From positions 949 through 64,948 of the forward strand of contig DAINBB010000001.1 in the NCBI GenBank assembly GCA_036733165.1: a stretch of DNA of 64,000 nt. The letters are read 5' to 3'. The first letter of the stretch is position 1. The number at the start of each line of letters is the position of its first letter. Positions 1 through 64,000 of the stretch are shown here, one piece after another. The DNA is from Halobacteria archaeon (GTDB lineage Archaea > Methanobacteriota_B > Thermococci > Methanofastidiosales > NM3). Position numbers and translations under genes: made by a program. The notes below the pieces were generated by a model that was not told where the DNA came from, made no database searches, and saw nothing but the letters and a program-made list of their open reading frames with translations.

Positions 1-1089
1 GTACCTCTTTATCTTCTCAGGTTCTATACCTTCGTATATCCCTATTATTATGGCCTTCAGCTTTCTGACCTCTGATTGCTTCTGGGCAAGGAACCCGATT
101 ATGGGGCCAACGCCCAAGGGATTCAGTATCGAGATGTCCTTTCCCTTCTGCACCACCATGTCCTGCAGTGCCTGCTCGATGATCGCGAGATTCTTCTGTT
201 TCTCGAACTCGGTCATGTTATCCTCGAAGACCTTGGCGTATCTCGTCCTTGCAAGAATGCTCAGGACCACCCCTATCTCCTCCGAGGACGCTATGCCCTT
301 GAGGTCTTCCAAGGGGACGCTGTATGTCACAGGCAGGAAGTTACCAGGTATGTCCCCGATCTCCTCCATGGAGTTGAGCCTGAGCGCGGCAAGTATGTTG
401 GTAATATCGATGATCATGCCGTAGTATTCCTTCAGGAGCTGTATATTGTCATCCCTGCTGTGTTCAAGGAACTTCCAAAGGGACTCGTAGTAGTAGCTGA
501 GAAGCTCGTTTTCTATTACGACAAGTTCCTCGTCCTGGACATTGTTGAGAACATGCTCGAACTCTGGGGTAAGGGACATCACCACCTCGTCGACCGACTT
601 GGACTTGGACATCTGTTCCCTCTGCGAATCTGTAAAGGTGCCTATTCCGATGAGATAGTCATTCGGGTCCTTTTTCGCATCGAGACACCTGAGCGTCCTT
701 ATGATGTTCTCGATGTCCCATCTCTTGAGAAGCACTTCGAATATCGGATTTACAGAGTCCGGCGTTATGTGATATACCTCATCATAGACCGCGGCCAAGT
801 GATTGTTCAGGGCGCGCTCTATGTCGGTGACCTTGTATCCCTCGCCCACGAACTTGTTGAGGTAATCCACATACTCAGTCTCCTTGAGCATGTTCACGAT
901 CTCCTCCAAGCTCCTTGATTCAGCCAGTTCTCCAAAGGTCCCGTTCGAGATGATCTTGCCCTGTTTGGCCATGATCCTGGCGTTGGGGTATGCGAATGGG
1001 GATATCTGGCGTACAATCCCCGCTGTCTTGGTCATTATTATCAGGAGGACCAATCCGATTGGTATCATCAAAAGATAGAACTCGCTCAT
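1..1089 (-). CDS. atpC: A-type ATP synthase subunit C (runs off the left edge of the window; stop codon not in window)
   Basis: Not in ORF track. ATG at 1089 after a GGTG RBS; manual translation MSEFYLLMIPIGLVLLII...FAYPNARIMAK; the edge reads ...LKAIIIGIYEGIEPEKIKRY; directly follows atpE. Confidence 0.92.
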   Translation of the reverse strand, partial: MSEFYLLMIPIGLVLLIIMTKTAGIVRQISPFAYPNARIMAKQGKIISNGTFGELAESRSLEEIVNMLKETEYVDYLNKFVGEGYKVTDIERALNNHLAAVYDEVYHITPDSVNPIFEVLLKRWDIENIIRTLRCLDAKKDPNDYLIGIGTFTDSQREQMSKSKSVDEVVMSLTPEFEHVLNNVQDEELVVIENELLSYYYESLWKFLEHSRDDNIQLLKEYYGMIIDITNILAALRLNSMEEIGDIPGNFLPVTYSVPLEDLKGIASSEEIGVVLSILARTRYAKVFEDNMTEFEKQKNLAIIEQALQDMVVQKGKDISILNPLGVGPIIGFLAQKQSEVRKLKAIIIGIYEGIEPEKIKRY

Positions 1090-1098
1090 CAAGAACAC

Positions 1099-1746
1099 CT
1101 AAAACATCATATCTGCAAGTTGCTTTCTGACCTCACGTTTCCTTCTCTCAAGCCTCGTGACAAAGGAGTTGTCCACGACGACGCCCTTCTCGGATATCGC
1201 CATCGCCCCGCTTATGCCCGCGTCGACAAGTTCCAGCTTGGTCTTCACGCCCGTTGTCTTTGTAATATCCTTCTCGATCGCTGACTTGTCCTTCTTGAGC
1301 GCCTCGATCCCAGAGCAATTTGACCTTATGGTCAGATTTCCGCCCCCAAGGGATACGCAAGCCTCGACGGTGATCATTTTCATGACCTCCGGGAAGTTCG
1401 GTATCTTGCTGGGGTCCTGTAGCCTTGATTTGGTCTCTTCCAAGATTGCAGAAAGCTCCATCTCCTTGGCCTCCAGTATCTTCCTCCTGGTATCCAGACG
1501 CGCCTGTGAAAGTATTCTGCTTCTGTCGGTCGCGGCCTCTTGCCTGCCCTTCTTGAGCATCTCCTCCCTCATCTCATTGGCCTCTTTCATCGCGGCAGAG
1601 GTTACTTCCTCCACCTGTTTCTCGGCATAGGACAGTATGTCCTTCGCCTCGGCCTCGGCATCTGAGAGGATCTTGTCGATGATCTTCTTCTTACCGTCTT
1701 CGGATGCCTTCTCAAGACCTGTGATATTACTGCCTTCTGCGACCAT
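1099..1746 (-). CDS. atpE: A-type ATP synthase subunit E
   Basis: Coiled-coil N-terminus (IIDKILSDAEAEAKDIL), C-terminal VDNSFVTRLE; operon position between K and C. Confidence 0.92.
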   Translation of the reverse strand: MVAEGSNITGLEKASEDGKKKIIDKILSDAEAEAKDILSYAEKQVEEVTSAAMKEANEMREEMLKKGRQEAATDRSRILSQARLDTRRKILEAKEMELSAILEETKSRLQDPSKIPNFPEVMKMITVEACVSLGGGNLTIRSNCSGIEALKKDKSAIEKDITKTTGVKTKLELVDAGISGAMAISEKGVVVDNSFVTRLERRKREVRKQLADMMF

Positions 1747-1762
1747 TACCTAGCGCCACCCA

Positions 1763-2230
1763 TCATGCTATTCCAAACAATATCATCATTATCGCGACTG
1801 CAAGGCCGAACACCGCAGCTATCTCTGACATCGCTCCAAAGACTATGTTCTGTGTCAGGAGCGAATTGTCCTTGGCCACTGCGCCTATACCTCCGGCACA
1901 TGTTATGCCCTGGCCAATGGCCGAAAGCCCTGCGAGACCTATGGCCAGGCCTGCGCCTATTGCCACGTAACCCGCCGTCTGGGAGATGTCGGCGGCCTCC
2001 CCACCGATAATGCCTGTAAAGTACATTATCAGAAATGCGACTATAAGACCATAGATACACTGCGTCTGTGGCAAAAGCTCCAGCAAAAGGGAGTTTTTAA
2101 AATTGTTCTTATCCTCAGCCACAGAACCTGCAGCAGCTGCCCCTGCTATCCCTATGCCAAGACCCGAGCCAACTGCGGCGACACCTATCGCCAATCCGGC
2201 CCCAATCATTGCCAATGATACTCCGTCCAT
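1763..2230 (-). CDS. atpK: A-type ATP synthase proteolipid subunit K/c (two hairpins)
   Basis: Four Gly/Ala-rich TM helices; LELLPQTQCIYG and AMSEIAAVFG motifs; similar to Thermococcales AtpK. Confidence 0.97.
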   Translation of the reverse strand: MDGVSLAMIGAGLAIGVAAVGSGLGIGIAGAAAAGSVAEDKNNFKNSLLLELLPQTQCIYGLIVAFLIMYFTGIIGGEAADISQTAGYVAIGAGLAIGLAGLSAIGQGITCAGGIGAVAKDNSLLTQNIVFGAMSEIAAVFGLAVAIMMILFGIA

Positions 2231-2234
2231 TTAT

Positions 2235-4193
2235 TCACCTCTTATCCTTAACATATCTTGTATAAGTTCTCTCGAACCTCAAAGGCTCGAATTTCTTGCC
2301 TTCAGCATTGTAAAAATAACTGAAAAACTCCACATAGTGCAACCTAAGGGAATGTACGAATCCACCTAAGCCGTTTATGGCAAGGTTGAACACATGCCCA
2401 CCGATGAACACTACGACAGCAAATATTATACCTATCTGCAGACCGGCTATCTTCATGTTCCATGCCATCTGGGAGAATAGATTCATCACCATACCTATAC
2501 CGGCTGTGGAGAGCGCCATCGCGAGCAACCTGGCATAGGAGAGCCAGTTCCCCATGAATCCAGGAAAACTCATGAAAGCCGTTATTATGCCGGTAGGGCC
2601 ATTTCTGAGTCCATTCACGACTATTATTGCCAACGAAAGCGCTATTGGTCCGCCAGCAAGGGCGATCATCGTTGACGTTGATACACCGACCACCATGCTA
2701 ACGGCAGCACAGACGACCCCAATAATCAGTAGCAGCCACGATACGTTCTCAACTATGCCCTCCCGCATGTTGCCGTTGTGCATCCTCTGGTAGAAACCAA
2801 GGATGTTCGCTATGCCAAGATGCAACAGGCCGACGGCCAATGAAAATATGAGTATCTCCATGGCGCCATAGAGCGGGTCGGCAATGAACGGGAGATTCGC
2901 ATTCAGGTAATTCTTTCCATTCACAAAGTCTCCGAAATAGCTGCCAAAGGCGATCCCAGCAACCGCCGTCGCTATTCCTCCATAAAAAAGTATGAGGCCA
3001 AAGTCCCTCATGGTGCCACTCTTGACGTTCTTTACAAGGAACAGCCCTATCAGCGTTATGATCACGCCATAGACGAAATCCGTCATCATTATGCCAAAGA
3101 ACGCCGTGAAGAATATCGCGAAGAACTTGGTCGCGTCGATCTCATTGTACCGTGGCAGGCCATAAAGTTCTGTCAGGACCTCAAACGGTCTGAAGAACCC
3201 CTTGTTGCTAAGAAGCGTGCCAGGTTCCCTGTCCGGTTCCTTCAGCTTGAGGACCACGGCGTCATGTGCCATTACCACATCGACCACCTGTTTTTCCCTC
3301 TTCACTGGATAATGGCCCTCGACGGCTATAACGTTCTTCGTCGCGGCCATGTTCTTGAACGCGGCGGCCTTCTCAGACTCTATCTCAAGCAGTTCCTTCA
3401 GAGTGCGCAACTCGTGTTCCCTCTCATCGGCTATCTTAAGTATCTCGGAGATGTTTGACTCCCTCTCGGATAGAAGGTCCTCCTTCTCCTTTCTAAGGAT
3501 GTCAATGACCTCCCTCGGTTTGCCTTGCAGCTCAGGGACATCTCTCCTCTTTATGGAGTGTGTGGAAAATATCAGATCAAGGCTTCTTTCCTTTTCCTTG
3601 AATGTGGTTATGAATATCATATCCTTCCAAAAGTCCACCCGGCAGAATCCATCGGTTGCGTCAACAACGGCCTTTCTGATGGACTCGTTGTCCGGCCCCG
3701 TGAGCTTGCCGATGAGCTTAAGGGTCCTCTCTGTGGACTGCAACACATTGAGGTCGATGTCAAGGTCGGAGAGCTCCTCTAGAAAATCAATCTTTTCCTC
3801 CAGGTCATCGGCCTTCTCCTCTATATCAGCGATCTCGTGCTCCAGGCCCTTCAATTTGGGATCAAGGTCGGCTATGACCTTGTCAGCGTCGCTCACAAGG
3901 TCTCCGGCACATTGGAGACATACCTCTGTCTTGGCTATCTCCTGGCCCCGTAGGGCTTCCATAAACGTGAGTTTGTCTTTGGGGGCATAGTTACCTAAAA
4001 AGTTCAGCATCCTGTCTATCTGTATGGACTTCGACAGGCATTCCTTTGTTGCGGAGGGAACCTCATACCTGCCGGTCATCTCGGACTCTATTATCTCTAT
4101 GCATTCCAGATCATAGAGGTCCTGTACCAAAAGGTCCTTCTCATCCTTGAGCACCAGAAGCTCGAGTTTTTTCATGCGAGCGGGAAAGATCAT
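2235..4193 (-). CDS. atpI: A-type ATP synthase subunit I/a
   Basis: 652 aa; YGLPRYNEID, LSYARLLAM and HSLRLHYVEFF motifs. Confidence 0.97.
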   Translation of the reverse strand: MIFPARMKKLELLVLKDEKDLLVQDLYDLECIEIIESEMTGRYEVPSATKECLSKSIQIDRMLNFLGNYAPKDKLTFMEALRGQEIAKTEVCLQCAGDLVSDADKVIADLDPKLKGLEHEIADIEEKADDLEEKIDFLEELSDLDIDLNVLQSTERTLKLIGKLTGPDNESIRKAVVDATDGFCRVDFWKDMIFITTFKEKERSLDLIFSTHSIKRRDVPELQGKPREVIDILRKEKEDLLSERESNISEILKIADEREHELRTLKELLEIESEKAAAFKNMAATKNVIAVEGHYPVKREKQVVDVVMAHDAVVLKLKEPDREPGTLLSNKGFFRPFEVLTELYGLPRYNEIDATKFFAIFFTAFFGIMMTDFVYGVIITLIGLFLVKNVKSGTMRDFGLILFYGGIATAVAGIAFGSYFGDFVNGKNYLNANLPFIADPLYGAMEILIFSLAVGLLHLGIANILGFYQRMHNGNMREGIVENVSWLLLIIGVVCAAVSMVVGVSTSTMIALAGGPIALSLAIIVVNGLRNGPTGIITAFMSFPGFMGNWLSYARLLAMALSTAGIGMVMNLFSQMAWNMKIAGLQIGIIFAVVVFIGGHVFNLAINGLGGFVHSLRLHYVEFFSYFYNAEGKKFEPLRFERTYTRYVKDKR

Positions 4194-4498
4194 CTTATCA
4201 CGCTCGAAATTGCTGTCTCGACCCCCCTGGAAAAATTAACCTTTGATGCCTTTCTAAGGGACTCTAGATCGTTCTCGCCATCATGGACTATCTTCTGAGC
4301 CTCCTCATTCGCTTCCTTGATAGAGAATTCTTTTATTTTCTTGATTTCCTCTATGGTCTTTGACCTTGTTGAAGAGACGATGTCATCCCTTCTTAAATCG
4401 GCATCCTCTAGTATCCTTTTCATGTCAGATTTTGCTTTTTCCACAATACGATCGGCGCTGTCCTCCGCTTCCTTGATTTCCAAAAGAGATTCTAACAA
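4190..4498 (-). CDS. atpH: A-type ATP synthase subunit H/G
   Basis: LLEIKEAEDSADRIVEKAK coiled coil; likely TTG start at 4498 after GGGGAG; first gene of the operon. Confidence 0.85.
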   Translation of the reverse strand: MLESLLEIKEAEDSADRIVEKAKSDMKRILEDADLRRDDIVSSTRSKTIEEIKKIKEFSIKEANEEAQKIVHDGENDLESLRKASKVNFSRGVETAISSVIR

Positions 4499-4727
4499 TA
4501 GCTCTCCCCCCAAATTGGTAGTATAAACCACTTACAATGGAAAAAATATAAACTTTTCCCTACATTCTATTATAAAAAAATACTACATTATTGAATATTA
4601 TTTTACAATTTGATAAAAATGATAAAGATTGATTTACGATTTTGAAATAAAAAGGAATATTCTTAAATAAGAATTATATAAAAACGCTCCAAGACGTTCA
4701 AAATTGGAGCAACTGTACCTTCTTCGC

Positions 4728-5744
4728 TCAGGCGAGGGGGTTTACCTTCCTCCTATTTATTTCCCAGTGGGAGATTCCAAGGCTTAGAGCGCCCATCAAC
4801 GAGGGGATCCAGAAGGATATGAATCTGTCAATTATCGTGACCCCAACGGCTATGGAAGGATCGATTCCAAACCCGGAGAACAAGATGATCATCGCGCCCT
4901 CCGTGGTCCCGAAACCACCCGGCGAGAAGGGGATCATTCCCATGAAGGTGGAGACAACTGCGACCACGGCCAGAACCGTAAAGGAGACCGAGACGCCAAA
5001 AGCCAAGAAGACCAGATAGGTCCTCAGTATCCAAAACGCCCATATCGCCATTGACAGGAGGGACGATACCACTAACATCTTCCTGTCCTTTATGAAATCC
5101 CTTATGGTGTCATTGAATAGCCTGAGCTTGTCATCAACCAGGTGTTCGTACTTGGAGGCCTTTCCAGGCGAAAATCTTTCAACAAGATTCATGAAAAACT
5201 TCACTATCCTTTTGCCCTGGTCAACATTGTAAACGATGTACATAACGGCCCCCACGATCCCTGTCAGGAAGACTATGGCTATGGTCAATGTTACAAGCAC
5301 CATTCCAGGAGGGTCCCAAAAGAACAGGATGTTGAATATTCCAAGATAACCCAAGAGAATGTAGGGCATGGTGTCGAATATCCTATCGGACAGGACGGTA
5401 GCGAAGGAGCTACTGTTGTCTATGCCGGTCAGTTTTGCCAGAAGGTAGGCCCTAAGGGGTTCACCCCCACCCTTTCCCATGGGTGTCACGTTGTTGACGA
5501 AAGCGCCCGACAGAAGGGATAGGAACAGCGGCCCTGAGGGCACATTGGGTTCCACGCAGTTGATTATGTTGCGCCACCTCATCCCACCGACATAGATCGA
5601 CGCCAGAGAGGCAACTGTAGCGAATATCACAAACGAGCTCTCCGCGCTTTGGAGGGCGTTCCATGCCTCGCTGAATCCCACCTTCCTGACAAGTAGGAAA
5701 AGGATCAGCAAGCCGATTGAAAACGTTACAGCCGTCTTGGTCAT
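4728..5744 (-). CDS. Lysylphosphatidylglycerol synthase TM / flippase-like (UPF0104) membrane protein
   Basis: NNVTPMGKGGGEP, PFSPGGFGTTE and IIDRFISFW motifs; start likely ATG 5744, 1 nt after the upstream stop. Confidence 0.88.
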   Translation of the reverse strand: MTKTAVTFSIGLLILFLLVRKVGFSEAWNALQSAESSFVIFATVASLASIYVGGMRWRNIINCVEPNVPSGPLFLSLLSGAFVNNVTPMGKGGGEPLRAYLLAKLTGIDNSSSFATVLSDRIFDTMPYILLGYLGIFNILFFWDPPGMVLVTLTIAIVFLTGIVGAVMYIVYNVDQGKRIVKFFMNLVERFSPGKASKYEHLVDDKLRLFNDTIRDFIKDRKMLVVSSLLSMAIWAFWILRTYLVFLAFGVSVSFTVLAVVAVVSTFMGMIPFSPGGFGTTEGAMIILFSGFGIDPSIAVGVTIIDRFISFWIPSLMGALSLGISHWEINRRKVNPLA

Positions 5745-5745
5745 T

Positions 5746-6858
5746 CTACTTTTGGTTATCACGAGAAAACACTCCTTTGACAAAGTTCACTAGGGTGTCT
5801 TTGTAGCCAAATTTAATCTCCTGATATGGTTCATTATAAAAATATATCCTAAGTACTACAAATAATATGCCTAATATCATGGGCCCGACGATGACGCCTA
5901 TGGCCCCAAAGGCGAAAAGTCCCCCTATCGCCCCTGCAAGTATGATGAGGGGATGGATGTTGGCGGCGTCGCCGGAAATCCTAGGCCTTATGTACATCTC
6001 CGGTATGAGGGATATGAATACATACGTCGTTGCAAGCACCACCAATGCATACTGATATTGGCCCTGGTATATGTACCAAAGGAACAGCGTCACCTGTATC
6101 ATCCAGGGACCTATGATAGGTATGAAGTCTATCATGCCAGTGAATATCCCAAGGAGAAGGGCGTGGGGCAACCCTAACAGATAATACACTATTACAGATA
6201 TGATGCCAGTGAAAATGGCCTTGAAGAGATATCCTATGATCACTGCCTGGAAGATGATATCTATGCTCCTTATCAGCTGCGTGAACTTATCCCTGAAGTT
6301 CACCGGTGCCAGTATGCACATCTTGTCGATGATCCTTTGGCTGTCCCTGAGAAAGTAGAAGGACATGACAAGGCTCAGCAGAAGCTTGAACAGCAATACC
6401 GGTATGCCCAATGTCAGGTTGAGGGCGTAGTCGTAGAGGACACCCCCCAGTTCGGTCGCCTTGGCCTGTATCGTGTCTATCGTGGACTGGCTCAGCGTAT
6501 CGAAGTCTATGAAGAACATCACCCTCTCGGTGATGTATTCCATAAGTTCGTCCGCGTTTGTTATCGATTCGCCTATGATGAGGGAGATGTCAGACTTCTG
6601 GAATGTCGACACCAGTTCGTTCAGGGTATACAGGCCTATGAACGTGAGGGGTATTATCATAAAGAACATGGAGATGAACACCGAAACGCCCTTGTTGGAG
6701 ACCTTCCTGTTGATGGAGTCGTGCATGGGGCGTATCAGGTAGGTGATGACTATCGCCATGACGAAGGCATCTATTATTGGCGATATGGTTTTTATGCCAA
6801 AATAAATCAATATCACGAAGGCAACTATGGCAGCGATCTCGGTGAGTCTTTTCTCCAA
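5746..6858 (-). CDS. AI-2E family (PerM-like) transporter
   Basis: Multi-TM protein; DFIPIIGP, YIRPRISG, HPLIILAG...GPMILG motifs. Confidence 0.9.
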   Translation of the reverse strand: MEKRLTEIAAIVAFVILIYFGIKTISPIIDAFVMAIVITYLIRPMHDSINRKVSNKGVSVFISMFFMIIPLTFIGLYTLNELVSTFQKSDISLIIGESITNADELMEYITERVMFFIDFDTLSQSTIDTIQAKATELGGVLYDYALNLTLGIPVLLFKLLLSLVMSFYFLRDSQRIIDKMCILAPVNFRDKFTQLIRSIDIIFQAVIIGYLFKAIFTGIISVIVYYLLGLPHALLLGIFTGMIDFIPIIGPWMIQVTLFLWYIYQGQYQYALVVLATTYVFISLIPEMYIRPRISGDAANIHPLIILAGAIGGLFAFGAIGVIVGPMILGILFVVLRIYFYNEPYQEIKFGYKDTLVNFVKGVFSRDNQK

Positions 6859-6883
6859 CTTATCACCATGTGGTCATTGAGGG

Positions 6884-7812
6884 TCATACATCGACATTGA
6901 GCCCCAACTTCTCTTGAAGCTCCTTATATCTGTTCCTTACGGTGACCTCTGTCACCTTGGCAACCTCAGAGACCTCTCTCTGGGTCCTTCTCTCTCCCTT
7001 CTCGATAGAAGCGATATATAAAGCTGCTGCAGCTACGCCCATCGGTCCCCTTCCGGAAGTGAGACCAAGCTTTATCGCTTCCTCCAATATCTCGATGGCC
7101 CTGGACTGCACAGATGTGGACAGGCCGAGCTCTGAGGCGAATCTCGGCATGTAATCAACGGGATTGGTGGGATTGATCTTCAGATTCAGCTCCTTGGTGA
7201 TGAATCTATAACTTCTACCGATCTCCTTCTTGTCCACCCTCGCGTGTTCCGCTATCTCGTCCAAGGTCCTCGGCACGCCCCTCATACGGCAGGCGCCGTA
7301 TAGGCATGCCGCGGTGACGGACTCTATGGACCTGCCTCTGATAAGATTCTCCTCCACCGCCTTCCTGTATGTGACAGCGGCCTGTTCCCTTATGCTCCTG
7401 GGCAATGAGAGATGAGAGGATATCCTATCAAGTTCCGCCATGGCGAATGCAAGATTCCTTTCGGCAGCGTCAGATACACGGATCCTTCTCTGCCACTTTC
7501 TCAATCGGTAGATCTGTGCCCTGTTGGTCGGCGAGATGTCCCTTCCATGGACATCCTTGTTCCTCCAGTCTATTATAGTAGATAGGCCCTTGTCATGGAT
7601 AGTGAACGTCATGGGCGCCCCGGTCCTGCCCCTCTTGTCCCTCTGATCGTTGTCGAAGGCCCTCCACTCGGGGCCCATGTCATAGAACTTGTCCTTGAGG
7701 ACCAGGCCACAGGATGTGCATATAAGTTCCCCCTGTCAAAATCGCGAACAAGTTTGAGGCTACCACATTCGGGACAAGCCTTCTTAATCTGTTCCTCTTG
7801 TTCGGGCAACAT
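6884..7812 (-). CDS. tfb: Transcription initiation factor IIB, frameshifted at about 7729-7733 as sequenced
   Basis: Zn-ribbon start (CPECGS) lies in the 7609..7812 ORF; GPEWRAF and the cyclin repeats lie in 6884..7678. Adding one G to the G5 run restores [25 protein letters not shown]. Span is 929 nt (3n-1). Confidence 0.95.
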
Positions 7813-7813
7813 A

Positions 7814-8035
7814 TCACCTCAAATACAGCACGGTTTCACAAAAATCGTCATCTGAGAAAAGTATGACCTTGACAAATGGATCGTCAACAGGCCCAAACAC
7901 ATCTACAACCCTGCCAACCTCTTTCATGTTTCTATCTATCACAACCTTACCCATCGTGTTGGCAGAAATCTTTTTTCCCCGCACGACAACGGTCCTCCCA
8001 GAAACGTTGATAACCTCACCTAATCTAGAAACCAT
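7814..8035 (-). CDS. gar1: H/ACA RNP subunit Gar1/Naf1
   Basis: VGRVVDVFGPVDDPFV motif; conserved gar1-tfb gene order. Confidence 0.9.
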   Translation of the reverse strand: MVSRLGEVINVSGRTVVVRGKKISANTMGKVVIDRNMKEVGRVVDVFGPVDDPFVKVILFSDDDFCETVLYLR

Positions 8036-8191
8036 AATCTAACAGTTATCTCTAGATGTCTTTAAGTAATTTTCGTAAAGTTTATATATAAGAAAATCAA
8101 TTTATACATAATAATGTTTATTAAAATACGATATATTTTTAAAGAATCCCTCTTTGATATAAAATCACTTAATATTTCGGAGGACAATTAG

Positions 8192-8482
8192 TTGGCTAAC
8201 CTCAAATTGTTAGTGCTTGATGTTCTAAAGCCTCATAAACCGATTTTGCCAGAATTCGCCGAGCAGTTGTCATCCCTCCCCAACGTAGTGGGTGTTAATG
8301 TGTCTCTTCTCGAAATCGACCAGAAGACGGAAACGGTCAAAATATCGATAGTGGGAGAGAACATCAACTTCAGCGAAGTGGAGGATGCCATAGAATGCCT
8401 TGGTGGTTCCATACATTCAATCGACAAGGTAGCTGCAGGCAAGAAGATAATCGAAGAAGTGGACACTAATCAGGACAGGTAG
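8192..8482 (+). CDS. DUF211 family protein
   Basis: LVLDVLKPH ... GGSIHSIDKVAAG motif; TTG start. Confidence 0.85.
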   Translation: MANLKLLVLDVLKPHKPILPEFAEQLSSLPNVVGVNVSLLEIDQKTETVKISIVGENINFSEVEDAIECLGGSIHSIDKVAAGKKIIEEVDTNQDR

Positions 8483-8483
8483 T

Positions 8484-9140
8484 TCATTTCTCTACAGCTT
8501 TCCTGATGAATCCTATCCATTCATCGATGCCTTTGCCGTTCTTGCAACTGGTCATGATTGACCTTTTGCAGCCACACCTTAGTGAATCCTCCGCCATTTT
8601 TTCTGCAGAGGCACCCACATACTCCGAGATGTCCACCTTGTTTACCACAGTCAGGTCGGATATCTTGAATATGACAGGATGCTTCATCACGATGTCGTCG
8701 CCCTCTGATACGGAAACTACAACTATCTTGTAGTGCTCTCCAAGATCGAAGTCAGAGGGGCATATGAGATTGCCAACATTCTCAATGAACACGATATCGA
8801 TGTTCTCCAGGTCCAGCTTCTCCATGCCGTGCTCGACAAAATGCGCGTCGAGATGACACTCCTTCCCAGTCGAGATGGGTATGGAGGTCACGCCATGGGC
8901 GGAAAATCTATCGCTGTCAAACTTTGCAACGACATCTCCTGCAAGCGTCGCGACCGTGTAATCGTCCTTCAGAAGATCGATCGCCCTCTCGATGAGGCAT
9001 GTCTTTCCAGAACCTATGGCGCCCATAACATTGAAGACTTTCACGTTGTTACGGTCGAACAGCTCCCTGTTTTCAGAAGCTATTCTCTTGTTGACCCTCA
9101 ATATGTCCTGTTCCACCTTTACATCTGCAACCTTGTGCAT
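8484..9140 (-). CDS. hypB: Hydrogenase nickel incorporation GTPase HypB
   Basis: GAIGSGKT P-loop, ECHLDAH, ENVGNLICP, NKVD. Confidence 0.96.
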   Translation of the reverse strand: MHKVADVKVEQDILRVNKRIASENRELFDRNNVKVFNVMGAIGSGKTCLIERAIDLLKDDYTVATLAGDVVAKFDSDRFSAHGVTSIPISTGKECHLDAHFVEHGMEKLDLENIDIVFIENVGNLICPSDFDLGEHYKIVVVSVSEGDDIVMKHPVIFKISDLTVVNKVDISEYVGASAEKMAEDSLRCGCKRSIMTSCKNGKGIDEWIGFIRKAVEK

Positions 9141-9514
9141 TATCTCTCAACCCTTATTCTCTTAACCGACATCTCTCGGCCTTTAAATATAAAAGTATTG
9201 GACGAACCACAATTTAGGCAATCAAACCTTGGAACAGTGAAGTGATAATAAGGGTCATTCTCCATCTCAACCCTCGATTCCTCGCCACATTCGTTGCACT
9301 TTATGATGCCGGGTTCCTTGAGGATGGCAACTTCCGTGTCCTCCCCAATAGTCCCCTTTAGGAACTCCTTGATCCAAAACTCCAATTGTTCCTCTGATAT
9401 TAACGAGAGTTCCCCTATGGCGATCTCTATCAATAATATTCTCTTCGCATCCTCCTTCTCGGATTCCTCTAAGGCTATCTTTACGGCTGATTGGGCCACT
9501 GTCACTTCATGCAT
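9140..9514 (-). CDS. hypA: Hydrogenase maturation nickel metallochaperone HypA
   Basis: MHE N-terminus, two CxxC motifs, GREM near the C-terminus. Confidence 0.95.
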   Translation of the reverse strand: MHEVTVAQSAVKIALEESEKEDAKRILLIEIAIGELSLISEEQLEFWIKEFLKGTIGEDTEVAILKEPGIIKCNECGEESRVEMENDPYYHFTVPRFDCLNCGSSNTFIFKGREMSVKRIRVER

Positions 9515-9566
9515 CCTTATAAGCTACATACCAAGCTTTAAAAATATTGCAATAGAACGATGACTC

Positions 9567-10607
9567 ATGAGGATCACCACCAAGGATGGCGCAGGGGGGC
9601 GTAGGATGCAAGAATTCCTGAAAGAGGTAATCCTAGGCACCTTCGGGGACTCCAGGGTGGGCAGTATCGGACTTCATGACCTTGACGATGGCGCCTCATT
9701 TGGTGATAATTACATCATCACGACAGATGGGCACACAGTTAAGCCCGTCTTCTTCAATGGCGGCGACATAGGGAGATTGGCTGCCTGCGGCACATTCAAT
9801 GATGTAAGCGTGATGGGTGCCAGACCAATACTTCTCACAAGCTCCATGATAATCCAGTCGGGTTTCGAGATGGACGGTATCAAAGAGATAATGACCTCTA
9901 TAAGAAAATCCTGTGACGAGGTTGGCGCCAAGCTGGTGGCCGGCGACACAAAGGTCGTGGAGGATGATATAGGGATCTACATCTCCACCACTGGCGTCGG
10001 CGAGAGGTGGGATGGCCTTGACCATAACAGGGACATGTTGCGCGAATGCGGAAGGGAGGGAGATGTATTTGTCAGGGACTGCGGACTAATGCCTGGCGAC
10101 AACATCATCCTTTCCGGAACGGTCGGGGACCACGGCGTATCGTTGATGGCCCTAAGGGAAGAGTTGGGGATATTTGGAGACCTATGCTCCGATGTATGCC
10201 CCATATGGGATGTTGTGGAGAAGGCGCTACTGGCAGGGGGTGTGAGTGCAATGAAGGACCCCACCAGAGGCGGAATTTCAGGAGCCTTGAACGAGATGGC
10301 CGCCAAGTCAGGTTGCGGCATCCTCATCGAAGAGGAGAACATCCCAACAAATCGTTCCACGGTGGCGGCCTCGGAGATACTTGGCATAAACATCCACGAT
10401 GTCGCAAACGAGGGAAAGGTCATCATGGGGGTCGCCGAGGACCGGGCAGAGGAAGTGCTCAAGGCTGTAAAAAGGTCGGGATACGGGAGGGATGCCGCCA
10501 TAATAGGCGAGGCGACCGAGGGAAAGAGGGTCTTTCTGAGGACCAGAATAGGCGCCAAGAGGCTTGTCAACATGCCGGAGGGCGATCCCGTGCCCAGGGT
10601 CTGTTAG
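9567..10607 (+). CDS. hypE: Hydrogenase maturation protein HypE
   Basis: GAGGRRM, TTDGHTVKP, KDPTRGG and C-terminal PRVC. Confidence 0.96.
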   Translation: MRITTKDGAGGRRMQEFLKEVILGTFGDSRVGSIGLHDLDDGASFGDNYIITTDGHTVKPVFFNGGDIGRLAACGTFNDVSVMGARPILLTSSMIIQSGFEMDGIKEIMTSIRKSCDEVGAKLVAGDTKVVEDDIGIYISTTGVGERWDGLDHNRDMLRECGREGDVFVRDCGLMPGDNIILSGTVGDHGVSLMALREELGIFGDLCSDVCPIWDVVEKALLAGGVSAMKDPTRGGISGALNEMAAKSGCGILIEEENIPTNRSTVAASEILGINIHDVANEGKVIMGVAEDRAEEVLKAVKRSGYGRDAAIIGEATEGKRVFLRTRIGAKRLVNMPEGDPVPRVC

Positions 10608-10665
10608 TTCAATCTATTTTGAATATAAACCAATATTTTAAATACATTGGTTCAATACCTGTATC

Positions 10666-11295
10666 ATGGCCGAAGATGAAGAGCTTTTTCATGTAGTGTC
10701 TATGAACGATGAAAAGGCCAAGATAATAGCTATGGAATTGGCGAACGACAAGGGAAGGATGGTACTTGACGCCATATTCGAGGGAAAGAAATCATCATCC
10801 GAGATCTCCAAGGAGCTCAACATCAATCTGCCTACGGTCCTCTTTCACATCGAGAGGCTCATAGATGCCGGCGTGATAAAGGTCATTGACACCAACCTCT
10901 CAAAGAAGTTCAGGGAAATAAAGTATTATGGTCCGTCAAAGAGGGCCATATTGATCATACCGGAAAAGGAAAGGTCATCCCTGGACGATGTGTCAGGAGG
11001 GTTGATCAGCGGCATCAACGCCAAGCTTCTGGGAATAACCGGAATGTTGGGTGCGGCCCTCTCGGGCGGTTTCATCAGATTGTTCTCAAAGAGTTCCGAT
11101 ATGGCGGACAAGGCGGTTCTTGAGGTTCAAAACGACTGCTTGGCACCTACCACTGAAGGGGTCAGGGATGCGGCAAGTACGTTTCTGACATTGCCGTCCA
11201 ATATGGAAATCGTTGGCATTGTCATCGCTGCGGCGGTGATAGCCGTGTCTGTTGTAATGGTGGCACAGAGAGTATTGAAAAAAAGGAAAAATTGA
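10666..11295 (+). CDS. ArsR-like winged-HTH regulator with C-terminal transmembrane helices
   Basis: SSEISKELNINLPTVLFHIERL HTH; two hydrophobic segments; basic tail KKRKN. Confidence 0.8.
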   Translation: MAEDEELFHVVSMNDEKAKIIAMELANDKGRMVLDAIFEGKKSSSEISKELNINLPTVLFHIERLIDAGVIKVIDTNLSKKFREIKYYGPSKRAILIIPEKERSSLDDVSGGLISGINAKLLGITGMLGAALSGGFIRLFSKSSDMADKAVLEVQNDCLAPTTEGVRDAASTFLTLPSNMEIVGIVIAAAVIAVSVVMVAQRVLKKRKN

Positions 11296-11297
11296 AC

Positions 11298-12452
11298 TTA
11301 TTTTTTCTTCTTGACCCTTGCGAAACCTGCCAGCAATCCTATCAAGGTAACAATGAAACCGACGCCCAGCCCCACTACCAGATAATGATTCTTCCCTATG
11401 GTCTCGACAACCGGGTCTGGTGTCAATGAGACGACCAGTTCAGAGTATATCGTGTCCAGATACTGGGAACATTCTTCCGATTTGTCATCCACGCCGGCCA
11501 TGTCATACAGTTCCTTGGCCAGTGCAAAATCCAGTATGGCACTCTTATAGTCCTTGCTAGAATAGTATTCGACCGCGGATGCATAGGAGGCGTCCCCCAT
11601 CTCCTCATATGTGAGCTCGCTGGACTCGAGCACCTTGAACGAAACGGTCTTGCTCTGTTCATAGACCTTTCCATTTCTGTCACTGTAGTTTATGAAGAGC
11701 TGTATCTCGAACTCACCGACGCCGATGGCTGAGGTGAAGACGGCTATGGTCCCCGTCAGTGTCTCATTTGGACCCAACGTAGATACCGTCTCAGAGAGAT
11801 TTACCTGTCCAACAAAACTTGGATACTCGCTAGCAATGCTTGCCTCCATCTCCATCGCGTCGTCAGAACCCAGATTCTTCAGCGTGAAGCCCAGCATCAG
11901 TGTGTCCCCCTCGGTGGCGATGTTGTTATCAGAGAAAGATATGCTTAAGGCAGGTATTCCATGTATCACGTTTATCGAGAAGTATATGGGATCCTCCCGC
12001 CATGGGCTGCATCCTTGGCTGCAGGGCCCCCTCTTTCCTGTGAGGACCAGAGGGATCTGGTAGTTTCCCCCAGCCAGTTCATTGTCAAGGGTGAACGTCA
12101 GTGTGGCGGTAGCCGTCTCTCCAGGCCTCAGATATGAGTCTATATGATCGTTGCCTTCATAAAGAACGGGTGCCCCATCAGGCTCATTTATCGTCATGTG
12201 TGAAAGTAAGGTCTGATCTATCAGTTCCTGGTCTATGAACATCACAGCGTCCCATAACTTTTCAGTGGTGTCGGTCGATACATTCGTGACCTCCACGACC
12301 AGTGTCACGGTGTCCCCGACAGATATGCTTACAGGATCGACATCCACAACCTCCAATTCCAGTGCGAAGTCCTCCGCGGCTGCTTGAAGGCCCATAGGAG
12401 CGAAGAGAAATATTATTAGCAGTAGTAGAGGCAATACGGCCTTAATATTCAT
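11298..12452 (-). CDS. Secreted S-layer-type (COG1361/CARDB-like) protein with C-terminal TM anchor
   Basis: Signal peptide, Ig-like beta-rich repeats (LKNLGSDDA), helical segment, TM helix plus KKKK tail. Confidence 0.65.
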   Translation of the reverse strand: MNIKAVLPLLLLIIFLFAPMGLQAAAEDFALELEVVDVDPVSISVGDTVTLVVEVTNVSTDTTEKLWDAVMFIDQELIDQTLLSHMTINEPDGAPVLYEGNDHIDSYLRPGETATATLTFTLDNELAGGNYQIPLVLTGKRGPCSQGCSPWREDPIYFSINVIHGIPALSISFSDNNIATEGDTLMLGFTLKNLGSDDAMEMEASIASEYPSFVGQVNLSETVSTLGPNETLTGTIAVFTSAIGVGEFEIQLFINYSDRNGKVYEQSKTVSFKVLESSELTYEEMGDASYASAVEYYSSKDYKSAILDFALAKELYDMAGVDDKSEECSQYLDTIYSELVVSLTPDPVVETIGKNHYLVVGLGVGFIVTLIGLLAGFARVKKKK

Positions 12453-12596
12453 AGGAACACCTTAACATAAGATTTTGTATAAAAATATAAACTTTCCTAT
12501 GGGCCATTATCATTCCTGTATCGAGGTGTACAAGTTAAATATTTATACGTTGTTCATAATCTTATCAAGAAAATCGTTTTTATAATAGGTGAATTG

Positions 12597-14345
12597 ATGG
12601 TCTCCAAGAAAGAAAAGAAAGAAGAGGCAAAACAACAGAAGTTAACAAAGCTCAAGAAAAGGAAACTTGAAAAACATAAACGCAAACAGATGGAGAAGAA
12701 GTTCCTATACAGAAACAAGTCGGTCATCTTGGGCATCTCTGCAATAATTGTCCTGATACTCGGTTCGTTCGGCGCTTATTCAATATATGAATACACTCAA
12801 GAAGGGAAATCCATCGTGAACCTGGGCGATGAGGTGAATTTCAACTTCATATGCTATTATGATAACGGTTATGTCATCGACCACACGTTGGTCTCCACGC
12901 CAAACGATGTCACGGTGGACACGGACCTGGGTGGTGACCAGCTGAAAAACTCACAAAGCCTCCTGATTGGTGGTTACCAGACCGTGAGCGGGGTGCTTAT
13001 CCCACTTTACTGGAACGATGAGATGTTCCTGGAGGAAAAGAAGGGGGAGACTTTCTACATATCGATCCCTGCTGAGGACGTGTACGGCCCTGATTACAGC
13101 CCAATAACGGAGGCGGAGAGACTCTTCAACGTGTCAAGGGAGACAGAGATGGACAGGTACGGCTCGATGGACCTTGACGAATTCGAGGAGGATTACGGCA
13201 CCCCTGAGGTTGATATGGAACTTGAGATCGACGATTACAATGTCAAGATCATCTCGGTTGGGGATGACACGGTCGAGTACGAGTTCATGTATGAGGAAGG
13301 GGACTCCATAATGTATGAGTATGGGAGCGGCCAGATCACGGACAAGACCGATGACAAGTTTGTGATCTTTTACGATGGCACTACGGACGAGGTGTTCTAC
13401 GCCCTCGTAGGTTCGGTGTACCTTCCCGTGCACATTAAGGAGGTCACAGATGACGAGCTTGCCATCGAGGTGGACCATTACAATTACAAGGTACTGATAG
13501 ACAACATAGACAAAGACGTCATAGACCAGGACGACTGGAGCATATCGGACGGGGATTTTGTCATAGTCAGGTACATAGGGTACTATGAGGGTGGCGAGGT
13601 GTTCGCTTCCTCGATCACAGACGATATAGAGCTTACCAGTGACCTGCCGCTTGATGACACCTACGAACATGAGCCACTATACCTTACCGTTACCCCCGGA
13701 ACGACCATAGATGGCACCAGCACCGTGATCGAAGGTTTCAACGATGCGTTGAAGGGGATGGTCGCTGGCGAGGAAAAGACGATAGAGGTGCCGCCGGAGG
13801 AAGGATACGGGGAGTATGATGAAAGCCTCGTCGAGGAGATCAACTACCTGGTGGGCGTCTATGACCTGATAGAGGTCGTTCCAAAGTCTGTCACAATGAC
13901 ACTTGAGGACTATATCGAGCAATATGAAAGCGAACCTTATGTGGGAGACACGATAACATACTCGTACGGCACTGGAATGATCACCGATGTCGAGGATGGT
14001 GTCACGATAGAACTAGAACTAGTGGAAGAGGACGAGTTCTATTACCACAACGTAACTGCCATGGTAATCGATGAGGATGACGAGACCATAACGATAGAAC
14101 ATTATCCGATAGACGGAGGCTTTGTTTACACTGACGTGCTAGAACTGGCCTACGTGTCAGTCCAAGATGACACCTTCACGATAGAATATGACCCAGAGGA
14201 GTTCGAGGTGGGCGGGTCGTTCAGTAGCGGGACTATCACAGAGGTAGGCGAGGGCTCGTTCACTGTGGATTACAATCACAGCATGGCGGGAAAGACACTG
14301 TACTTTAGGATAAAGGTCATGGACTTCCGAAAGGTGAGTGATTGA
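12597..14345 (+). CDS. Membrane-anchored FKBP-type peptidyl-prolyl isomerase with two FKBP domains
   Basis: Lys-rich N-tail then TM helix; second domain GDFVIVRYIG...VIEGFNDALKGM...PPEEGYG...DYNHSMAGKTLYF; first domain degenerate (GDEVNFNFICY...IPAEDVYG). Confidence 0.85.
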   Translation: MVSKKEKKEEAKQQKLTKLKKRKLEKHKRKQMEKKFLYRNKSVILGISAIIVLILGSFGAYSIYEYTQEGKSIVNLGDEVNFNFICYYDNGYVIDHTLVSTPNDVTVDTDLGGDQLKNSQSLLIGGYQTVSGVLIPLYWNDEMFLEEKKGETFYISIPAEDVYGPDYSPITEAERLFNVSRETEMDRYGSMDLDEFEEDYGTPEVDMELEIDDYNVKIISVGDDTVEYEFMYEEGDSIMYEYGSGQITDKTDDKFVIFYDGTTDEVFYALVGSVYLPVHIKEVTDDELAIEVDHYNYKVLIDNIDKDVIDQDDWSISDGDFVIVRYIGYYEGGEVFASSITDDIELTSDLPLDDTYEHEPLYLTVTPGTTIDGTSTVIEGFNDALKGMVAGEEKTIEVPPEEGYGEYDESLVEEINYLVGVYDLIEVVPKSVTMTLEDYIEQYESEPYVGDTITYSYGTGMITDVEDGVTIELELVEEDEFYYHNVTAMVIDEDDETITIEHYPIDGGFVYTDVLELAYVSVQDDTFTIEYDPEEFEVGGSFSSGTITEVGEGSFTVDYNHSMAGKTLYFRIKVMDFRKVSD

Positions 14346-15100
14346 AAAGGAACGAGGTGGTAGGGGTCATAGAGGAATATGCCCCCCTTGACCTCGCGGA
14401 ATCCTGGGACAACTGTGGGGTGCTTTTGGAAGGGAAGGAGCACGTATCAAGCGTCTCCGTGATGCTCGATCCCACGATCGATACGTTGGAAGCCGCCAAA
14501 GGGGACATCATACTGAGCCACCACCCGTTGATATTCTCGCCTCTCAAAAGACTGGAGCGTGACATGCTCCAAAAGGCAAAGCTCCTGCTTTCCAGGGAAC
14601 AGACGTTCTACGCCGCCCACACCACCCTTGACTATGCCCCATATGGAGTATCATGGTCGCTGGCCCAGAGGATAGGCCTGATGGAGGACGATGATTCATC
14701 CCCCCAGATAAGGACCGGCAGCTTCACCTATGGATCGGTCGAAGAGCTCTTGGATGTCCTCAGGTCCAGCTTGGGGAACAAGGTGTTGAAGGTCGTTGGA
14801 AAGAAGGATGAGATAGGGAAGACGGCGATTCTCCCAGGTTCGGGCTTCGGCGAGGAGATGATCGAGAGGTGCTACGACCTGGGCATCGATACGATGATAT
14901 CCGGCGACCTGAAGCACCATCCTGCCATGAAGGGATTGGACCTTGGCATGACGCTGATCGATGCGGGCCACAGGGAAACCGAGCTTCCGGGCATCGAGCG
15001 TGTTGCAGAATATCTTGACAGACGCCTCGATGGGGTGGATGTGGAGCTCATATGCCCTGTTGAACCCTGGTCGTACGAGATCGACAGTTCCCCTCTTTAA
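14342..15100 (+). CDS. Nif3-like dinuclear metal centre protein
   Basis: WDNCG, HHPLIF, HTTLD, GDLKHH and GHRETE motifs. Confidence 0.93.
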   Translation: MKRNEVVGVIEEYAPLDLAESWDNCGVLLEGKEHVSSVSVMLDPTIDTLEAAKGDIILSHHPLIFSPLKRLERDMLQKAKLLLSREQTFYAAHTTLDYAPYGVSWSLAQRIGLMEDDDSSPQIRTGSFTYGSVEELLDVLRSSLGNKVLKVVGKKDEIGKTAILPGSGFGEEMIERCYDLGIDTMISGDLKHHPAMKGLDLGMTLIDAGHRETELPGIERVAEYLDRRLDGVDVELICPVEPWSYEIDSSPL

Positions 15101-15248
15101 TCACGATCATACTGTCAAGAAAATATAACGTCCCGAAAAATAAAGGCGCCCTCTCTGTTCAAGAAACGTTATTGGTGTCTTGCAGACATGAATCGGTCAT
15201 TCCATATGAAATGTCTGCCATTTTGATCGGTCGTGGAATGAGTTGCAG

Positions 15249-15371
15249 TGCCGGGGGCGGGACTTGAACCCGCGGCCTCTCGATTTCCCAGTTATCGCGC
15301 CTTAGACGTTATGAATCCAAATGCTAAGAACTTATGAGTCGAGCGCTATAACCAACCTAAGCCACCCCGGC
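15249..15371 (-). tRNA. tRNA-Met(CAU), elongator type, with a 48-nt intron (15285..15332) at position 37/38
   Basis: Acceptor GCCGGGG/CCCCGGC, anticodon stem CTCGA/TCGAG, T-loop TTCAAGT; BHB helix CTCA/TGGG with two 3-nt bulges; 75 nt after splicing; CCA not encoded. Confidence 0.93.
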
Positions 15372-15450
15372 AAGGAGCTAATAAGAATTTGTGAACCTTT
15401 ATATAAAGTTTTTGGAATCGCCTTTCCTCGGAAAATTATAAATCGATATC

Positions 15451-15978
15451 ATGGCAAGTCATTCCATGAAAGGCTATGTTCATGCCTATTTCGGGGACGG
15501 TGTCGGAAAGACCACAAGGAGCGTGGGGCTCGCCGTGAGGGCGTCCGGAGCGGGGAAGAAGGTATTTTTCTTTCAATTTCTGAAAGATGACACATCCTCC
15601 GAAGTGGCAGTGCTTCGATCTCTCCCGAACATAGAATACGGTTGCACGGGGACCCTTGGATTCATCTTCGACAGGCAACCCACGGAAGAGGAGATAAAAC
15701 TGGCAATGGATGGAGTCGGGACGTGCAAAAAGGCCCTTAATGGGGGATATGACCTTGTTATCGCCGACGAGATACTGAACGTGCTCAGTCTGGGGCTCGC
15801 GGGAGAGGACGACATGGGCGACATGATATCAGGAAAGGGCAACTCGGTCGAGCTTGTAATGACCGGAAGGGCCTGCCCAGGACCCATATTGGAAAGATGT
15901 GACTACGCAACAGAGTTCAAAAATGTGAAACACCCCCATGAGGGGGGTTTGAGGGCAAGAATGGGAATAGACTGTTGA
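15451..15978 (+). CDS. cobO: Cob(I)yrinic acid a,c-diamide adenosyltransferase (CobO/BtuR family)
   Basis: GDGVGKTT, QFLK, DLVIADEI, VMTGR, HP...G motifs. Confidence 0.92.
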   Translation: MASHSMKGYVHAYFGDGVGKTTRSVGLAVRASGAGKKVFFFQFLKDDTSSEVAVLRSLPNIEYGCTGTLGFIFDRQPTEEEIKLAMDGVGTCKKALNGGYDLVIADEILNVLSLGLAGEDDMGDMISGKGNSVELVMTGRACPGPILERCDYATEFKNVKHPHEGGLRARMGIDC

Positions 15979-15979
15979 T

Positions 15980-17380
15980 CTATTCCGACTTCTGCCAGTC
16001 TTTGATAATGTCCTTGAAGGAAAGCACCTTCAGATGAAGGGGCTTCTTCGTGATGTTGCCCGTCTTGACACCGACAAGGTACTTAACGTTCCTCTCACCG
16101 GCTATGTCGACAAGCCTCTGCGTTATGACGCCATCGAACACGACGGCATCCACATCATCAGTGTACTTCATCGCATCGACAAGGTCCCTCACAGAAACCT
16201 TCATCTTGACATTGCCATCCTTGTCAAGCACATAGGCGTCAAGGGTTCCCGGAAGTTTCTCTATGATCTCCTTGAACTGCTGAAGATCGGCATCGTCCTT
16301 TGCGTCAGGCTGGGCCTCCTTTATCTCCTTGACATCGTTGTTCTTCATCGGTTTCCTGCTCTTTGGGCCGGCCGGCCTTGGAACCAGCTGCTGCTGTTCC
16401 TGTTGCTCGCCCTGTTCCTGGGGTTGGTATGATGATGAACTGGATGGGGAGGAGCGGGATTCCGAACGTTCGAAGATCTCATTGAGCGCCTGTTCGGCCG
16501 AGACCTTGTTCCTCAACGCCTTGAATACCTCTTTCCTTGTAAGATCCTCGACTTCCTTTCCAGGTGGCGCCCTGGCAAGATTGTCTATCTCGCCGAGCTC
16601 CATCAGTTCCCTGAGTATGAGCTCGCCGCCCCTGTCGCCGTCGATGAAGGCAGTCACTGTCTTCTCCTTTGACAGCTTTATGATCGTGTCAGGCACGGAT
16701 GTGCCCTCCACCGCAATGGCGTTCTTGATACCGTACTTTAAGAGATTGAGAACATCCGCCCTTCCCTCGCAGACTATGATGGCGTCCGAATCGTCTATGT
16801 TGGGCCCCGCAGGAAGGCTCTCAGAACCGTACTTCGTTATCTGTTTAACCCTCACGGCCTGTTTGACCTCTTCGGTAAGCTCCTGGGTCTCGGGGACCTC
16901 TCGGTCCATCATATCCTTGAGTATCTCCTTCGCCCTGTCGACAACATAGGCACGTTTGGAAGACCTTACGTCCTCGATCTTGTTCACGTTGATCTTGGCC
17001 TCACATGGCCCCACCCTGTCGATGGTCTCCAAGGATGCCGCAAGCACAGCCGTCTCTATCTTGTCAAGTGAAGATGGTATAGAAATGCTGCCAAAGGACT
17101 TTCCGCCCTTTGAGTTTATACTGACCCTTATCCTACCTACCCTGCCGGTCTTTTGCAGTTCCCTAAGGTCAAGGTCATCGCCTAGGAGCCCCTCTGTCTG
17201 TCCGAAGATCGCGCCCACCACATCAGGCCTCTCAACTATTCCCGAGGCGTTTATATTGGCTTGTATGATGTATTTTGTGGTACCGATCTCGTTCTTAAGG
17301 GTGACATCAGTCTTTTTCTCTTTATCCTGGTTAACTTTTAATTCTAAGTTTTTCTTTGATTTTATGAAACACACCCCCAA
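15980..17380 (-). CDS. dnaG: Archaeal DnaG-type primase (exosome-associated); exact start uncertain
   Basis: GAIFGQTEGLLG, ELQKTGRVGRI, TOPRIM CEGRADV and DGDRGG; low-complexity S/Q linker. Confidence 0.95.
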   Translation of the reverse strand: MGVCFIKSKKNLELKVNQDKEKKTDVTLKNEIGTTKYIIQANINASGIVERPDVVGAIFGQTEGLLGDDLDLRELQKTGRVGRIRVSINSKGGKSFGSISIPSSLDKIETAVLAASLETIDRVGPCEAKINVNKIEDVRSSKRAYVVDRAKEILKDMMDREVPETQELTEEVKQAVRVKQITKYGSESLPAGPNIDDSDAIIVCEGRADVLNLLKYGIKNAIAVEGTSVPDTIIKLSKEKTVTAFIDGDRGGELILRELMELGEIDNLARAPPGKEVEDLTRKEVFKALRNKVSAEQALNEIFERSESRSSPSSSSSYQPQEQGEQQEQQQLVPRPAGPKSRKPMKNNDVKEIKEAQPDAKDDADLQQFKEIIEKLPGTLDAYVLDKDGNVKMKVSVRDLVDAMKYTDDVDAVVFDGVITQRLVDIAGERNVKYLVGVKTGNITKKPLHLKVLSFKDIIKDWQKSE

Positions 17381-17636
17381 TGATAGGTCGCAAGAAATAG
17401 ATTTACAAATATTGGGTTTTCACATTACAATTTTACGCTTAGGCGAATGAAATGAATGATGAATCTGTAATCTGAAATCTTACGACACAGTTATGATATG
17501 TCATAATACCTATTTCTGGTCAGATAGATATATTCTGTGTGATATATTAATCTTTTGGTATTATTTATGATGATAAGAAGAAGAGAATTTATTTAAAAAC
17601 TTATTGGTAGTTCCTCTTTGAGAAAAATGTCCCAAA

Positions 17637-17924
17637 TCATCTCATATTGTTCCTTATTAAGGACAATACGTCCTCTTTTTTGGCTGATACGCCAATAGAT
17701 TTTTCCCTGTTCAGTGCGCCGCCGATAATCCACGAGTCGCCAAGTTTCCTGAAGAAGGATAATACCTCCTCATTGGCCTTTCCCTTCTGCGCCTTCGAGG
17801 TGATCTTGAATTTGAATCTTTGACGCCATTCATCCCATACGATGGAGAACTGCTTTGAGTTCGGGACCACCTCTATGTCAACTGTGACCGTTCCTTCGGC
17901 TTCGGTGATGGCATTCTCCATCAT
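17637..17924 (-). CDS. DUF167 / UPF0235 (YggU-like) protein
   Basis: VVPNSK ... AQKGKANEEV motif. Confidence 0.88.
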   Translation of the reverse strand: MMENAITEAEGTVTVDIEVVPNSKQFSIVWDEWRQRFKFKITSKAQKGKANEEVLSFFRKLGDSWIIGGALNREKSIGVSAKKEDVLSLIRNNMR

Positions 17925-18108
17925 GGTATCACTGTAAGGGGGTAATGTTGCCCGTCACACTAACATCCAAGATTCATTGTCCGGGAATCCTCTCTCCATC
18001 AGATAACTCTCATGGCGGGCTGTCCTGTATCGGGGTTGACTGCCGGATCATCTCAGGCCAAAGCTAAATCACCGTAGGACCCATAACGATACAAGGCTGC
18101 AGAACAGC
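17925..18108 (-). ncRNA. Candidate structured RNA (leader or sRNA), family unassigned
   Basis: No ORF over 60 aa in the track and only short ATG-started frames on the minus strand; TATA (TTTATATA) about 25 nt upstream on the minus strand; nested helices GGAGUCC/GGAUUCC, GCUGU/ACAGC, CUUGUAUCG/CGAUACAGG. Confidence 0.45.
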
Positions 18109-18158
18109 GGACTCCAATATACAAAACATATATAAATAGATTAGCCTTTGAATGCACC

Positions 18159-19526
18159 ATGAAAAAGGTGGGAATGGGGGTAGACTTCGATCCGGTGCAC
18201 AGAGGGCATATCCATCTGATCAACGAGGCCAAGAAACTGGGAAAGGTCTACGCCTACATAAATGAGGACTTCACCGCGCATCACGCGCATCCCTTCCTCA
18301 GCTATGAGGCGAGGGCGGAGATATGCGAGGCCCTCGGTGTGGAACCTGTTCCCGTGAGCGGATTGCACTACAGGCTTCCGCTATCATACACCGTACCAAT
18401 ACGGATCCATATATTGGCCAATGACGGGATGACGGACATCATGGACGCCGAGGCGTCCCACCTTCCAAAAGAGGAGATATTCAGGCTTGCAAGTATGTTT
18501 GCAGAAAAAGAGATGCTCATGGGCATTCCAAGGGAGTGGCCGGACAGGAATCTGATAAGGTGGATAGCGGCCAATGACCTGTATGGCATGAGGCACAAGA
18601 GGAAGATGGATTACCATATCACTCCCACTTACAAGATAGACAACGAGACCGTCTCGGGAAGGTACATCAGGAAAGCCATACTGGAAAGCGGCAGGATAAC
18701 CGCCCCCGTCAGGCACCTGATACCCTCCCAAACGGAGAAAATCATCGAAAGGGAGATGAGGGAGGGCAACCTGCAGGGGGGCAGGGACCTCGATACGCTC
18801 CTCCATGTTGCAAACAAGTATTCCAAGTCAAAGCTCCTGAAGATCGCCAATATCAATGTCGAGGCGGCGGAGAAGCTCGTGACTGGCAGGCCTTACGATG
18901 ATGAGGAAAAGCTCTACTATCCCCTGAGAAGGGCGGGATACCAGCATGTCCTGTCTAATCTGGCCATCTCGTGCATGGAGAAGAAGGTGACCAGAAAGGA
19001 GGTGGCGCAGCTCATTGCCAACTATACGAAAAAGGGCATCACACCTAAGGACCAGACTATTGAGAATCTTGTGGAGAGGGCCCACTTCGTCGCCAGGGCG
19101 TCAAGACTGACCGATGCGAATCGGGCTGATTCCATATTCCGCGCAGGGATAGGGGACTTCTGGAACGAGAACTTCAAGGACCTATCTCAACTGTCGGGTG
19201 TTGACATAGGAGAGCTGAAAGAGCTGAGGAGGAAGATCGAATACCGGCAGCCGCCCGAGAGCCTGCTTGCCGGGATCAAACTAAGTTTCTCCGACTTCAA
19301 GAAGATAGACCTCGGCACGAACTGCGACATATCCGCAAGGGGTTCTGAGCTGACGGCAGAGCTGAGAATTCCAAATAAGGTCATGGTAGGGGCGCTTAGG
19401 CTGCCTGCCGAAGAGGTCACGTTCCTGAGATTCCTCTTGGACTCCCAATTGGTGCCGATATCCAGCAAGGTCGAGATGCCCGAAGGCAAGATTCGGATAA
19501 GGATAGGCTACGGACTGACTATGTAG
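18159..19526 (+). CDS. HIGH-family nucleotidyltransferase (COG1323/TmcAL-like) with C-terminal extension
   Basis: DFDPVHRGH, GLHYRLPLSYTVPIRI and SGRYIR motifs. Confidence 0.75.
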   Translation: MKKVGMGVDFDPVHRGHIHLINEAKKLGKVYAYINEDFTAHHAHPFLSYEARAEICEALGVEPVPVSGLHYRLPLSYTVPIRIHILANDGMTDIMDAEASHLPKEEIFRLASMFAEKEMLMGIPREWPDRNLIRWIAANDLYGMRHKRKMDYHITPTYKIDNETVSGRYIRKAILESGRITAPVRHLIPSQTEKIIEREMREGNLQGGRDLDTLLHVANKYSKSKLLKIANINVEAAEKLVTGRPYDDEEKLYYPLRRAGYQHVLSNLAISCMEKKVTRKEVAQLIANYTKKGITPKDQTIENLVERAHFVARASRLTDANRADSIFRAGIGDFWNENFKDLSQLSGVDIGELKELRRKIEYRQPPESLLAGIKLSFSDFKKIDLGTNCDISARGSELTAELRIPNKVMVGALRLPAEEVTFLRFLLDSQLVPISSKVEMPEGKIRIRIGYGLTM

Positions 19527-20587
19527 TTCCTATCCGCGGTCCTTAGCACCATTACCTCGTCGCCCTGGGCAATGCCCTCTGGCAGGTCCCCTTTCTCCAT
19601 GTCGAACGAAGAGTATCCATCCATCACCATGATCTGGCAACCTCCCTCGTCAAGGGATACGACCATGGCCTTGGAGAGTTCCGGCCCCTCTATCAGGCGC
19701 AGATTTCCCTGTGAGGACTCCTTCTCTATCTTCTTGAAGTCCAGCGCCAGCGTGGTGTCGAAGTTGCCGAGCGTCACCTTGTCGATGGAATGCTTTATCT
19801 TCCATAATCTGTCATCGTACAGGACGAATCGCCCTTCCTCGAACTGGGAGAGTCTTAGGACCACGGTGGCCCTGTACCTTGCCTTGCCTTCCTGCCTGTC
19901 GTATCCGGTAAGCCTGTATGATTCGGATACGCCGCCTCCGTACTCCTTCTGCAATGCCCTTGCAAGCTTCTTTGTGAACTTCAGCGAGCCCATCTGGAAG
20001 TTCGGCCCCTCCTTCTTTTTTATGACCTTCGTTACGAAGGCCATGCTGTTCTTCTCAAGCTCCTGGGCAGACATCCCATTCACTTTCCCAACGAAGAAAT
20101 CGGACTCCTCGGAGGTCAGGAATCTTTCCTCCCGCCTTATCTGGAAGGTCGCCTCATAGTATCCCCCGTACATCTTGGAACATCTGGGGCAGGTCGTGTA
20201 TCTTGGATGAACCACGAACCTGTGCCTTTCACGCCTGGGCACCTTTGAATAGGCATCGGGAAGGCCATATGACTCGGCCTCAACATCAATATATTCCTCG
20301 TGAGCGTCAAAATCGTAGCGTACCTGTATCTTCAGGTCCTCGGGTTCTGTCAACGCGTCGGTGAATACGACCTTCCTCTTTCCGGCGGCCTGGACTATCA
20401 GTCCCTCGATGATGTCCTCGATGACGCTGAACTCCTTCCATTCGCCAAGAAGGAACGTGTCGCAGTTGCTGCAGATTGTCACGTCGTATTTGGCTTCCAT
20501 GGGGAACAAGCGAGATAGTTCAGAATAGCAATCGGGACAGAGCCCATCGATGAGCTCACATTCCCTTCCACACTTATAGCAGAACAT
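19508..20587 (-). CDS. nmd3: NMD3 family ribosome biogenesis protein
   Basis: CYKCG/CPDC/CSNC/CPRC zinc motifs and GGYYEATFQIR. Confidence 0.92.
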   Translation of the reverse strand: MFCYKCGRECELIDGLCPDCYSELSRLFPMEAKYDVTICSNCDTFLLGEWKEFSVIEDIIEGLIVQAAGKRKVVFTDALTEPEDLKIQVRYDFDAHEEYIDVEAESYGLPDAYSKVPRRERHRFVVHPRYTTCPRCSKMYGGYYEATFQIRREERFLTSEESDFFVGKVNGMSAQELEKNSMAFVTKVIKKKEGPNFQMGSLKFTKKLARALQKEYGGGVSESYRLTGYDRQEGKARYRATVVLRLSQFEEGRFVLYDDRLWKIKHSIDKVTLGNFDTTLALDFKKIEKESSQGNLRLIEGPELSKAMVVSLDEGGCQIMVMDGYSSFDMEKGDLPEGIAQGDEVMVLRTADRNYIVSP

Positions 20588-20591
20588 TCAC

Positions 20592-20888
20592 TCACACTGT
20601 AACCATTTGTGCGTGCCTGGTAGAGCCGATGTTGAGTATGTTGTCCTCGTCTATGAACTCGCATTCAACAGCTCTTCTGATGCTCTCATGTCCAACGATG
20701 TTCAAGATGGAAGCCAACTTCAGGAACTTTTCCAGCTCATCCATCTCGATGAGCTTTCCCTTATAGAAGGATTCGTTCACGAACAGCTTCAGTCTGCCCT
20801 CCTTGAACTCCTTGCCCAGCACATCCTCGTCGCATACTGCCACAAGCACATCGTTACAGGCCTTGTGAACCTTTACATAGACCTTCAT
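20592..20888 (-). CDS. DUF424 family protein
   Basis: MKVYVKVH...AVCDEDVLG...FYKG...NIVG motif; usual position between aIF2-beta and nmd3. Confidence 0.88.
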   Translation of the reverse strand: MKVYVKVHKACNDVLVAVCDEDVLGKEFKEGRLKLFVNESFYKGKLIEMDELEKFLKLASILNIVGHESIRRAVECEFIDEDNILNIGSTRHAQMVTV

Positions 20889-20895
20889 CAGATCA

Positions 20896-21309
20896 CTAGA
20901 TGTTCTTGATAGGATGCTTGGCGCCGCATGCCTCACACCTAAGGAAGTATATCCGTCCTTCCTTTATTATCTTTGTGTCAGGTTTGTCGCATTCGGGGCA
21001 CAGGACATAGTTATCGGCATATTTCTGGACCTTGTCCTGTATGAAGTTCTGGGAGAACTTTCCTTGGAAGACGGCCTGTGAACCCTCTATGTTCCCAGAT
21101 GTTGCCATCTCGCCAAGCAGGAACTTCATGAAATGATTCTCATCTCTCCTGAATATGCCTATCAGCTCCCTGAAGTTCTTGATGATCGTCTTGTTTCCCA
21201 CGGTTATCGTCTTGATCTTGGGCATCTCGAACCTTGAGCCCTCGAACAGATTCTTTGGCAATGAATCCCTTGCCTGATCCAATAATTTCTCATAATCATA
21301 ATCCGACAT
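20896..21309 (-). CDS. eif2b: Translation initiation factor aIF-2 beta
   Basis: YEKLLDQA, YVLCPECDKPDT and CEACGA motifs. Confidence 0.96.
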   Translation of the reverse strand: MSDYDYEKLLDQARDSLPKNLFEGSRFEMPKIKTITVGNKTIIKNFRELIGIFRRDENHFMKFLLGEMATSGNIEGSQAVFQGKFSQNFIQDKVQKYADNYVLCPECDKPDTKIIKEGRIYFLRCEACGAKHPIKNI

Positions 21310-21409
21310 AATCTCACCTTATAATCACTCTCCAAGTCCCATTTATAAACTTTCACCATTACCGGAGGCGGCCAAATAGAGAAAATGTTATATAAAACGT
21401 GCCAGAATA

Positions 21410-21859
21410 ATGGTGAGGGGTTCTCACGATTCCAATGGAGGCCGATCTTTGAAGGAAATTGTGAATATCCGCCCACACCACCTATTGTGTATAATAAACT
21501 TCGATGGGTTAGGATATAGCACAGAGTTCGTGGAGAAACTGAGAGTCGTAAAGGAAAAGATAGATGAAGACTCGATTGTCATAAGGTTGACCGAGGGCCA
21601 GGACGACATCTGCAAGACATGTCCGAACAGGATGAAATGCAGCCAAATGAACTACACCAGGATCCTCGACAAAAAGGTGATGATAGCGACAGACCTGGAG
21701 TATGGCAAAGAATACGGGGCGGCCAAGTTGATAGACATCATCAAGAGCAAGATTACATGGAACCTGCTTAACATGATATGCGAAAACTGCGCTTTTTATT
21801 ATAAATGCAAAAAGATTTTCCTGAACAAGATGCCGATCTCCAACGGGAACTGTTGTTGA
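21410..21859 (+). CDS. DUF1284 family Cys-rich protein
   Basis: RPHHLLC, DDICKTCP, CENC motifs. Confidence 0.85.
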   Translation: MVRGSHDSNGGRSLKEIVNIRPHHLLCIINFDGLGYSTEFVEKLRVVKEKIDEDSIVIRLTEGQDDICKTCPNRMKCSQMNYTRILDKKVMIATDLEYGKEYGAAKLIDIIKSKITWNLLNMICENCAFYYKCKKIFLNKMPISNGNCC

Positions 21860-21932
21860 TTGCATATTTTTAACGCCACCAGATAGAAAGATATATAATA
21901 TCAACTGTGTTTCTATACTAGTATTTTCAGTG

Positions 21933-22010
21933 GGGGCCGTGGGGTAGCTTGGCCCATCCTTTGGGGTTCGGGGCCTCAAGTCTCGAGTTCAAATCTCGAC
22001 GGCCCCACCA
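21933..22010 (+). tRNA. tRNA-Pro(CGG), CCA encoded
   Basis: GGGGCCG/CGGCCCC acceptor, anticodon stem TGGGG/CCTCA with loop TT-CGG-GG, T-arm TCGAG-TTCAAAT-CTCGA. Confidence 0.95.
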
Positions 22011-22335
22011 AATCACTGAACAGAACCAAGTCTTTGCTCCTGTTTGGGCAAACAAAAGCGAGTAATCGTCTACCTGATTTTATGTTACCGATTTTAAAAC
22101 GAATTATGCAAGGTCATATTGAGCTTTTCAGCTCGTCCTTAAATTTAAAGCATGTCTCAACTGAGAAAAGTCAGGCCTTTCGTGGCGGGCTTCCTAAATA
22201 ATGTTGATGTTGAAACATTTGCATAAGAGACGGACCGGTATAAATAGGGCGGAATGGATGTTTTTATTTATCCCACACGGATACAATGATATAACGAAGA
22301 AGGTAAGGTATGTGTGATAGGGGGTAAGCCGTATT

Positions 22336-23127
22336 ATGGATTACATAAAGCAGAATAAGCAAGCGTGGGAAGAGGCCTTCGACCATAGGCGCCCCGACTG
22401 GGGGGAGGAAAACTACAAACGCCTTCGCAATGAACAACTACCGTTCTTCTGCGCTGATATGGTTGCAGAACTAAAGGCAATCGACTTTGAGGATAAGACG
22501 GTCGCCCAATTTTGCTGCAATAATGGCCGTGAACTGCTGTCACTTATGCAGTTGGGGGCACAGCGGGGCATAGGATTCGATATCGCAGAGAACATCCTTC
22601 AGCAAGCAAGGGAAACTGCCATAAAAGCGGGAATCACCAACTACGAATTTGTCAATGCCAACATTTTAGACATAGACGGCCGATACCACAACTCTTTTGA
22701 TTTCGTCTTGTTCACGATTGGCGCGATAACATGGTTTCAGGACTTGAAACCGCTATTTAAAAAAGCATCAGATTGCCTGAAACCCAATGGCATTATGTTG
22801 ATCCACGACTTTCATCCATTCATGAACATGCTTCCCATGCCAGGCGAACCCGACTTTAAATCAAATCAATTGGACAAGATCACATATCCATACTTCAGGA
22901 ACGAGCCGTGGATAGAGAATAAAGGCATAGGATATATGTCGGAGAAATATGAGTCAAAAACGTTTACCAGTTTTTCCCATACATTATCTGACATCATTAA
23001 TGCAATTCTTTTCTCGAAAATGAGCATGATGAAACTGAACGAATATGACTATGATGTTGGCTTAACTAATATTTATGATAACAAAGGCTATCCTTTATCA
23101 TTTATACTCCTTGCGAAGAAATCATGA
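22336..23127 (+). CDS. Class I SAM-dependent methyltransferase, probably horizontally acquired
   Basis: Motif I variant QFCCNNGRE, GFDIAE, LKPNG...DFHP; CGN Arg and AAA Lys codons, unlike neighbouring genes. Confidence 0.85.
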   Translation: MDYIKQNKQAWEEAFDHRRPDWGEENYKRLRNEQLPFFCADMVAELKAIDFEDKTVAQFCCNNGRELLSLMQLGAQRGIGFDIAENILQQARETAIKAGITNYEFVNANILDIDGRYHNSFDFVLFTIGAITWFQDLKPLFKKASDCLKPNGIMLIHDFHPFMNMLPMPGEPDFKSNQLDKITYPYFRNEPWIENKGIGYMSEKYESKTFTSFSHTLSDIINAILFSKMSMMKLNEYDYDVGLTNIYDNKGYPLSFILLAKKS

Positions 23128-23403
23128 CCTCCACCACACGGACGTTATAAACTCGCAGGGATGGTCTGCGCCTAGAAACTCTCCGATCGGCACTGTGGTA
23201 AAAGCGCCGTATTGACATGGCGGAGTGTCGATACCATAAAATACGCTCAGATGTCCAGGACCGTGAAAACGCCGACTGTCGCAGATTTCCGTGTCCGGGC
23301 CCGGATGTGTTCCGGTAGTGTGGTTGCAATTTCCTGCATTTGTATAGAATGATTTTTTAAGTCAAGTTGGTTTAACCATTAAAGATTTAAAAGTCAAGGC
23401 AAG

Positions 23404-25131
23404 ATGGTATCTATGGATAGGCCACCCATATCTTCGTTCGTGATAGATGAGTCCAAACTGCCCAAGGATGTCATTATATATGGGAAGGGGGACGAAGGAG
23501 GCAAGGCCAAGGGCATAATATTCGCCATGGATGGATATGACAACGCCTTGCATGAAACTCCGTACTCTGACAGTGTCTTCTTCCCTAGGTCATATATCAT
23601 CAGGACCGATTATTTCGACTCGTTCATGGAGACCAACTCCCTGCAGGGCGTCATCAACAGAAAGTGTCACAGACTGCTAAGCGTAAAGGAGATGAACCAG
23701 AAGTTCATGGAGGCCGAGATCCCCGACGACCTTAGAGAGGTCATCTACGACATCCTCGAAAGGGAGACGGAACCGCTCATAGTGAGATCGTCCTCCGTGC
23801 TTGAGGACAATCTCAAATACTCTTTTGCAGGAATCTACGAATCTCTCTTCACATCCAACAACGGAGTTCTAGAATACAGGGTCAAATCCATCGAGAACAC
23901 CATAAAAAGGGTCTATGCATCAACTTTCAACAACAATGCCAAGGAATACAGGAACAAACACAAGATACCATGGAAAAACGAGAAGATGGCACTGTTGATA
24001 CAGAACGTCATAGGGCAGAGATATCAGACGGGATACCACTATCCAACCATAGCGGGCGTGGCATTCTCCAGGAACTATTACCCTTGGAACAACAGGATAG
24101 AGATGAACGACGGTATGGGAAGGCTTGTCATAGGCCTGGGGACGAGGGCCGTCGGCAGGAGCTATGCGAGGATGTTCTCCCTCTCAAACCCGCAATTGAG
24201 ACCCGAAGGTTCTGTTGTAAGCGAGATAATAAGATACTCCCAAGACAAGGTCGATGTGCTGGACATAGCATCTGACGAGCACATATCCGTGGACATAGAT
24301 GACCTGAAGGGGGATATGAACGACATGTACATCTCGTGCTCCACGCTCAAGGAAAACCAATATCTTGTTCCGACGGGCAAGGCAATCTCCAAGGACGAGA
24401 GGATACTGCCCACGTTCAACAAGATCCTGAACTCGGAAAGATACTTTCCATTTGTACCGATAATGGACAGCATGCTGAAAAATCTGGAGAAGTACTCCGG
24501 GACACCAATCGACATCGAGTTCGCAATAAACTTCGATGGAAAGGGGTCTGGAAGATTCTACCTGCTACAGCTCAGAGCGCTGGTGGGCAGGCCGGAACAT
24601 AGGAAGATAAGCATCCCCAAGGTTCCCAAGGAGAATGTCATCATCAAGAGCAAGAACGTGCTGGGAAACGGGTTCAGGTACAACATACCGCATATTGTCT
24701 ACGTCCCGCCGCATGTGTTCAACTACGACTCCTCTTTCAAGATAGCGAGGGAGATCGGCAGGATAAACGAGATACTGGGCAAGCAAAGGTATATACTGAT
24801 AGGCCCAGGAAGATGGGGGACGTCTTCACCGGAACTTGGAGTGCCCGTGGAGTACAGCGAGATATCCAACGCCGTTGTCATAGTCGAGCTCTCAACGAAC
24901 AATACGGATCCCGAACTCTCATTCGGAACGCATTTCTTTGGGGACATGACAACATCAAAGACCCTCTACATCCCGGTGTTCATGGAAAGGGGAGGGGAGA
25001 TAAACTACGAGTTTTTCGAGAAGCAACCCAACAGGTTCACATCGGATCTCGTGAAGCTCATCACGATGAAACCAGGTTTCAAGGTGTATGTGAGCGGCGA
25101 GAAAAAGACCGGAATGATATGTTTGCAATGA
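23404..25131 (+). CDS. Stand-alone PEP/pyruvate-binding (PPDK_N-like ATP-grasp) protein
   Basis: GGKAKG, VRSSSVLED, FAGIYES, MALLIQ, GLGTRAV, DIEFA, LQLR and GPGRWG motifs. Confidence 0.85.
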   Translation: MVSMDRPPISSFVIDESKLPKDVIIYGKGDEGGKAKGIIFAMDGYDNALHETPYSDSVFFPRSYIIRTDYFDSFMETNSLQGVINRKCHRLLSVKEMNQKFMEAEIPDDLREVIYDILERETEPLIVRSSSVLEDNLKYSFAGIYESLFTSNNGVLEYRVKSIENTIKRVYASTFNNNAKEYRNKHKIPWKNEKMALLIQNVIGQRYQTGYHYPTIAGVAFSRNYYPWNNRIEMNDGMGRLVIGLGTRAVGRSYARMFSLSNPQLRPEGSVVSEIIRYSQDKVDVLDIASDEHISVDIDDLKGDMNDMYISCSTLKENQYLVPTGKAISKDERILPTFNKILNSERYFPFVPIMDSMLKNLEKYSGTPIDIEFAINFDGKGSGRFYLLQLRALVGRPEHRKISIPKVPKENVIIKSKNVLGNGFRYNIPHIVYVPPHVFNYDSSFKIAREIGRINEILGKQRYILIGPGRWGTSSPELGVPVEYSEISNAVVIVELSTNNTDPELSFGTHFFGDMTTSKTLYIPVFMERGGEINYEFFEKQPNRFTSDLVKLITMKPGFKVYVSGEKKTGMICLQ

Positions 25132-25133
25132 GG

Positions 25134-25208
25134 TGGGCCCGCCGAGATTTGAACTCGAGACCTCCCGGTTATCAGCCGGACGCTCTAACCAAACTAAGCC
25201 ACGGGCCC
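25134..25208 (-). tRNA. tRNA-Ile(GAU)
   Basis: GGGCCCG/CGGGCCC acceptor, anticodon stem TCCGG/CCGGG with loop CT-GAT-AA, T-loop TTCAAAT. Confidence 0.96.
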
Positions 25209-25580
25209 ACAGAATTGACCAATCTGACTCTAGGTCTCCTCGCTAAAAGAGATAGTATATGTTTTTAAATTTTTCTACATTGGAACGTTGTGGGCGTTTC
25301 AAAGCAAAGTTGATCCACAATGCGAAAAACAGGATCATGGTCGATATGGGCATGCATCTGCGAATGGCAATTCCAGACCCAATATGCTCTTATCGATGAT
25401 ATTGGAAAAACTCCCTTTCCAGGAATCTCGATGTCCTATCTGAAGGAAAAAGACCAATCCCATGTGTGTTGTGGGCCAATGCAGATTGTCATTTTATCAA
25501 AAAAATACTATAATATAGGAAATAATATCACACAAAATCTTATAAATGTACTATTATACGAATTAACTTATTGTGATAAT

Positions 25581-26360
25581 ATGGTAAAACTCATTTTTCT
25601 GGGAAGCGGCGGCGGCCGCTTCATGACGATCACCCAAAAGAGATACACGGGCGGTTTCTTCCTTGAGGATGGGGTCAAGGTACACGTAGACCCGGGACCC
25701 GGTGCTCTTTTGAAATCATGGGAAAACGGATTGGACCCCAGGGAACTGGATGCCCTCCTAGTCTCCCATTCCCACATAGACCATTGCAACGATGCAAATA
25801 TAATGATAGAGGCAATGACCAATGGTTGCACCTCGAAGAGGGGGACCATTGTGGCTTCCGACAGCGTGATTAACTCTGACTCGAGGATCATCCTGGAGAG
25901 ATACTTCGACGCCCTTGAACGCATAGAGCTACTGAAACCGGGAGAGAAGACATTGATAGAGGACCTGGAGGTCACAGGCACTCCCACGATGCATTCCGAT
26001 CCAAGCACCATTGGATTCAGGTTCGAAACCTCGGCGGGTGTGGTATCGTACATATCCGACACACAGTTCTTTCCAGACCTCCAAAAATGGCACGAGGGTG
26101 CAAGGGTTCTGATACTCAGCATCACCAGGCCTGCCAAGAACAGGATCCCATATCACCTTAACACCAATAACGCCATACGATTGGTCAGGGACATCAACCC
26201 CGAAATCATGGTCATGACGCACATAGGGATGAAGCTACATATGCAGGGCGCCGAGGCAGACCTCAAGGAGATAGAGGATGCAACAGGTGTGAAGACGATG
26301 ATAGCTTCCTGTGGCAGAAAGCTTTTAATTGATAAGAGTTCAATCACCAAAAGTTTATGA
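25581..26360 (+). CDS. MBL-fold metallo-hydrolase
   Basis: True start likely ATG 25581 (MVKLIFLGSGGGRF); SHSHIDH motif; YISDT. Confidence 0.92.
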   Translation: MVKLIFLGSGGGRFMTITQKRYTGGFFLEDGVKVHVDPGPGALLKSWENGLDPRELDALLVSHSHIDHCNDANIMIEAMTNGCTSKRGTIVASDSVINSDSRIILERYFDALERIELLKPGEKTLIEDLEVTGTPTMHSDPSTIGFRFETSAGVVSYISDTQFFPDLQKWHEGARVLILSITRPAKNRIPYHLNTNNAIRLVRDINPEIMVMTHIGMKLHMQGAEADLKEIEDATGVKTMIASCGRKLLIDKSSITKSL

Positions 26361-26363
26361 TAA

Positions 26364-28988
26364 GTGATTCAAATGATCCCAAAGAACTATGATATCAAGG
26401 ATGTTGAGAAAAGATGGCAGGACAGATGGGAAGTGGAAAAGACCTACAGATTCGATTTCAAGTCCAATAAACCAATATACTCCATCGACAATCCTCCAAG
26501 ATACGCTTCGGGCGCCCTGCATATAGGGCATGCCACACACTACTCTCACATTGATATGATAGGGCGTTACAAGCGCCTGATGGGATATAACGTCTTTTTG
26601 CCATTATGCTTCGATGTAAACGGCATGCCGATAGAGGTAAATGTGGAAAAGAAGTACAAGATAAGTCCAAAGGACATGCAGCGTTCGGAGTTCACGGCCA
26701 TCTGCAGCGAGTTCGCTAACAACAACATATCAGACATGATAAATCAGTTCAAGATACTCGGATGCTCCTTTGACCCGTCTATATATTACCAGACGGATGC
26801 CGAGTACTATAGAAGAATAACGCAGATAACATTCCTAAAAATGCTTGAGAAGGGCATGGTGTACAAGGCGATGCATCCCGTCAACTGGTGTACCAGGTGC
26901 GTCACCGCCCTGGGCGATGCGGAGATAGAGTACCAGGATAGGGAGACTATGCTCAATTACATCAAGTTCTATCTCGTCGATCAGGACGTCGAGGAGAACG
27001 AGGTCATCAAGTTCGACCACAAGGGACCCTATGTGACGGTGGCCACAACAAGGCCCGAACTGTTGCCCACATGCCAGATAGTGGCTGTTCATCCCGAGGA
27101 CAAGAGATACGAGGCCATCCTGGGAAAGACTCTGAAGACCCCCATCTTCAAGAGGAAGGTAAAGGTCGTGGCGGATGAGAAGGTGGAGATAGAGTTCGGT
27201 ACCGGAGTGGTCATGATATGCTCCATCGGCGATAAGGACGACCTAGAGTTCATATACAAATACAATCTGGAATTCGAGAAGGGCATCGACGAAGAGGGAA
27301 CGATGACGGACATCTGCGGCCTCTACGAGGGAATGAGCACCATCGAGGCCAGGGCCAAGATAGTTCAGGATATGCAGGACCGGGACCTTATCATAAAAAG
27401 GGAATCAATACCGCAGAACGTCGGTTCATGTTGGAGGTGCCATACACCTGTGGAGTTCCTGGTAAAGGAACAATGGTTCGTCAAGGTAATGCCATACAAG
27501 GATCTGATCCACGAGGCCGCCAACAAGATAAAATGGTACCCATCATGGATGAAGGTAAGACTCGACCAGTGGGTGGACTCGCTATCATGGGACTGGGTAA
27601 TATCGAGGCAGAGATACTTCGCAACGCCCATACCTATATGGGAATGCAAATCCTGTAAGAAGATAGTGCCCGCCAAGATAGAGAACTGTTATATCGATCC
27701 CTTGGAAACCGACCCGCCAATGCAGTTCTGTCCTGATTGCGGAGGGGTTCTTGAGGGAAGCAGCGAGGTCTTCGATACATGGATGGACTCGTCGATATCC
27801 GCCCTTTACAACACATTCTGGTACCGCGATGAAAACACATTTAAAAAGATGTATCCCATGTCGATCAGGACCCAGGCCCACGATATCATACGTACATGGG
27901 CATTCTATTCAATTCTTAGATGCACCCTTTTGACAGACAGCGAACCTTGGGACAGCATCTTCATAGACGGACACATACTGGCGCCGGACGGCCGCTCGAT
28001 GCACGCCTCATGGGGAAACGCCATCAATCCGTTGGAGATCCTCGATGAGCACGGTGCCGACCCCTTCAGGTACTTCGCCACCACCAGGGCACTGGGCGAG
28101 GACAGCGCATTTTCGTGGAAGGAGATAACCCATGCCTCCAGATTGATAAACAAGATATACAACATAGGCAAGTTCTTGGCGTCTTCAGACTCGGACGGAC
28201 CGATAAGGTTGATGGACAGGTGGATCGCCAGCGAGCTGGCCATCACCATAAAGAACGTCGAAGAGGCCATAGAGAACTATCAGTTCTCAAATGTGATAAG
28301 AGAGGCAGAGGGATTCATCTGGCATATCTTCGCAGACAATTATCTCGAGATTATCAAGTACAGGCTCTATGATAAGAGCCTCCCGAGCGGATACATCAGG
28401 AAGGTGTTCGACGATGCACTCAAGTTGATGGCGCCCATCATGGTGCATGTCACAGAAGAGGTCCACAACCATATCATGGGTGAAACAGGCAGCATCCATA
28501 CCTCGAAATGGCCTTCGGATTACGAAGTGGACGAGAGGGCTTTGAAGATAGGAAGATTCGCAAAGGACCTCGTTTCTGAGATAAGAAGATACAAATCCGA
28601 CAACGGGATGCCCCTTAACAAGGAGATAGAGAAGATAACGATATATACCCAGAACGACATCTCGGAGATCCTCGAGGATGTAAAAGGTGCCATGAACATC
28701 AAAGAAATAACGATAAGCAAGGATACCCCCGAGTTCGATGAGGTCATATCCGACATAACCCCCAACTTCGCGCTTATAGGCCCCAGGTTCGGGAAGGACA
28801 CCAACAAGGTGGTGGAACTGCTCAAGGTCCCGGAGAACGCAAAGAGGATCATGGAAGAGGGGAAACTGGATATAGAAGGCCTTAGCCTGCACAAGGAATA
28901 TATCTCAAAGGTCGAGAGGGCATACCAGCAAAAAGGAGAGAAAGTGGAGCTTATCGAAAGCTCCGAGTTTATAGTCAAGGTCTGTTGA
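26364..28988 (+). CDS. valS: Valine--tRNA ligase (archaeal type)
   Basis: HIGH, ATTRPE editing domain, WDWVISRQR, DTWMDSS, QAHDIIRTW; KMSKS replaced by SMHAS. Confidence 0.96.
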   Translation: MIQMIPKNYDIKDVEKRWQDRWEVEKTYRFDFKSNKPIYSIDNPPRYASGALHIGHATHYSHIDMIGRYKRLMGYNVFLPLCFDVNGMPIEVNVEKKYKISPKDMQRSEFTAICSEFANNNISDMINQFKILGCSFDPSIYYQTDAEYYRRITQITFLKMLEKGMVYKAMHPVNWCTRCVTALGDAEIEYQDRETMLNYIKFYLVDQDVEENEVIKFDHKGPYVTVATTRPELLPTCQIVAVHPEDKRYEAILGKTLKTPIFKRKVKVVADEKVEIEFGTGVVMICSIGDKDDLEFIYKYNLEFEKGIDEEGTMTDICGLYEGMSTIEARAKIVQDMQDRDLIIKRESIPQNVGSCWRCHTPVEFLVKEQWFVKVMPYKDLIHEAANKIKWYPSWMKVRLDQWVDSLSWDWVISRQRYFATPIPIWECKSCKKIVPAKIENCYIDPLETDPPMQFCPDCGGVLEGSSEVFDTWMDSSISALYNTFWYRDENTFKKMYPMSIRTQAHDIIRTWAFYSILRCTLLTDSEPWDSIFIDGHILAPDGRSMHASWGNAINPLEILDEHGADPFRYFATTRALGEDSAFSWKEITHASRLINKIYNIGKFLASSDSDGPIRLMDRWIASELAITIKNVEEAIENYQFSNVIREAEGFIWHIFADNYLEIIKYRLYDKSLPSGYIRKVFDDALKLMAPIMVHVTEEVHNHIMGETGSIHTSKWPSDYEVDERALKIGRFAKDLVSEIRRYKSDNGMPLNKEIEKITIYTQNDISEILEDVKGAMNIKEITISKDTPEFDEVISDITPNFALIGPRFGKDTNKVVELLKVPENAKRIMEEGKLDIEGLSLHKEYISKVERAYQQKGEKVELIESSEFIVKVC

Positions 28989-28995
28989 AGGACCT

Positions 28996-31122
28996 CTATT
29001 CCTTTATTATCTCGCTTGTCCACCCTGGGATGCCGGGGTTGCTTCCCTCATTAAGCATTTCCTGCCATTCCTCATCTGTCAGCCTGTTATCAAGGGGCTG
29101 CTTGAACTCATAGTAGGAGAACACAGGGCCCTGCACCACAAGAACCTCACCGTCTATCTCTACTATTACATAGATGGTATATGGGTACCCGACAGCTTCC
29201 TCAAGTACCATATAAGAGTTCACATCGGTATGCACATCGGCGACCAACGCTATCGACGAATCTGCCTCGGACTCAAGTTCGTTGCTGACCTCGGCGGAGA
29301 ACGTGGTTATGCTCTCAAGATAGGTGCCTATGTCGTTTATCAGCTCGAATTCGTTCTCTGTAAGCGACTCCGAGGAGATCTCCTTCTCCGATATCTCTAT
29401 CAACGACACAAGAAGGGAATCAAGCCCATCGTACTTTTGCTCAAGTTCGCTGGTGAGAAGGTCCCTTTCTGCCAGCCCGTCCCTGGCCATCCTTGTCAGG
29501 GCCAGCAGGCGGGAGTACATATATGGTTGCGGTTCCACATAACCGAGGGAGCTGTACTGTGGAGGCATCGATGTCGCCTCAAAGGTGTAGGACTGCTTTG
29601 CATAGAGTATCGTGTCATGCCTAAGCTCCGCCCAGGAACCCAGGGCCGTGTTGAGCTCCTTCAGCTCCCACATGTCCGATTGCATGAAGGACGGCCACCC
29701 ATCCTCTGCCTCGTCTGATAACGACTCCAGGGTGTAGAGCCATGAGATATAGAGATTCTTGGTCCAATCCTCTATAGTATACTCGCCGATCTCATCCTTT
29801 AGCATCTCTATCTGGGAATCATAGTTCACGTAGTCTGTGTCGCCCTCCTCTTCAAGGATCTCGGAGGCGTTGTCAAATCCCAATACGCTGAAGATGTCCA
29901 GGCCGCGGGGGAATCCCCTTATGGGTCCTGCGTCGCTATATACCAACGTGAAAGGTTCGTCATCCCCATAGTAGGTCAGCACATTGTTGTAGACAAGTTC
30001 AAAGAACATGTATGAGTCGACGATGAATCTCTGTCCCATGAATCTCAAGCCCTTTGTCTCGTCCTCCATGTCGTCCTGGTCCGTTATGACGCTTGAGTTT
30101 ATCCTTGGGTCGGGCAGACCCTTCGCCTTTTCCATGAACTGTTGAAATAGATCGTCGTCGTTCACATCCTCCAGTGCCACGGTATCACCATATACCTCGA
30201 CCATCACCTGCGCGTAGTCGTATATCAGGAGATCGTCCGCATCGCCGACGAAAAACGATGTCGTCAGGTATATGTCGTCCCAAAGGTCCATCGCATCGCT
30301 TCCGTCCTCTGTCTGAAGCCCCTGGACCGTCATCACAAGGAGAACTGCAGAGCGGGTCTGTTCAACGTCCTTGAGCCTATATGTCATCCTGCCGTACCAC
30401 ATCATGGCCCGGAAGTAGCGCTCAAGCGTTTCATTTCTCGTGTAATGCCCCCTGGGTTCATACTGGGAATAATCCTCCCTGTAACCAAAGAGGGGAGAGT
30501 AGTAAATTCCATCCGTGGCGTTGATGAGCCCCAGTTCGGAATCCACCATATCCTTAACGTACTCAGGTGCTGTGAAGTCCGGGTCCAACAGACTCATGGC
30601 CACGGAGAAGAATGCCACATTGAACTTCGCAGATTCCTTGAGATTTCCGTCGCTTGAGGAGTATATCTCCTCTGATCTCTCCAAGATGGCGGCGGTTATG
30701 TCCATGAGATCCTCATTGAATCTGTGCATCTCCGCGATTCTTAGGGAATAATCATACAATATATGGAAACTGTGCAAGATGGAATCGCTGGTGACAAATA
30801 TGGGAACTCCCATATCATTCAACTGATCGTAGTACTCATGGAACAACAGATCAGAGCCTGAAGGAGATATGACGAAACCGTATTGCATCAGCATTGCCTT
30901 CTGTTCATCTGAAAACACGTACAGGTCCAGATCCGCATCGCTGAAGTCATAAGGTTCGCTAGCCGGGTCTATCTCCATATCGATCTCTGAATATTCGGAG
31001 AAGCTGTCCATGCCATTCAGGGAAAGGGATATCCGTTCATCATCAATGTTTTCATTGCTTGAGATGCATCCCGAGATGGTCACGGTCATCAGCAGCATGA
31101 TCACCAATATTCTTTTTATCAT
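28996..31122 (-). CDS. DUF3160 family lipoprotein
   Basis: Lipobox-like ISGC; EDYSQYEPRGHYT, FRAMMWYGR, WAELRHDTILYAKQSY, LTDEEW motifs. Confidence 0.88.
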   Translation of the reverse strand: MIKRILVIMLLMTVTISGCISSNENIDDERISLSLNGMDSFSEYSEIDMEIDPASEPYDFSDADLDLYVFSDEQKAMLMQYGFVISPSGSDLLFHEYYDQLNDMGVPIFVTSDSILHSFHILYDYSLRIAEMHRFNEDLMDITAAILERSEEIYSSSDGNLKESAKFNVAFFSVAMSLLDPDFTAPEYVKDMVDSELGLINATDGIYYSPLFGYREDYSQYEPRGHYTRNETLERYFRAMMWYGRMTYRLKDVEQTRSAVLLVMTVQGLQTEDGSDAMDLWDDIYLTTSFFVGDADDLLIYDYAQVMVEVYGDTVALEDVNDDDLFQQFMEKAKGLPDPRINSSVITDQDDMEDETKGLRFMGQRFIVDSYMFFELVYNNVLTYYGDDEPFTLVYSDAGPIRGFPRGLDIFSVLGFDNASEILEEEGDTDYVNYDSQIEMLKDEIGEYTIEDWTKNLYISWLYTLESLSDEAEDGWPSFMQSDMWELKELNTALGSWAELRHDTILYAKQSYTFEATSMPPQYSSLGYVEPQPYMYSRLLALTRMARDGLAERDLLTSELEQKYDGLDSLLVSLIEISEKEISSESLTENEFELINDIGTYLESITTFSAEVSNELESEADSSIALVADVHTDVNSYMVLEEAVGYPYTIYVIVEIDGEVLVVQGPVFSYYEFKQPLDNRLTDEEWQEMLNEGSNPGIPGWTSEIIKE

Positions 31123-31303
31123 GGTAACATATCTCATTCCAAGGGATATAATAATTTCTATAGTATTCAATATTCATTGAACTTATGATTGTATAATGTA
31201 ATATACATGATTATCAATTAGAAATAAAATATAATAGAAATAAACAGAAAAAAGATAATATAAATCGAGATTGATGATTTTTTCTGGAAGAAAAATAAGG
31301 ATA

Positions 31304-31408
31304 TTATTTCCTCATCTTCGCTTTCTTCTTTTTCCTTCTCATTCTCTTCTTGAGATGTTTCCACCTCATCTTTCCCTTTTTCTTCCACTTTCTAGGCTTC
31401 TTTCCCAA
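31304..31408 (-). CDS. rpl41e: Ribosomal protein eL41 (L41e), 34 aa
   Basis: Below the ORF-track cutoff. TTG start after AGGTGG; MGKKPRKWKKKGKMRWKHLKKRMRRKKKKAKMRK matches the PRKWKKKGxMRWK pattern; TATA at about 31473-31480. Confidence 0.88.
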   Translation of the reverse strand: MGKKPRKWKKKGKMRWKHLKKRMRRKKKKAKMRK

Positions 31409-31619
31409 CTTACCACCTTAAAAAACAAATACATAACATAGTAAAATTGACTTACTTCACTATAAGAAGTCCATATAAAAGGTTTTTGGTATTGGCAAGA
31501 TGAGGGGGGCCGATCCCACTTTGTCTGTCAGGCCCGATCATTGGAAAAAGGAGCGTCATCGCTCTTGCATACAATGATAAAGTCTTTATTTATTAGGGGT
31601 CAGATATGTCTGTGATAAC

Positions 31620-32372
31620 ATGGTGGAAATCTCATTGCTGGGCTGTGGCAATATAGCAAGGATCATCTCAAAATACGATGGGGAAATCGTGGTCAAGGCG
31701 GTCTACGACAAGGATGGAGGGAAGTCCCGGTCGTTCTCACATGAGTTCAAGGTCAAGAACTGCATGAGTATGGAGGAACTGCTCTCGGTCGATTCGGACA
31801 TCGTGGTGGAGGCCGCATCGCCACTTGCTGTCAGGGCGGTGGCGATGGATGTCATTAGGTCCGGAAAGGACATGATGATCATGAGCGTTGGGGGGCTCTC
31901 TGATGTGAAGTTCAGGAATGAACTTCTAAAGACCGCCAAAGAGCTTCATAGGAAGATATACATACCATCTGGCGCCATCGGAGGTCTGGATGCCCTGTCC
32001 TCCACGATGGTGGGCAGATTGGACGGCGTGGTGTTGGAGACCACAAAACCTCCGGGTGCATTGGGTATGGACGTGAAGGAGAGGACCGTGGTATTTGAAG
32101 GTTCACCTAAGGAGGCCATAGAAAGATATCCCAAGAACATAAACGTCTCTGTTACCTTGGCAGTGTTCGCTGGCAATGACAAGGTGAAGGTCAGGATAGT
32201 AGCCGATCCCGATGCGAAGAGGAACACCCATAGCATCACTATCACGGGAGAGATAGGCGTGTTGAGCTTCGTGTTCGACAATGAGCCTTCACCCAATATG
32301 TCGACATCCCTATTGGCCGGATATTCCGCCATTGCCGTCCTAAAAAAAATTGATTCGCCCCTACAGTTCTGA
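31620..32372 (+). CDS. nadX: L-aspartate dehydrogenase
   Basis: GCGNIA, VVEAAS, SVGGL, SGAIGGLD, YPKNINV motifs. Confidence 0.93.
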   Translation: MVEISLLGCGNIARIISKYDGEIVVKAVYDKDGGKSRSFSHEFKVKNCMSMEELLSVDSDIVVEAASPLAVRAVAMDVIRSGKDMMIMSVGGLSDVKFRNELLKTAKELHRKIYIPSGAIGGLDALSSTMVGRLDGVVLETTKPPGALGMDVKERTVVFEGSPKEAIERYPKNINVSVTLAVFAGNDKVKVRIVADPDAKRNTHSITITGEIGVLSFVFDNEPSPNMSTSLLAGYSAIAVLKKIDSPLQF

Positions 32373-32423
32373 GGATAAATGGATTAGGAAAGTCTTTATA
32401 GAATCAGGCCACAATCAGTCTAG

Positions 32424-33113
32424 ATGTTACCGCTCTATGACGAGAATCCCACTTACGAACGGCCATATGTGACCTATGCGATCATAGGTATGAACGCGAT
32501 AGTGTTCCTGATAATGGTCTTCATAGAATATGGCCTTGGCAAGTATGAACTGGTCAGATTCTACTACGATTGGGCGCTTCTGCCTGCATATGTATGGAAC
32601 GGCGAAAGGATGTTCACATTGATCACATCCATGTTCATGCACGGGGGTTTTCTGCACTTTGGTGGCAATATGCTCTATCTTTACATATTCGGCAACAACG
32701 TAGAGGATTCTATGGGACATTGGAAGTACCTCATATTCTATGTGATATGCGGACTTGCCGCAAGCTACTCACAGATAATAATGGATACAAGCTCGACAGT
32801 GCCGATGCTCGGCGCATCGGGTGCGATAGCCGGCGTCCTTGGGGCCTATCTCGTCACGTTCCCAAAGACCAATGTCTATACCCTTGTACTATACATGGTG
32901 GCAAAGGTCCCTGCCGTGTTCGTTTTGGGTTTCTGGTTCATTCTGCAGCTCTTCAACGGGCTTGGGTCCATTGGAGTTGAAGGCGGTGTGGCATATTTTG
33001 CCCATATCGGAGGGTTCGTATGTGGCGCATTGCTGGCAGGCATCTTCAGAAAGAGGGGATACAAGGCCCAGACCCGTATAAAACAGGATTGGGACAGGGT
33101 CTATTATCGATGA
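32424..33113 (+). CDS. Rhomboid intramembrane serine protease
   Basis: SMFMHGG..H..GNM, GASGA, AHIGG motifs. Confidence 0.95.
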   Translation: MLPLYDENPTYERPYVTYAIIGMNAIVFLIMVFIEYGLGKYELVRFYYDWALLPAYVWNGERMFTLITSMFMHGGFLHFGGNMLYLYIFGNNVEDSMGHWKYLIFYVICGLAASYSQIIMDTSSTVPMLGASGAIAGVLGAYLVTFPKTNVYTLVLYMVAKVPAVFVLGFWFILQLFNGLGSIGVEGGVAYFAHIGGFVCGALLAGIFRKRGYKAQTRIKQDWDRVYYR

Positions 33114-33269
33114 TCATGGAACAGAGAATGAGAATCTGGCATTTCTAACAAGGTAGCACTCCTCGTTCCCGCAGTAAGGACACCTCCTTATACATAAAAT
33201 GTCGTTTTCCCTCTCCAGATGCCCGCACTCAAAAAGGCCGCCGCATATGCTGCATGACATGGTGTCCAT
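33114..33269 (-). CDS. CPxCG-type zinc-finger microprotein, 51 aa
   Basis: Manual translation MDTMSCSICGGLFECGHLERENDILCIRRCPYCGNEECYLVRNARFSFSVP; stop abuts the rhomboid stop. Confidence 0.65.
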   Translation of the reverse strand: MDTMSCSICGGLFECGHLERENDILCIRRCPYCGNEECYLVRNARFSFSVP

Positions 33270-33365
33270 ATGCCCTGTCCTTGAACCGCACTGAAAAAAG
33301 AAACGCTAGAGAGCGTTGGTAAAGTAAAAATTTATATATCATCAAGATTCCTCAAGGGTGATTAC

Positions 33366-34295
33366 ATGAAACTTGAGAAAAAAGTTGACGATCTTGATAT
33401 TACTTCACAGAGCACTGTGGATGACATAACCAAGCAGATGTTCGCGGCAGGGGGATTCACCGGACAGAAGTTCTCATTGGCCGTGGACATCCTGGAGAGA
33501 ATGGCCAAGGAAGACTGTGTGAACTTCCTGTCTTTCCCTGCCTGCATCATATCCACAGGCACCAGGGGGATCATCAAGGACATGATAAAGAGAGGGCTCT
33601 TCTCCGTGGTGATAACCACATGCGGCACCCTGGACCATGATCTGGCAAGGATATGGAGGGACTACTATCATGGTTACTGGGACGCCGATGACGCCAAGTT
33701 GCATCGGGAAGGCGTCAACAGGCTAGGGAATATCTTCATCCCGAACGAATGCTACGGAGAGATATTGGAAAACAAGATGAACGAGATGCTGCAGGATATC
33801 TATGACGAGGGCGCAAGGGAGATGTCCACATATGAGCTCAACTGGGAGATAGGCAAGAGGATCGATGACAAGGACAGCATCCTCTACTGGGCCGCAAAGA
33901 AGGAGGTCCCGGTCATCGTTCCGGGCATTACCGACGGTTCGGTCGGCAGCCAGTTGTTCTTCTTCGCTCAGGACCATGACTTCAAGATAAATCTCTTCAA
34001 GGACGAGAAGCTGTTGGCAGACATTGTGTTTGATGCCGGATCGACAGGTTCGCTTATGATAGGAGGGGGAATATCGAAACATCACACCATATGGTGGAAT
34101 CAGTTCCGTGGCGGCCTGGACTATGCAGTGTACATCACGACAGCGCCCGAGTGGGACGGGTCGTTGTCCGGTGCCAGGGTAAAGGAGGCCGTTTCCTGGG
34201 GAAAAGTGAAAGAAGAGGCCAAATATGTCACTGTGGAGGGTGATGCGACAGTGATGCTTCCCTTCATGTATGGCAGTCTTTTGCAAAGACTGTAG
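33366..34295 (+). CDS. dys: Deoxyhypusine synthase
   Basis: GVNRLGNIFIP, TDGSVG, GGGISKHH, DGSLSGARVKEAVSWGK. Confidence 0.97.
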   Translation: MKLEKKVDDLDITSQSTVDDITKQMFAAGGFTGQKFSLAVDILERMAKEDCVNFLSFPACIISTGTRGIIKDMIKRGLFSVVITTCGTLDHDLARIWRDYYHGYWDADDAKLHREGVNRLGNIFIPNECYGEILENKMNEMLQDIYDEGAREMSTYELNWEIGKRIDDKDSILYWAAKKEVPVIVPGITDGSVGSQLFFFAQDHDFKINLFKDEKLLADIVFDAGSTGSLMIGGGISKHHTIWWNQFRGGLDYAVYITTAPEWDGSLSGARVKEAVSWGKVKEEAKYVTVEGDATVMLPFMYGSLLQRL

Positions 34296-34376
34296 CTTTT
34301 CGTGAAATACCATCATGGGACGTAGGGGGGCTGTACAATGCAGTATGGTCGTCAAGCGTTGAAGGGCCTGATCCGT

Positions 34377-35426
34377 TCAATATGCGGTCTTGAACCTCAG
34401 GGCGGCTGCAATGCCCCCTATCCCGTTCAACTTGTCCCCACCCTCGTGCGAAGTGGAGATGATATGCGACCTGGTCCCAAACTTCTTTGACATCTTGATT
34501 ATGTCCTGGACCTCTTCGGAGGTCCTTAGCAGATCGTCCGTGACAAGGACATACTCTGCCTGGGAGGCCTCGATGGCCTCTCTGACCTCCTTTGTGCCGT
34601 ATACGGCCATGTCCTCAAGGATCTTGCGGAATAGGTCCTCGATAAGCGCTATCTCGTTGGCGACCCTCGACTCCTCATATATCTCCTCCACATACCCCCT
34701 TTTGACGACCTCCCATATGCCGGTCCTCCCATTGACCGATATGTTCTTCATGTTCAGCCTTGATGTCAGCTTGGGCATGTTCTCTTTGATCCATGAAAAG
34801 AAGTCGTCTTTCACGAACCCCGGGCCGGCCACTATGGCCGCCTTGATCTCGGACTCTGCGAAGATAGACTCTATCTTATCGGCCACCTCCTTGAAGAAAG
34901 CCATCTTCTCGCTCTTTCTCTGCGACATCTCCCTCTTGCCAGGTATGTTCCGATTGATGGACGCGATAAAATCTATCCCATATTGTTTGACAATGCCAAA
35001 GTCGCTTTCCCCCTCATCGATGGCCACTATCAGTATCTTCGGTTCCTTGGAGGACCTGATGGCCTCCTGTATCCTGTCAAGCTGGAAACCTTTCCATGCC
35101 TTGATTATCTTGGGCGTGGAACCGACCTCGATGTTCAATGTATGGTAGCTGCCCATCTGGTCCCCTTCGATGATCACGCCGGTGAGACGCAATGTGTCAG
35201 AATAGTGGGAGAACTCCATCTTCTCCACCTTTATTCCCATATACACCCTGACCTTCTCTGTCTTGTCGGACCTGACCATATCGTTCCTGGACTGCTGCCT
35301 CCTATAGGTCACAGAATAGACATCATCGCCAGATTCCACTATCTGTGAGAGATGCCAAAGGTCGTCAAGGGTCTCTATCTTGAGCTTTATCTCACCCTTC
35401 GATAGGTCCTTGTGTATGATCTTCAT
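34377..35426 (-). CDS. pelA: mRNA surveillance / ribosome rescue protein Pelota
   Basis: LDDLWHL, YHTLNI, PGK, GGIAAALRF motifs. Confidence 0.96.
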   Translation of the reverse strand: MKIIHKDLSKGEIKLKIETLDDLWHLSQIVESGDDVYSVTYRRQQSRNDMVRSDKTEKVRVYMGIKVEKMEFSHYSDTLRLTGVIIEGDQMGSYHTLNIEVGSTPKIIKAWKGFQLDRIQEAIRSSKEPKILIVAIDEGESDFGIVKQYGIDFIASINRNIPGKREMSQRKSEKMAFFKEVADKIESIFAESEIKAAIVAGPGFVKDDFFSWIKENMPKLTSRLNMKNISVNGRTGIWEVVKRGYVEEIYEESRVANEIALIEDLFRKILEDMAVYGTKEVREAIEASQAEYVLVTDDLLRTSEEVQDIIKMSKKFGTRSHIISTSHEGGDKLNGIGGIAAALRFKTAY

Positions 35427-35467
35427 TATCTAGAAATGAAGGCCATTGTATAAAAGAATGTTGGAAT

Positions 35468-36220
35468 TTATCTGAAAAGGTCCTTTGCCTCCTCCCTTAC
35501 GATATCGACCGCGCGCGCATCCTCGGATTTGAAGTAGGTGGAACCCCTGACTATAACCACCGGATAACCGGTGTTCGACTGTCCCATCACCATGTCCGCC
35601 GCCGAAGTTATCTCGTCCGCCCTATTGATGATGCTCGCCCTCAGTTCATAGCCATATAAGTCCTTTTCGCCCTTGTAACAATAGAAGGGGTCCATCCCGG
35701 AGAGACCGATGCATACACCGATGGCGCCAGACCTGAAGGGCCTTCCATGTGTGTCGGATATCAAAACAACTATCTTCTTGCCAAGTGACGCCTCCAGCGC
35801 CATTCTAATGCTCCTTGCAGATGCGTCTGGGTCCAGAGGCAGGGTGGCCACTATATTGGTGTCTCCCGCTATGTTGGAAGTGTCAACTCCGGAGGACGCG
35901 CATATGAATCCATGTGGGGTCTGTGTAATCAATGGACCGTCGCCGACCTTGATGACCTTCCTCGAGTTCCTCAATATCACTTCACACAGTCTTGGGTCCT
36001 TTCCAGTTCTCAGGGACAGTTCTTCTGCCTCTTCGGAAGGGCATATGGACCTAAGGTCGTGGATCTGGCCTTCGGCCTTGGAAATTATAGTAGAGGCGAT
36101 GACAAAGACATCGTTGTCCTTTACATCCGTCCCATTTAGGGCGGCCGTTATCATCTCTGGGATATTGTCCCCGGGTTTGACCAGAGGTAAACCCCCCACC
36201 GGAATAAGTTGAATCGTCAT
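35468..36220 (-). CDS. cofE: Coenzyme F420-0:L-glutamate ligase
   Basis: STIISKAEG, SGVDTSN, SDTHGRPFR, ADEITSAA, DLFR. Confidence 0.93.
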   Translation of the reverse strand: MTIQLIPVGGLPLVKPGDNIPEMITAALNGTDVKDNDVFVIASTIISKAEGQIHDLRSICPSEEAEELSLRTGKDPRLCEVILRNSRKVIKVGDGPLITQTPHGFICASSGVDTSNIAGDTNIVATLPLDPDASARSIRMALEASLGKKIVVLISDTHGRPFRSGAIGVCIGLSGMDPFYCYKGEKDLYGYELRASIINRADEITSAADMVMGQSNTGYPVVIVRGSTYFKSEDARAVDIVREEAKDLFR

Positions 36221-36401
36221 ATGACCAAAACCTTTCTACTATGGGAGCTTAAATATTGTATGGTAATGTAAATTAATATTATCGTCGGGAAACGTTGGAA
36301 TAATAAACGGATATACATGAAATATACGGGAATATTTTTAATTAAGATTTATTATTCTTGAATAGAGAATATCCAAATGGACCACACTACGGGGTGTCCA
36401 A

Positions 36402-37565
36402 ATGTACGAGAGGATACAGGATTCTATTGAAAGACAACGCAGGTATAGAGATGGGTTGAAAGACGGCCTGATATGTGATTCCTGCGATATCGGCCCATGC
36501 CATCTTAGTGATTTCGATGACGATTTTCTTGCTCCCTGTGGCATATACAAGGAACAGGTGGTGCTGAAGAATCTTTCAGAAAAGATTGTTGAGGGGATGT
36601 CCGAGTACGGCGTCTACAAACACAATTTGACAAAGATATATGATCTTGACAGATTGATAAGATACGCATCGAGGATATTGCCCAAATCCATCGAATACGT
36701 CAAGATGATCGACACATTGTTCCAGGATTTTAGGATCCCAAGGATGGGATGTTTCGGCTTGGGCGGATTGGAGAAGGATGAGGTCAACATCTGTGCCATA
36801 GGCCCTCCAGACAAGATATACGACCTAATAGTCGATGCCCATGCCGATGGGAACGTTGAGAGGGTCCAAGGATGTGGCGCCAAGGGTGTGAATGTTGTAT
36901 CTCTCGGAGCGCCCGGCGCCGAGATGGCATACCAGACGGGCATACCATGTATCGGGAACAGCTTGTCCCTTGAGGATGCGTTGTCGACAGGGGCCATAGA
37001 TTCCGTGCATTTCGGCAAGAGAACGGACATCAGCATCCAGGAAGGGATAGAGAACTTCATCAAGAGGGACGGCAATAGTGTCAAACTTCCCCAGAAGACC
37101 TACTACAAGACGGGCCTCGATGTCGATGTCGACGCCATCAACAGGGGCTTAAGATCCGGAAGAATAGCCGGTACGGCGGTAATAGTTGGGGCCAGCAGCA
37201 TCAACTGCCACTGGGACATGGACAAGTTAGTGGACGAGCTTTTGAAGAGGGGCTATGTCGTATTCATCAATGGCGCCCATCTCTACAAGGGGACCGAACT
37301 TGACCCAACGGGACCCTCTGTCATACATCTGGGTTTCTGTGAATATGGCAAGACACTGATGATGGACCTCGACATCAAACCAACGATATTATTGCCCGGA
37401 TGGAAGAACGCGAAGTTGCTCACCGGGGCCCTGGGAATGCTGAGTGAAGGATACACTGTCATCAACGGAAATGATATCTTCGGTTCTGAGAAGCTCAAGC
37501 TGGACCTTGAGGATAGGGGGCTCAGCGTGATAAAGGACCAAAGAAGGCTATTGTCGCTTTTCTGA
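36402..37565 (+). CDS. Truncated, degenerate CooS/Hcp-superfamily (CODH-like) Fe-S protein
   Basis: CDSCDIGPC...CG B-cluster motif; GLGGLEKDEVNI, GIPC..S, TGAIDS, HLGFC and NAK align in order with CooS, but the protein is only 387 aa. Confidence 0.75.
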   Translation: MYERIQDSIERQRRYRDGLKDGLICDSCDIGPCHLSDFDDDFLAPCGIYKEQVVLKNLSEKIVEGMSEYGVYKHNLTKIYDLDRLIRYASRILPKSIEYVKMIDTLFQDFRIPRMGCFGLGGLEKDEVNICAIGPPDKIYDLIVDAHADGNVERVQGCGAKGVNVVSLGAPGAEMAYQTGIPCIGNSLSLEDALSTGAIDSVHFGKRTDISIQEGIENFIKRDGNSVKLPQKTYYKTGLDVDVDAINRGLRSGRIAGTAVIVGASSINCHWDMDKLVDELLKRGYVVFINGAHLYKGTELDPTGPSVIHLGFCEYGKTLMMDLDIKPTILLPGWKNAKLLTGALGMLSEGYTVINGNDIFGSEKLKLDLEDRGLSVIKDQRRLLSLF

Positions 37566-37594
37566 TGATTATATATTTATACCAATAGCGAAGA

Positions 37595-37852
37595 ATGTTG
37601 TTAATGACGGACGAGGGGGAGATGGGTTACAAAGATGTATCCTATATTCTGGGATTGAAAGTAATCCCTGGAAAAGAGAACGACATAAGGGAAAAAATAG
37701 AAAAAATCCCAGGTGTTTTCAAATCCTTCAAGGCCCTTGGACAATTCGATGTGATACTTATGGCCAAGGACCTCAAGGAGGCGAAGTCTGTCATGAAAAA
37801 GGTCAAGAACATTGAAAACGTCTTAGACGTTTTCTTCATTGAACTTGAATAG
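37595..37852 (+). CDS. Stand-alone Lrp/AsnC ligand-binding (RAM) domain protein
   Basis: ILGLKVIPGKENDIREKIEKIPGV...GQFDVILMA pattern; no HTH. Confidence 0.8.
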   Translation: MLLMTDEGEMGYKDVSYILGLKVIPGKENDIREKIEKIPGVFKSFKALGQFDVILMAKDLKEAKSVMKKVKNIENVLDVFFIELE

Positions 37853-37861
37853 GGTGGTACT

Positions 37862-38092
37862 ATATCAATAAAGGGCCTTATAGGCATTAGGACAGAGGAC
37901 TGCGAGATTCCCCGAAGGATCCTTGGGGAGATGCCTGAGGTCCTTATGATAAAAAAATCCAGAAACTACCATGACATGATCGCCATTGTAAAACATGATA
38001 GCATAGCTTCACTATCAGATTTCATTTTTCACAAGATCAGGGCTATTGATTGCATAAGAGACACGGAAACCACCATATTGTTGGAGGAATGA
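37862..38092 (+). CDS. Second stand-alone RAM domain protein; no ATG/GTG/TTG start at the domain N-terminus (ATA start or readthrough)
   Basis: Same frame as the upstream gene, after TAG 37850-37852: ISIKGLIGIRTE...MPEV...HDMIAIVKHDSIASLSDFIFHKIRAIDCIRDTETTILLEE*; the IRxIDxIxDTET ending is typical of RAM domains. Confidence 0.7.
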   Translation: MSIKGLIGIRTEDCEIPRRILGEMPEVLMIKKSRNYHDMIAIVKHDSIASLSDFIFHKIRAIDCIRDTETTILLEE

Positions 38093-38097
38093 TTCTT

Positions 38098-38778
38098 ATG
38101 AAGATGGTAATAAAGTACGGCGGGTCGTTGCTTTTCAAAGATGGAAAGATAAACGTTGACTTGATTGACAACATATGCGACATTGTGAGAGAACTCCACG
38201 AAAAGGGGAATGAGATAGGCATGGTGATCGGTGGTGGATTCACTGCCAGGCAATATATCTCCGCCCTCAATCCATATTTCGCCGAGGCTAAAAAGGACTA
38301 TGTTGCCGTTCTGGCAACCAGGATGAACGCCATGCTCTTCGTATCAAGATTGTCAGACATATGCTGCCCGAAGCCTCCGGCCCACTTCGAGGACATATTG
38401 GACTGTCTTGGTTCCGGGAAGATGATCGTGTCGGGCGGGATGCAACCTGGACAGTCAACGAACGCCGTCGCCACCTTGCTGTGCGAGGCCATGGGGGCAA
38501 GGGTCCTGGTAAACGCCACGAACGTGGACTTCATATACGACAAGGACCCCAAGAAGTACAAGGATGCCGTTCCAATCACCACCATGGACTACAAGGGGCT
38601 CAAAGGGATCATATCCAACATAGACTCGACTGCGGGCGGATACGACATGTTCGACATGGTGGCGGCAAAGAACATAGAGAGATCGGGCATCGAATTGCAC
38701 TTCATCAATGGAAATGACCCAGAGAACCTTTACAAAATAATTGACAATGTCCAGGTGGGCACAGTAGTAAAAGGTTAA
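38098..38778 (+). CDS. pyrH: UMP kinase
   Basis: VIKYGGS, GGGFTAR, PGQST, TNVDFIYDKDP; likely start ATG 38098. Confidence 0.95.
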   Translation: MKMVIKYGGSLLFKDGKINVDLIDNICDIVRELHEKGNEIGMVIGGGFTARQYISALNPYFAEAKKDYVAVLATRMNAMLFVSRLSDICCPKPPAHFEDILDCLGSGKMIVSGGMQPGQSTNAVATLLCEAMGARVLVNATNVDFIYDKDPKKYKDAVPITTMDYKGLKGIISNIDSTAGGYDMFDMVAAKNIERSGIELHFINGNDPENLYKIIDNVQVGTVVKG

Positions 38779-38798
38779 TATTTTGAATATAAAACTGG

Positions 38799-39287
38799 TT
38801 GAACAGGATAAGATTTAAAAAAATAAGTACAATATTTATGATGATGGATGCGAAGTTATTCGATCAGTGCAAGGATTCCGTTGATTATCTCGAGGAAAAT
38901 GCAAGGAACTATTACTTCATGAAGAGATATCAAAGGTTTAATCCATCCCCGCAGGCATTGGATGTGTTCAGGAACATCGAGGAAAGGACGAACGTCATAG
39001 TCCTTGCATCAAGGAACTGCCCGATATGCATAGCCACTATCCCTGTTCTCTTGAGATTGCATCTAGATGTCGGCAATCCGAATATGGACATAAGGGTCAT
39101 AGAGAACGGCTCGCCTTCCTTGCCAGCATTTCTCTCTGACAAAAGGTCGCCCTTCGTTGTCTTTTATGATGGATCGTTCAACGAGCTATTCAACCTGGAT
39201 CAGAAACAGATAGAGACAAATTTCGAGACTATTCTCGTGGAAGAGCTTGAGAAGCTTTCAAATAGGGTAAAAAGAACAAATATATAA
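38799..39287 (+). CDS. Thioredoxin-family protein
   Basis: CPIC motif, P..VFYD..FNEL. Confidence 0.75.
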   Translation: MNRIRFKKISTIFMMMDAKLFDQCKDSVDYLEENARNYYFMKRYQRFNPSPQALDVFRNIEERTNVIVLASRNCPICIATIPVLLRLHLDVGNPNMDIRVIENGSPSLPAFLSDKRSPFVVFYDGSFNELFNLDQKQIETNFETILVEELEKLSNRVKRTNI

Positions 39288-39310
39288 ACAGTCAATCATT
39301 ATTTCTCTTT

Positions 39311-39811
39311 ATGAAGGGAGAGCTCCAGAACGGCAAGATAGTGATTTCCGACAATCCTACGATATCGAAGCTCTATGGAAAAAGGTCCTATGGGGTCCTG
39401 GTCGACAAAAAGCTCTACCTTACCCCGCTTGAGGCATATTATCTATCTGAAAAGGAAAAGCTTCAGATAGAGCACAAGGGGGACCCGATATCAGGTGCCG
39501 AGCTGTTGTCATTGACAGATGCGGAGGAGGGATTCGAGGAAAAATACACCGTCTACAAGGACCTTAGGGACAGGGGTTACATCGTCAAGACCGGATTCAA
39601 ATATGGATGTCATTTCAGGGTCTACAGAAATTCCATAGAAGACCATGCGGAGTACTTGGTCCATTCCTTTATTGAACATGGTTCGATAAAGGTGGATGAC
39701 ATCATGAAACAGGCCCGATTAGCACACTCTGTCAAGAAAAAGATGGTGATGGCCCTTGTTGACGAAGAGAACGATATCACCTACTTCTCCGTGGACAGGG
39801 TAAAGATATAA
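39311..39811 (+). CDS. endA: tRNA splicing endonuclease (single-unit, alpha4 size)
   Basis: VYKDLRDRGYIVKTGFKYGCHFRVY, RLAHSVKK; 166 aa. Confidence 0.95.
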   Translation: MKGELQNGKIVISDNPTISKLYGKRSYGVLVDKKLYLTPLEAYYLSEKEKLQIEHKGDPISGAELLSLTDAEEGFEEKYTVYKDLRDRGYIVKTGFKYGCHFRVYRNSIEDHAEYLVHSFIEHGSIKVDDIMKQARLAHSVKKKMVMALVDEENDITYFSVDRVKI

Positions 39812-39819
39812 GAGGATGC

Positions 39820-40143
39820 TCACTTTTTGAGTATATCCTCAAGGATCCTTATCCCCTTGTTGAACGCCGGCATGCCTGCGGTCAGGAGCACCACCCTGAG
39901 TATGTCCACTATCTCCCCCTCGGTTATGCCAAGCTCTGCCATACCGGACCTCATCTGTTTTTCGGTCGCGTTTTCATCGCATTTTGACGCCACTATGCCG
40001 ATGGCGATCAGTTTTTGGGTCTTGTAATCCAGTTCTCTTCCAGTATATATTACCCCGTTGAGCTTGTTGATGCCCTCGTAGAGCTCCGGATACTTTTCCC
40101 TGACTATCCTCATGCCCTTGCCGTAATAGACTTCATCCTTCAT
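39820..40143 (-). CDS. Carboxymuconolactone decarboxylase (AhpD-like) family protein
   Basis: MKDEVYYGKG...LDYKTQKLIAIG...GITEGEI...AG; fused to sfsA in the ORF track only because of the sfsA frameshift. Confidence 0.85.
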   Translation of the reverse strand: MKDEVYYGKGMRIVREKYPELYEGINKLNGVIYTGRELDYKTQKLIAIGIVASKCDENATEKQMRSGMAELGITEGEIVDILRVVLLTAGMPAFNKGIRILEDILKK

Positions 40144-40174
40144 GAAGTATGATTTGTTCGCAAGAGATATAAAG

Positions 40175-40893
40175 CTATGTAGAGGGCAATGCAAGGGGGA
40201 TGGGCCCTTCATAGCGTATGGTCCTTGCATCGTAGGAAAAGAGGAGCGGATGCACGCCGCCTCATCTACTGCAACGGCAAGCCTCTCCGAGAACAGGGGA
40301 TCTGTATCTGTATTGGGGGAGAACACGGATGCATATGGGGCAAATACCAAGAATATGATATGGCCCTCTTCCCCAGACCTCACCGCTTCTATCAGCTCCG
40401 AGACATGCCTCGCGCCCCTCTTTGTAGGAGCGTCTGGGAACAGGGCCGTACCACCGACGGAGAGCGAACATCCCTTGACCTCCACCCAGCACCTTCTCGA
40501 CCCGTTGTCCAACATATAGTCCATCCTGCTCCGCCCCAGAACGGTCTCGGGCCTGATGAGGTCCTCATTTGACTGGAAAGGCATCATTCGATTTTCAAGC
40601 AGCCAATCCGAGACATGACGATGATACGAAGAGTTTGCGAGAACCCATCTATCCTTCACCAGGCCCGCCAACAGGTCCCATCCCGTCTTGCGTTTGGGAT
40701 TCTGCCCGGCACTGCGCAAAAGGACCCTGTTGCCTGGAAAGAGTATCTCGGACAGCCGGCCCGGGTCATGGATGTGGACAAGCGTCTGGCCCCCCTCTCC
40801 GCCCACGTCCGCCACGCCAAGGAATCTGTTCCTCCTTTGAATGAACTTCCCTTCGGCATCGGATGGGAGGTCCATCACTATCTGCGACGTCAT
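40175..40893 (-). CDS. sfsA: Sugar fermentation stimulation protein SfsA, frameshifted near 40258 as sequenced
   Basis: RRNRF, HIHDPGRL, VEVKGC, FPDAPTKRGARH; one extra G restores EAGVHPLLFSY...YEGPIP and the stop at 40175; span 719 nt (3n-1). Confidence 0.9.
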
Positions 40894-40902
40894 GACGATC
40901 GA

Positions 40903-41691
40903 TCAAAGATTTTTCTTCATGATCACATTGTTGGCCAGCTTGCTGTTAGGCACTACAAGATAGTCCCCATTGTTGGTCTTCAGGGTGGTCGAGATTATGC
41001 CTACCTCCTCGACAATGCCCTCGATCTCAGGGGTCTGGATGTAATCCCCGACCCTGACAGACTTGTTCCTTATTATCTGAATGCCGGAGAAGAAGTTCCT
41101 GGATATGTCTCCCGCGCCGATTATGACAAAGACACATGCCAAGAAGGATATGGCGGCGGCAATGATCAAAAGCACGTCCGTTGAGACCCTCAGCTGTGAC
41201 AAGGCCATGATCAGGGCGACGATATATATGAAGTATCTTATGCTATTGATGAAAATCTCGTTGGAAGGCATCCTTGATTCCTTGAGATATCCATCTATTG
41301 CATGCACTAGCTTTTCGGCAAAGATGAACCCCAAAATCATTATCGTTAGGGCCACGACCACGTTCGGCAGATAGGAAACGACGTTGTTCATGAAGCTGTT
41401 GATGCTCTCAAGGCCCAATATATCAATCGCCTGGCCGATGGCCACAAGGTAGATTGTCCAACTGACTATTATCTTGATAAATCCTATAAAGGTGAAACTG
41501 GTCCTCTTTGTCGTCTCCTGGATCTTTGTGCCCATTATAATCTTGAGAATCCCGGTCTTGTTTACTATGAAATCTATGAGCTTTCCGCTCAATCTGCCTA
41601 ATATGAAACCTATTATCAATATTGAAATCACGATGAGTATGTCCTCCATGTTGGACATGATATCGTTTGATATATTTGCAAGTTCTATCAT
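40903..41691 (-). CDS. mscS: Small-conductance mechanosensitive channel
   Basis: TM helices, NFFSGIQI, VGDYI, GIVEEVG, VPNSKL. Confidence 0.9.
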   Translation of the reverse strand: MIELANISNDIMSNMEDILIVISILIIGFILGRLSGKLIDFIVNKTGILKIIMGTKIQETTKRTSFTFIGFIKIIVSWTIYLVAIGQAIDILGLESINSFMNNVVSYLPNVVVALTIMILGFIFAEKLVHAIDGYLKESRMPSNEIFINSIRYFIYIVALIMALSQLRVSTDVLLIIAAAISFLACVFVIIGAGDISRNFFSGIQIIRNKSVRVGDYIQTPEIEGIVEEVGIISTTLKTNNGDYLVVPNSKLANNVIMKKNL

Positions 41692-42534
41692 CTACTTCAG
41701 CTCCACAGGGTCCAGTTCCAGAACCATGTTGCCATTTGCGAAGATCCTTAAAAGATTATCCGACTCTGACAAGACGATGGCTATGGCGTTCGTTATCTTG
41801 GACATCCAAGCCGCCGACATGTGCCTGGCGCCAAGCCCCCTGGGCAGTTCTATGCCCTCCTTGCCGCTTTCCAGATACCTGGCCGCGGCAACTATCTTTC
41901 CCTTGCCGCTGATGACGAAGGCACCGTCCAATCTGGAATATTCCTTAATCATGCTGGTCACTATCTTGTTGGAAATCTCAACATAGCTGCCTTCAAACGG
42001 ATTATATGTTATCTGGGTGGAGTGCTGCAGGACATCGCCCGAGTCGCCCACGATGAACGTGGTGCCGACAGGTTTTCCCTCCCTACCCTTCTTGCCAAGC
42101 TGTATGGCTATCCTCAGGACATTATGGATGACCATGGGATCTATTTCGCTCGTGTAGGAAAGGATGGTGTAGATTCCGTTGTCGATGAGTGGTCTGGCCC
42201 TCAGCGTAAGGATCGCGTTGTCAGAATCAGAACCTGTGGTGTTGATGAAGACCACCAGGTCCTCATTCCTGATAAGGCCCTCCTTCATGCCCCCGGCAAT
42301 GGATATGTATGCTCGTTGGTACAGGTCAGGGATCTCCGTTGGAAGGAATATCATCCTCTCCTTTCCATTGGAAAGCTTTGTATCGCTGATGACGACTATG
42401 GGGGCGATCTTACGATAGTTCGATATCTTGTGGGCATTGGTGAGGTCTTTTTTCGACTCTGCACAATACATTATCACATCCGCCTTTATCTCCCTTGCAA
42501 GGTCGAATCCTGTTCGCAATACGACTTTTTCCAT
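41692..42534 (-). CDS. dacZ: Diadenylate cyclase DacZ (PK_C-like domain plus DisA_N)
   Basis: GREGKPVGT, RLDGAFVI, GLGARH, SESD motifs. Confidence 0.92.
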   Translation of the reverse strand: MEKVVLRTGFDLAREIKADVIMYCAESKKDLTNAHKISNYRKIAPIVVISDTKLSNGKERMIFLPTEIPDLYQRAYISIAGGMKEGLIRNEDLVVFINTTGSDSDNAILTLRARPLIDNGIYTILSYTSEIDPMVIHNVLRIAIQLGKKGREGKPVGTTFIVGDSGDVLQHSTQITYNPFEGSYVEISNKIVTSMIKEYSRLDGAFVISGKGKIVAAARYLESGKEGIELPRGLGARHMSAAWMSKITNAIAIVLSESDNLLRIFANGNMVLELDPVELK

Positions 42535-42535
42535 A

Positions 42536-43138
42536 CTATGACCTCTCCTGTTCTACGACCTCCCCATTTGGCGCGATCTCGGAGAAGACCTGTCCCGTGA
42601 ACTTATAAATCTTTATATCATCTTCATTGAGCCAGCAATCCTGGGGTAGTCCTGCCTTGACACAAGTATGTGACAGGAACTCCTCTTTTCCCCAGTTCCA
42701 TTCTATAGGCACCTGGGGAAGGAGCAGACCCTTCTGAAATCCCCTCTCTATGATAAGCCCGTCCCTGCCGACCTCTATCTCATCAAGATATCCTTTGCCG
42801 CTCTTGCCCTTGATGAGAGACGGAGATGACAACACGGTGACCTCCACCAACAGACGGTCAATCTCGCTTGAAGAAACGGGATGGAAACGGGGATCCCTGG
42901 TCGCAGAGGCGATGCTGGCATCCAACAGTGAGTCTATTAGGGGATAGACCGGTTCAGGAAAACCTATGCAGCCGCGCAGATCTTTCCCTGGATATGTCTT
43001 CAGGGTAACGAATATCCCAGAATTGATCTTATATTTGTCATCGATCTCTCCGGTGTCGTAATCATCGCCCCTCAGATACGTCCTGATGCGCTCACGCGCC
43101 ATTCTGACCAGTTCAGTGCCCTCTTTTAAACTCAACAT
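42536..43138 (-). CDS. AMMECR1 / TIGR00296 family protein
   Basis: GIFVTL, LRGCIG, DPRF, GLLLPQVP, LSHTCVKAG. Confidence 0.93.
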   Translation of the reverse strand: MLSLKEGTELVRMARERIRTYLRGDDYDTGEIDDKYKINSGIFVTLKTYPGKDLRGCIGFPEPVYPLIDSLLDASIASATRDPRFHPVSSSEIDRLLVEVTVLSSPSLIKGKSGKGYLDEIEVGRDGLIIERGFQKGLLLPQVPIEWNWGKEEFLSHTCVKAGLPQDCWLNEDDIKIYKFTGQVFSEIAPNGEVVEQERS

Positions 43139-43247
43139 GGATATATTTCGACAAAAGGGTAAAAAAATCTATTGCATGGCATCCGCCATCCCCTCTCAAA
43201 AAGTTCAGACGATATATCTATATATGGGTCTTCGAATTAATTGAACG

Positions 43248-44825
43248 TTGAAACAGACTGTACTTGACACGATCATGGAGATCAGGGAGGAGATAGGCAT
43301 GGATTACAGATCGCCTGTCATAGTCAGGGTCTCCAAAAGCAGGGGCACTCTCTTTATCGAGTGCGAGGACAGGGCGGACAAGAGCATCGTGATAGGAACC
43401 GGAGGTTGGGTGGTGGGAAAGCTCACAGGCAGGCTCAACCTAAAGGATATCAAGGTCGAGTCAAGGCTTGACAACATCGTGAGAACCAGGGACCTGATCA
43501 ACTCCCTGAGGTCCTTGGATTCCTTGGAGAACGAGGAATTCGTGCATCTTTCAAAGGCGATCATACAGGGAAAGACACCTGAGGGCTGCAGAGTGTATGT
43601 CATGGGGGAGGAGATGATGTGGGCATGCGCAATGCTTGAGGACCTCGGTTGCAGTCCTGTGCTGCTACATACGGAATTCGTGCATGATAACGTGAAAGGG
43701 ACCTACGGCGGCACAGAGTTCCGCAAGGTGAAGGCCCCCATTAGCCCCTATCCCGAAAGGCTTGAGGCAATGGTGTCCTCGGTCCTTGACGACCCGGGAG
43801 ATGGGTCAGACCGGATATTTATGGGTCTTTTTGAGAAGACGCTGGAGGAAAGGGACGGCTCCATCCTTGTCAATCCGATGGAGTTCTATCGTATCGACCT
43901 TTGGCAGACAAGGAAATACTCAAGGAAAAGATTCAAGGAAAGGATATTTGAGCATTCCGATGAGAACAAGGGTTTCATGGTGCGCAAGGTGCTGGACTGG
44001 TGCTCCAATGGTTTGATAGAGCCCAACGACGCCGCAAGGATAATACACACCCATTGGACAGACGGCACTCTTATCAATGTCGGACGGACGGACATGGACG
44101 GCTTCACAAGGAAATATAGGGTAAGGAACTCGCTGTCAAGGTCCAAAGAGGTGTCTGAGGACGTCCATCGAATCCTGAACAACTACCTTACTGGGAACAA
44201 AGATCATATCGGTCTGAGGGCCCTCATCGCTTGGTCTGGAGGCATTGACAGTTCGGCCTGCATAGAGGTAGCCCTGAAGGCAGGGCTTGAGGCGGACCTG
44301 GTAACCGTCAAGATGCCGTTCATCGACATGATTGAACTCAGGACAAGGGCGGGTGCCATGGGGCTCGAACTCGGGGAGTTGGAACTGCCGGAAAGATATC
44401 CCAACATCTGTAAGAGCGTCGAGTCCGGAAACATCCATCCATGCGGTCAATGCTCGTCCATGATAGAGGAGGCCATAAAGGAGTATGCCATCGGGAAAGG
44501 ATATGACCTATTGATATTTGGGGACCTTCTCTCGGTCGGCTCCCAGTCGGTCCTTAGAGAAGATGGCCTGATATTGCTCAACCTTCCTGCGGCCCTTTCG
44601 CTTTCAAAGAGGGAGCTTATGACATTCTCGGAGGGACCAACTGAGATCAGTTTCGGATGCCCTCTTGTCAACATGGCGCATGGCATTAACAGGGACTCCC
44701 AGAGGATCTCCATCCAGAGGGTGCTAAGGGAACTGAGGGCCGGGATGCTGGACAATGAGCTGGCCCTGGAGCTTATAAATGACATCAAGACGCCCCCAGA
44801 AAGATATATATATGATATTTCTTAA
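43248..44825 (+). CDS. KH-like domain plus PP-loop ATPase (COG1365-like) with apparent internal duplication
   Basis: IVIGTGGWVVGKL, AWSGGIDS, HPCGQC, FGDLLSVG, GCPL motifs. Confidence 0.7.
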   Translation: MKQTVLDTIMEIREEIGMDYRSPVIVRVSKSRGTLFIECEDRADKSIVIGTGGWVVGKLTGRLNLKDIKVESRLDNIVRTRDLINSLRSLDSLENEEFVHLSKAIIQGKTPEGCRVYVMGEEMMWACAMLEDLGCSPVLLHTEFVHDNVKGTYGGTEFRKVKAPISPYPERLEAMVSSVLDDPGDGSDRIFMGLFEKTLEERDGSILVNPMEFYRIDLWQTRKYSRKRFKERIFEHSDENKGFMVRKVLDWCSNGLIEPNDAARIIHTHWTDGTLINVGRTDMDGFTRKYRVRNSLSRSKEVSEDVHRILNNYLTGNKDHIGLRALIAWSGGIDSSACIEVALKAGLEADLVTVKMPFIDMIELRTRAGAMGLELGELELPERYPNICKSVESGNIHPCGQCSSMIEEAIKEYAIGKGYDLLIFGDLLSVGSQSVLREDGLILLNLPAALSLSKRELMTFSEGPTEISFGCPLVNMAHGINRDSQRISIQRVLRELRAGMLDNELALELINDIKTPPERYIYDIS

Positions 44826-44830
44826 TGTAG

Positions 44831-45106
44831 TTGGAGCTATGTGATGGCATGAGGTACTCGAATATACAGTACTACAAGGACTATTCCATCCTAAAGGTAA
44901 GGCAGAGCATAAAAAGGCTTTATATCGGCAGGATACTGTTCTCCCTAGGTATAATACTGTTTCTTGCCAGCCTGTTGATGGACATAACGGACACGACCCT
45001 CTATCTGAGCGAATCCTTGGCACCGTTCACCAACAACATAACGATGATGTTGTATTCCTCAACGATGCTGTTGGTCTCCATGATAATACTCATCGTTCAT
45101 AGATGA
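44831..45106 (+). CDS. Hypothetical two-TM membrane protein
   Basis: 91-aa ORF with two hydrophobic helices, following the upstream gene. Confidence 0.5.
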   Translation: MELCDGMRYSNIQYYKDYSILKVRQSIKRLYIGRILFSLGIILFLASLLMDITDTTLYLSESLAPFTNNITMMLYSSTMLLVSMIILIVHR

Positions 45107-46341
45107 TCGTTCGCCAGAAGGTATGTCGAAGTGGACCCTTCGATCTTCACTTTTTTGAACTCGCCTATATTTCCCTCGCATATCACTGGTTTATAGTTGT
45201 CCATTCTGCCCACCATGTGCCTCTTTTTGCCCTTGTCGGTTATCAGCACTTCAACATGATTGCCGACATAACCAAGATTGATCTCGCGGGATATCTTGTG
45301 TACAAGCCTTGAAATGACCCTTGACCTGTCCTTCTTTATCCTGTCGGGGAACTGCTCCATTTCTGCCGCCGCAGTACCCGGCCTGGAAGAATAGCGCGTG
45401 ATGTTGACCTTGTCCGGGCGGCAGGCCAATATGAGGTCCAGGCTTTCCTGGAAGTCCTCCTCCGTCTCCCCGGGGAATCCAACGATGATGTCTGTCGCAA
45501 GATATATGTCAGGAAATCTCTGTCTGAACTCATCAACGATGTTGAGGAAGGTCCCGGTGGTGTACATGCGCCCCATCAGCTCAAGTATCCTGTCTGACCC
45601 CGACTGCACGGGGAGATGAAGGAACTTGAAGACCTTGCTGTCGTCAAAGCAATCTATCAGTGCGTTCAAAAGGCCGTTGGCGTGGTTTGGGTTCATCATG
45701 CCCACCCTCAATCTGAACTTCCCATCGAGTGCTGTGAGGGAATTTATCAGCGAAGGAAGGTCCGTGCCTATGTCCTGACCATAGCATCCCGTGTCCTGGG
45801 ACGTCAACAGGAACTCCTTATACCCCATACCAAGCAGCCTCGAGACATTATCGGCTATGTCTTCGGGAGAGTAGCTCCTGAGCTCCCCTCTCGCAAATCT
45901 CGTTGCGCAGTATGTGCAGGAACCTTTGCAGCCGAGAGATATCGGGACTATCGCCGTGGCCCCGCTCTGTAGCTGTGGCAGTGGCCTGGGATTCTCGATC
46001 TCATGCCTGTATATCCTGACCTTGCTTCCTTCCATGACGGCTTCGACCACCTCTGCAATGTCGCGTATCTGGTCGGGGCCCACTATCGCATCCACCTCGG
46101 CAGGTATGGAATCTGGGTCTATGAAAGGGAGGCATCCGGCAACTATGACCTTCTTCTTCTCCAATGAGGCCCTTATGTCCTTCAACACCCTGTGCTGTGT
46201 CTGTGCCTTCACGCCGCATGTGTTGAAAATGACAATGTCGGCGGCCTCCTCATTATCAGTGATTATATCCTTTAACAGATAGGCCATGGCCTGGCTGTCA
46301 CTTTTGTTGAAGGTGCAGCCATAGGTCCTGATATATATCAT
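45097..46341 (-). CDS. tRNA t6A37 methylthiotransferase (MtaB-type radical SAM)
   Basis: TYGCTFN, FNTCGVK, GCL, CKGSCTYC, HLPVQSGS, C-terminal TRAM domain. Confidence 0.92.
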   Translation of the reverse strand: MIYIRTYGCTFNKSDSQAMAYLLKDIITDNEEAADIVIFNTCGVKAQTQHRVLKDIRASLEKKKVIVAGCLPFIDPDSIPAEVDAIVGPDQIRDIAEVVEAVMEGSKVRIYRHEIENPRPLPQLQSGATAIVPISLGCKGSCTYCATRFARGELRSYSPEDIADNVSRLLGMGYKEFLLTSQDTGCYGQDIGTDLPSLINSLTALDGKFRLRVGMMNPNHANGLLNALIDCFDDSKVFKFLHLPVQSGSDRILELMGRMYTTGTFLNIVDEFRQRFPDIYLATDIIVGFPGETEEDFQESLDLILACRPDKVNITRYSSRPGTAAAEMEQFPDRIKKDRSRVISRLVHKISREINLGYVGNHVEVLITDKGKKRHMVGRMDNYKPVICEGNIGEFKKVKIEGSTSTYLLANDHL

Positions 46342-46349
46342 AAGACAAC

Positions 46350-46595
46350 CTACAATACATTTGGCAAGATGGCAAGAACAAGGTATATGCAGAATATCAC
46401 TAACAGCACGTCGACTATCTTCTTTGTGAAGTCAAATCCCAGTCTCAACAACGCCAATAGTATGACCAGACTGAATATGCCCACGGCCTCCGGCGGCACC
46501 ACGCCCTCGCTGGCGGCCGATATCTCCGATGCTATTGATTCTGCTAGGTCGAACATAACGCTAACAATGTTGGTCAGCAGTTCTATTGGGTCCAT
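46350..46595 (-). CDS. Small hypothetical membrane protein
   Basis: 81 aa, two hydrophobic helices, 8 nt upstream of the methylthiotransferase start. Confidence 0.6.
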   Translation of the reverse strand: MDPIELLTNIVSVMFDLAESIASEISAASEGVVPPEAVGIFSLVILLALLRLGFDFTKKIVDVLLVIFCIYLVLAILPNVL

Positions 46596-46729
46596 ATATT
46601 AAGATTGATGTATAGTTTAAAAAAGTTTTTTGTAAGATACATCCTGCCGGACATCCTTACATGACATCGTTGAACGGTTATGCGACCTCAAGATTCTCAA
46701 TAAAGTTTTAGTGGATGTTCCATCTTAAG

Positions 46730-46954
46730 CTATATCCTGAGATTCTCGTCGATTATCTTGATCCAGTTGAGATATGAATTGAAAGTGCCCCTGATGGCGT
46801 TGATGTCCTCGCCTTCGATAGTTATATAGAGGCGGTCTCCCTCCAGGGAGATGCTGGACCTTGTCTTCTTGTATGGCACAGATTCTATCTCGGGAGTCAG
46901 TGCCTCATAGAACTTTTTTGCATTGGGGTCGTCAAGCTCTATCCTCATCTGCAT
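46730..46954 (-). CDS. pcc1: KEOPS complex subunit Pcc1
   Basis: YEALTPE...IEGEDINAIRGTFNSYLNWI; superoperon position. Confidence 0.88.
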   Translation of the reverse strand: MQMRIELDDPNAKKFYEALTPEIESVPYKKTRSSISLEGDRLYITIEGEDINAIRGTFNSYLNWIKIIDENLRI

Positions 46955-47453
46955 TCCGTCTCACCCTTATCTGCGGCCCTATGGGCCTTTGGGAAATGTC
47001 ATTCCTGATGAAGTCCAGTGCAAAGACCTCATCCTTTTTGGTGATCATGATCGTCAGGAGCGAATCAACGTCCCTGCTGGCGTTGAAGACCTCCATGATA
47101 GTCTTTAGAAGCCCGCTGTCGTGTTCGTCGATGACGCCTATCGGGACATCCTCGTTGAGGGGTGGCACCTTAACATCCAGTCCCATGTCCTTCCTAGTCC
47201 TGACGGTGATGTCGATGTATCTTGACCACTCCATGCCCCTGGACGGGTCCATGGAGGACAACCTGAACGGATTGCCATCCCTGGTCTCTATGATCAGTAT
47301 CCTCTCATGGGCGTTCCTTAGACCAATGTCGATTATGTCCCTGATGCTCTTCTTGCCCCTTACCAGATAATCACAAAAAGGTAGGACAGAGGCCAGCTCC
47401 CGACAAAAGATCCTCGTTCGCTGGCTTGTACGTCTTGAGGTAGTAAGCAGCAT
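46932..47453 (-). CDS. Brix-domain ribosome biogenesis protein
   Basis: [16 protein letters not shown]...RGKKS motif; ATG overlaps the rpoP stop (TGATG). Confidence 0.88.
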   Translation of the reverse strand: MLLTTSRRTSQRTRIFCRELASVLPFCDYLVRGKKSIRDIIDIGLRNAHERILIIETRDGNPFRLSSMDPSRGMEWSRYIDITVRTRKDMGLDVKVPPLNEDVPIGVIDEHDSGLLKTIMEVFNASRDVDSLLTIMITKKDEVFALDFIRNDISQRPIGPQIRVRRNADEDRA

Positions 47454-47680
47454 CAGATACAACCGACACGCTTGGATTGTTTGGGCCTAAGCTTTATGAG
47501 GACCCTTCCTCCGCAGTATGGACATTTGATGCCCTGAACATTGTCAAGGTCGTTCAAACTAAGTTCCTTCCTGCATTCCCTGTTGATGCATTTGTACATC
47601 TTCTCGTCCCTGTCTATGACAGGCCTAACGAGCTCCACAGGCTCTTCTTCAATGAACTCTTCAGTGTGTTCATCATTCAT
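47453..47680 (-). CDS. rpoP: RNA polymerase subunit P (Rpo12), possibly with acidic N-terminal extension
   Basis: YKC...[16 protein letters not shown]; follows rpl37ae. Confidence 0.9.
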
Positions 47681-47936
47681 TCTTATCTACCTCTGAAAGC
47701 CCCGTAATGACGCGTTTCGCAGTCTTGCCAGAGGGTGTCTGAGGCACATATGCCCCCCCTGCAAACTTTGCGCCACACTTACGGCACTCCCAAACGGAGG
47801 TACTTGTCCTCCTTACGGACTTCCTACCGCATGTTGGGCATGGATGGTCCTGTTTCATTCTCTTCTCAACGGCAAGGACCCTCTTCCTGATCTTCCTACC
47901 GTATCTGCTACCAAATCTTCCTACACTGCCGCCCAT
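47673..47936 (-). CDS. rpl37ae: Ribosomal protein eL43 (L37Ae)
   Basis: [24 protein letters not shown]. Confidence 0.97.
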
Positions 47937-47941
47937 TTCAA

Positions 47942-48751
47942 TCACTCAGCTTCTTCAATGGCCTTTAGGATCTTCTCCCTGTTCTCCTGACCCTTGATCT
48001 TGGCCAGTCTTACAGCTTCCATAACCTCTTCCAATTTAAAGCTTCCGTCTATTCCTTTCTGCATGGCAACAACATTGCCATCCTCGTCTGTAGACACTGT
48101 TATCCTTGAGGCCATGATCTTCTCCTCGTCCTTTTGGGGATCTACGAGAAGCTTGCCGCCGATCTTGGCTATTGTGCAGGTGACGGGTACCTTTCTCAGG
48201 GGCAGGGATTCTATCTCATCGGTTGGGTTCCCCTCCGCGTTGTATATGGGCATCTTTGCGCACTTCAAAGCAGTGATGGCCCCAATGCCGCAGGCGTCCA
48301 ATAGATTTCCGCCATCATCGAGCACCTGTATGTCCACGAAGACGATCCTGACGAGCTCGCCTGGCACGATGCATAGCTTTCCGGTGTCCAAGGCCTTGGA
48401 TTCCCTGATCCCCCTGTCGACCACTCTGGCCAGCTCTATGGCGTCCTCTCCGGGCGGGCCCGATTCAAACTCTGGTGATGCCAATGGGGGAAGCTCGGCT
48501 GATGTTGTCATTACCCCCTCGTTGGGGATGTCTGGGAACGGTGTGCCCACATCGTACTTGACACCAACTATGACCTTGGTAGCGCCAAGTTCCACATAGG
48601 CCGAACCTTCTGCCTTCTTTATGTAATTTGGGATTATCTTGAGTTCCCTATACTCGTCTGGAGCCCTCTCATCCAACCTTTTGCCCTCAATGGCAAGGTT
48701 GTTGATATATTCCCTTTTGATGTTGGCTATAGCATCCATTTCAATCACCAT
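47942..48751 (-). CDS. rrp42: Exosome subunit Rrp42
   Basis: [33 protein letters not shown]. Confidence 0.96.
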
Positions 48752-49421
48752 ACTTTGACTTAAGGGCGTCCATCTGCATCTGATAAATGGACTTGCATCC
48801 CTTTATTGCAAGACTCAAAGCCTCATCAACCTCTTCTTCGGTCATTATTCCGTCCATTTGCAGAAGCGTGATGTCCTCTGTCCTTGACAGTATGGCCAAT
48901 GGCACATCCGCCTGGCCACTGTTGTCCTCTTCCTTACAGAGGTCCAATACTATCTGGTCGTCGACCTTGCCCGAGGCGCAAGCGGATACAAGTCCCCTCA
49001 TTGGTATGCCTGCATCCACCAGTGCAAGGGTGGCCGCGGTTATGCCTGCACATCTTGTACCGGCGTCCGCCTGCATCACATCGACCAAAACCTCGATCAT
49101 TGAATTGGGGTAATCCTCGAGTATTATGGCCGGTGCCAAGGCGCCTGCCATGACCTTGCCGATCTCGACCGACCTTCTGTCCGGACCCGGTCTCTTCCTG
49201 TCCTCCACAGAAAAAGGCGCCATGCTGTACTTGCACCTGAGGTAGGCCTTGTCATTCCTCGCAAGGAATCTAGGGATGACCTCCTTAGGACCATAAACTG
49301 CAGCATATACCTTGTTATTTCCCCACTCAACGTAAGCAGACCCGTCTGCTCTGTTCAGGACGCCTACCTCCATCTTCACCGTCCTGAGCTCATCATTCTT
49401 TCTTCCATCACATCTCGTCAT
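48741..49421 (-). CDS. rrp41: Exosome subunit Rrp41
   Basis: [38 protein letters not shown]. Confidence 0.96.
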
Positions 49422-50124
49422 TGTGATCACCTTCAACCTCAATCTCCTTAATCTGCGACTCTAAGTATTCCTTTGTCTTATCTGTCAATCCAGATGAGTG
49501 GGCCTGATTGTTAATCATCTCTATCGTCCTCTTGATGAGGTCCTCCATTCCGCTCGTAGCCTTTACCCATACAAGCCCATTCTGTCCAACAAGTATCTTG
49601 GACCTGGTCAACTGCTTTATCATGTATATCATCGAACCTTTCTTGCCTATAAGCCTGGGGACCCTCGTTGGTTTTATCTCCACAAGCGCGCCGCCCCTAA
49701 GCTTGCCATAGGGCATGGACTTTGTAAACAGGTTCGAGTTATATATCTCATCTACATAGTCTACCTTTGCAAATATCAGGTCCCCAACGTCATACACCTT
49801 TGACAGATCCTCTATCCTGTCATGAAGTGCGCTCTTTGGGTCCAAGGATGCCAGATAAGCTGAATTAATGTCAACTAGCCACTTCCCGGCCAGCACCTTC
49901 TCTATCCTGCCAATGACGGTGTCCCCCTCTTTGGGGAGGTACTTGCCTTCCAGAGGTACTACCCTTACCTGCTTTCTCTCCTCGTTGAAGTAGAAAAGAC
50001 CCAGCATGGTTGAGAATATCTCCTCACCCTCCCTGGTCACACCGCCTCCAAGGGAATATTTGCCTTTTGCCAACAAGGTGCCTGGCACGACAAGTTCCCT
50101 CTCACCGACCATTATCTCCATCAT
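49408..50124 (-). CDS. rrp4: Exosome RNA-binding subunit Rrp4
   Basis: VVPG, YLPKEGD, S1 domain plus KH (RLIGKKGSM), GQNG. Confidence 0.95.
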
Positions 50125-50125
50125 A

Positions 50126-50821
50126 TCATCTCTTATCGATTATCTTGACCTCTACATCACCCTTTGTGATGGCATTCAATTTCTCGAAGAACTCCGGTTG
50201 CATCCCGGCGGGGATCTCCATCTTGACGTACAGAGTGCCGTCATTGCCCCACTCCTCCTTCAACAACTGTCCATAGTTCGAAAGGACGCCGTAGGCCTTT
50301 CCCGTATAGTTCGACGGTATCTTTATCGCCATCGTCCTCTTCTCGAACCTTAGGGGGAGATGCACCCTTATCTTCTTGACTATCTCGTCTATCTGTTTCT
50401 CGGTAGATTTGAAAAGGTCTATATGTATGTTCGCCTTTTCCATAGCAGCCTCTACCCTCGAGGAAGGATGCGGATATCCCGTCTTGGGATCCACTGCGTT
50501 CTTGGATATATGGGAGATGATCTTCCTCTTCTTCTCTTCGAATATCTCCTTCCTCTGCTCTGCTGTGAGCTGAAGGTCTCCCTTGCGTATTATCCTTATG
50601 GCTATCTCTTCAATGCTGTCGGTGCCGAAAATCTTCTCAAGGTCCTCGCTCGGCACCTTCTCGGCAGAGCCCACATCCTTGTATATGTAGTTGGATGCCA
50701 GGAACTCCGTCTCATCGTCTCCCTGTTTGATCTTTCTGGCCTTCACGGGGTCCACAAGGACCTCGAACTTTTCCCCATGGGACTTAAGCCTGGCTATCAC
50801 AGCGTCATCTATCGTGACCAT
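50126..50821 (-). CDS. sdo1: Ribosome maturation factor SBDS/Sdo1
   Basis: GEKFEVLV, QLTAEQRK, DPKTGYPHP, EEWGNDG. Confidence 0.96.
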   Translation of the reverse strand: MVTIDDAVIARLKSHGEKFEVLVDPVKARKIKQGDDETEFLASNYIYKDVGSAEKVPSEDLEKIFGTDSIEEIAIRIIRKGDLQLTAEQRKEIFEEKKRKIISHISKNAVDPKTGYPHPSSRVEAAMEKANIHIDLFKSTEKQIDEIVKKIRVHLPLRFEKRTMAIKIPSNYTGKAYGVLSNYGQLLKEEWGNDGTLYVKMEIPAGMQPEFFEKLNAITKGDVEVKIIDKR

Positions 50822-50943
50822 GCAAATCACCACGCTAAACAGTCAAAACGAATGAGAAAGCCCCACACCGGGCCCGTTATTTCTTTCATCTTCATCCTCG
50901 CTCTATCTATATTTTTAATACTTCTTTTTAAATTTACTTGATA

Positions 50944-51273
50944 TCAACACTTTTCCAATGACTTCAACGTCCCTGAAACGCCCTTTACAAGCACATTCAC
51001 CCTGGCGCCTTGGATATCGGTCATGGTCTTTAGGGACACTATCAGGTCGTCAACGGAATCAAGCGAACATCTAGCTATGCCAATGTTGTTCTCCTCATTC
51101 CATTCAGAGACCTTCAGATTGACATTGGCAGACCCCTTCTCACCCAACAGGGAGAGCATCGAGTCCCAGATCGAATGGCGGACGTCCTCCAAGGCGAATC
51201 CGGAATCGGAATCGATGAAGAACTTCACATATCTTTTCTTGTCCCTAAGGGACTTTGGGATCTTGTACTTCAG
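50944..51273 (-). CDS. rnp2: RNase P protein Pop5/Rpp14 (apparent CTG start)
   Basis: PKSLRDKKRY, GIARC, GVSGTLK; upstream part of the track ORF overlaps rnp3 in another frame. Confidence 0.88.
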   Translation of the reverse strand: MKYKIPKSLRDKKRYVKFFIDSDSGFALEDVRHSIWDSMLSLLGEKGSANVNLKVSEWNEENNIGIARCSLDSVDDLIVSLKTMTDIQGARVNVLVKGVSGTLKSLEKC

Positions 51274-51827
51274 ATAAGTCCCCTCCCTTCCAGAATCTTT
51301 CGGGGCATCGTTCCTATGGCGGCCTTCGCCTCGGGATATTCCATGCCCACCAAGGTCCCAAATGCCACCAGTTCCCTGGGGGTCACCAACTCCATGCCGT
51401 CCCTGGCCCCCGAGGTTATGACAATGCCTACCTTCCTTTTCCTTGCGAGTGAGATGGAACGTCTCAGTGATTGTATCATCCTTGACCTTTGATATCCCCT
51501 GGAGTTGATGATGTCCCTTGCGCATATCTCAAAGAACATCCCGTTCCTGCTGGCCATCTTGGCCAGCGTATCATCGATGGGGTACGGCCTAGACATTACG
51601 TCTACAATTGGATTCTCGATTATCCGCCTGTTCGAGGCCATGTCGTTGCCTGTGGCGAACACTATGTCGGCCCCGCTCTTTTTCACGATCTCATTTATCC
51701 TTCCGATGGTATCGGGATATATCATGACCGCTCTGAAGTCGGCGTTTTCGTCGTCCACGCTAGCAACGTATTCATAGAGGTCGCTCTTTATCCCCCTAAG
51801 GTCAATCGCCAAATAGTTGCTTAGCAT
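51270..51827 (-). CDS. rnp3: RNase P protein Rpp30
   Basis: NRRIIEN..VD, AKMASRNG, ITSGA...L.TPRE motif; operon position. Confidence 0.88.
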   Translation of the reverse strand: MLSNYLAIDLRGIKSDLYEYVASVDDENADFRAVMIYPDTIGRINEIVKKSGADIVFATGNDMASNRRIIENPIVDVMSRPYPIDDTLAKMASRNGMFFEICARDIINSRGYQRSRMIQSLRRSISLARKRKVGIVITSGARDGMELVTPRELVAFGTLVGMEYPEAKAAIGTMPRKILEGRGLI

Positions 51828-52236
51828 TTTCGATCACTTTCTTTCTGTTGGACGGAAAGGCCAATATCTTGACAAATATCCTGATGTCCCCACGATCATG
51901 CAATCTGTAGACATCATTGAAAAGGTCCTGTTTGTCCATCCTGAAATAAAGGAAACCCCTATCGTCCACCCTTTCGGGAAGGGTGTCAAAGATCTCCGAC
52001 CTGATGGATAAGAATAAAGTAGATCCAAAGAAGGCCTTGATATCATCCTCATCTTTGATATCGACCCTCAATATTAGGATCTCGTTGCCGTAGTGCCCAT
52101 TGGTATGCTCTATCTGGATCGACTCCCGGGGAACACCCATCTTGGATATTGTCCCCAGGACCTTTTCCAATGATTCGGTGGCGTGTGAAAATGTCTCTAT
52201 CTCGATTCTTTCGACAAGACGTTTCATAGAACGCAC
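51802..52236 (-). CDS. RNA-binding protein (DUF54 / RNA_binding family)
   Basis: HATESLEKV, GHYGNEI, LYFRMDKQ; located between rpl15e and rnp3. Confidence 0.88.
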   Translation of the reverse strand: MRSMKRLVERIEIETFSHATESLEKVLGTISKMGVPRESIQIEHTNGHYGNEILILRVDIKDEDDIKAFFGSTLFLSIRSEIFDTLPERVDDRGFLYFRMDKQDLFNDVYRLHDRGDIRIFVKILAFPSNRKKVIENAKQLFGD

Positions 52237-52238
52237 AC

Positions 52239-52823
52239 TTAGTAGCCCCTATTCCCATGAGCGGCCTTGGACGGTCTCAGCTTCTCAGCGCCCTTGCCCT
52301 TGTTCGTGAGACCCCTGGACTTCCTTCCTGCCGATGTCTTGCCCCTGTTGACCCTTCTGGTATGCTGTTTCTCGCATATCCAATTGATCCTGGAGTCCGA
52401 TGCTATGGCCGGATGGAATGGGTCCACGAGTATTATCTCATAGTATTTGCTCTGGCCCGTCTCGCCAACCCAGTATGAGTTCAGTACCTCAAGATTTGGG
52501 TACTTTGACTGCACGCGCTCCTCAGCTATCAGCTGAATGCCCTTCTTGGGTGAGAACTTCTTGACACCAAAGCGCCTTGGCCTTCTCCTTGCCTCGGGCC
52601 TGGACTTCCTTCGTCCTCCCCTTCTCACGCGTACCCTGACAATAACATATCCCTGTTTCGCTCGATACCCGAGCTCCCTCGCCCTGTCTATCCTAGTTGG
52701 CCTTTCAACCCTGACCATTGCCTCCTCCTTGTTCCAAAGGGGCAGTCTCCTCTTGGTTATCTCTGCCAATACTCCTGAACGAGGGTCTTTCCAAGCTTCC
52801 TTAACGTAATTGTAATAACCCAT
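52239..52823 (-). CDS. rpl15e: Ribosomal protein eL15
   Basis: ERPTRIDRARELGYRAKQG, AEER, LEVLNSYWVG, GKTSAGRKSRGL. Confidence 0.98.
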   Translation of the reverse strand: MGYYNYVKEAWKDPRSGVLAEITKRRLPLWNKEEAMVRVERPTRIDRARELGYRAKQGYVIVRVRVRRGGRRKSRPEARRRPRRFGVKKFSPKKGIQLIAEERVQSKYPNLEVLNSYWVGETGQSKYYEIILVDPFHPAIASDSRINWICEKQHTRRVNRGKTSAGRKSRGLTNKGKGAEKLRPSKAAHGNRGY

Positions 52824-52887
52824 TGTCTCTCCTCCTTATGGTTCGGTCGACATGCATAACATGTCTTCATCTACATCCCACGGAGTT
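52824..52887 (-). promoter_or_regulatory. Probable eL15 ribosomal-protein leader RNA
   Basis: 5' UTR CCGUGGGAUGUAGAUGAA-GACAUG-uuaug-CAUGUC-GACCGAACC directly before the GGAGG RBS; euryarchaeal eL15 leaders have been described, but the match is by eye only. Confidence 0.5.
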
Positions 52888-52939
52888 AATAGTGAAAAAC
52901 GTTAGATACTTTATAAAGTTTTCCTATTATGGAGTAGAC

Positions 52940-53467
52940 ATGATCGAACTAGCGACCATAACCGATATGGAAATCTTGGGAGTGGAGAGGAAGGCGGCGG
53001 TCCTCCATGGGAGGGAAGCGGCCAGGGCCATATTGTCAAGGGGTAGTGACATTGCCCTCCTCTGGGTGTCCAAGCTAGGCTACCACAAACTGCCCGGAGG
53101 GGGTCTGGAGGATGGCGAGGAACGAACCGGCGCATTGGCCAGGGAAATACTTGAAGAGACCGGGTGGGAGGCCGACATAGAGGAAGAACTTGGCATGACC
53201 GTAGAGATCAGAGGCGAATTCGGGTTGAGGCAGGTATCCTACGTTTATCTCGCCCAAGCGTCCAAAAAGGTCGCAAGGCCTTCGTTCACGAAAAAGGAAA
53301 TGTCGCAAGGGTTTGAACTCAGATGGATGAACATCGATGAAGCTTTAAAAATGATGGAAAATGAGGAACCTAAGGATTATGAGGGAAAATTCGTCCATCA
53401 TAGAGACTTGTTTTTACTTAAAATGGCATATTCTTTAATAATGGATGGATTATCTAGCCAAAAATAG
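52940..53467 (+). CDS. NUDIX hydrolase
   Basis: Nudix box GGGLEDGEERTGALAREILEETG; start likely ATG 52940. Confidence 0.92.
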   Translation: MIELATITDMEILGVERKAAVLHGREAARAILSRGSDIALLWVSKLGYHKLPGGGLEDGEERTGALAREILEETGWEADIEEELGMTVEIRGEFGLRQVSYVYLAQASKKVARPSFTKKEMSQGFELRWMNIDEALKMMENEEPKDYEGKFVHHRDLFLLKMAYSLIMDGLSSQK

Positions 53468-53500
53468 AGATAAATAACATCCCGACAATAACTATAGCAG

Positions 53501-53695
53501 GTGATGCACATTAGCGGAATGCAATCATTTATTGTAGAACATCTGTATGAAAAGGAAATAGACGTGTATTGTGGTGGCGAGGACAAGTTCTCAGGGATGG
53601 TAAAGGCAATAGCTGACAATGTCCTGACGCTCGAGAATCGGGGCGTCTACACGTTCGTTGCCGTTGACAAGATAATAGCCATTTGGATGAAGTAG
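53501..53695 (+). CDS. Small MM0924-family protein (start may be 53519)
   Basis: MQSFIVEH...IDVYCGG...DNVLTL...DKIIAIW pattern. Confidence 0.7.
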   Translation: MMHISGMQSFIVEHLYEKEIDVYCGGEDKFSGMVKAIADNVLTLENRGVYTFVAVDKIIAIWMK

Positions 53696-53735
53696 GGTGT
53701 AGATGATAGACGAATGCCTTTTGGCATTCAAAAGC

Positions 53736-54641
53736 TCACTTAAACTCCTCTATAATCTTCTCAGCTATTATCAACCCCGCCTTGTCCTGGGCCTCCTTTG
53801 TGGATGCGCCGATATGTGGTGTGAGCAAGATATTGTCAAGTTCCAGCAACGGTGAATCGGTAGGTGGTTCGGTTTCAAACACATCTAGGCAGGCTCCGCG
53901 TATGTTCCCGTCCCTCAAGGCGGTGTATAGGTCCTTCTCATCCACTATGCCCCCTCTGGACGTGTTTATCAGGATTGCACTGTCCTTCATCATCATGAGC
54001 TGTTCCATGGATATCATGCCCTTTGTCTGGGGAATGAGGGGGACATGGAGCGTTATGTAGTCAGAGGATCTCAGCAGGTCCTCCATCTCTATGTACTTTA
54101 CCCCTAGGCTCGCAGCGAGTTCTTCGTTCTTGTGCACATCGAAGGCGAACACCTTCATCCCAAATCCATTCGCTATCTTTGCCATATGGGAACCTATCCT
54201 GCCGAAACCTATGATGCCCAAGGTCTTTTCGTATATCTCTATCCCCTTCAGGGAATTCTTTTCCCATTTTCCATCTTTCATCGTGTTGTCAGAACGCACA
54301 ATGTTCCTCTCAAATGACAACAACATTGCGAAGACCAGCTCGGCAACAGACTCTGAAAGGGCGGTTGGGGAGTTTATCACCTTTATGCCCCTTTCCTCGC
54401 AGGCCTTGAGGTCTATGTTGTCAAGGCCCACACCTGCCCTTGCAACCAGTTTGAGATTTTTGCCAGACTCTATTATTTTTCTCGAAACCTTCGGCTTGCT
54501 TCTGACGACCAGGGCATCAAAGTTCTTAACCTTCTCGGCCAGACCGTCCTCATCAAGGCCTGTGGACACTTCAACTTCAAAGTTGGCCTTCAACTGTTCT
54601 ATCGCCTGTTCCGCTATATTCGATGCAATAAGGACCTTCAT
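53736..54641 (-). CDS. serA: D-isomer 2-hydroxyacid / 3-phosphoglycerate dehydrogenase without ACT domain
   Basis: RAGVGLDNID, GIIGFGRIG, NTSRG, LDVFETEP, TPHIGAST. Confidence 0.85.
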   Translation of the reverse strand: MKVLIASNIAEQAIEQLKANFEVEVSTGLDEDGLAEKVKNFDALVVRSKPKVSRKIIESGKNLKLVARAGVGLDNIDLKACEERGIKVINSPTALSESVAELVFAMLLSFERNIVRSDNTMKDGKWEKNSLKGIEIYEKTLGIIGFGRIGSHMAKIANGFGMKVFAFDVHKNEELAASLGVKYIEMEDLLRSSDYITLHVPLIPQTKGMISMEQLMMMKDSAILINTSRGGIVDEKDLYTALRDGNIRGACLDVFETEPPTDSPLLELDNILLTPHIGASTKEAQDKAGLIIAEKIIEEFK

Positions 54642-54932
54642 TCAATCACCAATCATCATGTTATCAAAAGATGATATGATTAAGAAGTCATAGGGTATTT
54701 ATAACTTGTTAGGATGGCACGCATCGCGATGCATATCGCATTGCCCAAAAAAAAGATTTCGAAAGCATCGTCGATTGTTGTTTTCATAGGTCATCGACAA
54801 AGTGCCCCTTGCATCGTCCGCATGCCCGCCGCCGGATGGTGGATTGTTCATAAAGGCGTATGAAAACGCCCCGGAAGACCCTTAATGACGAGAACAAAAG
54901 ATTTATATTTAAATTAAAATTATTCTCATCGG

Positions 54933-55005
54933 AGCCGGGTAGGGTAGGGGACAATCCTTTGGGCCTTTGGAGCCCGAGACTGCGGTTCGAATCCGCGCCC
55001 GGCTA
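54933..55005 (+). tRNA. tRNA-Gln(UUG)
   Basis: A1-U72 acceptor AGCCGGG/CCCGGCT, loop CT-TTG-GA, T-loop TTCGAAT. Confidence 0.93.
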
Positions 55006-55045
55006 TTATCATGATCCCTTCTTCACCGACAATGTTAAATAAAGC

Positions 55046-56050
55046 ATGCATAACTTTATTTCCGTGAACAGAAAAGTTAGGTTAACCATAATTGTAGCGC
55101 TTATATTAGTGATATCCGCATCATCAGGATGCATATCATCCGGACAGCCCAGCACGACCACATCCTCGCCAGACACCGACGGGGACGGATGGACTGACCA
55201 GGAAGAGGCGCTGGCCGGCACAGACCCTAACAATGTCGATTCCGATGGCGACGGTTACTACGACCCCGTGGATCCCAATCCTTTGATACCACAGACAACG
55301 GCGCCGCCCACGACGACGGCAGCGCCTACGACAGCGGCCCCGACGACGACCGCAGCTCCGACGACGACGGCAGCGCCTACGACAGCGGCCCCGACGACGA
55401 TGGCGCCGCCGGAGTTTCCGGACCTCAGTGGACTTGTGTATGCCTTTGAAAACTTTCATTCCTCTGACTCGACATGTTGCCGTACAGGTGACATAATTGA
55501 GAAGGTGGAGGACCTAGGTGCCCAGACCGTCCTCTATGAGGAAAGCTACATCTCTGCCGAATTGTTAAACAATCGCGGGATAGATGTGCTTTTGTTCGGA
55601 ATGACCACAAATAACACGTTGACCGATAATGACATCGATGAGCTGTACCAGTATGTTGTCGATGGGGGAATAATATGGTTGGCCACGGTCACGCCGGGGT
55701 ACAACGAGCTTCTTGGCCAATTTGACACATCCGTGGCCTTCGTAAGCAAAACGGAAGTCGACGAGAAGTCATTCTACTGTCATGACGAGGACTGGATATC
55801 GTATGACGTCGATGAATTCTATTTGGCGACCATCTATACATTCAGCAATCTTGAGACCTGGGAGACCACCATACATGTTTACGGGTATGATGGTTACTAT
55901 GACTGGCCCCAAGTGATCTACAAGAATATCGGTGATGGATACATTTTCTGCAGCAATATGGCGTTTTGTAAAAACGAATACTATTATCTGAAGGACAACC
56001 TGACAATATTCAATAACATCGCCTATATGATAGGAAGCCTATTGGACTGA
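55046..56050 (+). CDS. Surface lipoprotein with DxDGDG Ca-binding repeats, Thr/Ala/Pro linker and C-terminal alpha/beta domain
   Basis: SSGC lipobox-like site, DTDGDGWTD..E and DSDGDGYYD repeats, PTTTAA repeats. Confidence 0.75.
   Translation: MHNFISVNRKVRLTIIVALILVISASSGCISSGQPSTTTSSPDTDGDGWTDQEEALAGTDPNNVDSDGDGYYDPVDPNPLIPQTTAPPTTTAAPTTAAPTTTAAPTTTAAPTTAAPTTMAPPEFPDLSGLVYAFENFHSSDSTCCRTGDIIEKVEDLGAQTVLYEESYISAELLNNRGIDVLLFGMTTNNTLTDNDIDELYQYVVDGGIIWLATVTPGYNELLGQFDTSVAFVSKTEVDEKSFYCHDEDWISYDVDEFYLATIYTFSNLETWETTIHVYGYDGYYDWPQVIYKNIGDGYIFCSNMAFCKNEYYYLKDNLTIFNNIAYMIGSLLD
55310..55400 (+). repeat. Intragenic 40-nt exact direct repeat, period 51 nt, in the PTTTAA linker
   Basis: acgacgacggcagcgcctacgacagcggccccgacgacga at 55310-55349 and 55361-55400. 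Confidence 0.9.
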
Positions 56051-56106
56051 CGTCCCCCCAAGAACGTTTTTAACTTATAAGACATAGATATATGGAATAG
56101 TACCGG

Positions 56107-56760
56107 TTGGAAGTCATGGAAGAGAACGGCAGTTTAGAGATCGGCCCAATAGACATGCTAATGGGACTTGTGATATCAAAGGAGATAGATCCTTGGAACA
56201 TCGACATAGTGGAACTTACGAACAAATACATGGAAAGGATCAGAAAGCTCCAAGAGCTTGACCTAAGGCTTTCCGGAAAGACGATCCTTGTGGCTTCCAT
56301 ACTTCTACGGATGCAGTCCGAGGACATATTCAGGGAAAAGAGCGATGAGAAGGAGGAGGAAGAGGAGGAAGAGCTTGATTTTGAGCTAAAACCAATATTG
56401 CCCCCCCTTCGAAGGGTCTCAGGAAAGATCACCCTGCCTCAATTGATGGAAGCGCTTCTCCAAGCGCTTGAGGAGGCGGATAGGAAGAAGACCCTAAAAC
56501 CAAGGAAGAGAAGAGAGGAAAAGCACGTAATCAGGATCGATGAACACCGTCTCAATATAGAGGAACAGGTTACAAAGCTGTATGACAGGATATGTGAGAT
56601 GATCAGGGAGCGAGAGTTCATAACCATGGATGAGCTTTTGGACGACCACACCCCCCTGTCCATAGCAAGGACCTTGCTTTTCATTTTATATCTGGAGACC
56701 AAGAGCAAGATAGAGCTCGAACAGGAAGAGCTCTTTGGAGAGATATACATCAGGACCTAA
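56107..56760 (+). CDS. scpA: Segregation and condensation protein A
   Basis: IDPWNIDIVEL, LRLSG...ASILLR, FILYL, LEQEELFGEI. Confidence 0.95.
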   Translation: MEVMEENGSLEIGPIDMLMGLVISKEIDPWNIDIVELTNKYMERIRKLQELDLRLSGKTILVASILLRMQSEDIFREKSDEKEEEEEEELDFELKPILPPLRRVSGKITLPQLMEALLQALEEADRKKTLKPRKRREEKHVIRIDEHRLNIEEQVTKLYDRICEMIREREFITMDELLDDHTPLSIARTLLFILYLETKSKIELEQEELFGEIYIRT

Positions 56761-56770
56761 AGGTGATATT

Positions 56771-57307
56771 GTGGATGAAAGAAAGGTGATAGAGGCTGTA
56801 TTGTTCGCATCCGGGAAACCAGTATCGAGCCATGAACTGGCAAAGAATCTGGATATGGATACAAGGGACGTTACAAGGCACATGAAGGAACTGATGAAAG
56901 AATATGAGGGTAGGGACGGCCCCATCGAGATCACCAAGACCATCAAGGACGAGTACGTCATGCAATTGAAGGAAGAGTACTCCGAGATGGCAGAGAACTA
57001 TCTGCCAAGGGCCAAGGAGTCCCGAGCGCTTCTCAAGACCCTTGCCCTGATAGCATACAAGCAGCCTGTCGAACAAAGCGAAGTGATCAACATCAGGGGA
57101 TCGAGTGCATACAAGCACATAAAGGAGCTTGAAGACAGGAAACTTGTCAACAAGAGGCCGAAGGAAAGGACATACATCTTATCAACGACCAATGAGTTCT
57201 GCGAACTTTACGGACTCAAGTCGGCGGACCCCAATGACGTGAAGAACAAGTTCGAGGCCCTATTGGGAAGTAAGGGGAGCGAAGATGACAAGGATGAAGC
57301 TGAGTGA
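56771..57307 (+). CDS. scpB: Segregation and condensation protein B
   Basis: IEAVLFAS, LKTLALIAYKQP, IRGSSAY..I..L; GTG start 56771 after GGTGA. Confidence 0.94.
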   Translation: MDERKVIEAVLFASGKPVSSHELAKNLDMDTRDVTRHMKELMKEYEGRDGPIEITKTIKDEYVMQLKEEYSEMAENYLPRAKESRALLKTLALIAYKQPVEQSEVINIRGSSAYKHIKELEDRKLVNKRPKERTYILSTTNEFCELYGLKSADPNDVKNKFEALLGSKGSEDDKDEAE

Positions 57308-57758
57308 CCTAGAGGGAATGCTCACGGACAGGACTGTCATACTGGGTGTCGGAAACGACATCAAGGGGGACGACGGCGTAGGATCCTACATAGCCAGGCG
57401 ATTGGAACGCCAATTCAGGTCAATAGACGGGAAATCCGTGCCTGAGGCGTATGCCTACGAGGTCATATCACATAAACCTGACATCGTGCTTATCATCGAT
57501 GCTGCAAAAATGGGGTCACGACCCGGGTCGGTGGGTGTGTTCACAAAGGAGGATGTCAAAAACATCAGTTCTTCAACCCATTCAATGCCCCTCTCAATGC
57601 TATCCAAACACCTGGAGAAAGAAGCTGGTTGCATGGTATATATAATCGGCATTGAACCAATGGAGACAGAGTTCGATATGAAGCTGACCGACACTGTAAG
57701 AAAAAGCGCCGACAATATGGTAGAGATACTGAAAAGCTATAAATCATCAAAGAAATGA
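57294..57758 (+). CDS. hycI: Hydrogenase maturation endopeptidase (HycI-like)
   Basis: GVGNDIKGDDGVG, IIDAA, STHSMPL. Confidence 0.88.
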   Translation: MKLSDLEGMLTDRTVILGVGNDIKGDDGVGSYIARRLERQFRSIDGKSVPEAYAYEVISHKPDIVLIIDAAKMGSRPGSVGVFTKEDVKNISSSTHSMPLSMLSKHLEKEAGCMVYIIGIEPMETEFDMKLTDTVRKSADNMVEILKSYKSSKK

Positions 57759-57780
57759 TAATATACACGTGGGGATGTGA

Positions 57781-58581
57781 ATGGACAAGATATCTTTTTT
57801 ATTGAACAAGACCAAGAACAAACTTCTTTCACCTATATACTCCACCTATCAGAGAAGATTGATTGAAAACGTCAAAAAGAAAGAACCTCCTGTCCATATC
57901 GGATTCATACTGGACGGAAACAGGAGATATGCCACGGCAAAGGGGCTTGACAGGAAAATAGGACACATGTTCGGCGCCAAGAAGGTCGAGGAACTGCTCG
58001 AATGGTGCTTTGACATCAATATCAAGGTAGTCACCCTATATGCGTTCTCCACAGAAAACTTCAACAGGCCCGAAGAGGAGGTCGGGGCCATAATGGACCT
58101 TGCCAAGGAAGAGTTCGAAAAGGTCCTCACCAGCAAGAGCATACATGAAAACAAGGTAAGGGTCAAGGCCTTGGGGGACTTGGACAAACTGCCAAGAAAA
58201 CTTCTTGAGGCGATCCAGATAGCCGAGGACAACACCAAGGACTACTGCGATCATTTTCTCAATGTCTGTGTCGCATACGGCTCAAAGAACGAGATAGTCT
58301 CGGCCGTAAGGAATATAGCCAAGGACGTGAAGGAGGGAAGGCTTGGACCCGATGAAATAACATACAATGACATCAGGAAAAATCTCCTTACCAATGAATA
58401 TCCGGACCCTGATATAATAATAAGGACCGGTGGGGAGTCGAGGCTCTCCAACTTCATGCTGCTGCAGGCCGCTTATGCGGAGCTCTTCTTCATAGATGTG
58501 TACCTTCCGGAGTTCAGGAAGATAGACTTCCTAAGGATAATGAGGGATTACCAACGGGCAGACAGAAGATATGGAAAATAA
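57781..58581 (+). CDS. uppS: Polyprenyl diphosphate synthase (cis-prenyltransferase)
   Basis: ILDGNRRY, YAFSTENFNRP, IRTGGESRLSNF, RRYG. Confidence 0.96.
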   Translation: MDKISFLLNKTKNKLLSPIYSTYQRRLIENVKKKEPPVHIGFILDGNRRYATAKGLDRKIGHMFGAKKVEELLEWCFDINIKVVTLYAFSTENFNRPEEEVGAIMDLAKEEFEKVLTSKSIHENKVRVKALGDLDKLPRKLLEAIQIAEDNTKDYCDHFLNVCVAYGSKNEIVSAVRNIAKDVKEGRLGPDEITYNDIRKNLLTNEYPDPDIIIRTGGESRLSNFMLLQAAYAELFFIDVYLPEFRKIDFLRIMRDYQRADRRYGK

Positions 58582-58632
58582 GGAACTGATTCATTCATCC
58601 TTGCCAGGATAAATCCCCATGGAAAAACTTCC

Positions 58633-58923
58633 TCAATTGTCACCTTCTGAAGGGTTTGTTGCCTTTTTCCATACCTCAGAATGACCATATAGCCTGGATA
58701 CGTACCTTACATTGTCGTCTCCCCCCTTGCACAGGAGGAAAAGCGGCGCTATCAGCTCGATCGCCTCCCTGTCAAGCACTGCCCTCTCTTCCGCAGGGAG
58801 GGAATAGTAAGTTCGGAGCATCTCGTCCCTGTCCATCTTTATCAACTCTGAAATCTTCATAATCTCACCTTTATATGGATGGATTATCCATCCATATATA
58901 AATCTTTCTATCTTGTTTTGCAT
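58633..58923 (-). CDS. Hypothetical protein
   Basis: ORF in a gap between convergent/divergent neighbours; probable start at MKISEL after AGGTGA; no motif recognised. Confidence 0.5.
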   Translation of the reverse strand: MQNKIERFIYGWIIHPYKGEIMKISELIKMDRDEMLRTYYSLPAEERAVLDREAIELIAPLFLLCKGGDDNVRYVSRLYGHSEVWKKATNPSEGDN

Positions 58924-59009
58924 AACATGTTTACATCGAAGATTGGAAAGAACGTCAGCATCTTCAACCGATTACAAAAGATTTATATATTTAAGAATTA
59001 GGTTCTCAA

Positions 59010-60380
59010 TTGATTTATATGCACATTATCGAATCTGATGGTGTAAAGATAGTTTTATCCGAACTTAGGGATTCGATGTCGGAATTGGGAGATGTCTATT
59101 TACGTACAGACATCAATGAACCCCCTGCACCTTCCCTCAAGGTCGAACAGGCCACAGATTCCATAAACATGATAAGGGAGATACAGGACCCCAAGTCCAA
59201 CATCCTATGCACATCGCATTGTTCTGACCCCTCAAAAAGCATTGACAAGAACTTTGAGATACTCAGGAGCACCTTGGAGAAACAGTTGGACCCCATATCT
59301 CCGGAGATAAACGGCTGTGTCTTCGTTAACAGTCTTGAAGAACTATCCAAAGCGAACAAGAAGTATCAGGGACATCTCATATTTCTCGAGAACATCAGGA
59401 AGACCGTGCCGGAGGAGACGAGTCCTCCAGACAATTCGTCCGAAACGGAGCTGTGGAAGTTTCTCAAGCCATATACCAAGATAAACAATGCATTGTCGTG
59501 CTGCCACAGGGACCATCTATCGTTGAGGGTCTTCACGGATGGTTGCTATTGCAGCGACATCTTCATCAAAGAGCTCCAGACGATCACAGACCTCTATTCT
59601 ACAAGTGAGAGGGATGTGAAGATATGGGGCATCGCAGGGGCAAAGAGGGACAAGCTTGATTCCATCTACCTCACAGAGGGCAGGGACGACCTGATAGTCG
59701 CCCTCAATGGCGGACCTATACTGGTCCTGCTCGTATGGGCGTTGTCAAAGGAGGCAAGGTCCCTTTCCAGGATCCTTCCCGCCAATATCGGCAAGGAGAA
59801 CAGGGAACTGATAGAGAAGTTCTTCGGCGGGTCCAAATGGGACATGATAAAGAAAAAGGCCCTGAAGATAGCAAAAATGATGGAAGAAGGGTCCATAGAG
59901 GTGATACTTCCGATAGATGTCATCGTGGATTCGGAAGGCGAGGAGAAGACCGTCTCCCTCTCGGCGATAAACAAGGGCAGATTCCTGTCGCTGGGACCCA
60001 ACTCACTGACCATGCTCTCCGACATATCGGCCAGGAGGCAGTTCGTGCAGACCGGTTCGGTAGAGCCGACGAACTATCTTTCCCGCGGCGAGGAGTCAAC
60101 AACATTCAACCTGGTGAGGGAGGTCCTGAGACATGCCAAGAGCATGTACATCAACGGTGGCGACACCGTCTCGGACATCAGGACGTTCGAGAACGCCTTG
60201 AAGCTGCAGAAGTTCAGGGACAAGAAGATGTTCATAGAGCTTGCAAGCGGAGGATTCGTTGTCAAGTGGTGGAATTACCTCAACTCTTGCAAGAACATGC
60301 CCCCGGGCGTAAGGTACGCCAGCATAGGATCCTTCAAAAGCCTCTACGACAAATGGGACAAGGACAAGGGCTTCGACTGA
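59010..60380 (+). CDS. Divergent phosphoglycerate-kinase-family protein
   Basis: RTDINEP, SH, LENIR, HR, GAK, GGDT and SGG occur in PGK order, with many substitutions. Confidence 0.7.
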   Translation: MIYMHIIESDGVKIVLSELRDSMSELGDVYLRTDINEPPAPSLKVEQATDSINMIREIQDPKSNILCTSHCSDPSKSIDKNFEILRSTLEKQLDPISPEINGCVFVNSLEELSKANKKYQGHLIFLENIRKTVPEETSPPDNSSETELWKFLKPYTKINNALSCCHRDHLSLRVFTDGCYCSDIFIKELQTITDLYSTSERDVKIWGIAGAKRDKLDSIYLTEGRDDLIVALNGGPILVLLVWALSKEARSLSRILPANIGKENRELIEKFFGGSKWDMIKKKALKIAKMMEEGSIEVILPIDVIVDSEGEEKTVSLSAINKGRFLSLGPNSLTMLSDISARRQFVQTGSVEPTNYLSRGEESTTFNLVREVLRHAKSMYINGGDTVSDIRTFENALKLQKFRDKKMFIELASGGFVVKWWNYLNSCKNMPPGVRYASIGSFKSLYDKWDKDKGFD

Positions 60381-60414
60381 AATGTTTTAAATTCCCAGCG
60401 GCATATACCTTCAC

Positions 60415-60642
60415 ATGGAGCCCCCGGACGCTGACAGGATAGGGAGGGAGCACAGGGACAGGCTAAAGAAGGTGAAAAGGGATCAGAGAAGGGCCTTTGA
60501 GAACATCGTCAAGCCGCCAGATCCAAAATCATGCAGATATTGCAAGCACTATGTGACGAAGGATGGGGAAAGCGGGTATTGCCTATTATGGAAAAAGGAT
60601 GTCAGGAACACAGATTCCTGCGATAGATTCTCAAGGGTATGA
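60415..60642 (+). CDS. Small Cys4 putative metal-binding protein
   Basis: CRYC-x12-C-x12-C; stop overlaps the next ATG (ATGA). Confidence 0.6.
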   Translation: MEPPDADRIGREHRDRLKKVKRDQRRAFENIVKPPDPKSCRYCKHYVTKDGESGYCLLWKKDVRNTDSCDRFSRV

Positions 60643-61697
60643 TGATGATTAGAGACCTTATAAAAAAATACAAAAACGCCCTCTCGATACTGTTCTCCAT
60701 CCTAATGTTGGTCCTGATATTGAGGCTTGTAGGTTTCAACGAGATGCTGAATGCCATCAGGGCCATAGACCGGGAGAACCTGACGCTTGCACTCCTGTTG
60801 TACGCCGCCTCCCTGTTGGTGGCAACCCTGAGATGGGACAGGATAATAGATGTAACAGAATACAATTCAAGATTCAAGACATTACTCCAATACTCACTCA
60901 TAGACAAGTTCGCGAACTCCTTCTTTCCGACGTCCGCAGTGGGTATGGCCCTAAGGTCCTACCTTCTGAACAAGGACTATGAAATGCCCAAGTCGGTGGG
61001 ACTTGCCACCATAGTACTCGACTACGGCGTCGACATATTCGGGACCTTCATGCTCTCAGTGCCTTTTTTCTTTATCATCAGGTCCGAGCTCTCAGAGTCC
61101 CTGATGCACACCTTCAGGACAAGCCTTCTGACAATAGGCATAGTGTCATTCATCGTCTTCGTGATCAGCTACTCGGAGCATGTGTTTGTGAGAACCAAAT
61201 ACGACAAGAAGATCAATCTCAGGGAACGTTCAAGATTGTTCAGCAAAATATCAGAACTGGGTATCAGCAAGAAGTTCATCGAGTTCTCGGAGACCTTCAG
61301 CCTGATATTGGAAAGACCGATAATCTTTTCCAACGCCCTCTTCCTTACGTTCTTCAAGGTCATGCTGGACGCCATAAGGATATCCATACTCTTCGAGGCC
61401 TTTGGTGTATCGGTGCCGTTCTACTACTTCATCCTGTTCGACAGCACCTGGACGTTCCTTGCGCCGCTGATGTTCACCCCTGGAGGTGTGGGCGTCATAG
61501 AGACCGGCAGGATAGCACTTTACTCATTGATACCCAACGTGAGCGTGGGAGTGATCACACCTGTCGTGTTCATAGACAGGCTGATCACATACTGGCTGAC
61601 CGTGTTCATCGGAGCGGTATTGTTCTTTCACAAGGGTATTGACATCAGCAGTTTGGGCGGGAAGGGCATCTCAGGTGCCGATGTCAAGCAAACGTAG
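60639..61697 (+). CDS. Second UPF0104 / lysylphosphatidylglycerol synthase TM flippase-like protein
   Basis: RW, NSFFP, TPGGVGVIE, DRLITYW motifs. Confidence 0.85.
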   Translation: MMMIRDLIKKYKNALSILFSILMLVLILRLVGFNEMLNAIRAIDRENLTLALLLYAASLLVATLRWDRIIDVTEYNSRFKTLLQYSLIDKFANSFFPTSAVGMALRSYLLNKDYEMPKSVGLATIVLDYGVDIFGTFMLSVPFFFIIRSELSESLMHTFRTSLLTIGIVSFIVFVISYSEHVFVRTKYDKKINLRERSRLFSKISELGISKKFIEFSETFSLILERPIIFSNALFLTFFKVMLDAIRISILFEAFGVSVPFYYFILFDSTWTFLAPLMFTPGGVGVIETGRIALYSLIPNVSVGVITPVVFIDRLITYWLTVFIGAVLFFHKGIDISSLGGKGISGADVKQT

Positions 61698-63437
61698 GGT
61701 CTCATCGCTGGGCACGCCATTCTCATCGCAACCCCTTCTCATGTAATACTCGCGAATGTGCCTGTGCAGTTCCCCCCGCTCCAATCTGATCCCTTCAAGC
61801 TCTGAATCGAAGAATCTGTCCGGCAGGTCGTCCTCATCCGTTCTGAGGCCCTGTCCGATGTTGAACATCCTCTGAAGCGTCCATATCCTCTTCGCGGACC
61901 ATTCCAGGTCCCCCGGACAGTACTCCTCGCCCGTGACCATCCTGACGATGTCGGCGGCCCCTTCGAAGCTCTCGTCTATGAGCGACCTGGATGCGAATCT
62001 GCACATTATCAGGCAGTCCATCAGAGTCATGGTGTCCTCCATCAACATGAAAGGCGCCACCTTGCCCTCAAGCGTGTCCGGTCTCATCCTTCTCTGGAAT
62101 ATCTCCCTTACATACATCGGGGCCCTCAGATGGCAAGCCCCGCGATTTGACAGCGAATAGGCCAGCGCCATGCCCTGTGTTATCCTGGGATCGTACCCGG
62201 GCAGCTCCATGCCCTTGACATGGATCGCGAATTCTTTGCCGCCATATCTTTCAGAACTTCTCATCACGCCCCTTGAGAGCACCTCCCCCAGTCCTTCGCC
62301 GGTGCCCATCTTTCTCACAAGGTCGATCACGGCCCCCATGTCGCCCCATGCGACATGCTTGTCCACAAGCCCTTTCTCGGACGCTTCCATGAGCCATGAC
62401 AACGTGACCCCTGCCGATATCGTGTCGATGCCCAGCTCGTTGCAGAGCTCATTGACCTCCACAAGCGCCTCCACATCGTTGTTGAGTATGTTCGAACCCA
62501 GGGCGAATATGGTCTCATACTCGGGGCCTTCTGTCCGGACACCTCCGCATACGCTGTAATGCGAACAGCCGATGGGACAAGAGAAACACGCCCTCCTGCC
62601 CTTCCAGATCGACTTGTCCAACTCCGTTCCGGATATCTTGTCTATCTCCCCGAAGCGGCCCAACTGGTAGTTTCTGGTAGGAAGTCCCCCGGCATGGTCC
62701 ATGGTCATTCCCGCGTTGGTGGTACCATAGTCTATGAAGACCCTGGTGACCTCCTTCGACATCGACATTGCATCCCTTATGTGCGAGGAGAGCGCTTCCC
62801 CGTCATGCACCTCAACAGGACCGGTGCCTCTGACGACAATGCCCTTGAGGTTCTTGCTGCCGAATACGGCACCCGAACCGCCTCTTCCGAGGGACCTGTA
62901 GACATCGCTCTTAACATTGGATATCAAGGCCTTCCTTTCCCCTGCCGGACCAATGACCAGTGTCTTGGATTCGGCATCGTTCTCGGATGTGAGCATCCTT
63001 GCGGCGGTCTTGACCCTCTTGCCCCACACATGGCCCGCGGGCCTGATATCGATCTCATCGTCATCTATTGAGATATAGACCGGATCGTCCGCACTTCCCT
63101 CTATGATAATGCCGTCATGGCCCGAATATTTTAGCTCTGGTCCGAAATGGCCGCCGCAATGCGACTGTAGGAAATAATTTGTAAGGGGGGAGATCGTGGC
63201 AAGACAGAATCTGCCGGAAGAGACTGCAGGGGTGCCCGTGAGGGGGCCTGTGAATATGAACAGCTTGTTATCACCCGAAAGGGGGTCCATCGGTGTCTTG
63301 AGCTCCCCATAGAGATATTCGGTCGCAAGCCCGACACCCCCAACAGACCGCCTCAATATGTGCCTTGCCAACCGTTCCTCCCTTATATCCCCGTCATCAA
63401 GGTTGACCCTAATGACCTTGCCCTTCCATCCAAACAT
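61671..63437 (-). CDS. aor: Tungsten-containing aldehyde:ferredoxin oxidoreductase family protein
   Basis: GPLTG, ISPLT, GRGGSGAVFGSKNLK, CFSCPIGC, EGPEYET, DTISAG, GYDPR, NRGACHL. Confidence 0.95.
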   Translation of the reverse strand: MFGWKGKVIRVNLDDGDIREERLARHILRRSVGGVGLATEYLYGELKTPMDPLSGDNKLFIFTGPLTGTPAVSSGRFCLATISPLTNYFLQSHCGGHFGPELKYSGHDGIIIEGSADDPVYISIDDDEIDIRPAGHVWGKRVKTAARMLTSENDAESKTLVIGPAGERKALISNVKSDVYRSLGRGGSGAVFGSKNLKGIVVRGTGPVEVHDGEALSSHIRDAMSMSKEVTRVFIDYGTTNAGMTMDHAGGLPTRNYQLGRFGEIDKISGTELDKSIWKGRRACFSCPIGCSHYSVCGGVRTEGPEYETIFALGSNILNNDVEALVEVNELCNELGIDTISAGVTLSWLMEASEKGLVDKHVAWGDMGAVIDLVRKMGTGEGLGEVLSRGVMRSSERYGGKEFAIHVKGMELPGYDPRITQGMALAYSLSNRGACHLRAPMYVREIFQRRMRPDTLEGKVAPFMLMEDTMTLMDCLIMCRFASRSLIDESFEGAADIVRMVTGEEYCPGDLEWSAKRIWTLQRMFNIGQGLRTDEDDLPDRFFDSELEGIRLERGELHRHIREYYMRRGCDENGVPSDETLRLLDIGT

Positions 63438-63535
63438 GATATTACTCTGAACAGGGCAATATTAAGGTTATTGGGGTTCGCGCATGGACCGAAATATATT
63501 TATCAAAGGATTGGATGGTGACTATGGTGATTCAG

Positions 63536-64000
63536 ATGAGGATGATACTCTTAGGAAAGCCAGGAGGCGGAAAGGGGACACAGGCCACGCTGCTCAAGGA
63601 GCATCTCGACGTCCCTCAGATATCCACGGGGGACATTCTCAGGGAGGCCGTTAAGAACGGTACGCCCCTGGGCAAGGAGGCTAAGAACTACATGGATGCT
63701 GGGAAGCTGGTGCCGGATGATCTCATAAGGGGGCTGGTCGAGGAGAGGCTGTCACAGGACGATATAGGAAAAGGATTCATATTCGACGGATTTCCACGGA
63801 CCTTGGCACAGGCGGAGGGCCTCAAGAAGATAGCGGACAAGCTTGGTATATCCATCGACAAGGCCGTATATATCGATGTTCCGACCGACAAGATAGTCAA
63901 GAGACTTTCCGGGAGAAGGTCTTGCGCCTGTGGGGCGGTCTATCACATAGAATCAAAGAGACCGAAGATCGAAGGCGTCTGCGACGCATGTTCGGGAAAG
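63536..64000 (+). CDS. adk: Adenylate kinase, bacterial type with LID domain (runs off the right edge)
   Basis: Not in ORF track; [46 protein letters not shown]...CDAC; alternative start at 63524. Confidence 0.95.

Follow-up and report, generated by a model that had tools for sequence, protein, structure and literature searches.

A conserved RNA upstream of a DUF167 gene is very probably an archaeal box H/ACA guide RNA with two guide hairpins

The locus described here lies in a 64,000-nucleotide stretch of archaeal DNA (hereafter referred to as the window). A gene of the DUF167/YggU family, encoding 95 amino acids (Pfam PF02594, E = 2e-11), occupies positions 17637–17924 of the minus strand, with a T5 tract (17623–17627) found 3′ of its stop codon. 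It is followed by a nucleotidyltransferase gene with a HIGH motif, on the plus strand (18159–19526). No convincing open reading frame was identified in the interval between the two. Its central part, at 17946–18108 on the minus strand, is a conserved, GC-rich non-coding RNA gene located downstream of a TATA box and divergent from the nucleotidyltransferase gene. The GC content of the RNA interval (0.48–0.54) equals that of coding DNA, compared to 0.23–0.33 in the next intergenic region; an earlier interpretation made from the letters alone (the sequence-only reading) had already described this segment as non-coding and richer in GC than the intergenic DNA nearby, and both points hold. The window also carries an intron-containing tRNA, genes of the archaeal DnaG, NMD3 and aIF2-beta types, and TATA-box promoters, and the flanking nucleotidyltransferase has its nearest named relatives in MAGs that carry the label Candidatus Methanofastidiosia.

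I searched the whole window against Rfam at gathering thresholds, which returned three tRNAs and nothing else, with no match at the RNA region. Around the RNA, relaxing the threshold to E ≤ 10 produced chance-level matches only (a flavivirus stem-loop, mir-488, algC and an HCV stem-loop). This agrees with the sequence-only reading, which by eye had seen no match to the TPP, FMN, SAM-I, c-di-AMP, cobalamin, fluoride, SRP or RNase P consensus and had called the RNA unassigned, rightly so insofar as no Rfam family matches. Nor was any similarity to the Pyrococcus H/ACA RNAs found via the Rfam families, which I take to include those of the Hgc type (HgcE/F/G).

The TATA box, TTTATATA, had been spotted previously, and is found at 18129–18136 on the minus strand (TATATAAA when read on the plus strand). 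It is present in most of the 11 relatives described below, with variants TATATATA in locus L008 and TTTAAATG in locus L009. RNA positions are numbered here such that position p corresponds to window coordinate 18109−p. The last base of the TATA box is 20 nt from RNA position 1 (G18108), and 20–22 nt from the GCUG motif at the start of the RNA in the relatives counted. Because of this spacing, and of the usual geometry of archaeal promoters, a start near GCUG is expected; transcription likely begins at about G18108, or within a few nucleotides of GCUG, and not at the upstream GGAGUCC as had been proposed. On its other side, 22 nt separate the TATA box from the start codon (ATG) of the nucleotidyltransferase gene, which is divergent. 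If the same element serves the other strand, the nucleotidyltransferase transcript would be leaderless.

At its 3′ end, the RNA is separated from the DUF167 start codon by a tail of 21 nt (17925–17945, minus strand). This includes a Shine-Dalgarno-like AGUGAU (17928–17933, minus strand), and GGUGAU or a close variant occupies the same place in most relatives (GUGGUA in L001, UGUGAU in L009). No promoter-like element was seen between the RNA and the DUF167 reading frame. Since the 21-nt gap possesses a Shine-Dalgarno motif and no promoter, DUF167 is most likely read from the transcript carrying the RNA, and this layout suggests that the two are probably co-transcribed, with the RNA as the 5′ part of the transcript.

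Eleven relatives of the nucleotidyltransferase were found in the databases, nine of them full-length, with 63–80% identity. Their contigs share a common gene order: DnaG, DUF167, a gap of ∼230 nt, the nucleotidyltransferase, NMD3, DUF424 and aIF2-beta. A pattern scan of metagenome contigs gave four loci, two of which belong to new lineages, and a protein search of the genome-contig collection with the nucleotidyltransferase gave no relatives. The comparative set employed hereafter consists of 11 distinct versions of the syntenic gap sequence. A near-identical RNA is present in all 11 of these loci, despite the limited identity of the flanking nucleotidyltransferase: over the 163 nt from GCUG onward, identity is 87% per column, with long invariant blocks. 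The relatives show no conservation over the ∼20 nt leading from the TATA box to GCUG. A covariance model (R1) identified no copy upstream of a more distant nucleotidyltransferase homologue (L014–L017), and no paralogue elsewhere in the window.

I then derived a structure from the RNAalifold consensus of the relatives, with manual refinement. It comprises 44 canonical pairs, and 93.6% of the cells in the matrix of pairs by 11 sequences are paired. Double-sided changes are found at 10 pairs, compared to 4.5±1.2 in column shuffles (none of the 500 shuffles reached 10), and in slid controls, where the partners were moved by one to three columns, only 0–2 pairs had changes on both sides. Folding of the single sequence revealed no significant stability on either strand, and the minimum free energy (MFE) of the minus-strand RNA is no better than that of shuffled sequences (z = −0.75); the evidence for the RNA structure is therefore comparative, not thermodynamic. 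This unremarkable folding energy is also what favours reading the interval as a chance GC-rich spacer, or the remnant of a decayed gene, with no function. I consider this to have almost no chance of being correct, as the RNA is near-invariant where the neighbouring proteins have diverged to an extent that shows the loci are not near-clonal, and as its stems have undergone compensatory changes while the adjoining spacer is not conserved. A gene remnant is further disfavoured by the lack of an open reading frame, with a stop codon in the window where the relatives have none. On these comparative grounds, the RNA is a real, functional-looking element and a new sequence family.

The RNA begins with a 5′ mini-hairpin, labeled P0 (RNA 1–13, 18096–18108, minus strand), with the pattern GCUG(N)-loop-(N)CAGC. 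Its first four pairs, GCUG with CAGC, are conserved, and inspection by eye shows covariation of a fifth, which is U-A, U.G or C-G depending on the relative; the loops are variable, UUCG being among them. P0 alone folds at −4.2 kcal/mol, and the transcript probably starts with it. It is followed by hairpin 1 (RNA 14–85, 18024–18095, minus strand), defined by RNAalifold and by covariation. The lower stem (RNA 14–22/77–85) is the 9-bp helix CUUGUAUCG/CGAUACAGG, followed directly by ACA; this helix had been recognised in the sequence-only reading, and is confirmed by covariation. The ACA box (RNA 86–88, 18021–18023, minus strand) also forms the hinge between the two hairpins, and is AUA in L009 and ACA in the other relatives. 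Above the lower stem, an internal loop, or pocket, is formed by the 5′ strand UUAUGGGUC (RNA 23–31) and the 3′ strand UCAACCC (RNA 70–76, NCAACCC among the relatives), both of which are invariant except for the first base of the 3′ strand. The upper stem (RNA 32–37/63–69) consists of 6 bp with one bulge, and leads to a K-turn with U38 at position 3n, G39 A40, an apical C-stem (41–56), a 3-nt bulge, L1–L3 (57–59), G60 A61, and U62 at position 3b. Residues G39, A40, U59, G60 and A61 are invariant, and covariation is observed in the lower stem, in the upper stem and at the first pair of the C-stem, where U-A is replaced by G-C in L013.

Hairpin 2 (RNA 89–159, 17950–18020, minus strand) was obtained from the RNAalifold consensus. 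Its lower stem, GCCCG.CAUG/UGUG.CGGGC (RNA 89–98/150–159), includes 5+4 bp and one mismatch, and reads GCCCG.CAYG/UGUG.CGGGC over the relatives. The pocket strands are AGAGU (99–103) and UUAG (146–149), and the upper stem, UAUYYGA/UYRRAUG (RNA 104–110/139–145), possesses 7–8 pairs. The K-turn is made of U111, G112, G113 A114, a C-stem (115–130), a bulge (131–133), G134 A135, A136 and U137, with C138 bulged. In both stems, 100% of the cells are paired over the 11 sequences. Compensatory changes are found in the upper stem, at 107/142 and 108/141, and a U.G pair is replaced by C-G at 97/151 in the lower stem. This pair aside, the lower stem and the pocket do not vary, and so they have no covariation evidence. 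At the apex, a tandem G.A/A.G is swapped for G-C/C-G in L010, L011, L012 and L018. A second ACA box (RNA 161–163, 17946–17948, minus strand) is found one nucleotide past the lower stem, and is invariant in 11 of 11 sequences.

For hairpin 2 as a naked RNA, the window sequence has an alternative fold at −21.6 kcal/mol, against −13.6 kcal/mol for the consensus fold, with an energy model that ignores G.A pairs and proteins and that places the alternative on a par with the consensus fold or above it. The alternative helices do not covary, and variable positions break their pairing in 2–9 of the sequences. Single-sequence folding is misleading for this hairpin. I also considered a K-loop with a basal C-stem, CCA-YGA-GA...GA-UGG, which was dropped since 142/141 are the covarying partners of 107/108; a pseudoknot, CCCG/CGGG, whose positions are all invariant, and where CGGGC belongs to the hairpin 2 lower stem; and the helix AGGAUUC/GAAUCUU of the window MFE fold, which shows no covariation, is broken in relatives, and clashes with covarying long-range pairs.

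As judged from the alignment, most of the helices proposed in the sequence-only reading are likewise wrong. The suggested outer helix GGAGUCC/GGAUUCC would take its 5′ strand (18109–18115) from the spacer that leads from the TATA box to the RNA and is not conserved. In the pairing GGGUC/GAUCC, GGGUC is part of the invariant guide, and the alignment places GAUCC over the invariant GA of a K-turn and a covarying upper stem. A CCAU/AUGG hairpin has no covariation, is broken in relatives and clashes with covarying long-range pairs, and an AUGUU/AACAU hairpin, whose residues are invariant, would take up an ACA box and part of a covarying upper stem. The 9-bp pairing GCUGUUCUG/CAGGACAGC, put forward as a switch, is specific to the window and requires loop nucleotides that vary freely in the relatives.

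These pairings bear directly on whether the RNA could control DUF167 expression in cis, as an mRNA leader or riboswitch that changes fold upon binding of a ligand or protein. Its location between the promoter and the DUF167 Shine-Dalgarno motif, with no promoter intervening, is what such an element would require, the alternative fold of hairpin 2 is energetically competitive, and the 5′ GCUG is able to pair with either of two CAGC copies. However, the alternative helices are the ones that lack covariation and are broken in relatives, the 9-bp switch pairing is not conserved, and the relaxed Rfam search (E ≤ 10) produced no riboswitch match. I found no conserved terminator or anti-Shine-Dalgarno element, U-tracts after the 3′ ACA being present in some relatives only, and the single-stranded loops, which are invariant, show complementarity to rRNA and do not form a junction resembling a ligand pocket. 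A regulatory leader is therefore very unlikely. The sequence-only reading had left the choice between a riboswitch-like leader and a guide small RNA; its second option is favoured by the H/ACA architecture and by pockets complementary to 23S rRNA, and the switch is not upheld.

Accordingly, I assign this element, with high though not full confidence and from its sequence and alignment, as an archaeal box H/ACA guide RNA gene of ∼165 nt, possessing two guide hairpins. H/ACA RNAs are a fast-evolving class, so no match to an Rfam family is expected. The kind of RNA is thus well known; what is new here is a sequence family with no Rfam match, not a new class, and not a riboswitch. The earlier remark on an ACA after a 9-bp stem, and the suggestion of an L7Ae pull-down, are consistent with an H/ACA guide RNA. 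A gene for Gar1, an H/ACA RNP core protein (73 amino acids, 7814–8035, minus strand), is identified in the window by its match to Pfam PF04410 (E = 5.6e-08, 32.9 bits, for a cut-off of 29.3 bits), indicating that this genome encodes the H/ACA machinery at least in part.

For archaeal H/ACA motifs, a study in Pyrococcus gives a minimum of 7 bp for the lower helix, 5–11 nt for each loop strand, an upper helix of 5–6 bp with at most one bulge, and an ANA box 14–15 nt from the target uridine (PMC2377435). In addition, a K-turn or K-loop with tandem sheared G:A pairs is expected, the distal pair being 9–10 positions above the base of the upper stem, and the ANA is 15±1 nt from the target (PMC7075261). 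Hairpin 1 lies within all of these values: its lower stem spans 9 bp and its pocket strands 9 and 7 nt, a single bulge interrupts the 6-bp upper stem, and position 9 is occupied by the distal G:A. For hairpin 2, the lower stem is 9(+1) bp and the pocket strands are 5 and 4 nt, or larger if the weak closing pairs open; its upper stem exceeds the published 5–6 bp by 1–2 bp, which puts the distal G:A at position 11 (position 10 with the closing U.G open). All 11 sequences have an ANA box after each hairpin (ACA or AUA at 86–88, ACA at 161–163), and each box is 14 nt from the last pocket base pairing with the predicted target, helix 69 in the case of the 3′ box. Both hairpins carry the sequence signature of a K-turn, 5′-stem-N-GA-[apical stem-loop]-NNN-GA-N-stem-3′, oriented such that the upper stem would be the non-canonical and the apical stem the canonical helix, as is usual for archaeal H/ACA RNAs. 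All four GA dinucleotides (G39 A40/G60 A61 and G113 A114/G134 A135) are invariant, L3 is U, save for G in hairpin 2 of one relative, and the first C-stem pair is Watson-Crick.

From what is known of the H/ACA family, the following mechanism can be proposed. The RNA would be transcribed from the TATA box at 18129–18136 as the 5′ part of the DUF167 transcript, and would then be trimmed or stabilised as an RNP. L7Ae would bind the K-turn at the top of each hairpin, and Cbf5, with Nop10 and Gar1, would bind each lower stem and its ACA box. The strands of the internal loop would pair with 23S rRNA on both sides of a uridine, which Cbf5 would convert to pseudouridine. These steps, namely L7Ae binding, Cbf5 binding and pseudouridylation, are inferred from the family.

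An H/ACA guide is expected to pair through both pocket strands, over 8 bp or more in total, around an unpaired U-N in its target RNA. In order to predict targets, I gathered 57 archaeal 23S loci with a pattern anchored on the sarcin-ricin loop, and ran a pocket-pairing script on the 24 loci that include most of the rRNA operon, all from archaea other than this lineage. For pocket 1, the commonest site is GCUGGGUU[U]AGACCGUCG, found in 11 of the 24 loci and corresponding to U2586 in the E. coli K-12 23S numbering. The pairing consists of GGGUU:AACCC and GACC:GGUC, with the U-A between them unpaired, giving 5+4 = 9 Watson-Crick pairs and a target at n+15. For pocket 2, the conserved site is in helix 69, AGUAACUA[U]AACUCUCUUA, equivalent to E. 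coli U1917; here ACUA:UAGU and ACUCUC:GAGAGU provide 4+6 = 10 Watson-Crick pairs, again with an unpaired U-A and a target at n+15. In an alternative, UNUN register, in which the closing U.G of hairpin 2 is open, UAAC:GUUA pairs, UAUA is left unpaired, and U1915 also lies in the pocket. When the pockets were shuffled with their composition preserved (20,000 trials), the two scores were reached in 166 (0.8%) and 84 (0.4%) of the trials, and both together in 0. Helix 69 differs among archaea (ACUCUC vs ACCCUC), and the pocket 2 match was computed on the 23S of other archaea.

On the basis of these pairings, I consider the U2586 and U1917/1915 equivalents of 23S rRNA to be fairly probable targets. 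Hairpin 1 would guide modification of the peptidyl transferase centre (PTC) uridine in GGGUU[U]AGACC, and the PTC of this lineage is predicted to read GGGUUUAGACC. Hairpin 2 would guide that of helix 69 U1917 in UAACUA[U]AACUCUC, with the helix 69 of this lineage predicted to be UAACUAU(A/G)ACUCUC. In Haloarcula marismortui, the 23S rRNA possesses exactly three pseudouridines, equivalent to E. coli 1915, 1917 and 2586, all of which were assigned to Cbf5 and a guide RNA (PMC2584109). When numbering offsets were used to place the predicted sites on the list of P. abyssi pseudouridines, the outcome was not consistent. A further candidate, the GGGUUGU site of helix 97, which lies 3′ of the sarcin-ricin loop, was rejected, since the 5′ pocket strand pairs over only 3 bp.

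The RNA could also be a genuine H/ACA guide with other targets, hairpin 1 acting on U2554 of the A-loop instead of, or besides, U2586, or on another RNA such as a tRNA. In archaea with GGGGUUGUUCGCCCAU, pocket 1 pairs even more extensively, over 6+6 bp, with the A-loop (GGGUUG[U]UC-GCCCAU; A-loop form GGGGUUG[U]UCGCCCAUUA), and this is the top match in two Thermoplasmata loci (L070 and L067) and in a Halobacteriales MAG (L044). An A-loop target may also explain the partial complementarity of the two pocket 1 strands, which pair as GGGU/ACCC in the MFE fold. The pairing, however, leaves three nucleotides unpaired, has a spacing of n+16 and skips the pocket base beside the upper stem, and A-loops differ from one archaeon to another, with GGCUG and GGUUG forms. 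As the U2586 pairing corresponds in detail to the tested 5′ stem-loop (SL1) of the Haloferax guide described below, with two A's pairing to UU and U-A unpaired, I regard such alternative targets as rather unlikely, and U2586 is retained as the predicted target of hairpin 1.

The closest known system is sR-h45 from Haloferax volcanii, a two-hairpin H/ACA RNA. Its 5′ stem-loop guides formation of psi2605 (the U2586 equivalent), with U2603 and U2604 each pairing to an A in the 3′ strand of the pocket and U2605-A2606 left unpaired, and its 3′ stem-loop guides both psi1940 and psi1942, the UNUN there being unpaired (PMC7075261). Similarly, two H/ACA hairpins are found here in a single RNA, both RNAs being in the range of ∼165–200 nt, and the predicted sites follow the same 5′-to-3′ order: the 5′ pocket fits the U2586 equivalent, with two A's facing UU and U-A unpaired, and the 3′ pocket fits helix 69 (1915/1917). 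Both RNAs have a K-turn with tandem G:A in each upper stem, and a hinge starting with ANA and then GC (the H box AUAGCU in sR-h45, ACAGCC or AUAGCC here). In contrast, the Haloferax hairpins are separated by a 56-nt spacer, with a possible pseudoknot, where those described here abut on the 3-nt ACA; the additional 5′ mini-hairpin and the genomic context also differ, and the helix 69 arm is GAGAGU here (matching ACUCUC), Haloferax helix 69 being ACCCUC. Judged by layout and pairing, the RNA is most probably the functional counterpart of sR-h45.

The motif design, with a K-turn or K-loop, is also shared with Pab21, Pab35, Pab40, Pab91, Pab105, Pab160 and Pab19 of Pyrococcus and Thermococcus; the Pyrococcus motif is described from seven sRNAs with one to three hairpins each (PMC2377435). 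As in the present case, targets reported there are located in rRNA domains IV and V, and include P. abyssi 23S position 2016, guided by motif 3 of Pab40 (PMC2377435). I infer that this position is the helix 69 site; in Pyrococcus it is served by a three-hairpin RNA, through its third motif, and not by a two-hairpin layout, and the functional Pyrococcus motifs have a 5–6 bp upper helix, shorter than that of hairpin 2. With eukaryotic box H/ACA snoRNAs, the RNA shares the hairpin-hinge-hairpin-tail organization, the ANA-containing hinge, the 3′ ACA, the pseudouridylation pocket and the n+15 rule. It differs from these by the L7Ae-type K-turn signature in each hairpin, as eukaryotic H/ACA snoRNAs have no K-turn and their Nhp2 binds non-specifically, and by a hinge reduced to ACA, compared to the ANANNA H box and longer single-stranded hinge of eukaryotes.

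A conserved and previously unassigned RNA of an uncultured methanogen class thereby obtains a predicted function, the pseudouridylation of helix 69 and the PTC, two 23S sites of central functional importance. If correct, the Haloferax design of a single RNA with two hairpins, for the PTC and helix 69, would also be present, in a more compact form, in a distant euryarchaeal lineage, and such a wider spread would bear on the age of this design. The alignment and covariance model could be used to seed a new RNA family.

The sole unusual aspect of this RNA is its conserved placement as the probable 5′ part of the DUF167 transcript. The order of the RNA and DUF167 is kept in every syntenic locus that extends far enough, and a search for DUF167 homologues gave only two clusters, the linkage being seen within the Methanofastidiosia clade. 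It is conceivable, though rather unlikely, that the H/ACA RNA and DUF167 constitute a functional unit. An RNP of L7Ae and Cbf5 assembled on the leader could control DUF167 translation or the processing of its mRNA; alternatively, the DUF167 protein could act as a cofactor, either in rRNA pseudouridylation guided by H/ACA RNAs or in the maturation of the large subunit. Either version, if true, would offer a first functional handle on DUF167, and the tight, conserved arrangement provides a small lead on a protein family with no known function. The same gene cluster also holds NMD3 and aIF2-beta.

The DUF167/YggU gene (17637–17924, minus strand) starts 21 nucleotides past the 3' ACA box of the predicted two-hairpin H/ACA guide RNA (17946–18108, minus strand), and this tight arrangement is kept in all relatives whose loci extend that far, which belong to a single clade. 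The intervening 17925–17945 contains a Shine-Dalgarno-like sequence upstream of the ORF, but no promoter for DUF167/YggU itself was found there. The lack of a promoter of its own, the proximity to the 3' ACA box and the conservation of the arrangement in relatives together suggest that the H/ACA guide RNA is obligatorily co-transcribed with the DUF167 gene, whose protein product has no known function. A search for DUF167 homologues returned only two clusters, and the linkage is therefore known within this clade.

Upstream of the guide RNA, the gap (18109–18158) that separates it from the divergent nucleotidyltransferase gene (18159–19526, plus strand) includes a near-palindromic TATA element at 18129–18136, TTTATATA / TATATAAA, which seems to be common to both units. 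On the minus strand, the first base of the guide RNA is 20 nucleotides from the last TATA base; on the plus strand, the nucleotidyltransferase ATG is 22 nucleotides from the element. The spacing is identical in L001, the related locus compared with the window. Given a shared element this close to the ATG, the nucleotidyltransferase mRNA would be leaderless.

For hairpin 2 (17950–18020, minus strand) of the naked guide RNA, with the sequence it has in the window, the energy model favours a non-H/ACA fold (−21.6 versus −13.6 kcal/mol); in several relatives, the H/ACA and alternative folds of this hairpin are roughly equal in modeled energy. No covariation support was found for the alternative fold of hairpin 2, which might be relevant to folding of the RNA prior to protein binding. 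At the 5' end, a GCUG (within 18096–18108, minus strand) has two possible partners: a nearby CAGC, forming the P0 mini-hairpin, or an identical CAGC (within 18018–18023, minus strand) that runs from the hinge ACA into the start of hairpin 2. Covariation of the fifth pair favours the local P0 hairpin over pairing with the hinge. In one relative (L009), both copies are altered, CAGC to AAGC and ACAGC to AUAGC. P0 might protect the 5' end, or keep the hinge from mispairing.

In archaeal 23S rRNA loci, the stem of helix 69, the predicted target of hairpin 2, is GGGAG...CUCUC or GGGGG...CCCUC depending on the lineage, and the loop reads UAACUAUAA, UAACUAUGA or UAACUCUGA. Since stem and loop differ between lineages, helix 69 guide RNAs must co-vary with their own rRNA, which could be used for testing guide-target assignments across archaea.

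The window also encodes a 73-residue ORF (7814–8035, minus strand) matching Gar1, an H/ACA RNP core protein (PF04410; score 32.9 bits, cut-off 29.3 bits); it and the guide RNA gene are ∼10 kb apart. The guide RNA itself lies in a conserved cluster (15980–21309, and in the related loci) with DnaG, DUF167, the HIGH-motif nucleotidyltransferase, NMD3, DUF424 and aIF2-beta; among these genes, several are tied to translation or ribosome biogenesis. Elsewhere are an eRF1/Pelota-like gene (34377–35426), a Pcc1 gene (46730–46954) and tRNA genes at 25134–25208 (minus strand) and 54933–55005 (plus strand). A further tRNA gene, just beyond DnaG (15249–15371, minus strand), carries a 50-nucleotide anticodon-loop insertion of the archaeal intron type.

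Follow-up and report, generated by a model that had tools for sequence, protein, structure and literature searches.

A miniaturised carbon monoxide dehydrogenase-like protein of Methanofastidiosa archaea that has lost most ligands of the canonical C-cluster and is probably a repurposed redox protein

Introduction

Carbon monoxide dehydrogenases (CODHs) are among the oldest metalloenzymes, and how far their scaffold tolerates the loss or replacement of its NiFeS cluster is an active question (compare CooS-V and the clade B CODHs). The closest described relatives of the protein reported here are the CooS enzymes, represented by the structures of ChCODH-II (1SU6), DvCODH (6B6V) and the Thermococcus AM4 CODH (6T7J), which are about 630 amino acids long. 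The window, that is, the whole 64-kb stretch of archaeal DNA that was analyzed, encodes a 387-amino-acid protein that shares with them the fold, the B-cluster motif with its spacing, the equivalents of C526 and K563 (CODH residue numbers are those of ChCODH-II throughout) and the conserved His that precedes the former. Unlike CooS, it lacks the D-cluster, the segment that bears C333 and the larger part of the N-terminal helical domain, it has other residues in place of the ligands H261, C295, C446 and C476 and of H93, and it carries three new invariant cysteines.

In Thermococcus onnurineus, CooS is part of the CO-oxidising, H2-evolving Mrp-Mbh-Codh complex (TON_1017-1031; PMC4731540), whose gene order is mirrored by the operon of a sister family described below; its CooS is full length with complete ligands and is accompanied by a maturation factor, whereas the locus in the window has none of the partner genes. 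Shortened CODHs with deletions in the helical domain are also known, namely the mini-CooS of Thermosinus carboxydivorans and the clade G Ni-CODHs (PMC3328121, PMC8776680), but these proteins of 428-482 amino acids, whose genes adjoin cooF, retain the full set of 11 cluster Cys plus the His, while the 387-amino-acid protein has lost ligands. Altered active sites on a CODH fold, with CO oxidation lost or strongly reduced, occur likewise in CooS-V (PDB 7B7Q) and in the clade B RfCODH (PMC13592312), yet both are full length and keep most ligands, in contrast to the present protein, which keeps one of six and has about 40% of the chain deleted.

We refer to the Methanofastidiosa-type subfamily, to which the 387-amino-acid protein belongs, as MF, and to its sister subfamily from Theionarchaea as TH. 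The initial annotation of this DNA had singled the gene out as the best candidate in the window for an undescribed system. Literature searches found no description of the MF family, nor any of the TH proteins in the literature searched. Published CODH surveys do not include the MF family because their filters drop sequences that are shorter than 400 or 550 amino acids or have incomplete motifs.

Results

The mini CODH-like gene (36402-37565, + strand) starts with ATG, and its assignment to the MF subfamily of the Prismane/CODH superfamily is based on the open reading frame, a Pfam match, CODH matches in the PDB, Foldseek and a family of 13 members. Pfam PF03063 (Prismane) matched the protein with 43.6 bits, the cut-off being 27 (E 2.2e-11), though the aligned part covers only residues 118-202, and the best PDB matches obtained with phmmer were all CODHs (ChCODH-II, DvCODH and RrCooS, E about 1e-11). 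When the MF family profile was searched against the PDB, the closest solved relative was the Thermococcus AM4 CODH (6T7J, E 1.3e-34). An AlphaFold2 model of the protein (pLDDT 82, pTM 0.79) was compared with known structures using Foldseek, and the best 50 matches listed were all Ni-CODHs (E about 1e-16, query-normalised TM 0.67-0.79); the model and these matches show the three-domain fold of CODHs and hybrid cluster proteins (HCPs). HCP chains were absent from the phmmer matches in the PDB even at E<=10 and from the PDB search with the family profile, and a hybrid-cluster ligand pattern was not identified; the initial annotation had stated that Hcp motifs are lacking. These data demonstrate that the product is a genuine though very divergent Ni-CODH homologue, with a similarity far above chance; it failed the CooS equivalog model TIGR01702, scoring 61.3 bits against a cut-off of 478.

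The MF family is small, and all of its named members come from Methanofastidiosa-type archaea (MAGs), one of them being automatically labelled 'carbon-monoxide dehydrogenase catalytic subunit'. A search of 1.84 billion proteins returned three MF cluster representatives, followed by the TH protein P0015 (E 1.6e-46) and then by true CODHs (1e-16), and among 185,579 species genomes only 8 MF loci were found. The 13 orthologues are intact in every lineage, 363-404 amino acids long and free of frameshifts, the 363-amino-acid one missing only its N-terminus, and 81 columns of their alignment do not vary, at a pairwise identity of 43%. Comparison of the window gene with its nearest relative (73% identity) yielded a dN of 0.186 and a saturated dS of about 3, hence an omega of at most about 0.06, which is given as an upper bound only, since dS against the nearest relative was saturated or undefined for most genes. 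Amino acid identities of the MF orthologues (73, 43, 42 and 45%) are comparable to those of the neighboring MscS (82, 49, 48 and 54%), whereas pelota, cofE and pyrH all evolve more slowly than the mini CODH-like protein. The gene is thus under purifying selection and is retained rather than decaying; the dN/dS check proposed at the outset and the intact orthologues both speak against the neutral decay that had been named as a way to refute a functional reading.

The residues of the canonical cluster sites were mapped using a phmmer alignment and MAFFT alignments with full-length CODHs. The cysteines C25, C28, C33 and C46 (motif C25-x2-C28-x4-C33-x12-C46, 36474-36539, + strand), a predicted [4Fe-4S] site by homology, align to C48, C51, C56 and C70 of ChCODH-II with identical spacing, and the motif does not vary in either subfamily (MF or TH) or in 25/25 full-length CODHs. 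In the AlphaFold2 model this region (residues 1-45) is disordered, with a pLDDT below 50, as expected for a site modelled without its metal cofactor. The D-cluster is missing, as position 24, the equivalent of C47, is I, V or T and the N-terminal segment bearing C39 is absent. As for the C-cluster, the loop at the H261 position, CA(I/V/A)(G/A/S)P, holds no His; C295 corresponds to A170, at a position where half of the MF members have Ala and half have Tyr, an alternation that argues against anything conserved being bound exactly there; the segment with C333 is deleted; and C446 and C476 are replaced by A264 and A292, respectively. Five of the six ligands are lost, and the only one left is the C526 equivalent C313, found with the preceding conserved His in the motif H309-L-G-F-C313 (37326-37340, + strand). 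The acid-base pair H93/K563 is likewise reduced to the K563 equivalent, K338, located in the loop PGWKNAKLLT (37395-37424, + strand), which holds the best-conserved 9-mer of the family, while H93 is replaced by the invariant Tyr Y69. Judged by these residues, with one of six ligands, a Tyr for H93 and no D-cluster, the 387-amino-acid protein cannot assemble a canonical [Ni-4Fe-4S] C-cluster. The initial annotation, which had described a miniaturised CODH-type protein with an intact B-cluster motif, no D-cluster and a single C-cluster ligand plus the K563 equivalent, is borne out by the alignments and by the TIGR01702 score (61 versus 478 bits); it had listed the losses correctly, but had overlooked the change of H93 to Y69 and the cysteines described in the following.

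Three further cysteines, C131, C183 and C269, are present in 12/12 full-length MF members, the 13th member missing only its N-terminus. C131 (36792-36794, + strand) precedes the position of H261 by four residues and sits close to the end of the strand 128-132 in the AlphaFold2 model; its position is Val in TH and A, I, V or L in CODHs. C183 (36948-36950, + strand) is part of a conserved GIPCIGN segment, at a position occupied by L or F in TH and by L, I, M or A in CODHs; being the first residue of its strand in the model, it would face away from the canonical cluster site if the sheet is parallel. C269 (37206-37208, + strand) is located five residues past the lost C446 ligand (A264) and just ahead of the helix 273-282, and its position is Ser in most TH proteins, Cys in 3/23 of them and V, I or L in CODHs. 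Altogether, 8/10 cysteines of the MF protein are invariant, compared to 21% of all alignment columns, and 8/12 of the top-conserved 9-mers of the family are former cluster-binding loops. The claim that the protein keeps only the B-cluster is thus not established, since C313, C131, C183 and C269 are invariant as well and the loops of the old active site are the best conserved parts of the protein.

The nearest relatives outside MF are the TH proteins (P0015, P0157-P0182), which are about 392 amino acids long, carry the same deletions and share 28-30% identity with the 387-amino-acid protein; the MF profile matches P0015 over its full length (E 1.6e-46), and MF and TH group together in 100/100 neighbor-joining bootstraps. 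Three mini-CooS-like sequences (476-481 amino acids) join this clade in 73/100 bootstraps, a grouping that hints at an affinity but may reflect long-branch attraction in a tree built without labelled clade references, and the MF profile matches these sequences only at E about 1e-3. Like the MF protein, TH proteins have the same B motif, no D-cluster and Y69 in place of H93. They nevertheless keep the canonical cysteines C295 (23/23), C446 (21/23), C476 (22/23) and C526 (23/23), where the 387-amino-acid protein has A, A, A and C, respectively, and they lack C131 and C183 and, in 20/23 cases, C269. TH proteins further differ from the 387-amino-acid protein in having one additional Cys (position 212) and, within an insertion, one His, both of which are invariant. 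In 6/6 distinct contigs fetched, the TH gene forms an operon in which cooF (Fer4_11, 4-nt overlap) is followed by the mini-CODH gene and then by 13 mrp-mbh genes, and the large subunit of the encoded hydrogenase carries both NiFe motifs (RICGICSMSH and DPCFCCTDR). Several TH members bear the JGI label 'hydroxylamine reductase', which is an automatic name only. The connection to this cooF/mini-CODH/mrp-mbh operon had been overlooked by the initial annotation.

At the locus in the window, a BRE/TATA-like element, GGGAATATTTTTAATTAAG (36328-36346, + strand), is found upstream of the mini CODH-like gene, and a Shine-Dalgarno sequence, GGGGTG (36391-36396, + strand), also conserved in the relatives, lies ahead of its ATG. 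Upstream regions were compared by eye, as the host is an archaeon and a sigma-70 promoter scan does not apply. The window and one relative (L001) share an identical GGAATATTTTTAAT, a similar GAAACCTTTAATA-type box is found in four others (L004, L014, L005 and L006), and in these six lineages the element is positioned 55-95 nt before the ATG, and so the divergent promoter that had been proposed for the gene is plausible. Downstream, two genes had been described as encoding RAM domains. Both exist, but only the second passes Pfam: RAM1 (37595-37852, + strand; 85 amino acids, probably 82 from an ATG at 37604) is a small stand-alone RAM-like protein that scored below threshold for AsnC_trans_reg (17.9 versus 25), and RAM2 (37862-38092, + strand; about 76 amino acids, with an apparent non-canonical ATA start) is a stand-alone RAM domain protein (36.2 bits versus 25). 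A TATA-like box, ATTATATATTTATACC (37568-37583, + strand), lies between the stop codon of the mini CODH-like gene (37563-37565) and RAM1, and each of the six MF lineages with RAM1 has a comparable A/T box there, which suggests that RAM1 and RAM2 form a separate transcription unit. RAM1 orthologues occur in 6/7 MF lineages, and RAM genes are absent in one lineage (L005/L013) and in the TH loci. Given these absences and the conserved box of their own, the RAM genes are only weakly linked to the mini CODH-like gene, and RAM1 is probably a neighbor rather than an obligatory partner of the mini CODH-like protein.

Searches of the entire window with TH queries (tblastn) gave no match to cooF or mbhL, and cooC, cooF, ECH and ACS were absent among the 31 of 61 predicted window genes that were scanned against Pfam, so that the loss of cooF and mbh partners is established for the locus rather than for whole genomes. 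The neighborhood survey that had been suggested did reveal a conserved block in MF, a housekeeping block of about 13 kb that is collinear in all genomes, but such whole-block vertical synteny with housekeeping genes says little about function. A link to F420, considered because cofE adjoins the gene and frh genes adjoin it in one genome, was dropped, as it consists of adjacency alone.

Discussion

We propose, with a probability of roughly 0.6, that the gene descends from one for a hydrogenase-coupled mini CODH, is functional and specific to its lineage, and has ceased to encode a CO dehydrogenase. In this scenario, Theionarchaea and Methanofastidiosales would share an ancestor whose CODH-like protein, about 390 amino acids long, already lacked the D-cluster, the C333 segment and the larger part of the N-terminal helical domain. 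Its gene would have stood in the order cooF, mini-CODH, mrp-mbh, a layout that Theionarchaea keep, with the mini-CODH serving as the module through which electrons entered an energy-converting [NiFe] hydrogenase; the cooF/CODH/Mrp-Mbh arrangement of the T. onnurineus type is likely to have been the ancestral setting. The Wood-Ljungdahl pathway has been kept in Theionarchaea and lost in Methanofastidiosales (PMC9635834), and in the latter lineage the cooF and hydrogenase genes would have ceased to adjoin the mini CODH-like gene, C295, C446 and C476 would have been exchanged for Ala (Ala or Tyr at the C295 site), and C131, C183 and C269 would have become fixed.

The 387-amino-acid protein is most likely a redox protein that combines a B-type [4Fe-4S] cluster with a remodelled pocket. 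It is probably a homodimer, as are all CODHs, and each subunit would bind one such cluster through C25, C28, C33 and C46; with the D-cluster missing, this cluster would be the direct contact for a ferredoxin-like partner. Electrons would then move between the B-type cluster and a pocket made of the old C-cluster loops (residues 128-136, 166-174, 178-186, 263-273, 287-295, 309-317 and 332-341), in which C269 and C313 would be the residues that bind a substrate or a simpler Fe-S or metal site, with possible contributions from C131, C183, H309, E314, K335 and K338.

The strongest competing explanation is that the B-cluster is all that is left, that is, that the old active site is empty or filled with side chains, C131, C183 and C269 are structural, and the protein serves as a small [4Fe-4S] carrier, a redox or gas sensor, or a scaffold subunit. 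The loss of five of six C-cluster ligands and the alternation of Ala and Tyr at the C295 site agree with this explanation, and since canonical CODHs have hydrophobic residues at positions 131, 183 and 269, the new cysteines could be plain buried core residues rather than ligands; bulky invariant residues (F312, Y295 and W271) could moreover fill the cavity. An empty pocket is hard to square, however, with the finding that loops of the old active site, PGWKNAKLLT included, are the top-conserved segments of the family, nor does it sit well with the invariance of 8/10 cysteines against 21% of columns, and a scaffold of 387 amino acids would be a costly carrier for a single cluster. We therefore consider this explanation rather unlikely, though it deserves to be taken seriously, and regard a functional remodelled pocket as no less likely than an empty scaffold.

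The pocket might also house an Fe-S(-O) cluster, fed via the B-cluster, for the reduction of hydroxylamine, NO or a related molecule, as in an HCP- or CooS-V-like reductase. Such a reductase would be one form of the remodelled-pocket explanation and not a true alternative to it. The idea draws on the shared superfamily, on CooS-V, a hybrid-type cluster on a CODH scaffold whose structure (7b7q) is among the matches, and on the 'hydroxylamine reductase' label of the TH family, which is of automatic origin; but the PDB was searched without a match to any HCP, even at E<=10, a Glu/His-rich ligand pattern of the hybrid-cluster kind was not identified, and there is no contextual tie to genes of nitrogen-oxide stress, making it improbable.

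It is very unlikely that the protein is still a CO dehydrogenase, with a NiFeS cluster rebuilt on C131, C183, C269, C313 and H309. Four invariant cysteines and one His outside the B motif are indeed at hand, the K563 equivalent is kept, and the TH sister family is hydrogenase-coupled, as are true CODHs. Against this, H93 has become Tyr, H261 is missing, and the helical-domain segment of full-length CODHs in which the proton-transfer residues of CODH-II lie is deleted; the TIGR01702 score is 61 bits against 478, cooC, cooF and hydrogenase genes were not found in the window (31/61 genes scanned against Pfam; tblastn for cooF and mbhL), and the host lineage has lost the Wood-Ljungdahl pathway. 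Finally, that the gene is a non-functional relic in slow decay, as the missing partner genes at the locus and its faster evolution relative to neighboring housekeeping genes could suggest, has next to no probability and is effectively refuted by its conservation, namely intact genes for 363-404 amino acids without frameshifts in every lineage, an omega no higher than about 0.06, 81 columns without any variation at a pairwise identity of 43%, and a conserved promoter-like element and Shine-Dalgarno sequence.

The preferred reading, a repurposed redox protein with a remodelled pocket, can be carried further in a tentative way. It is conceivable, though we would not count on it, that C131, C183, C269 and C313, with or without H309 and E314, form a previously unseen metal site that is fed by the B-cluster and performs a chemistry specific to these methyl-reducing methanogens, and that, in parallel, the 392-amino-acid TH sister is the smallest hydrogenase-coupled CODH-type enzyme known, its cluster being completed by substitute ligands (the inserted His and C212). 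If both were true, the two families would constitute a stepwise natural series of active-site rewiring in one scaffold.

For Methanofastidiosa genomes, our findings mean that the automatic labels 'carbon-monoxide dehydrogenase' and 'hydroxylamine reductase' are unfit for inferring CO metabolism. The MF family is the most reduced CODH-type member seen here, with about 60% of the normal length and one of six ligands, yet it is conserved across an archaeal order, and because its TH sister is still located in a CODH-hydrogenase operon, one can read directly in which direction and in what context the change took place.

A divergent member of the Prismane/CODH superfamily

The ORF at 36402-37565 (plus strand; ATG start, 387 aa), hereafter mini-CODH, exists as the initial annotation described it, and its product, though highly divergent, truly belongs to the Prismane/CODH superfamily, in keeping with the kinship claimed there. 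The protein scored 43.6 bits against Pfam PF03063 (cut-off 27), with only residues 118-202 aligned, and a phmmer search of all PDB sequences returned Ni-CODHs only (ChCODH-II, DvCODH, RrCooS and CODH/ACS beta, E ~1e-11), HCP being absent even at E<=10. Its AlphaFold2 model, obtained from a 13-sequence alignment, had a mean pLDDT of 82 and a pTM of 0.79, with disorder limited to residues 1-45, and all 50 listed Foldseek matches were Ni-CODHs (E ~1e-16, query-normalised TM 0.67-0.79). The CooS equivalog model TIGR01702 gave 61 bits, below its cut-off of 478, and among solved structures the combined family profile matched the Thermococcus AM4 CODH best (E 1.3e-34).

When 5.8 billion clustered proteins were queried with the protein itself and, in a second round, with a profile, a family of 13 members was recovered (363-404 aa, 42-73% identical to the window protein; the 363-aa member lacks the N-terminus), and every named source was a Methanofastidiosa-type (MF) MAG. 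Among 1.84 billion cluster representatives, searched exhaustively by HMM, this family accounted for only three; the next match was a single distant relative of full length, P0015 (E 1.6e-46), and ordinary CODHs came after a gap, at E 1e-16. A pattern scan of 185,579 species (one genome each) yielded 8 loci: five in Methanofastidiosia-type MAGs (one so labelled, the others carrying the names 'Methanomicrobia archaeon', NM3 and 'uncultured Thermococci'); of the other three, two came from Theionarchaea, and the third, of Theionarchaea type, from a MAG labelled 'uncultured Thermococci'. Published Ni-CODH surveys (PMC6344411, PMC8776680, PMC13240472) drop sequences whose motifs are incomplete or whose length is below 550 or 400 aa, which explains why the family is undescribed.

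Ligand loss and a probable remodelled pocket

Re-alignment to ChCODH-II bore out the initial residue map: the B-cluster Cys (C48/C51/C56/C70) are kept as C25-x2-C28-x4-C33-x12-C46, D-cluster C39 and C47 are absent, and five of six C-cluster ligands are gone, H261 having no counterpart, C295, C446 and C476 being A170, A264 and A292, and the C333 segment being deleted; C526 is kept as C313, and K563 as K338. The acid-base residue H93 has become an invariant Y69, a change that had gone unmentioned. The description of a protein keeping only the B-cluster was right as to that cluster, but overlooked three Cys: 81 of 387 columns are invariant in the MF alignment, and so are eight of the protein's ten Cys, namely the four of the B-cluster, C313, C131, C183 and C269. 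Among the twelve most conserved 9-residue windows of the family are the B motif, the C183 segment and the loops of H261 (with C131), C295 (VSLGAPGAE), C446 (with C269), C476, C526 (HLGFCEYGK) and K563 (PGWKNAKLL), so that the strongest constraint lies in the former active-site loops, despite the replacement of their ligands.

We put at about 0.6 the probability that this is not a CODH but a functional redox protein in which a B-cluster is combined with a remodelled pocket. The protein would form a homodimer, as all CODHs do, and since the D-cluster is absent, one B-type [4Fe-4S] cluster per subunit would be the point of electron entry and exit. The conserved loops would build the remodelled pocket, where a substrate or a simpler Fe-S or metal site would be bound by C269 and C313, possibly with help from C131, C183, H309, E314, K335 and K338. 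The pocket may house a second cofactor or be cofactor-free, neither being favoured. A protein bearing strictly the B-cluster and nothing else is possible but rather unlikely. As for the pocket, several points speak against a four-Cys cluster on C131, C183, C269 and C313: 25 full-length CODHs have A/I/V/L at positions 131, 183 and 269, which thus may be core positions, a strand begins with C183, and position 170 alternates between Ala and Tyr. With H93 and five ligands lost, it is very improbable that the protein is still a CODH.

The dN/dS check proposed initially revealed purifying selection: in comparison with L001, the closest relative (73% identical at the amino-acid level), dN was 0.186 and dS ~3, which is saturated, so that omega is only an upper bound, <= about 0.06. 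Identities to orthologues in four relatives were 73/43/42/45% for mini-CODH, 76/67/67/67% for pelota, 81/56/55/60% for pyrH, 82/49/48/54% for MscS and 68/34/35/36% for the Thioredoxin_9 protein. The gene is maintained, yet faster-evolving than core housekeeping genes, and that it is in decay is scarcely credible.

Locus organization and the RAM genes

Gene order was collinear across all MF-type genomes examined: deoxyhypusine synthase, pelota, cofE (minus strand), mini-CODH (plus strand), the small RAM-domain genes RAM1 and RAM2, pyrH, Thioredoxin_9, tRNA-splicing endonuclease, SfsA/CMD, MscS, diadenylate cyclase and AMMECR1, followed in L004-L006 by an aldehyde:ferredoxin oxidoreductase gene. 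This is vertical synteny with housekeeping genes and therefore carries little information on function. Pfam matches among the 31 of 61 predicted window genes that were scanned were all to housekeeping-type families, and tblastn gave no match to cooF or mbhL anywhere within the 64-kb window.

A BRE/TATA-like element 55-95 nt upstream of the mini-CODH start is conserved in six lineages, which makes the divergent promoter proposed initially plausible; in the window a GGGGTG Shine-Dalgarno comes after it. Given this element and a separate TATA-like box between the mini-CODH stop codon and RAM1, conserved in all RAM1-carrying lineages, the gene looks monocistronic, with a predicted promoter of its own. 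The proposed link to the RAM genes is weak, as RAM1 has its own box and both genes, present in six of seven distinct MF lineages, are missing from L005/L013.

Within the interval 37568-37604 of the window, this box lies ~25-30 nt before an ATG at 37604 that aligns with the RAM1 start of L001; RAM1 is thus probably 82 aa, not 85 aa, and its transcript may be leaderless or have a short leader. The ATG start of RAM2 in L004 (7575-7805) is replaced by ATA in the window (37853-38092), ATC in L001 (7461-7691), ATT in L011 (1525-1752) and ATC in L006 (7515-7742), with no ATG, GTG or TTG at that position in these four. Each replacement codon lies 4-6 nt after a GGTG Shine-Dalgarno, and the frame runs on directly from the RAM1 stop codon in the window, L011 and L006; judged from sequence, the RAM2 start looks like a conserved near-cognate AUH codon.

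In one MF-type MAG, a frhA-frhD-frhG/B-like set (L006:2545-5785, identical to L012) is inserted between cofE and mini-CODH and transcribed divergently from the latter; it encodes a NiFe-hydrogenase large subunit (HoxH/NiFeSe_Hases), a HycI-type maturation protease and a 514-aa fused small-subunit/FrhB protein. A coiled-coil-like ORF of 59-60 aa (MEEQLKILKERL...) upstream of mini-CODH is conserved in two lineages (L004:5470-5649, L006:2248-2430); neither the 181-bp intergenic region of the window nor Theionarchaea have a counterpart.

Elsewhere in the window, a single 357-aa ORF (39820-40893, minus strand) joins SfsA_N and SfsA to a CMD (carboxymuconolactone decarboxylase) domain at the C-terminus; since SfsA and CMD are two adjacent genes in L001 and L004, the single ORF of the window reflects either a fusion or the loss of a stop codon. 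ORFs of 280 aa (76-918, plus) and 525 aa (43248-44825, plus) had no Pfam match at E<=1e-5, the latter having a 512-aa counterpart at the same place in L001, likewise without a match. A 724-aa DUF3160 protein (28996-31170, minus) matched the whole length of its Pfam model (E 1e-202), and two paralogous LPG_synthase_TM membrane proteins are encoded at 4728-5783 (minus) and 60639-61697 (plus).

A hydrogenase-linked sister family in Theionarchaea

Starting from P0015, 27 proteins were collected, spanning 330-397 aa and in 25 cases full length (390-397 aa), the named ones all from Theionarchaea (TH); they are 28-30% identical to the window protein. P0015 and the window protein have the same large deletions relative to full-length CODHs. 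In a neighbour-joining tree (373 columns, 100 bootstraps) MF, TH and the two together were each supported at 100/100, while their grouping with mini-CooS-like sequences, at 73/100, may reflect long-branch attraction. At the level of the alignment, the ligand pattern is a clean switch between the subfamilies: position 170 (C295) is Cys in 23/23 TH proteins and Ala or Tyr in MF, 264 (C446) and 292 (C476) are Cys in 21/23 and 22/23 and Ala in MF, and 313 (C526) is Cys in 23/23 and in MF. Position 212, an invariant Cys in TH, is I/V/L in MF, and an invariant TH His lies within an insertion that MF lacks. The MF Cys at 131, 183 and 269 correspond in TH to Val, Leu/Phe and, for 269, Ser (Cys in 3/23).

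All six distinct Theionarchaea-type contigs fetched share one operon type, in which a gene for a 154-aa cooF-like four-cluster ferredoxin (Fer4_11) overlaps the TH mini-CODH gene by 4 nt, followed by thirteen Mrp-Mbh-type membrane-bound hydrogenase genes, the large subunit bearing both NiFe motifs (RICGICSMSH and DPCFCCTDR). The Thermococcus onnurineus Mrp-Mbh-Codh complex, which oxidises CO and evolves H2, is encoded in this layout (PMC4731540). The operon lies at L007:6540-15179 and L009:6540-15185, and also in L008, L010 and L016-L018; its 13-gene hydrogenase is of the Mrp-Mbh group-4 [NiFe] class. The CODH-like protein (~392 aa) is without H261, C333 and the D-cluster and has the invariant extra Cys and inserted His; should it prove to oxidise CO, it would be unusually small for a hydrogenase-coupled CODH.

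Tested against the defining features of CooS, mini-CooS, HCP and the Theionarchaea operon type, the window protein lacked defining features of each and so falls outside all four. The mini-CooS of Thermosinus keeps all ligands (PMC3328121), whereas the window protein has lost five of six at the C-cluster. CooS-V (PDB 7B7Q) and the clade B RfCODH (PMC13592312) are likewise repurposed CODH scaffolds in concept, but the window protein is far more reduced.

The best-supported reading is that it is a retained, retooled descendant of a hydrogenase-coupled mini-CODH. The observed grounds are homology and fold, loss of the D-cluster, of H93 and of five of six C-cluster ligands, the gain of three invariant Cys, purifying selection and the sister-family operon. 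The observation behind the initial annotation, which saw a miniaturised, probably catalytically dead scaffold, is confirmed and its interpretation as a whole partly supported; the chief additions are an origin in a cooF/mini-CODH/Mbh module, the invariant Cys and the downgraded RAM link. Phylogenomics places retention of the Wood-Ljungdahl pathway in Theionarchaea and its loss in Methanofastidiosaceae and NM3 (PMC9635834), so that the loss of canonical ligands and adjacent partner genes in MF coincides with the host's loss of CO/CO2 metabolism.

Follow-up and report, generated by a model that had tools for sequence, protein, structure and literature searches.

The demi-FFRPs are small proteins of about 75 to 83 amino acids that carry a RAM domain and have no HTH domain; DM1 of P. 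horikoshii (2e1a and 2cvi), STS042 of S. tokodaii (2zbc) and TTHA0845 of T. thermophilus (2djw) are examples. Stand-alone RAM proteins form dimers and octamers. Association with a larger regulator has been described as well: DM1, a stand-alone RAM protein, and FL11, an Lrp regulator, make a hetero-octamer in vitro (PMC2995911). Here we describe two neighboring open reading frames, ORF1 and ORF2, in a 64-kb stretch of archaeal DNA (the window, meaning the whole stretch that was analyzed). Their products resemble the demi-FFRPs in size and in lacking an HTH domain, and the second is without a canonical start codon at its front.

Near-cognate AUH starts (AUA, AUU and AUC) are established in bacteria and are included in NCBI table 11. 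The described cases comprise the AUU starts of E. coli infC and pcnB and, in S. aureus, the AUA starts of infC, ccpN and citZ and the AUU start of cvfC1 (PMC13009471). In S. aureus, AUA and AUU starts that stand behind extended Shine-Dalgarno (SD) sites yield about 10 to 30% of the output of AUG (PMC13009471). The archaeal factor aIF1 discriminates against non-canonical starts (PMC6237735), and according to a 2021 review, non-canonical events in archaeal translation have been shown for elongation and termination only (PMC8211752). Initiation at AUA, AUU or AUC in archaea is without experimental demonstration, the evidence being confined to near-cognate peaks that were discarded in ribosome profiling of Haloferax (PMC7261190).

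Two other known systems resemble the layout of the locus. In Haloferax and E. coli, termination-reinitiation needs either an overlap between the two genes or a distance of roughly 10 nt or less; intergenic distances of -8 to +10 nt predict it, and gene pairs within that range are enriched for subunits of heteromers (PMC10666635). The other system is the decoding of UAG as pyrrolysine in methanogens, which the locus recalls in that two coding segments of a methanogen-related archaeon are separated by an in-frame TAG.

In the window, ORF1 occupies positions 37595 to 37852 of the plus strand. It encodes 85 amino acids if it starts at the ATG at 37595 and 82 if it starts at the ATG at 37604, and the latter codon aligns with a conserved M-(V/T)-(D/E) in orthologs. 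The junction with ORF2 reads ...ATT GAA CTT GAA TAG GGT GGT ACT ATA TCA ATA AAG GGC..., in which the TAG at 37850 to 37852 ends ORF1. The first-pass annotation had reported that the frame stays open for 79 codons behind this TAG, and both the sequence and the ORF coordinates bear it out: the frame runs from 37853 to a TGA at 38090 to 38092, and the earliest ATG, GTG or TTG within it is the ATG at 37931, which is codon 27.

The gap between the two genes is filled by an SD site, G-GGTGGT (37852 to 37858), which begins on the final base of the TAG of ORF1. Counted against the general archaeal anti-SD rather than the 16S rRNA of this genome, the site forms approximately 7 bp, including two G-U pairs. 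Behind it stands the ATA at 37862 to 37864 that we propose as the ORF2 start codon, on the grounds of the aligned ATN codons in orthologs and of its SD spacing. It lies 7 nt past the GG of GGTG and 9 nt past the ORF1 stop, and the GGTGG (37853 to 37857) is 4 nt ahead of it, as had been noted earlier. From this codon ORF2 extends over 37862 to 38092 on the plus strand, 76 amino acids plus the TGA stop. The similarity in spacing to the rpl41e start that had been pointed out from the sequence is also real. The rpl41e micro-ORF (GKKPRKWKKKGKMRWKHLKKRMRRKKKKAKMRK; 31417 to 31304, minus strand) is preceded by the same SD and spacer arrangement as ORF2, TAA-GGTGGT-AAG-TTG, and begins with TTG.

Are both products RAM domains, as had been claimed at first? 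ORF2 scored 36 bits with Pfam PF01037, the Lrp/AsnC ligand-binding domain (cut-off 25), which places it in the family. A profile of its orthologs retrieved the stand-alone RAM protein 2zbc from the PDB (E 1e-9), as well as 2cvi and 2e1a. Together with the predicted fold and dN/dS, these matches identify ORF2 as a stand-alone RAM-domain protein. For ORF1 the sequence match was weak: 17.9 bits against PF01037, under the cut-off of 25, with comparably weak matches to ACT_4 and NapD, although an ORF1 profile did find the RAM domain of PH1519 (E 2.4e-4). We modeled an artificial ORF1-ORF2 fusion that starts at 37604 with AlphaFold (AF2) as a single chain, and obtained a mean pLDDT of 81 and a pTM of 0.72. 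Each half of the model took the ferredoxin-like order beta-alpha-beta-beta-alpha-beta (E-H-E-E-H-E), and the best Foldseek matches were RAM domains: 2djw (TTHA0845), 2zbc (STS042), 2cvi (DM1/PHS023) and 2cg4 (AsnC). Hence, the claim stands for ORF2, while ORF1 is best described as a divergent, stand-alone RAM-like protein whose predicted fold, rather than its sequence score, points to the family. At 76 to 85 amino acids, neither product has room for an HTH domain.

The likeness to the demi-FFRPs thus includes length, lack of an HTH domain, the PF01037 match of ORF2 and the fold, with a target-normalized Foldseek TM-score of about 0.75. Unlike those proteins, the two products described here are diverged tandem paralogs that are fixed beside pyrH and a CODH-like gene. 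A profile-profile comparison of ORF1 with ORF2 gave a probability of only 25%, and on this sequence comparison they would be old paralogs at best.

The UMP kinase encoded beside the two genes assigns the window to Candidatus Methanofastidiosia: its best named relative is 71% identical, and the NCBI names of two ORF2 homologs agree. We collected syntenic loci from ENA, JGI, NCBI and Logan assemblies and obtained about 11 distinct ones, which we divided into three clades by the identity of their ORF2 to that of the window. Clade A (61 to 80% identity) contains L002, L034, L008, L003/L004, L001/L035 and L037/L038; clade B (about 45%) contains L006, L007 and L009; and clade C (about 41%) contains L005, L010 and L011/L036. 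ORF1 has an ortholog at every syntenic locus, and the gene order pelota - cofE - CODH-like - ORF1 - ORF2 - pyrH - thioredoxin-like - endA is conserved. In clade B (L007, 208 to 3448), the block CODH-like - RAM1 - RAM2 - pyrH has divergently oriented neighbors, which encode the large subunit of a NiFe-hydrogenase, an Fe-S protein like FrhB and a HycI protease.

The first-pass annotation had left it to orthologs to tell whether the two domains are fused or separate. They are separate at all syntenic loci, with an ATN codon at the aligned position. The stop codon of ORF1 varies: the window, L002 and L034 have TAG, clade B has TAA, and TGA is used in clade C as well as in L008, L003, L001 and L037. 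The frame of ORF2 relative to that stop varies too. ORF2 is in frame with it in the window, in L008/L003 and in clades B and C, in the +1 frame in L001/L037 and in the +2 frame in L002 and L034. The distance from the ORF1 stop to the ORF2 start is 9 nt in the window and 8 to 12 nt in orthologs.

Counted from one aligned codon, the length of ORF2 is the same, exactly 76 codons, in each of the 11 distinct sequences. At this codon, clade C (L005, L010 and L011) has ATG, clade B (L006, L007 and L009) and L034 have ATC, L002, L008, L003/L004, L001 and L037 have ATT, and the window has ATA (37862). The AT is therefore invariant and the third base variable, at divergences at which synonymous sites are saturated. 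An SD of the GGTG(A/G)T type precedes the codon in every lineage, and the distance from its GG core to the ATN is 8 nt in the L001 type and 7 nt in all the others. In the window as a whole, canonical starts behind GGTG most often have this 7-nt spacing too (14 of 39, including the starts of the rpl41e-like and CODH-like genes). All 11 sequences thus have an ATN at a spacing appropriate to the SD, and in the window no ATG, GTG or TTG lies in frame upstream of it. Of the options offered at first, ATA initiation is the one that this comparison favors, with ATG, ATT or ATC at the same codon and the same SD spacing in the orthologs. An ordinary ATG in orthologs, which had been named as what would speak against it, is found in clade C and ambiguously in the L001 type, but not in most of the orthologs.

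How strictly a near-cognate start is required differs among the lineages. The ORF1 stop itself closes the ORF2 frame in clade B, L008/L003 and the window, where only three or four non-start codons lie between it and the ATN; in L009, there is no ATG, GTG or TTG within approximately the first 100 nt of ORF2. Five codons downstream, L001, L002, L034 and clade C have a TTG (Leu6), a possible start that would keep most of strand beta1. Because this TTG could serve there, the strict need for an AUH start is confined to clade B, L008/L003 and the window. We also considered the ATG within the GGTGATG of L001/L037. It is probably not a conserved start, since it forms part of the SD, lies 2 nt past the GG core and, in L008/L003, does not share the frame of ORF2. 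Screening the window for SD-spaced AUH codons at least eight codons ahead of the first canonical start, we found a real gene only at 37862; the other matches were shadow frames.

Gene finders clip the front of ORF2 because its start is most likely a rare ATA, ATT or ATC codon. Public calls for the non-ATG orthologs (L006, 176 to 382; L007, 5173 to 5415; L008, L003, L002 and L034) give 53 to 71 amino acids instead of 76 or miss the gene altogether: the truncated calls have 53, 60, 60, 71 and 71 amino acids, and L007 is uncalled. The NCBI record behind L006 has a 68-amino-acid product that begins at an internal ATA (176), eight codons past the SD-spaced ATC.

We then asked whether the part of ORF2 that precedes its first ATG evolves as coding sequence. 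Across the whole gene, dN/dS was 0.06 to 0.26 for close pairs within each clade, with one exception, L005/L011, whose value of 0.43 comes from just 5 differences. Over the 23 codons that ORF2 of the window has before its first ATG, dN/dS was 0.14 to 0.50. The codons for I-[TS]-I-K-G show synonymous changes between lineages (for example ACA/ACT, ATA/ATC, AAA/AAG and GGT/GGC). The segment K-G-L-I-G-I near the N-terminus is invariant in orthologs and forms beta1 in the AF2 model. We conclude from these substitution patterns that ORF2 is a live gene under purifying selection and that its N-terminus is coding.

Perhaps the TAG is instead read through, by pyrrolysine insertion or a natural suppressor, to give a single 165-residue tandem-RAM protein whose domains are linked by X-G-G-T? 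ORF2 of the window is indeed in frame with the TAG and open from the next codon on; the artificial fusion was modeled as two packed ferredoxin-like domains at the pTM given above; and several methyl compounds have been proposed as substrates for some Methanofastidiosa MAGs (PMC7302380), which makes a Pyl system conceivable. A low-level read-through product might also be argued from the in-frame position of ORF2 in four or five lineages. The orthologs, however, speak against a fusion. Their ORF1 stop is TGA or TAA, or is TAG with ORF2 in a shifted frame, so that the conserved in-frame TAG expected of UAG recoding is absent from the ORF1 end, and no single recoding event could yield the fusion in all lineages. 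TAG is moreover a common stop here, ending 14 of the 61 long ORFs in the window, and the products of the TAG-ended dacZ and AMMECR1 genes are equal in length to their L001 and L002 orthologs. In protein libraries of 5.8 billion clusters and 1.8 billion representatives, neither a word-index search with the artificial fusion nor a full HMMER scan revealed a fused homolog; the HMMER scan returned only separate proteins of about 70 to 86 amino acids and one unrelated 315-amino-acid double Lrp (E 1e-3). A scan of genome contigs with the artificial fusion likewise gave no fused homolog, and no tRNA-Pyl lies within the 64-kb window. The in-frame position of ORF2 follows from a layout of stop, 9 nt of SD and spacer, and start. 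Read-through, one of the options raised initially, is hence very improbable. A TAG joining two domains would have meant an expansion of the genetic code, and the comparison gives no support to it: with a TAG that is not conserved, a high frequency of TAG stops and a variable frame relation, the locus is not a member of the pyrrolysine-decoding group. On this comparative evidence, the in-frame TAG is an ordinary stop, and ORF1 and ORF2 are two separate genes.

The missing start codon might also be an artifact, the true codon at 37862 being ATG, or a very recent mutation that has made ORF2 a fresh pseudogene in this genome. One irregularity in the window could be taken to favor an error, in that the SfsA and carboxymuconolactone-decarboxylase-like (CMD/AhpD) genes form one 357-amino-acid ORF at 39820 to 40893 on the minus strand, whereas they are separate in L001 and L002 (242 and 236 amino acids for SfsA, 124 and 107 for CMD); this single ORF may have arisen from an assembly error of the frameshift type, or the fusion may be real. 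The junction between ORF1 and ORF2, by contrast, lies within 3,162 nt over which two contigs, one from JGI (metagenome 3300010350) and one from Logan (SRR5007228), match the window at 100% identity, and L003 and L004, from two different samples, have the same junction as each other. Reasoning from the sequence, we find that a GGG run of altered length would give no in-frame ATG, GTG or TTG. A canonical start is likewise missing in at least five other lineages, in which dN/dS is far under 1. Because independent assemblies match the junction and the feature recurs elsewhere, the base error that had been suggested is about as improbable as read-through. Somewhat less remote, and still unlikely, is that ORF2 is made from another start, either the internal ATG at 37931 or a nearby codon such as the ATA at 37868 used in codon-independent reinitiation. 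Gene callers did pick internal or downstream starts (giving 53, 60, 68 and 71 amino acids, the 53-amino-acid product being the public call from ATG 37931), the ATA at 37868 is also near-cognate, and reinitiating ribosomes may select less strictly. Starting at 37931, however, would delete beta1 (residues 91 to 97 in fusion numbering) and alpha1 (residues 101 to 108) in the AF2 model, where the Met is residue 110; the loss of beta1 had been predicted from the sequence, and with it would go KGLIGI, the most conserved segment. That ATG has no SD and is not conserved, there being no Met at the position in L001 or in clades B and C. In place of the codon at 37868, other clades have ACG or ACA, and its distance from the SD core is 13 nt. 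The codon at 37862 alone is ATN in every sequence.

Several features in and around the locus were noted in passing. A perfect 9-bp hairpin, GAAAACGUC-UUA-GACGUUUUC, lies at 37814 to 37834 in the 3' end of ORF1 and arises from the codons for E-N-V-L-D-V-F. We considered it as a recoding or masking signal and set it aside: its fold z-score was -1.3, and by eye it is not conserved in L002 or L005. Elsewhere in the window, a 123-nt Rfam tRNA match at 15249 to 15371 (minus strand), unreported by ARAGORN, is probably an intron-containing tRNA. A tRNA-Pro(CGG) that ARAGORN predicted at 21933 to 22010 (plus strand) is below the gathering score of Rfam and overlaps a long ORF on the minus strand (21509 to 21979) at the end of that ORF.

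Upstream of ORF1, we found the TATA-like stretch to which the first-pass annotation had drawn attention. The element, TTATATATTTATA, lies at 37569 to 37581 on the plus strand, 4 nt past the stop of the CODH-like gene and 14 to 22 nt ahead of the two candidate ORF1 ATGs. A similar TTTATA element is present at a comparable distance, 14 to 25 nt ahead of ORF1 ATGs, in L002, L008, L001, L007/L009 and L005/L010, and thus in all clades. Given the short distance between the element and the ATGs, the leader of ORF1 is probably very short or missing altogether.

Downstream, pyrH (UMP kinase, of the amino-acid-kinase family; PF00696 in orthologs) occupies 38098 to 38778 on the plus strand and begins 5 nt past the ORF2 stop. 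Its SD, GGAGG (38083 to 38087), lies inside the conserved ORF2 C-terminus ...LEE* (TTG GAG GAA TGA). There is also an ATGA stop/start overlap at 38089 to 38092, which is in frame with pyrH in the window and out of frame in L001; hence, the conserved pyrH start is the ATG at 38098. The conserved TATA element, the 5-nt gap between ORF2 and pyrH and the position of the pyrH SD within ORF2 suggest an ORF1-ORF2-pyrH transcript. Judged by this arrangement, pyrH is probably in the same operon as ORF1 and ORF2, and a separate promoter that gives a leaderless or short-leader ORF1-ORF2-pyrH transcript is plausible.

The reading that we prefer, and to which we assign a probability of roughly three in four, is that two separate RAM genes lie in a conserved TATA - ORF1 - ORF2 - pyrH operon and that ORF2 starts at the ATA at 37862, directed by the SD and probably coupled to ORF1. 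The GGTGGT that overlaps the end of ORF1 would position the small ribosomal subunit with the ATA at the preferred 7-nt distance, and the initiator tRNA would pair with the AU of AUA. As the ORF1 stop is just 9 nt upstream, the ribosomes that start on ORF2 would probably be for the most part those that have just finished ORF1, whether by termination-reinitiation or by local re-binding. The output of ORF2 would then be tied to that of ORF1 and yet be lower, a coupled dose from a weak start. The products of ORF1 and ORF2 probably form a RAM1/RAM2 hetero-oligomer, by analogy with the systems above. We infer all four of these points, namely the use of AUA, the coupling to ORF1, the hetero-oligomer and the low, coupled dose.

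The proposed start is like the bacterial AUU and AUA starts in that an AUH codon stands at a normal distance from a long SD, is conserved in relatives and opens a gene for a small protein of regulatory type. The bacterial starts attenuate translation, and the same effect would be expected for ORF2. Unlike the bacterial cases, archaeal start selection depends on aIF1, aIF1A and aIF2 and not on IF3, all three AUH codons and ATG replace one another within the ORF2 family, and the start lies 9 nt past an upstream stop. That distance is within the range that predicts termination-reinitiation, and those in orthologs (8 to 12 nt) are within or close to it. With the coupled pairs of Huber et al. (PMC10666635), ORF1 and ORF2 share a single direction, a short gap and products that are likely subunits of one complex. 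Classical coupled pairs, in contrast, overlap by 4 or 1 nt and restart at ATG or GTG, whereas ORF1 and ORF2 have an SD in the gap and an AUH codon at the restart.

A more far-reaching version of this proposal is speculative, and we consider it doubtful, if less remote than read-through or a sequence error. It would hold that AUA, AUU and AUC are stable, interchangeable starts in Methanofastidiosia, used only with a long SD directly behind an upstream stop; that nearly all ORF2 product would come from ribosomes fresh from ORF1; that they would set a fixed, sub-stoichiometric ratio of RAM2 to RAM1; and that RAM1/RAM2 would be a detachable ligand sensor of the adjacent UMP kinase and not an Lrp partner. 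A parallel for such a sensor of an amino-acid-kinase-family UMP kinase would be the regulatory subunit of aspartokinase with its paired ACT domains.

The comparative case is well supported and involves no new mechanism. Archaeal starts are usually assumed, also by gene finders, to be AUG, GUG or UUG, and most ORF2 lineages are without a canonical codon at the start position. With the truncated ORF2 calls, the beta1 strand that the RAM fold needs is missing from databases. Hence, the ORF2 family offers a clean, small system in which near-cognate initiation in archaea can be tested, and possibly also whether such initiation depends on termination-reinitiation.

Follow-up and report, generated by a model that had tools for sequence, protein, structure and literature searches.

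We identified, in the 64-kb stretch of DNA that was analysed (the window), a gene whose product is probably (at roughly two chances in three) a lineage-specific, extremely divergent gluconeogenic phosphoglycerate kinase (PGK) of the Methanofastidiosales, including Theionarchaea, that has been heavily remodelled. An ordinary PGK role is likely because relatives of the protein keep the catalytic residues and several are encoded in operons with GAPDH. Few known enzymes are as conserved as PGK, which to our knowledge is effectively monofunctional. Here a lineage spanning an order has retained the fold and the residues of phosphoryl transfer, with about 40% of the near-invariant positions replaced. 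As a natural experiment, the family can show which residues a PGK cannot do without, above all in the nucleotide loop and in the Gly-rich motifs that close the hinge.

Gene model

The open reading frame as listed starts at TTG 59010 and ends at 60380 on the plus strand, specifying 456 aa. The start in 32 of 32 aligned homologues is the Met equivalent to ATG 59019 (MHIIES...). Because all homologues begin at this equivalent Met, ATG 59019 is preferred over TTG 59010; the listed frame is probably three codons overlong, giving a PGK-family coding sequence of 453 aa (59019–60380, plus strand) on the combined evidence of the ORF list, homologue starts, Pfam and AlphaFold2/Foldseek. Direct reading of the sequence revealed an A/T-rich TATA-like box, TTTATATATTT (58982–58992, plus strand), about 30 nt upstream of ATG 59019, which suggests that the PGK-like gene may have its own archaeal promoter and a leader that is short or absent. 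A bacterial promoter and terminator scan, whose promoter part covers sigma-70 sites only, gave nothing meaningful.

The protein belongs to the PGK family

The window protein matched Pfam PF00162 at 65.4 bits (E 6e-18; cut-off 27 bits) over profile positions 10–359 of 379, and 32 of 33 family members matched the same profile; canonical PGKs score 394–497 bits. The closest PDB sequence was a PGK, with an E-value of only 1e-6. Alignment of the family with canonical PGKs using hhalign yielded a probability of 99.8 and an E-value of 1.7e-27 over 333 columns at 23% identity. NCBIfam gave no match, a result that is only weakly informative because NCBIfam lacks a stand-alone PGK model and canonical PGKs match only a PGK/TIM fusion model, below its cut-off.

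An AlphaFold2 model generated with the family alignment as input had a pLDDT of 80.4 and a pTM of 0.80. When this model was compared with the PDB using Foldseek, the best 50 matches were all PGKs, with E-values down to 5.5e-19 and target-normalised TM-scores of 0.62–0.78 over about 450 columns. The highest TM-score, 0.78, was obtained with Pyrococcus horikoshii PGK (2CUN), with which the model shares the two-domain fold, and the top E-values (5e-19 to 1e-18) were obtained with bacterial and eukaryotic enzymes (human PGK1, 2WZB and 2X13; Geobacillus, 1PHP). The predicted structure has the complete PGK fold of two domains, in which an N-terminal 3-phosphoglycerate (3-PG) domain and a C-terminal nucleotide domain are joined by a hinge. 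Compared to archaeal-type PGK the window protein is about 45 residues longer; it has a hairpin at the N terminus, 11 residues inserted in the C-domain and a C-terminal tail modelled with low confidence. We conclude that the protein is a member of the PGK family; the PGK fold claimed in the first-pass annotation held up in this structural comparison, as the model resembled PGK structures alone among the best 50 matches.

A divergent family confined to one archaeal lineage

A search of 5.8 billion proteins returned about 58 family clusters with lengths of 450–470 aa and identities of 48–92%. Their named sources were exclusively Methanofastidiosia, Methanofastidiosum, Theionarchaea or generic (eury)archaeal MAGs, and the source annotation of family members was 'phosphoglycerate kinase'. 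Beyond the family, the next matches were ordinary PGKs at 22–25% identity. A HMMER scan of 1.84 billion cluster representatives recovered the family as one 50% cluster (772 bits) plus fragments, with canonical PGKs scoring no higher than 61 bits and 242 proteins in total at E < 1e-3. Mean column identity within the family was 63% and about 90 columns were invariant, values from which the PGK-like protein is evidently under strong purifying selection. Searches of the literature on Methanofastidiosa and Theionarchaea for PGK, glycolysis or gluconeogenesis yielded nothing of relevance, and no biochemical data on the enzyme turned up in them.

A 279-aa 'PGK' cluster (P0058) was considered as a more distant clade and rejected. 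It sits on an ERZ2647878 contig with a coverage of 1.5, which has the same synteny as one of the Methanofastidiosum loci, yet most of its genes are broken into fragments; the cluster is an artefact of assembly or frameshifting, a piece of a gene on a frameshifted Methanofastidiosum contig of low coverage, and not a separate member of the family.

Two trees were constructed, a quick tree of 150 rows and a careful tree of 63 rows. The family was monophyletic in both (100/100), and its stem of about 2.0–2.1 substitutions per site was the longest branch of the tree. The point of attachment fell between the archaeal-type (HQ[GS]R, GGGH[ST]) and bacterial-type PGK clades rather than beside Thermococcales; positions of this kind between clades tend to attract long branches. 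A grouping of the family with the Thermococcales PGKs, which vertical descent would predict, was not rejected by an AU test (p 0.24), and in the large tree, which was poorly searched, the topology constrained to the Thermococcales grouping scored even better. The family may have descended vertically and passed through an episode of drastic change. The earlier description of the protein as lying far outside normal PGK sequence space agrees with a distance of about 2 substitutions per site from all other PGKs.

Conservation of active-site residues

Residue counts were taken from an alignment of 33 family members, with equivalents given in human PGK1 numbering; the residue roles are those established by structural work on PGK. 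All motifs below are on the plus strand, and each motif quoted in the first-pass annotation was present in the translated frame where it had been placed.

In the N-domain, the DFNVP equivalent is DINEPP (59109–59126), in which the family-invariant residues D34 and N36 are the equivalents of D23 and N25. The motif PSLKV places K44 (59139–59141) at the position of the catalytic Arg38, which is basic throughout the family (Arg in 17 of 33 members, Lys in 16). The SHxGR equivalent is SHCSD (59214–59228), with an invariant H70 (H62) and with D73 at the position of Arg65. LENIR (59385–59399) contributes invariant N128 and R130 (R122), and HRD (59505–59513), within NNALSCCHRDHLS, contributes invariant H166 and R167 (H169 and R170). 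Five of the seven 3-PG contacts (D23, N25, H62, R122 and R170) are therefore family-invariant, the other two being R38 and R65. The R65 position is variable (Lys in 12 members, Asp in 7 and an aliphatic residue, namely Ile, Leu, Val or Ala, in 14), and the seven members with Asp are exactly the subclade of the window protein. Loss of Arg65 is not diagnostic because the PGK of solved structure from Pyrococcus (2CUN) also has Lys at this position, in THQGKP, a residue that it has in common with many family members.

In the C-domain, AGAKRDK (59634–59654) provides K212, the equivalent of human K215, and K215, which corresponds to human K219 via a one-residue deletion. The K219 equivalent is invariant in all 33 members, as are those of G237, G238, G373 and T375, and the K215 and D374 equivalents are each present in 31 of 33. 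The equivalents of G213 and A214 are retained, G383, G384 and G414 are present in every member, and G415 in 31. The canonical nucleotide loop WNGPxGxFE (N336, P338, G340 and E343) is absent. In its place is the remodelled loop QTGSVE (60048–60065), a version of the family pattern Q-[NT]-G-S-x-E-[PQE] in which Q347, G349, S350 and E352 are invariant; the P338, G340 and E343 equivalents are unconserved, and S350/E352 is a new invariant pair. At the N336 position Asn is found in 26 members and Thr in 7, the window protein having T348. The GGGDT equivalent is NGGDT (60153–60167), which retains the Mg/phosphate ligands D385 and T386 and has the first Gly (G372) fixed as Asn. In ASGGFV (60243–60260), the STGGGA equivalent, the changes of Ser to Ala, Gly (G396) to Phe and Ala to Val are fixed family-wide, as are the change of GGAK to AGAK and the presence of Ser327 in place of the Asp that is otherwise invariant in the adenine-pocket motif (L)D(I)G.

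Using columns at least 95% conserved in a set of 20 canonical PGK sequences as the near-invariant positions, 27 of 47 were retained in at least 30 of the 33 family members and 20 of 47 were changed. The replacements fixed across the family cluster in the nucleotide/phosphate motifs of the C-domain and are less frequent on the acceptor side. The most derived members are those in the subclade of the window protein, where K44, D73 and T348 are additional changes, each at a contact position. The changes listed in the first-pass annotation are thus all real; those at R38 (to Lys), R65 (to Asp) and N336 (to Thr) are features of this subclade and not of the whole family. Similarly, its proposal of a rewired substrate site was right in that conserved substrate-site motifs are altered, and needs amending in that the fixed changes lie mainly on the nucleotide/phosphate side of the cleft. 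Because WNGPxGxFE is a conserved motif and not a formal definition of the family, loss of the loop counts against a typical PGK, not against membership of the PGK family.

The family combines features of different PGK types. It shares the D-x-N-x-P, H(62), LENxR, HR and GAK motifs with Thermococcales-type PGK, from which it differs in its remodelled nucleotide loop, in identity (about 18–23% to the Pyrococcus/Thermococcales enzymes) and in Pfam score (65 compared to 394 bits). Whereas archaeal-type PGK has GGGH[ST], the family has GGDT, as do bacterial PGKs. With the bacterial and eukaryotic enzymes it also has the K215, K219, D374 and T375 equivalents in common; it departs from them in the absence of R65, in the three unconserved loop positions and in the substitutions of G372 and G396.

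Coupling to GAPDH in two sublineages

Comparison of the family-bearing loci identified no order-wide synteny around the PGK-like gene. In Methanofastidiosum it lies between topA and an NTP_transf_2 gene, in one Theionarchaea-type clade it is next to a DUF835 gene on the opposite strand, and in other lineages its neighbours encode a tRNA synthetase, DUF354, a PMT_2 glycosyltransferase or CARDB surface proteins. The order in the window is ScpA-ScpB-HycI-UPPS-PGK-like-orf75-flippase-like-AOR(-)-ADK, and this order is conserved in relatives at 74–92% identity.

In two sublineages, with 54–55% identity to the window protein, the gene is coupled to GAPDH. In three loci (L009, L027 and L028) the end of the PGK-like gene, with its stop codon, and the beginning of a type II phosphorylating GAPDH gene share 8 nt (ATGATTAA); the GAPDH is 336 aa in length and matched NF003251 at 432 bits and TIGR01546 at 420 bits. 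In two others (L011 and L015) the PGK-like gene is followed, via TGAATG, by a PGM/PMM gene and then, via ATGA, by GAPDH. Phosphorylating GAPDH uses the PGK product, 1,3-bisphosphoglycerate being the shared intermediate. This adjacency and translational coupling resemble those of the gap-pgk operons of bacteria and some archaea, with the differences that the order in the family is pgk-(pgm)-gap and that the GAPDH is of the archaeal type II. The GAPDH-linked members have Arg at position 38, Lys at 65 and Asn at 336, like Pyrococcus PGK. Neither the window nor most lineages of the family have this coupling. The PGK-like gene is not adjacent to GAPDH in the subclade of the window protein, and Methanofastidiosum also has a type II GAPDH, encoded elsewhere in the genome. 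In Thermococcales, PGK and type II GAPDH serve gluconeogenesis, and glycolysis bypasses PGK via GAPOR or GAPN.

Proposed function and alternative explanations

If the protein is a gluconeogenic PGK, its N-domain would bind 3-PG with the Asp/Asn, His, Arg122 and Arg170 equivalents that it has kept and its C-domain would bind Mg-nucleotide. Hinge closure would then place K/R44, K212 and K215 around the transferred phosphoryl group, and 3-PG and a nucleoside triphosphate would be converted to 1,3-bisphosphoglycerate, which type II NAD(P)-dependent GAPDH would reduce to glyceraldehyde-3-phosphate for gluconeogenesis. The reaction is presumably that of EC 2.7.2.3, 3-PG + ATP = 1,3-BPG + ADP, with ATP as the presumed nucleotide, and the K44/D73/T348 subclade of the window protein presumably behaves like the GAPDH-linked members.

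The first-pass annotation favoured either a PGK-fold kinase with a different acceptor or a pseudo-enzyme. In the first case the protein would be a neofunctionalised kinase acting on another carboxylate or phospho-acid, with an undetected canonical pgk alongside. The isolation of the family in sequence (772 bits within it, at most 61 bits to other PGK representatives) would fit such a history, as would a long stem followed by conservation at a normal rate, the pattern expected after a functional shift; the R65 position is also unconserved, and the subclade of the window protein has Lys at R38 and Asp at R65. However, five of the seven 3-PG ligands are invariant, R38 is always Arg or Lys, Arg65 is missing from Pyrococcus PGK too (Lys65), phosphorylating GAPDH is translationally coupled to relatives in two sublineages, and no conserved neighbour points to another pathway. 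Moreover, a second or canonical PGK was found neither within the 64-kb window nor in 789 kb of fetched family-bearing loci, and the 58 loci contained one PGK-like copy each. A query with Pyrococcus PGK was uninformative on Methanofastidiosales, as the 120 matches listed were all from Thermococcales. Among the 10 archaeal-type PGK representatives nearest Thermococcales none was identified as from Methanofastidiosales, those with a name being Thermoplasmatota, Lokiarchaeota and Promethearchaeota. The term paralog in the first-pass annotation was thus an assumption. On the evidence of the window and the 789 kb of loci, a canonical pgk presumably does not coexist with the PGK-like gene, and we regard a different acceptor as unlikely. 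A catalytically dead enzyme or a regulatory PGK-fold protein might account for the low Pfam score and the alteration of several canonical motifs, but it is very hard to reconcile with invariant K219 and T375 equivalents, K215 and D374 equivalents in 31 of 33 members each, about 90 columns invariant across an order-level family under strong purifying selection, and coupling of the gene to GAPDH in operons; we consider it highly improbable.

A true PGK with a changed phosphoryl donor or nucleotide specificity, for example for another NTP/NDP, is also improbable. It is more plausible than a different acceptor because of where the fixed changes lie: the family-wide swaps sit in nucleotide/phosphate motifs (QxGS.E, NGGDT, A.GGFV and Ser327), and the acceptor site of the N-domain is largely intact. 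Nevertheless, the G213, A214, G237, G238, K219, D374 and T375 equivalents are retained, Asn is kept at the N336 position in 26 of 33 members, and specificity is not predictable from motif change alone. That the chemistry has changed in one way or the other, by altered donor or nucleotide specificity across the family or by a non-3-PG acceptor in the K44/D73/T348 subclade, seems to us rather unlikely. Because the fixed family-wide changes are mainly in nucleotide/phosphate motifs, the nucleotide site and not the acceptor site is, from the alignment, the part of the protein most likely to behave differently.

On the reading that we prefer, a divergent gluconeogenic PGK, thresholds tuned to canonical PGKs could miss the gene, and gluconeogenesis would then seem to lack a step when the metabolism of Methanofastidiosa and Theionarchaea is reconstructed. 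An altered nucleotide specificity, if true, would make the protein a biochemically novel form of a textbook enzyme; otherwise the gene is simply the pgk of the organism, and its importance is modest unless biochemistry shows altered specificity.

Neighbouring genes

The first-pass annotation had grouped the PGK-like gene with two small genes and a flippase-like gene. This grouping proved to be local synteny only: adjacency to the flippase-like gene is confined to the subclade of the window protein plus one other clade, a convergent case, and a functional link between the two genes was rejected on this basis. The flippase-like gene (60639–61697, plus strand; LPG_synthase_TM/TIGR00374) is overlapped at its start (ATGA) by orf75 (60415–60642, plus strand), which encodes a 75-aa Cys-rich microprotein. 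The pair is conserved in the subclade, with identities of 40–67% for orf75 and 52–77% for the flippase-like gene. An orf75 orthologue in locus L013 had a weak match to the Pfam family HIPIP, and the orf75 ATG is preceded, at a distance of about 25 nt, by a TTTTAAAT box.

The spacer between UPPS and the PGK-like gene is unusually long (437 nt) and contains a 96-aa open reading frame on the minus strand (58633–58923) with no Pfam or NCBIfam match. This frame is open in the two nearest relatives (L018 and L019) with 46–47% amino acid identity, compared to 92% for the PGK-like protein, and is missing from relatives at 74–77% identity, in which the spacers are 50–207 nt. Further upstream, a 165-aa hexapeptide-repeat gene separates HycI from UPPS in relatives (5577–6074 in L012; 6509–7006 in L013). 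The window does not contain this gene, its HycI–UPPS gap being 22 nt (57758–57781).

Downstream of the flippase-like gene is a gene for a 588-aa AOR-family tungsto/molybdopterin enzyme (61671–63437, minus strand) that is syntenic in relatives. Only its N-terminal 220 residues matched the AOR model (210 bits; cut-off 868), and its identification as GAPOR was rejected (24 bits compared to a cut-off of 1300).

A short 301-aa 2-hydroxyacid dehydrogenase resembling D-3-phosphoglycerate dehydrogenase is encoded at 53736–54641 on the minus strand. It scored 381 bits against TIGR01327 (cut-off 454), and it lacks the C-terminal regulatory part because only model positions 1–299 of 525 are covered. The product of the gene at 55046–56050 (plus strand) looks secreted and is 334 aa in length. 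It has TSP3-like DxDxDG repeats of the calcium-binding kind and a long linker rich in Pro and Thr, of the type (A/T)PTT, and its orthologues in L012 and L013 match TSP3_bac.

Outside the window, one of the loci examined (GCA_023249275.1 contig, 1–21000) has a type II GAPDH gene amid genes for primase subunits, an SNF2 helicase and a DDE transposase and many unannotated small open reading frames. This region could be mobile or viral-like and carry a gene of central metabolism.
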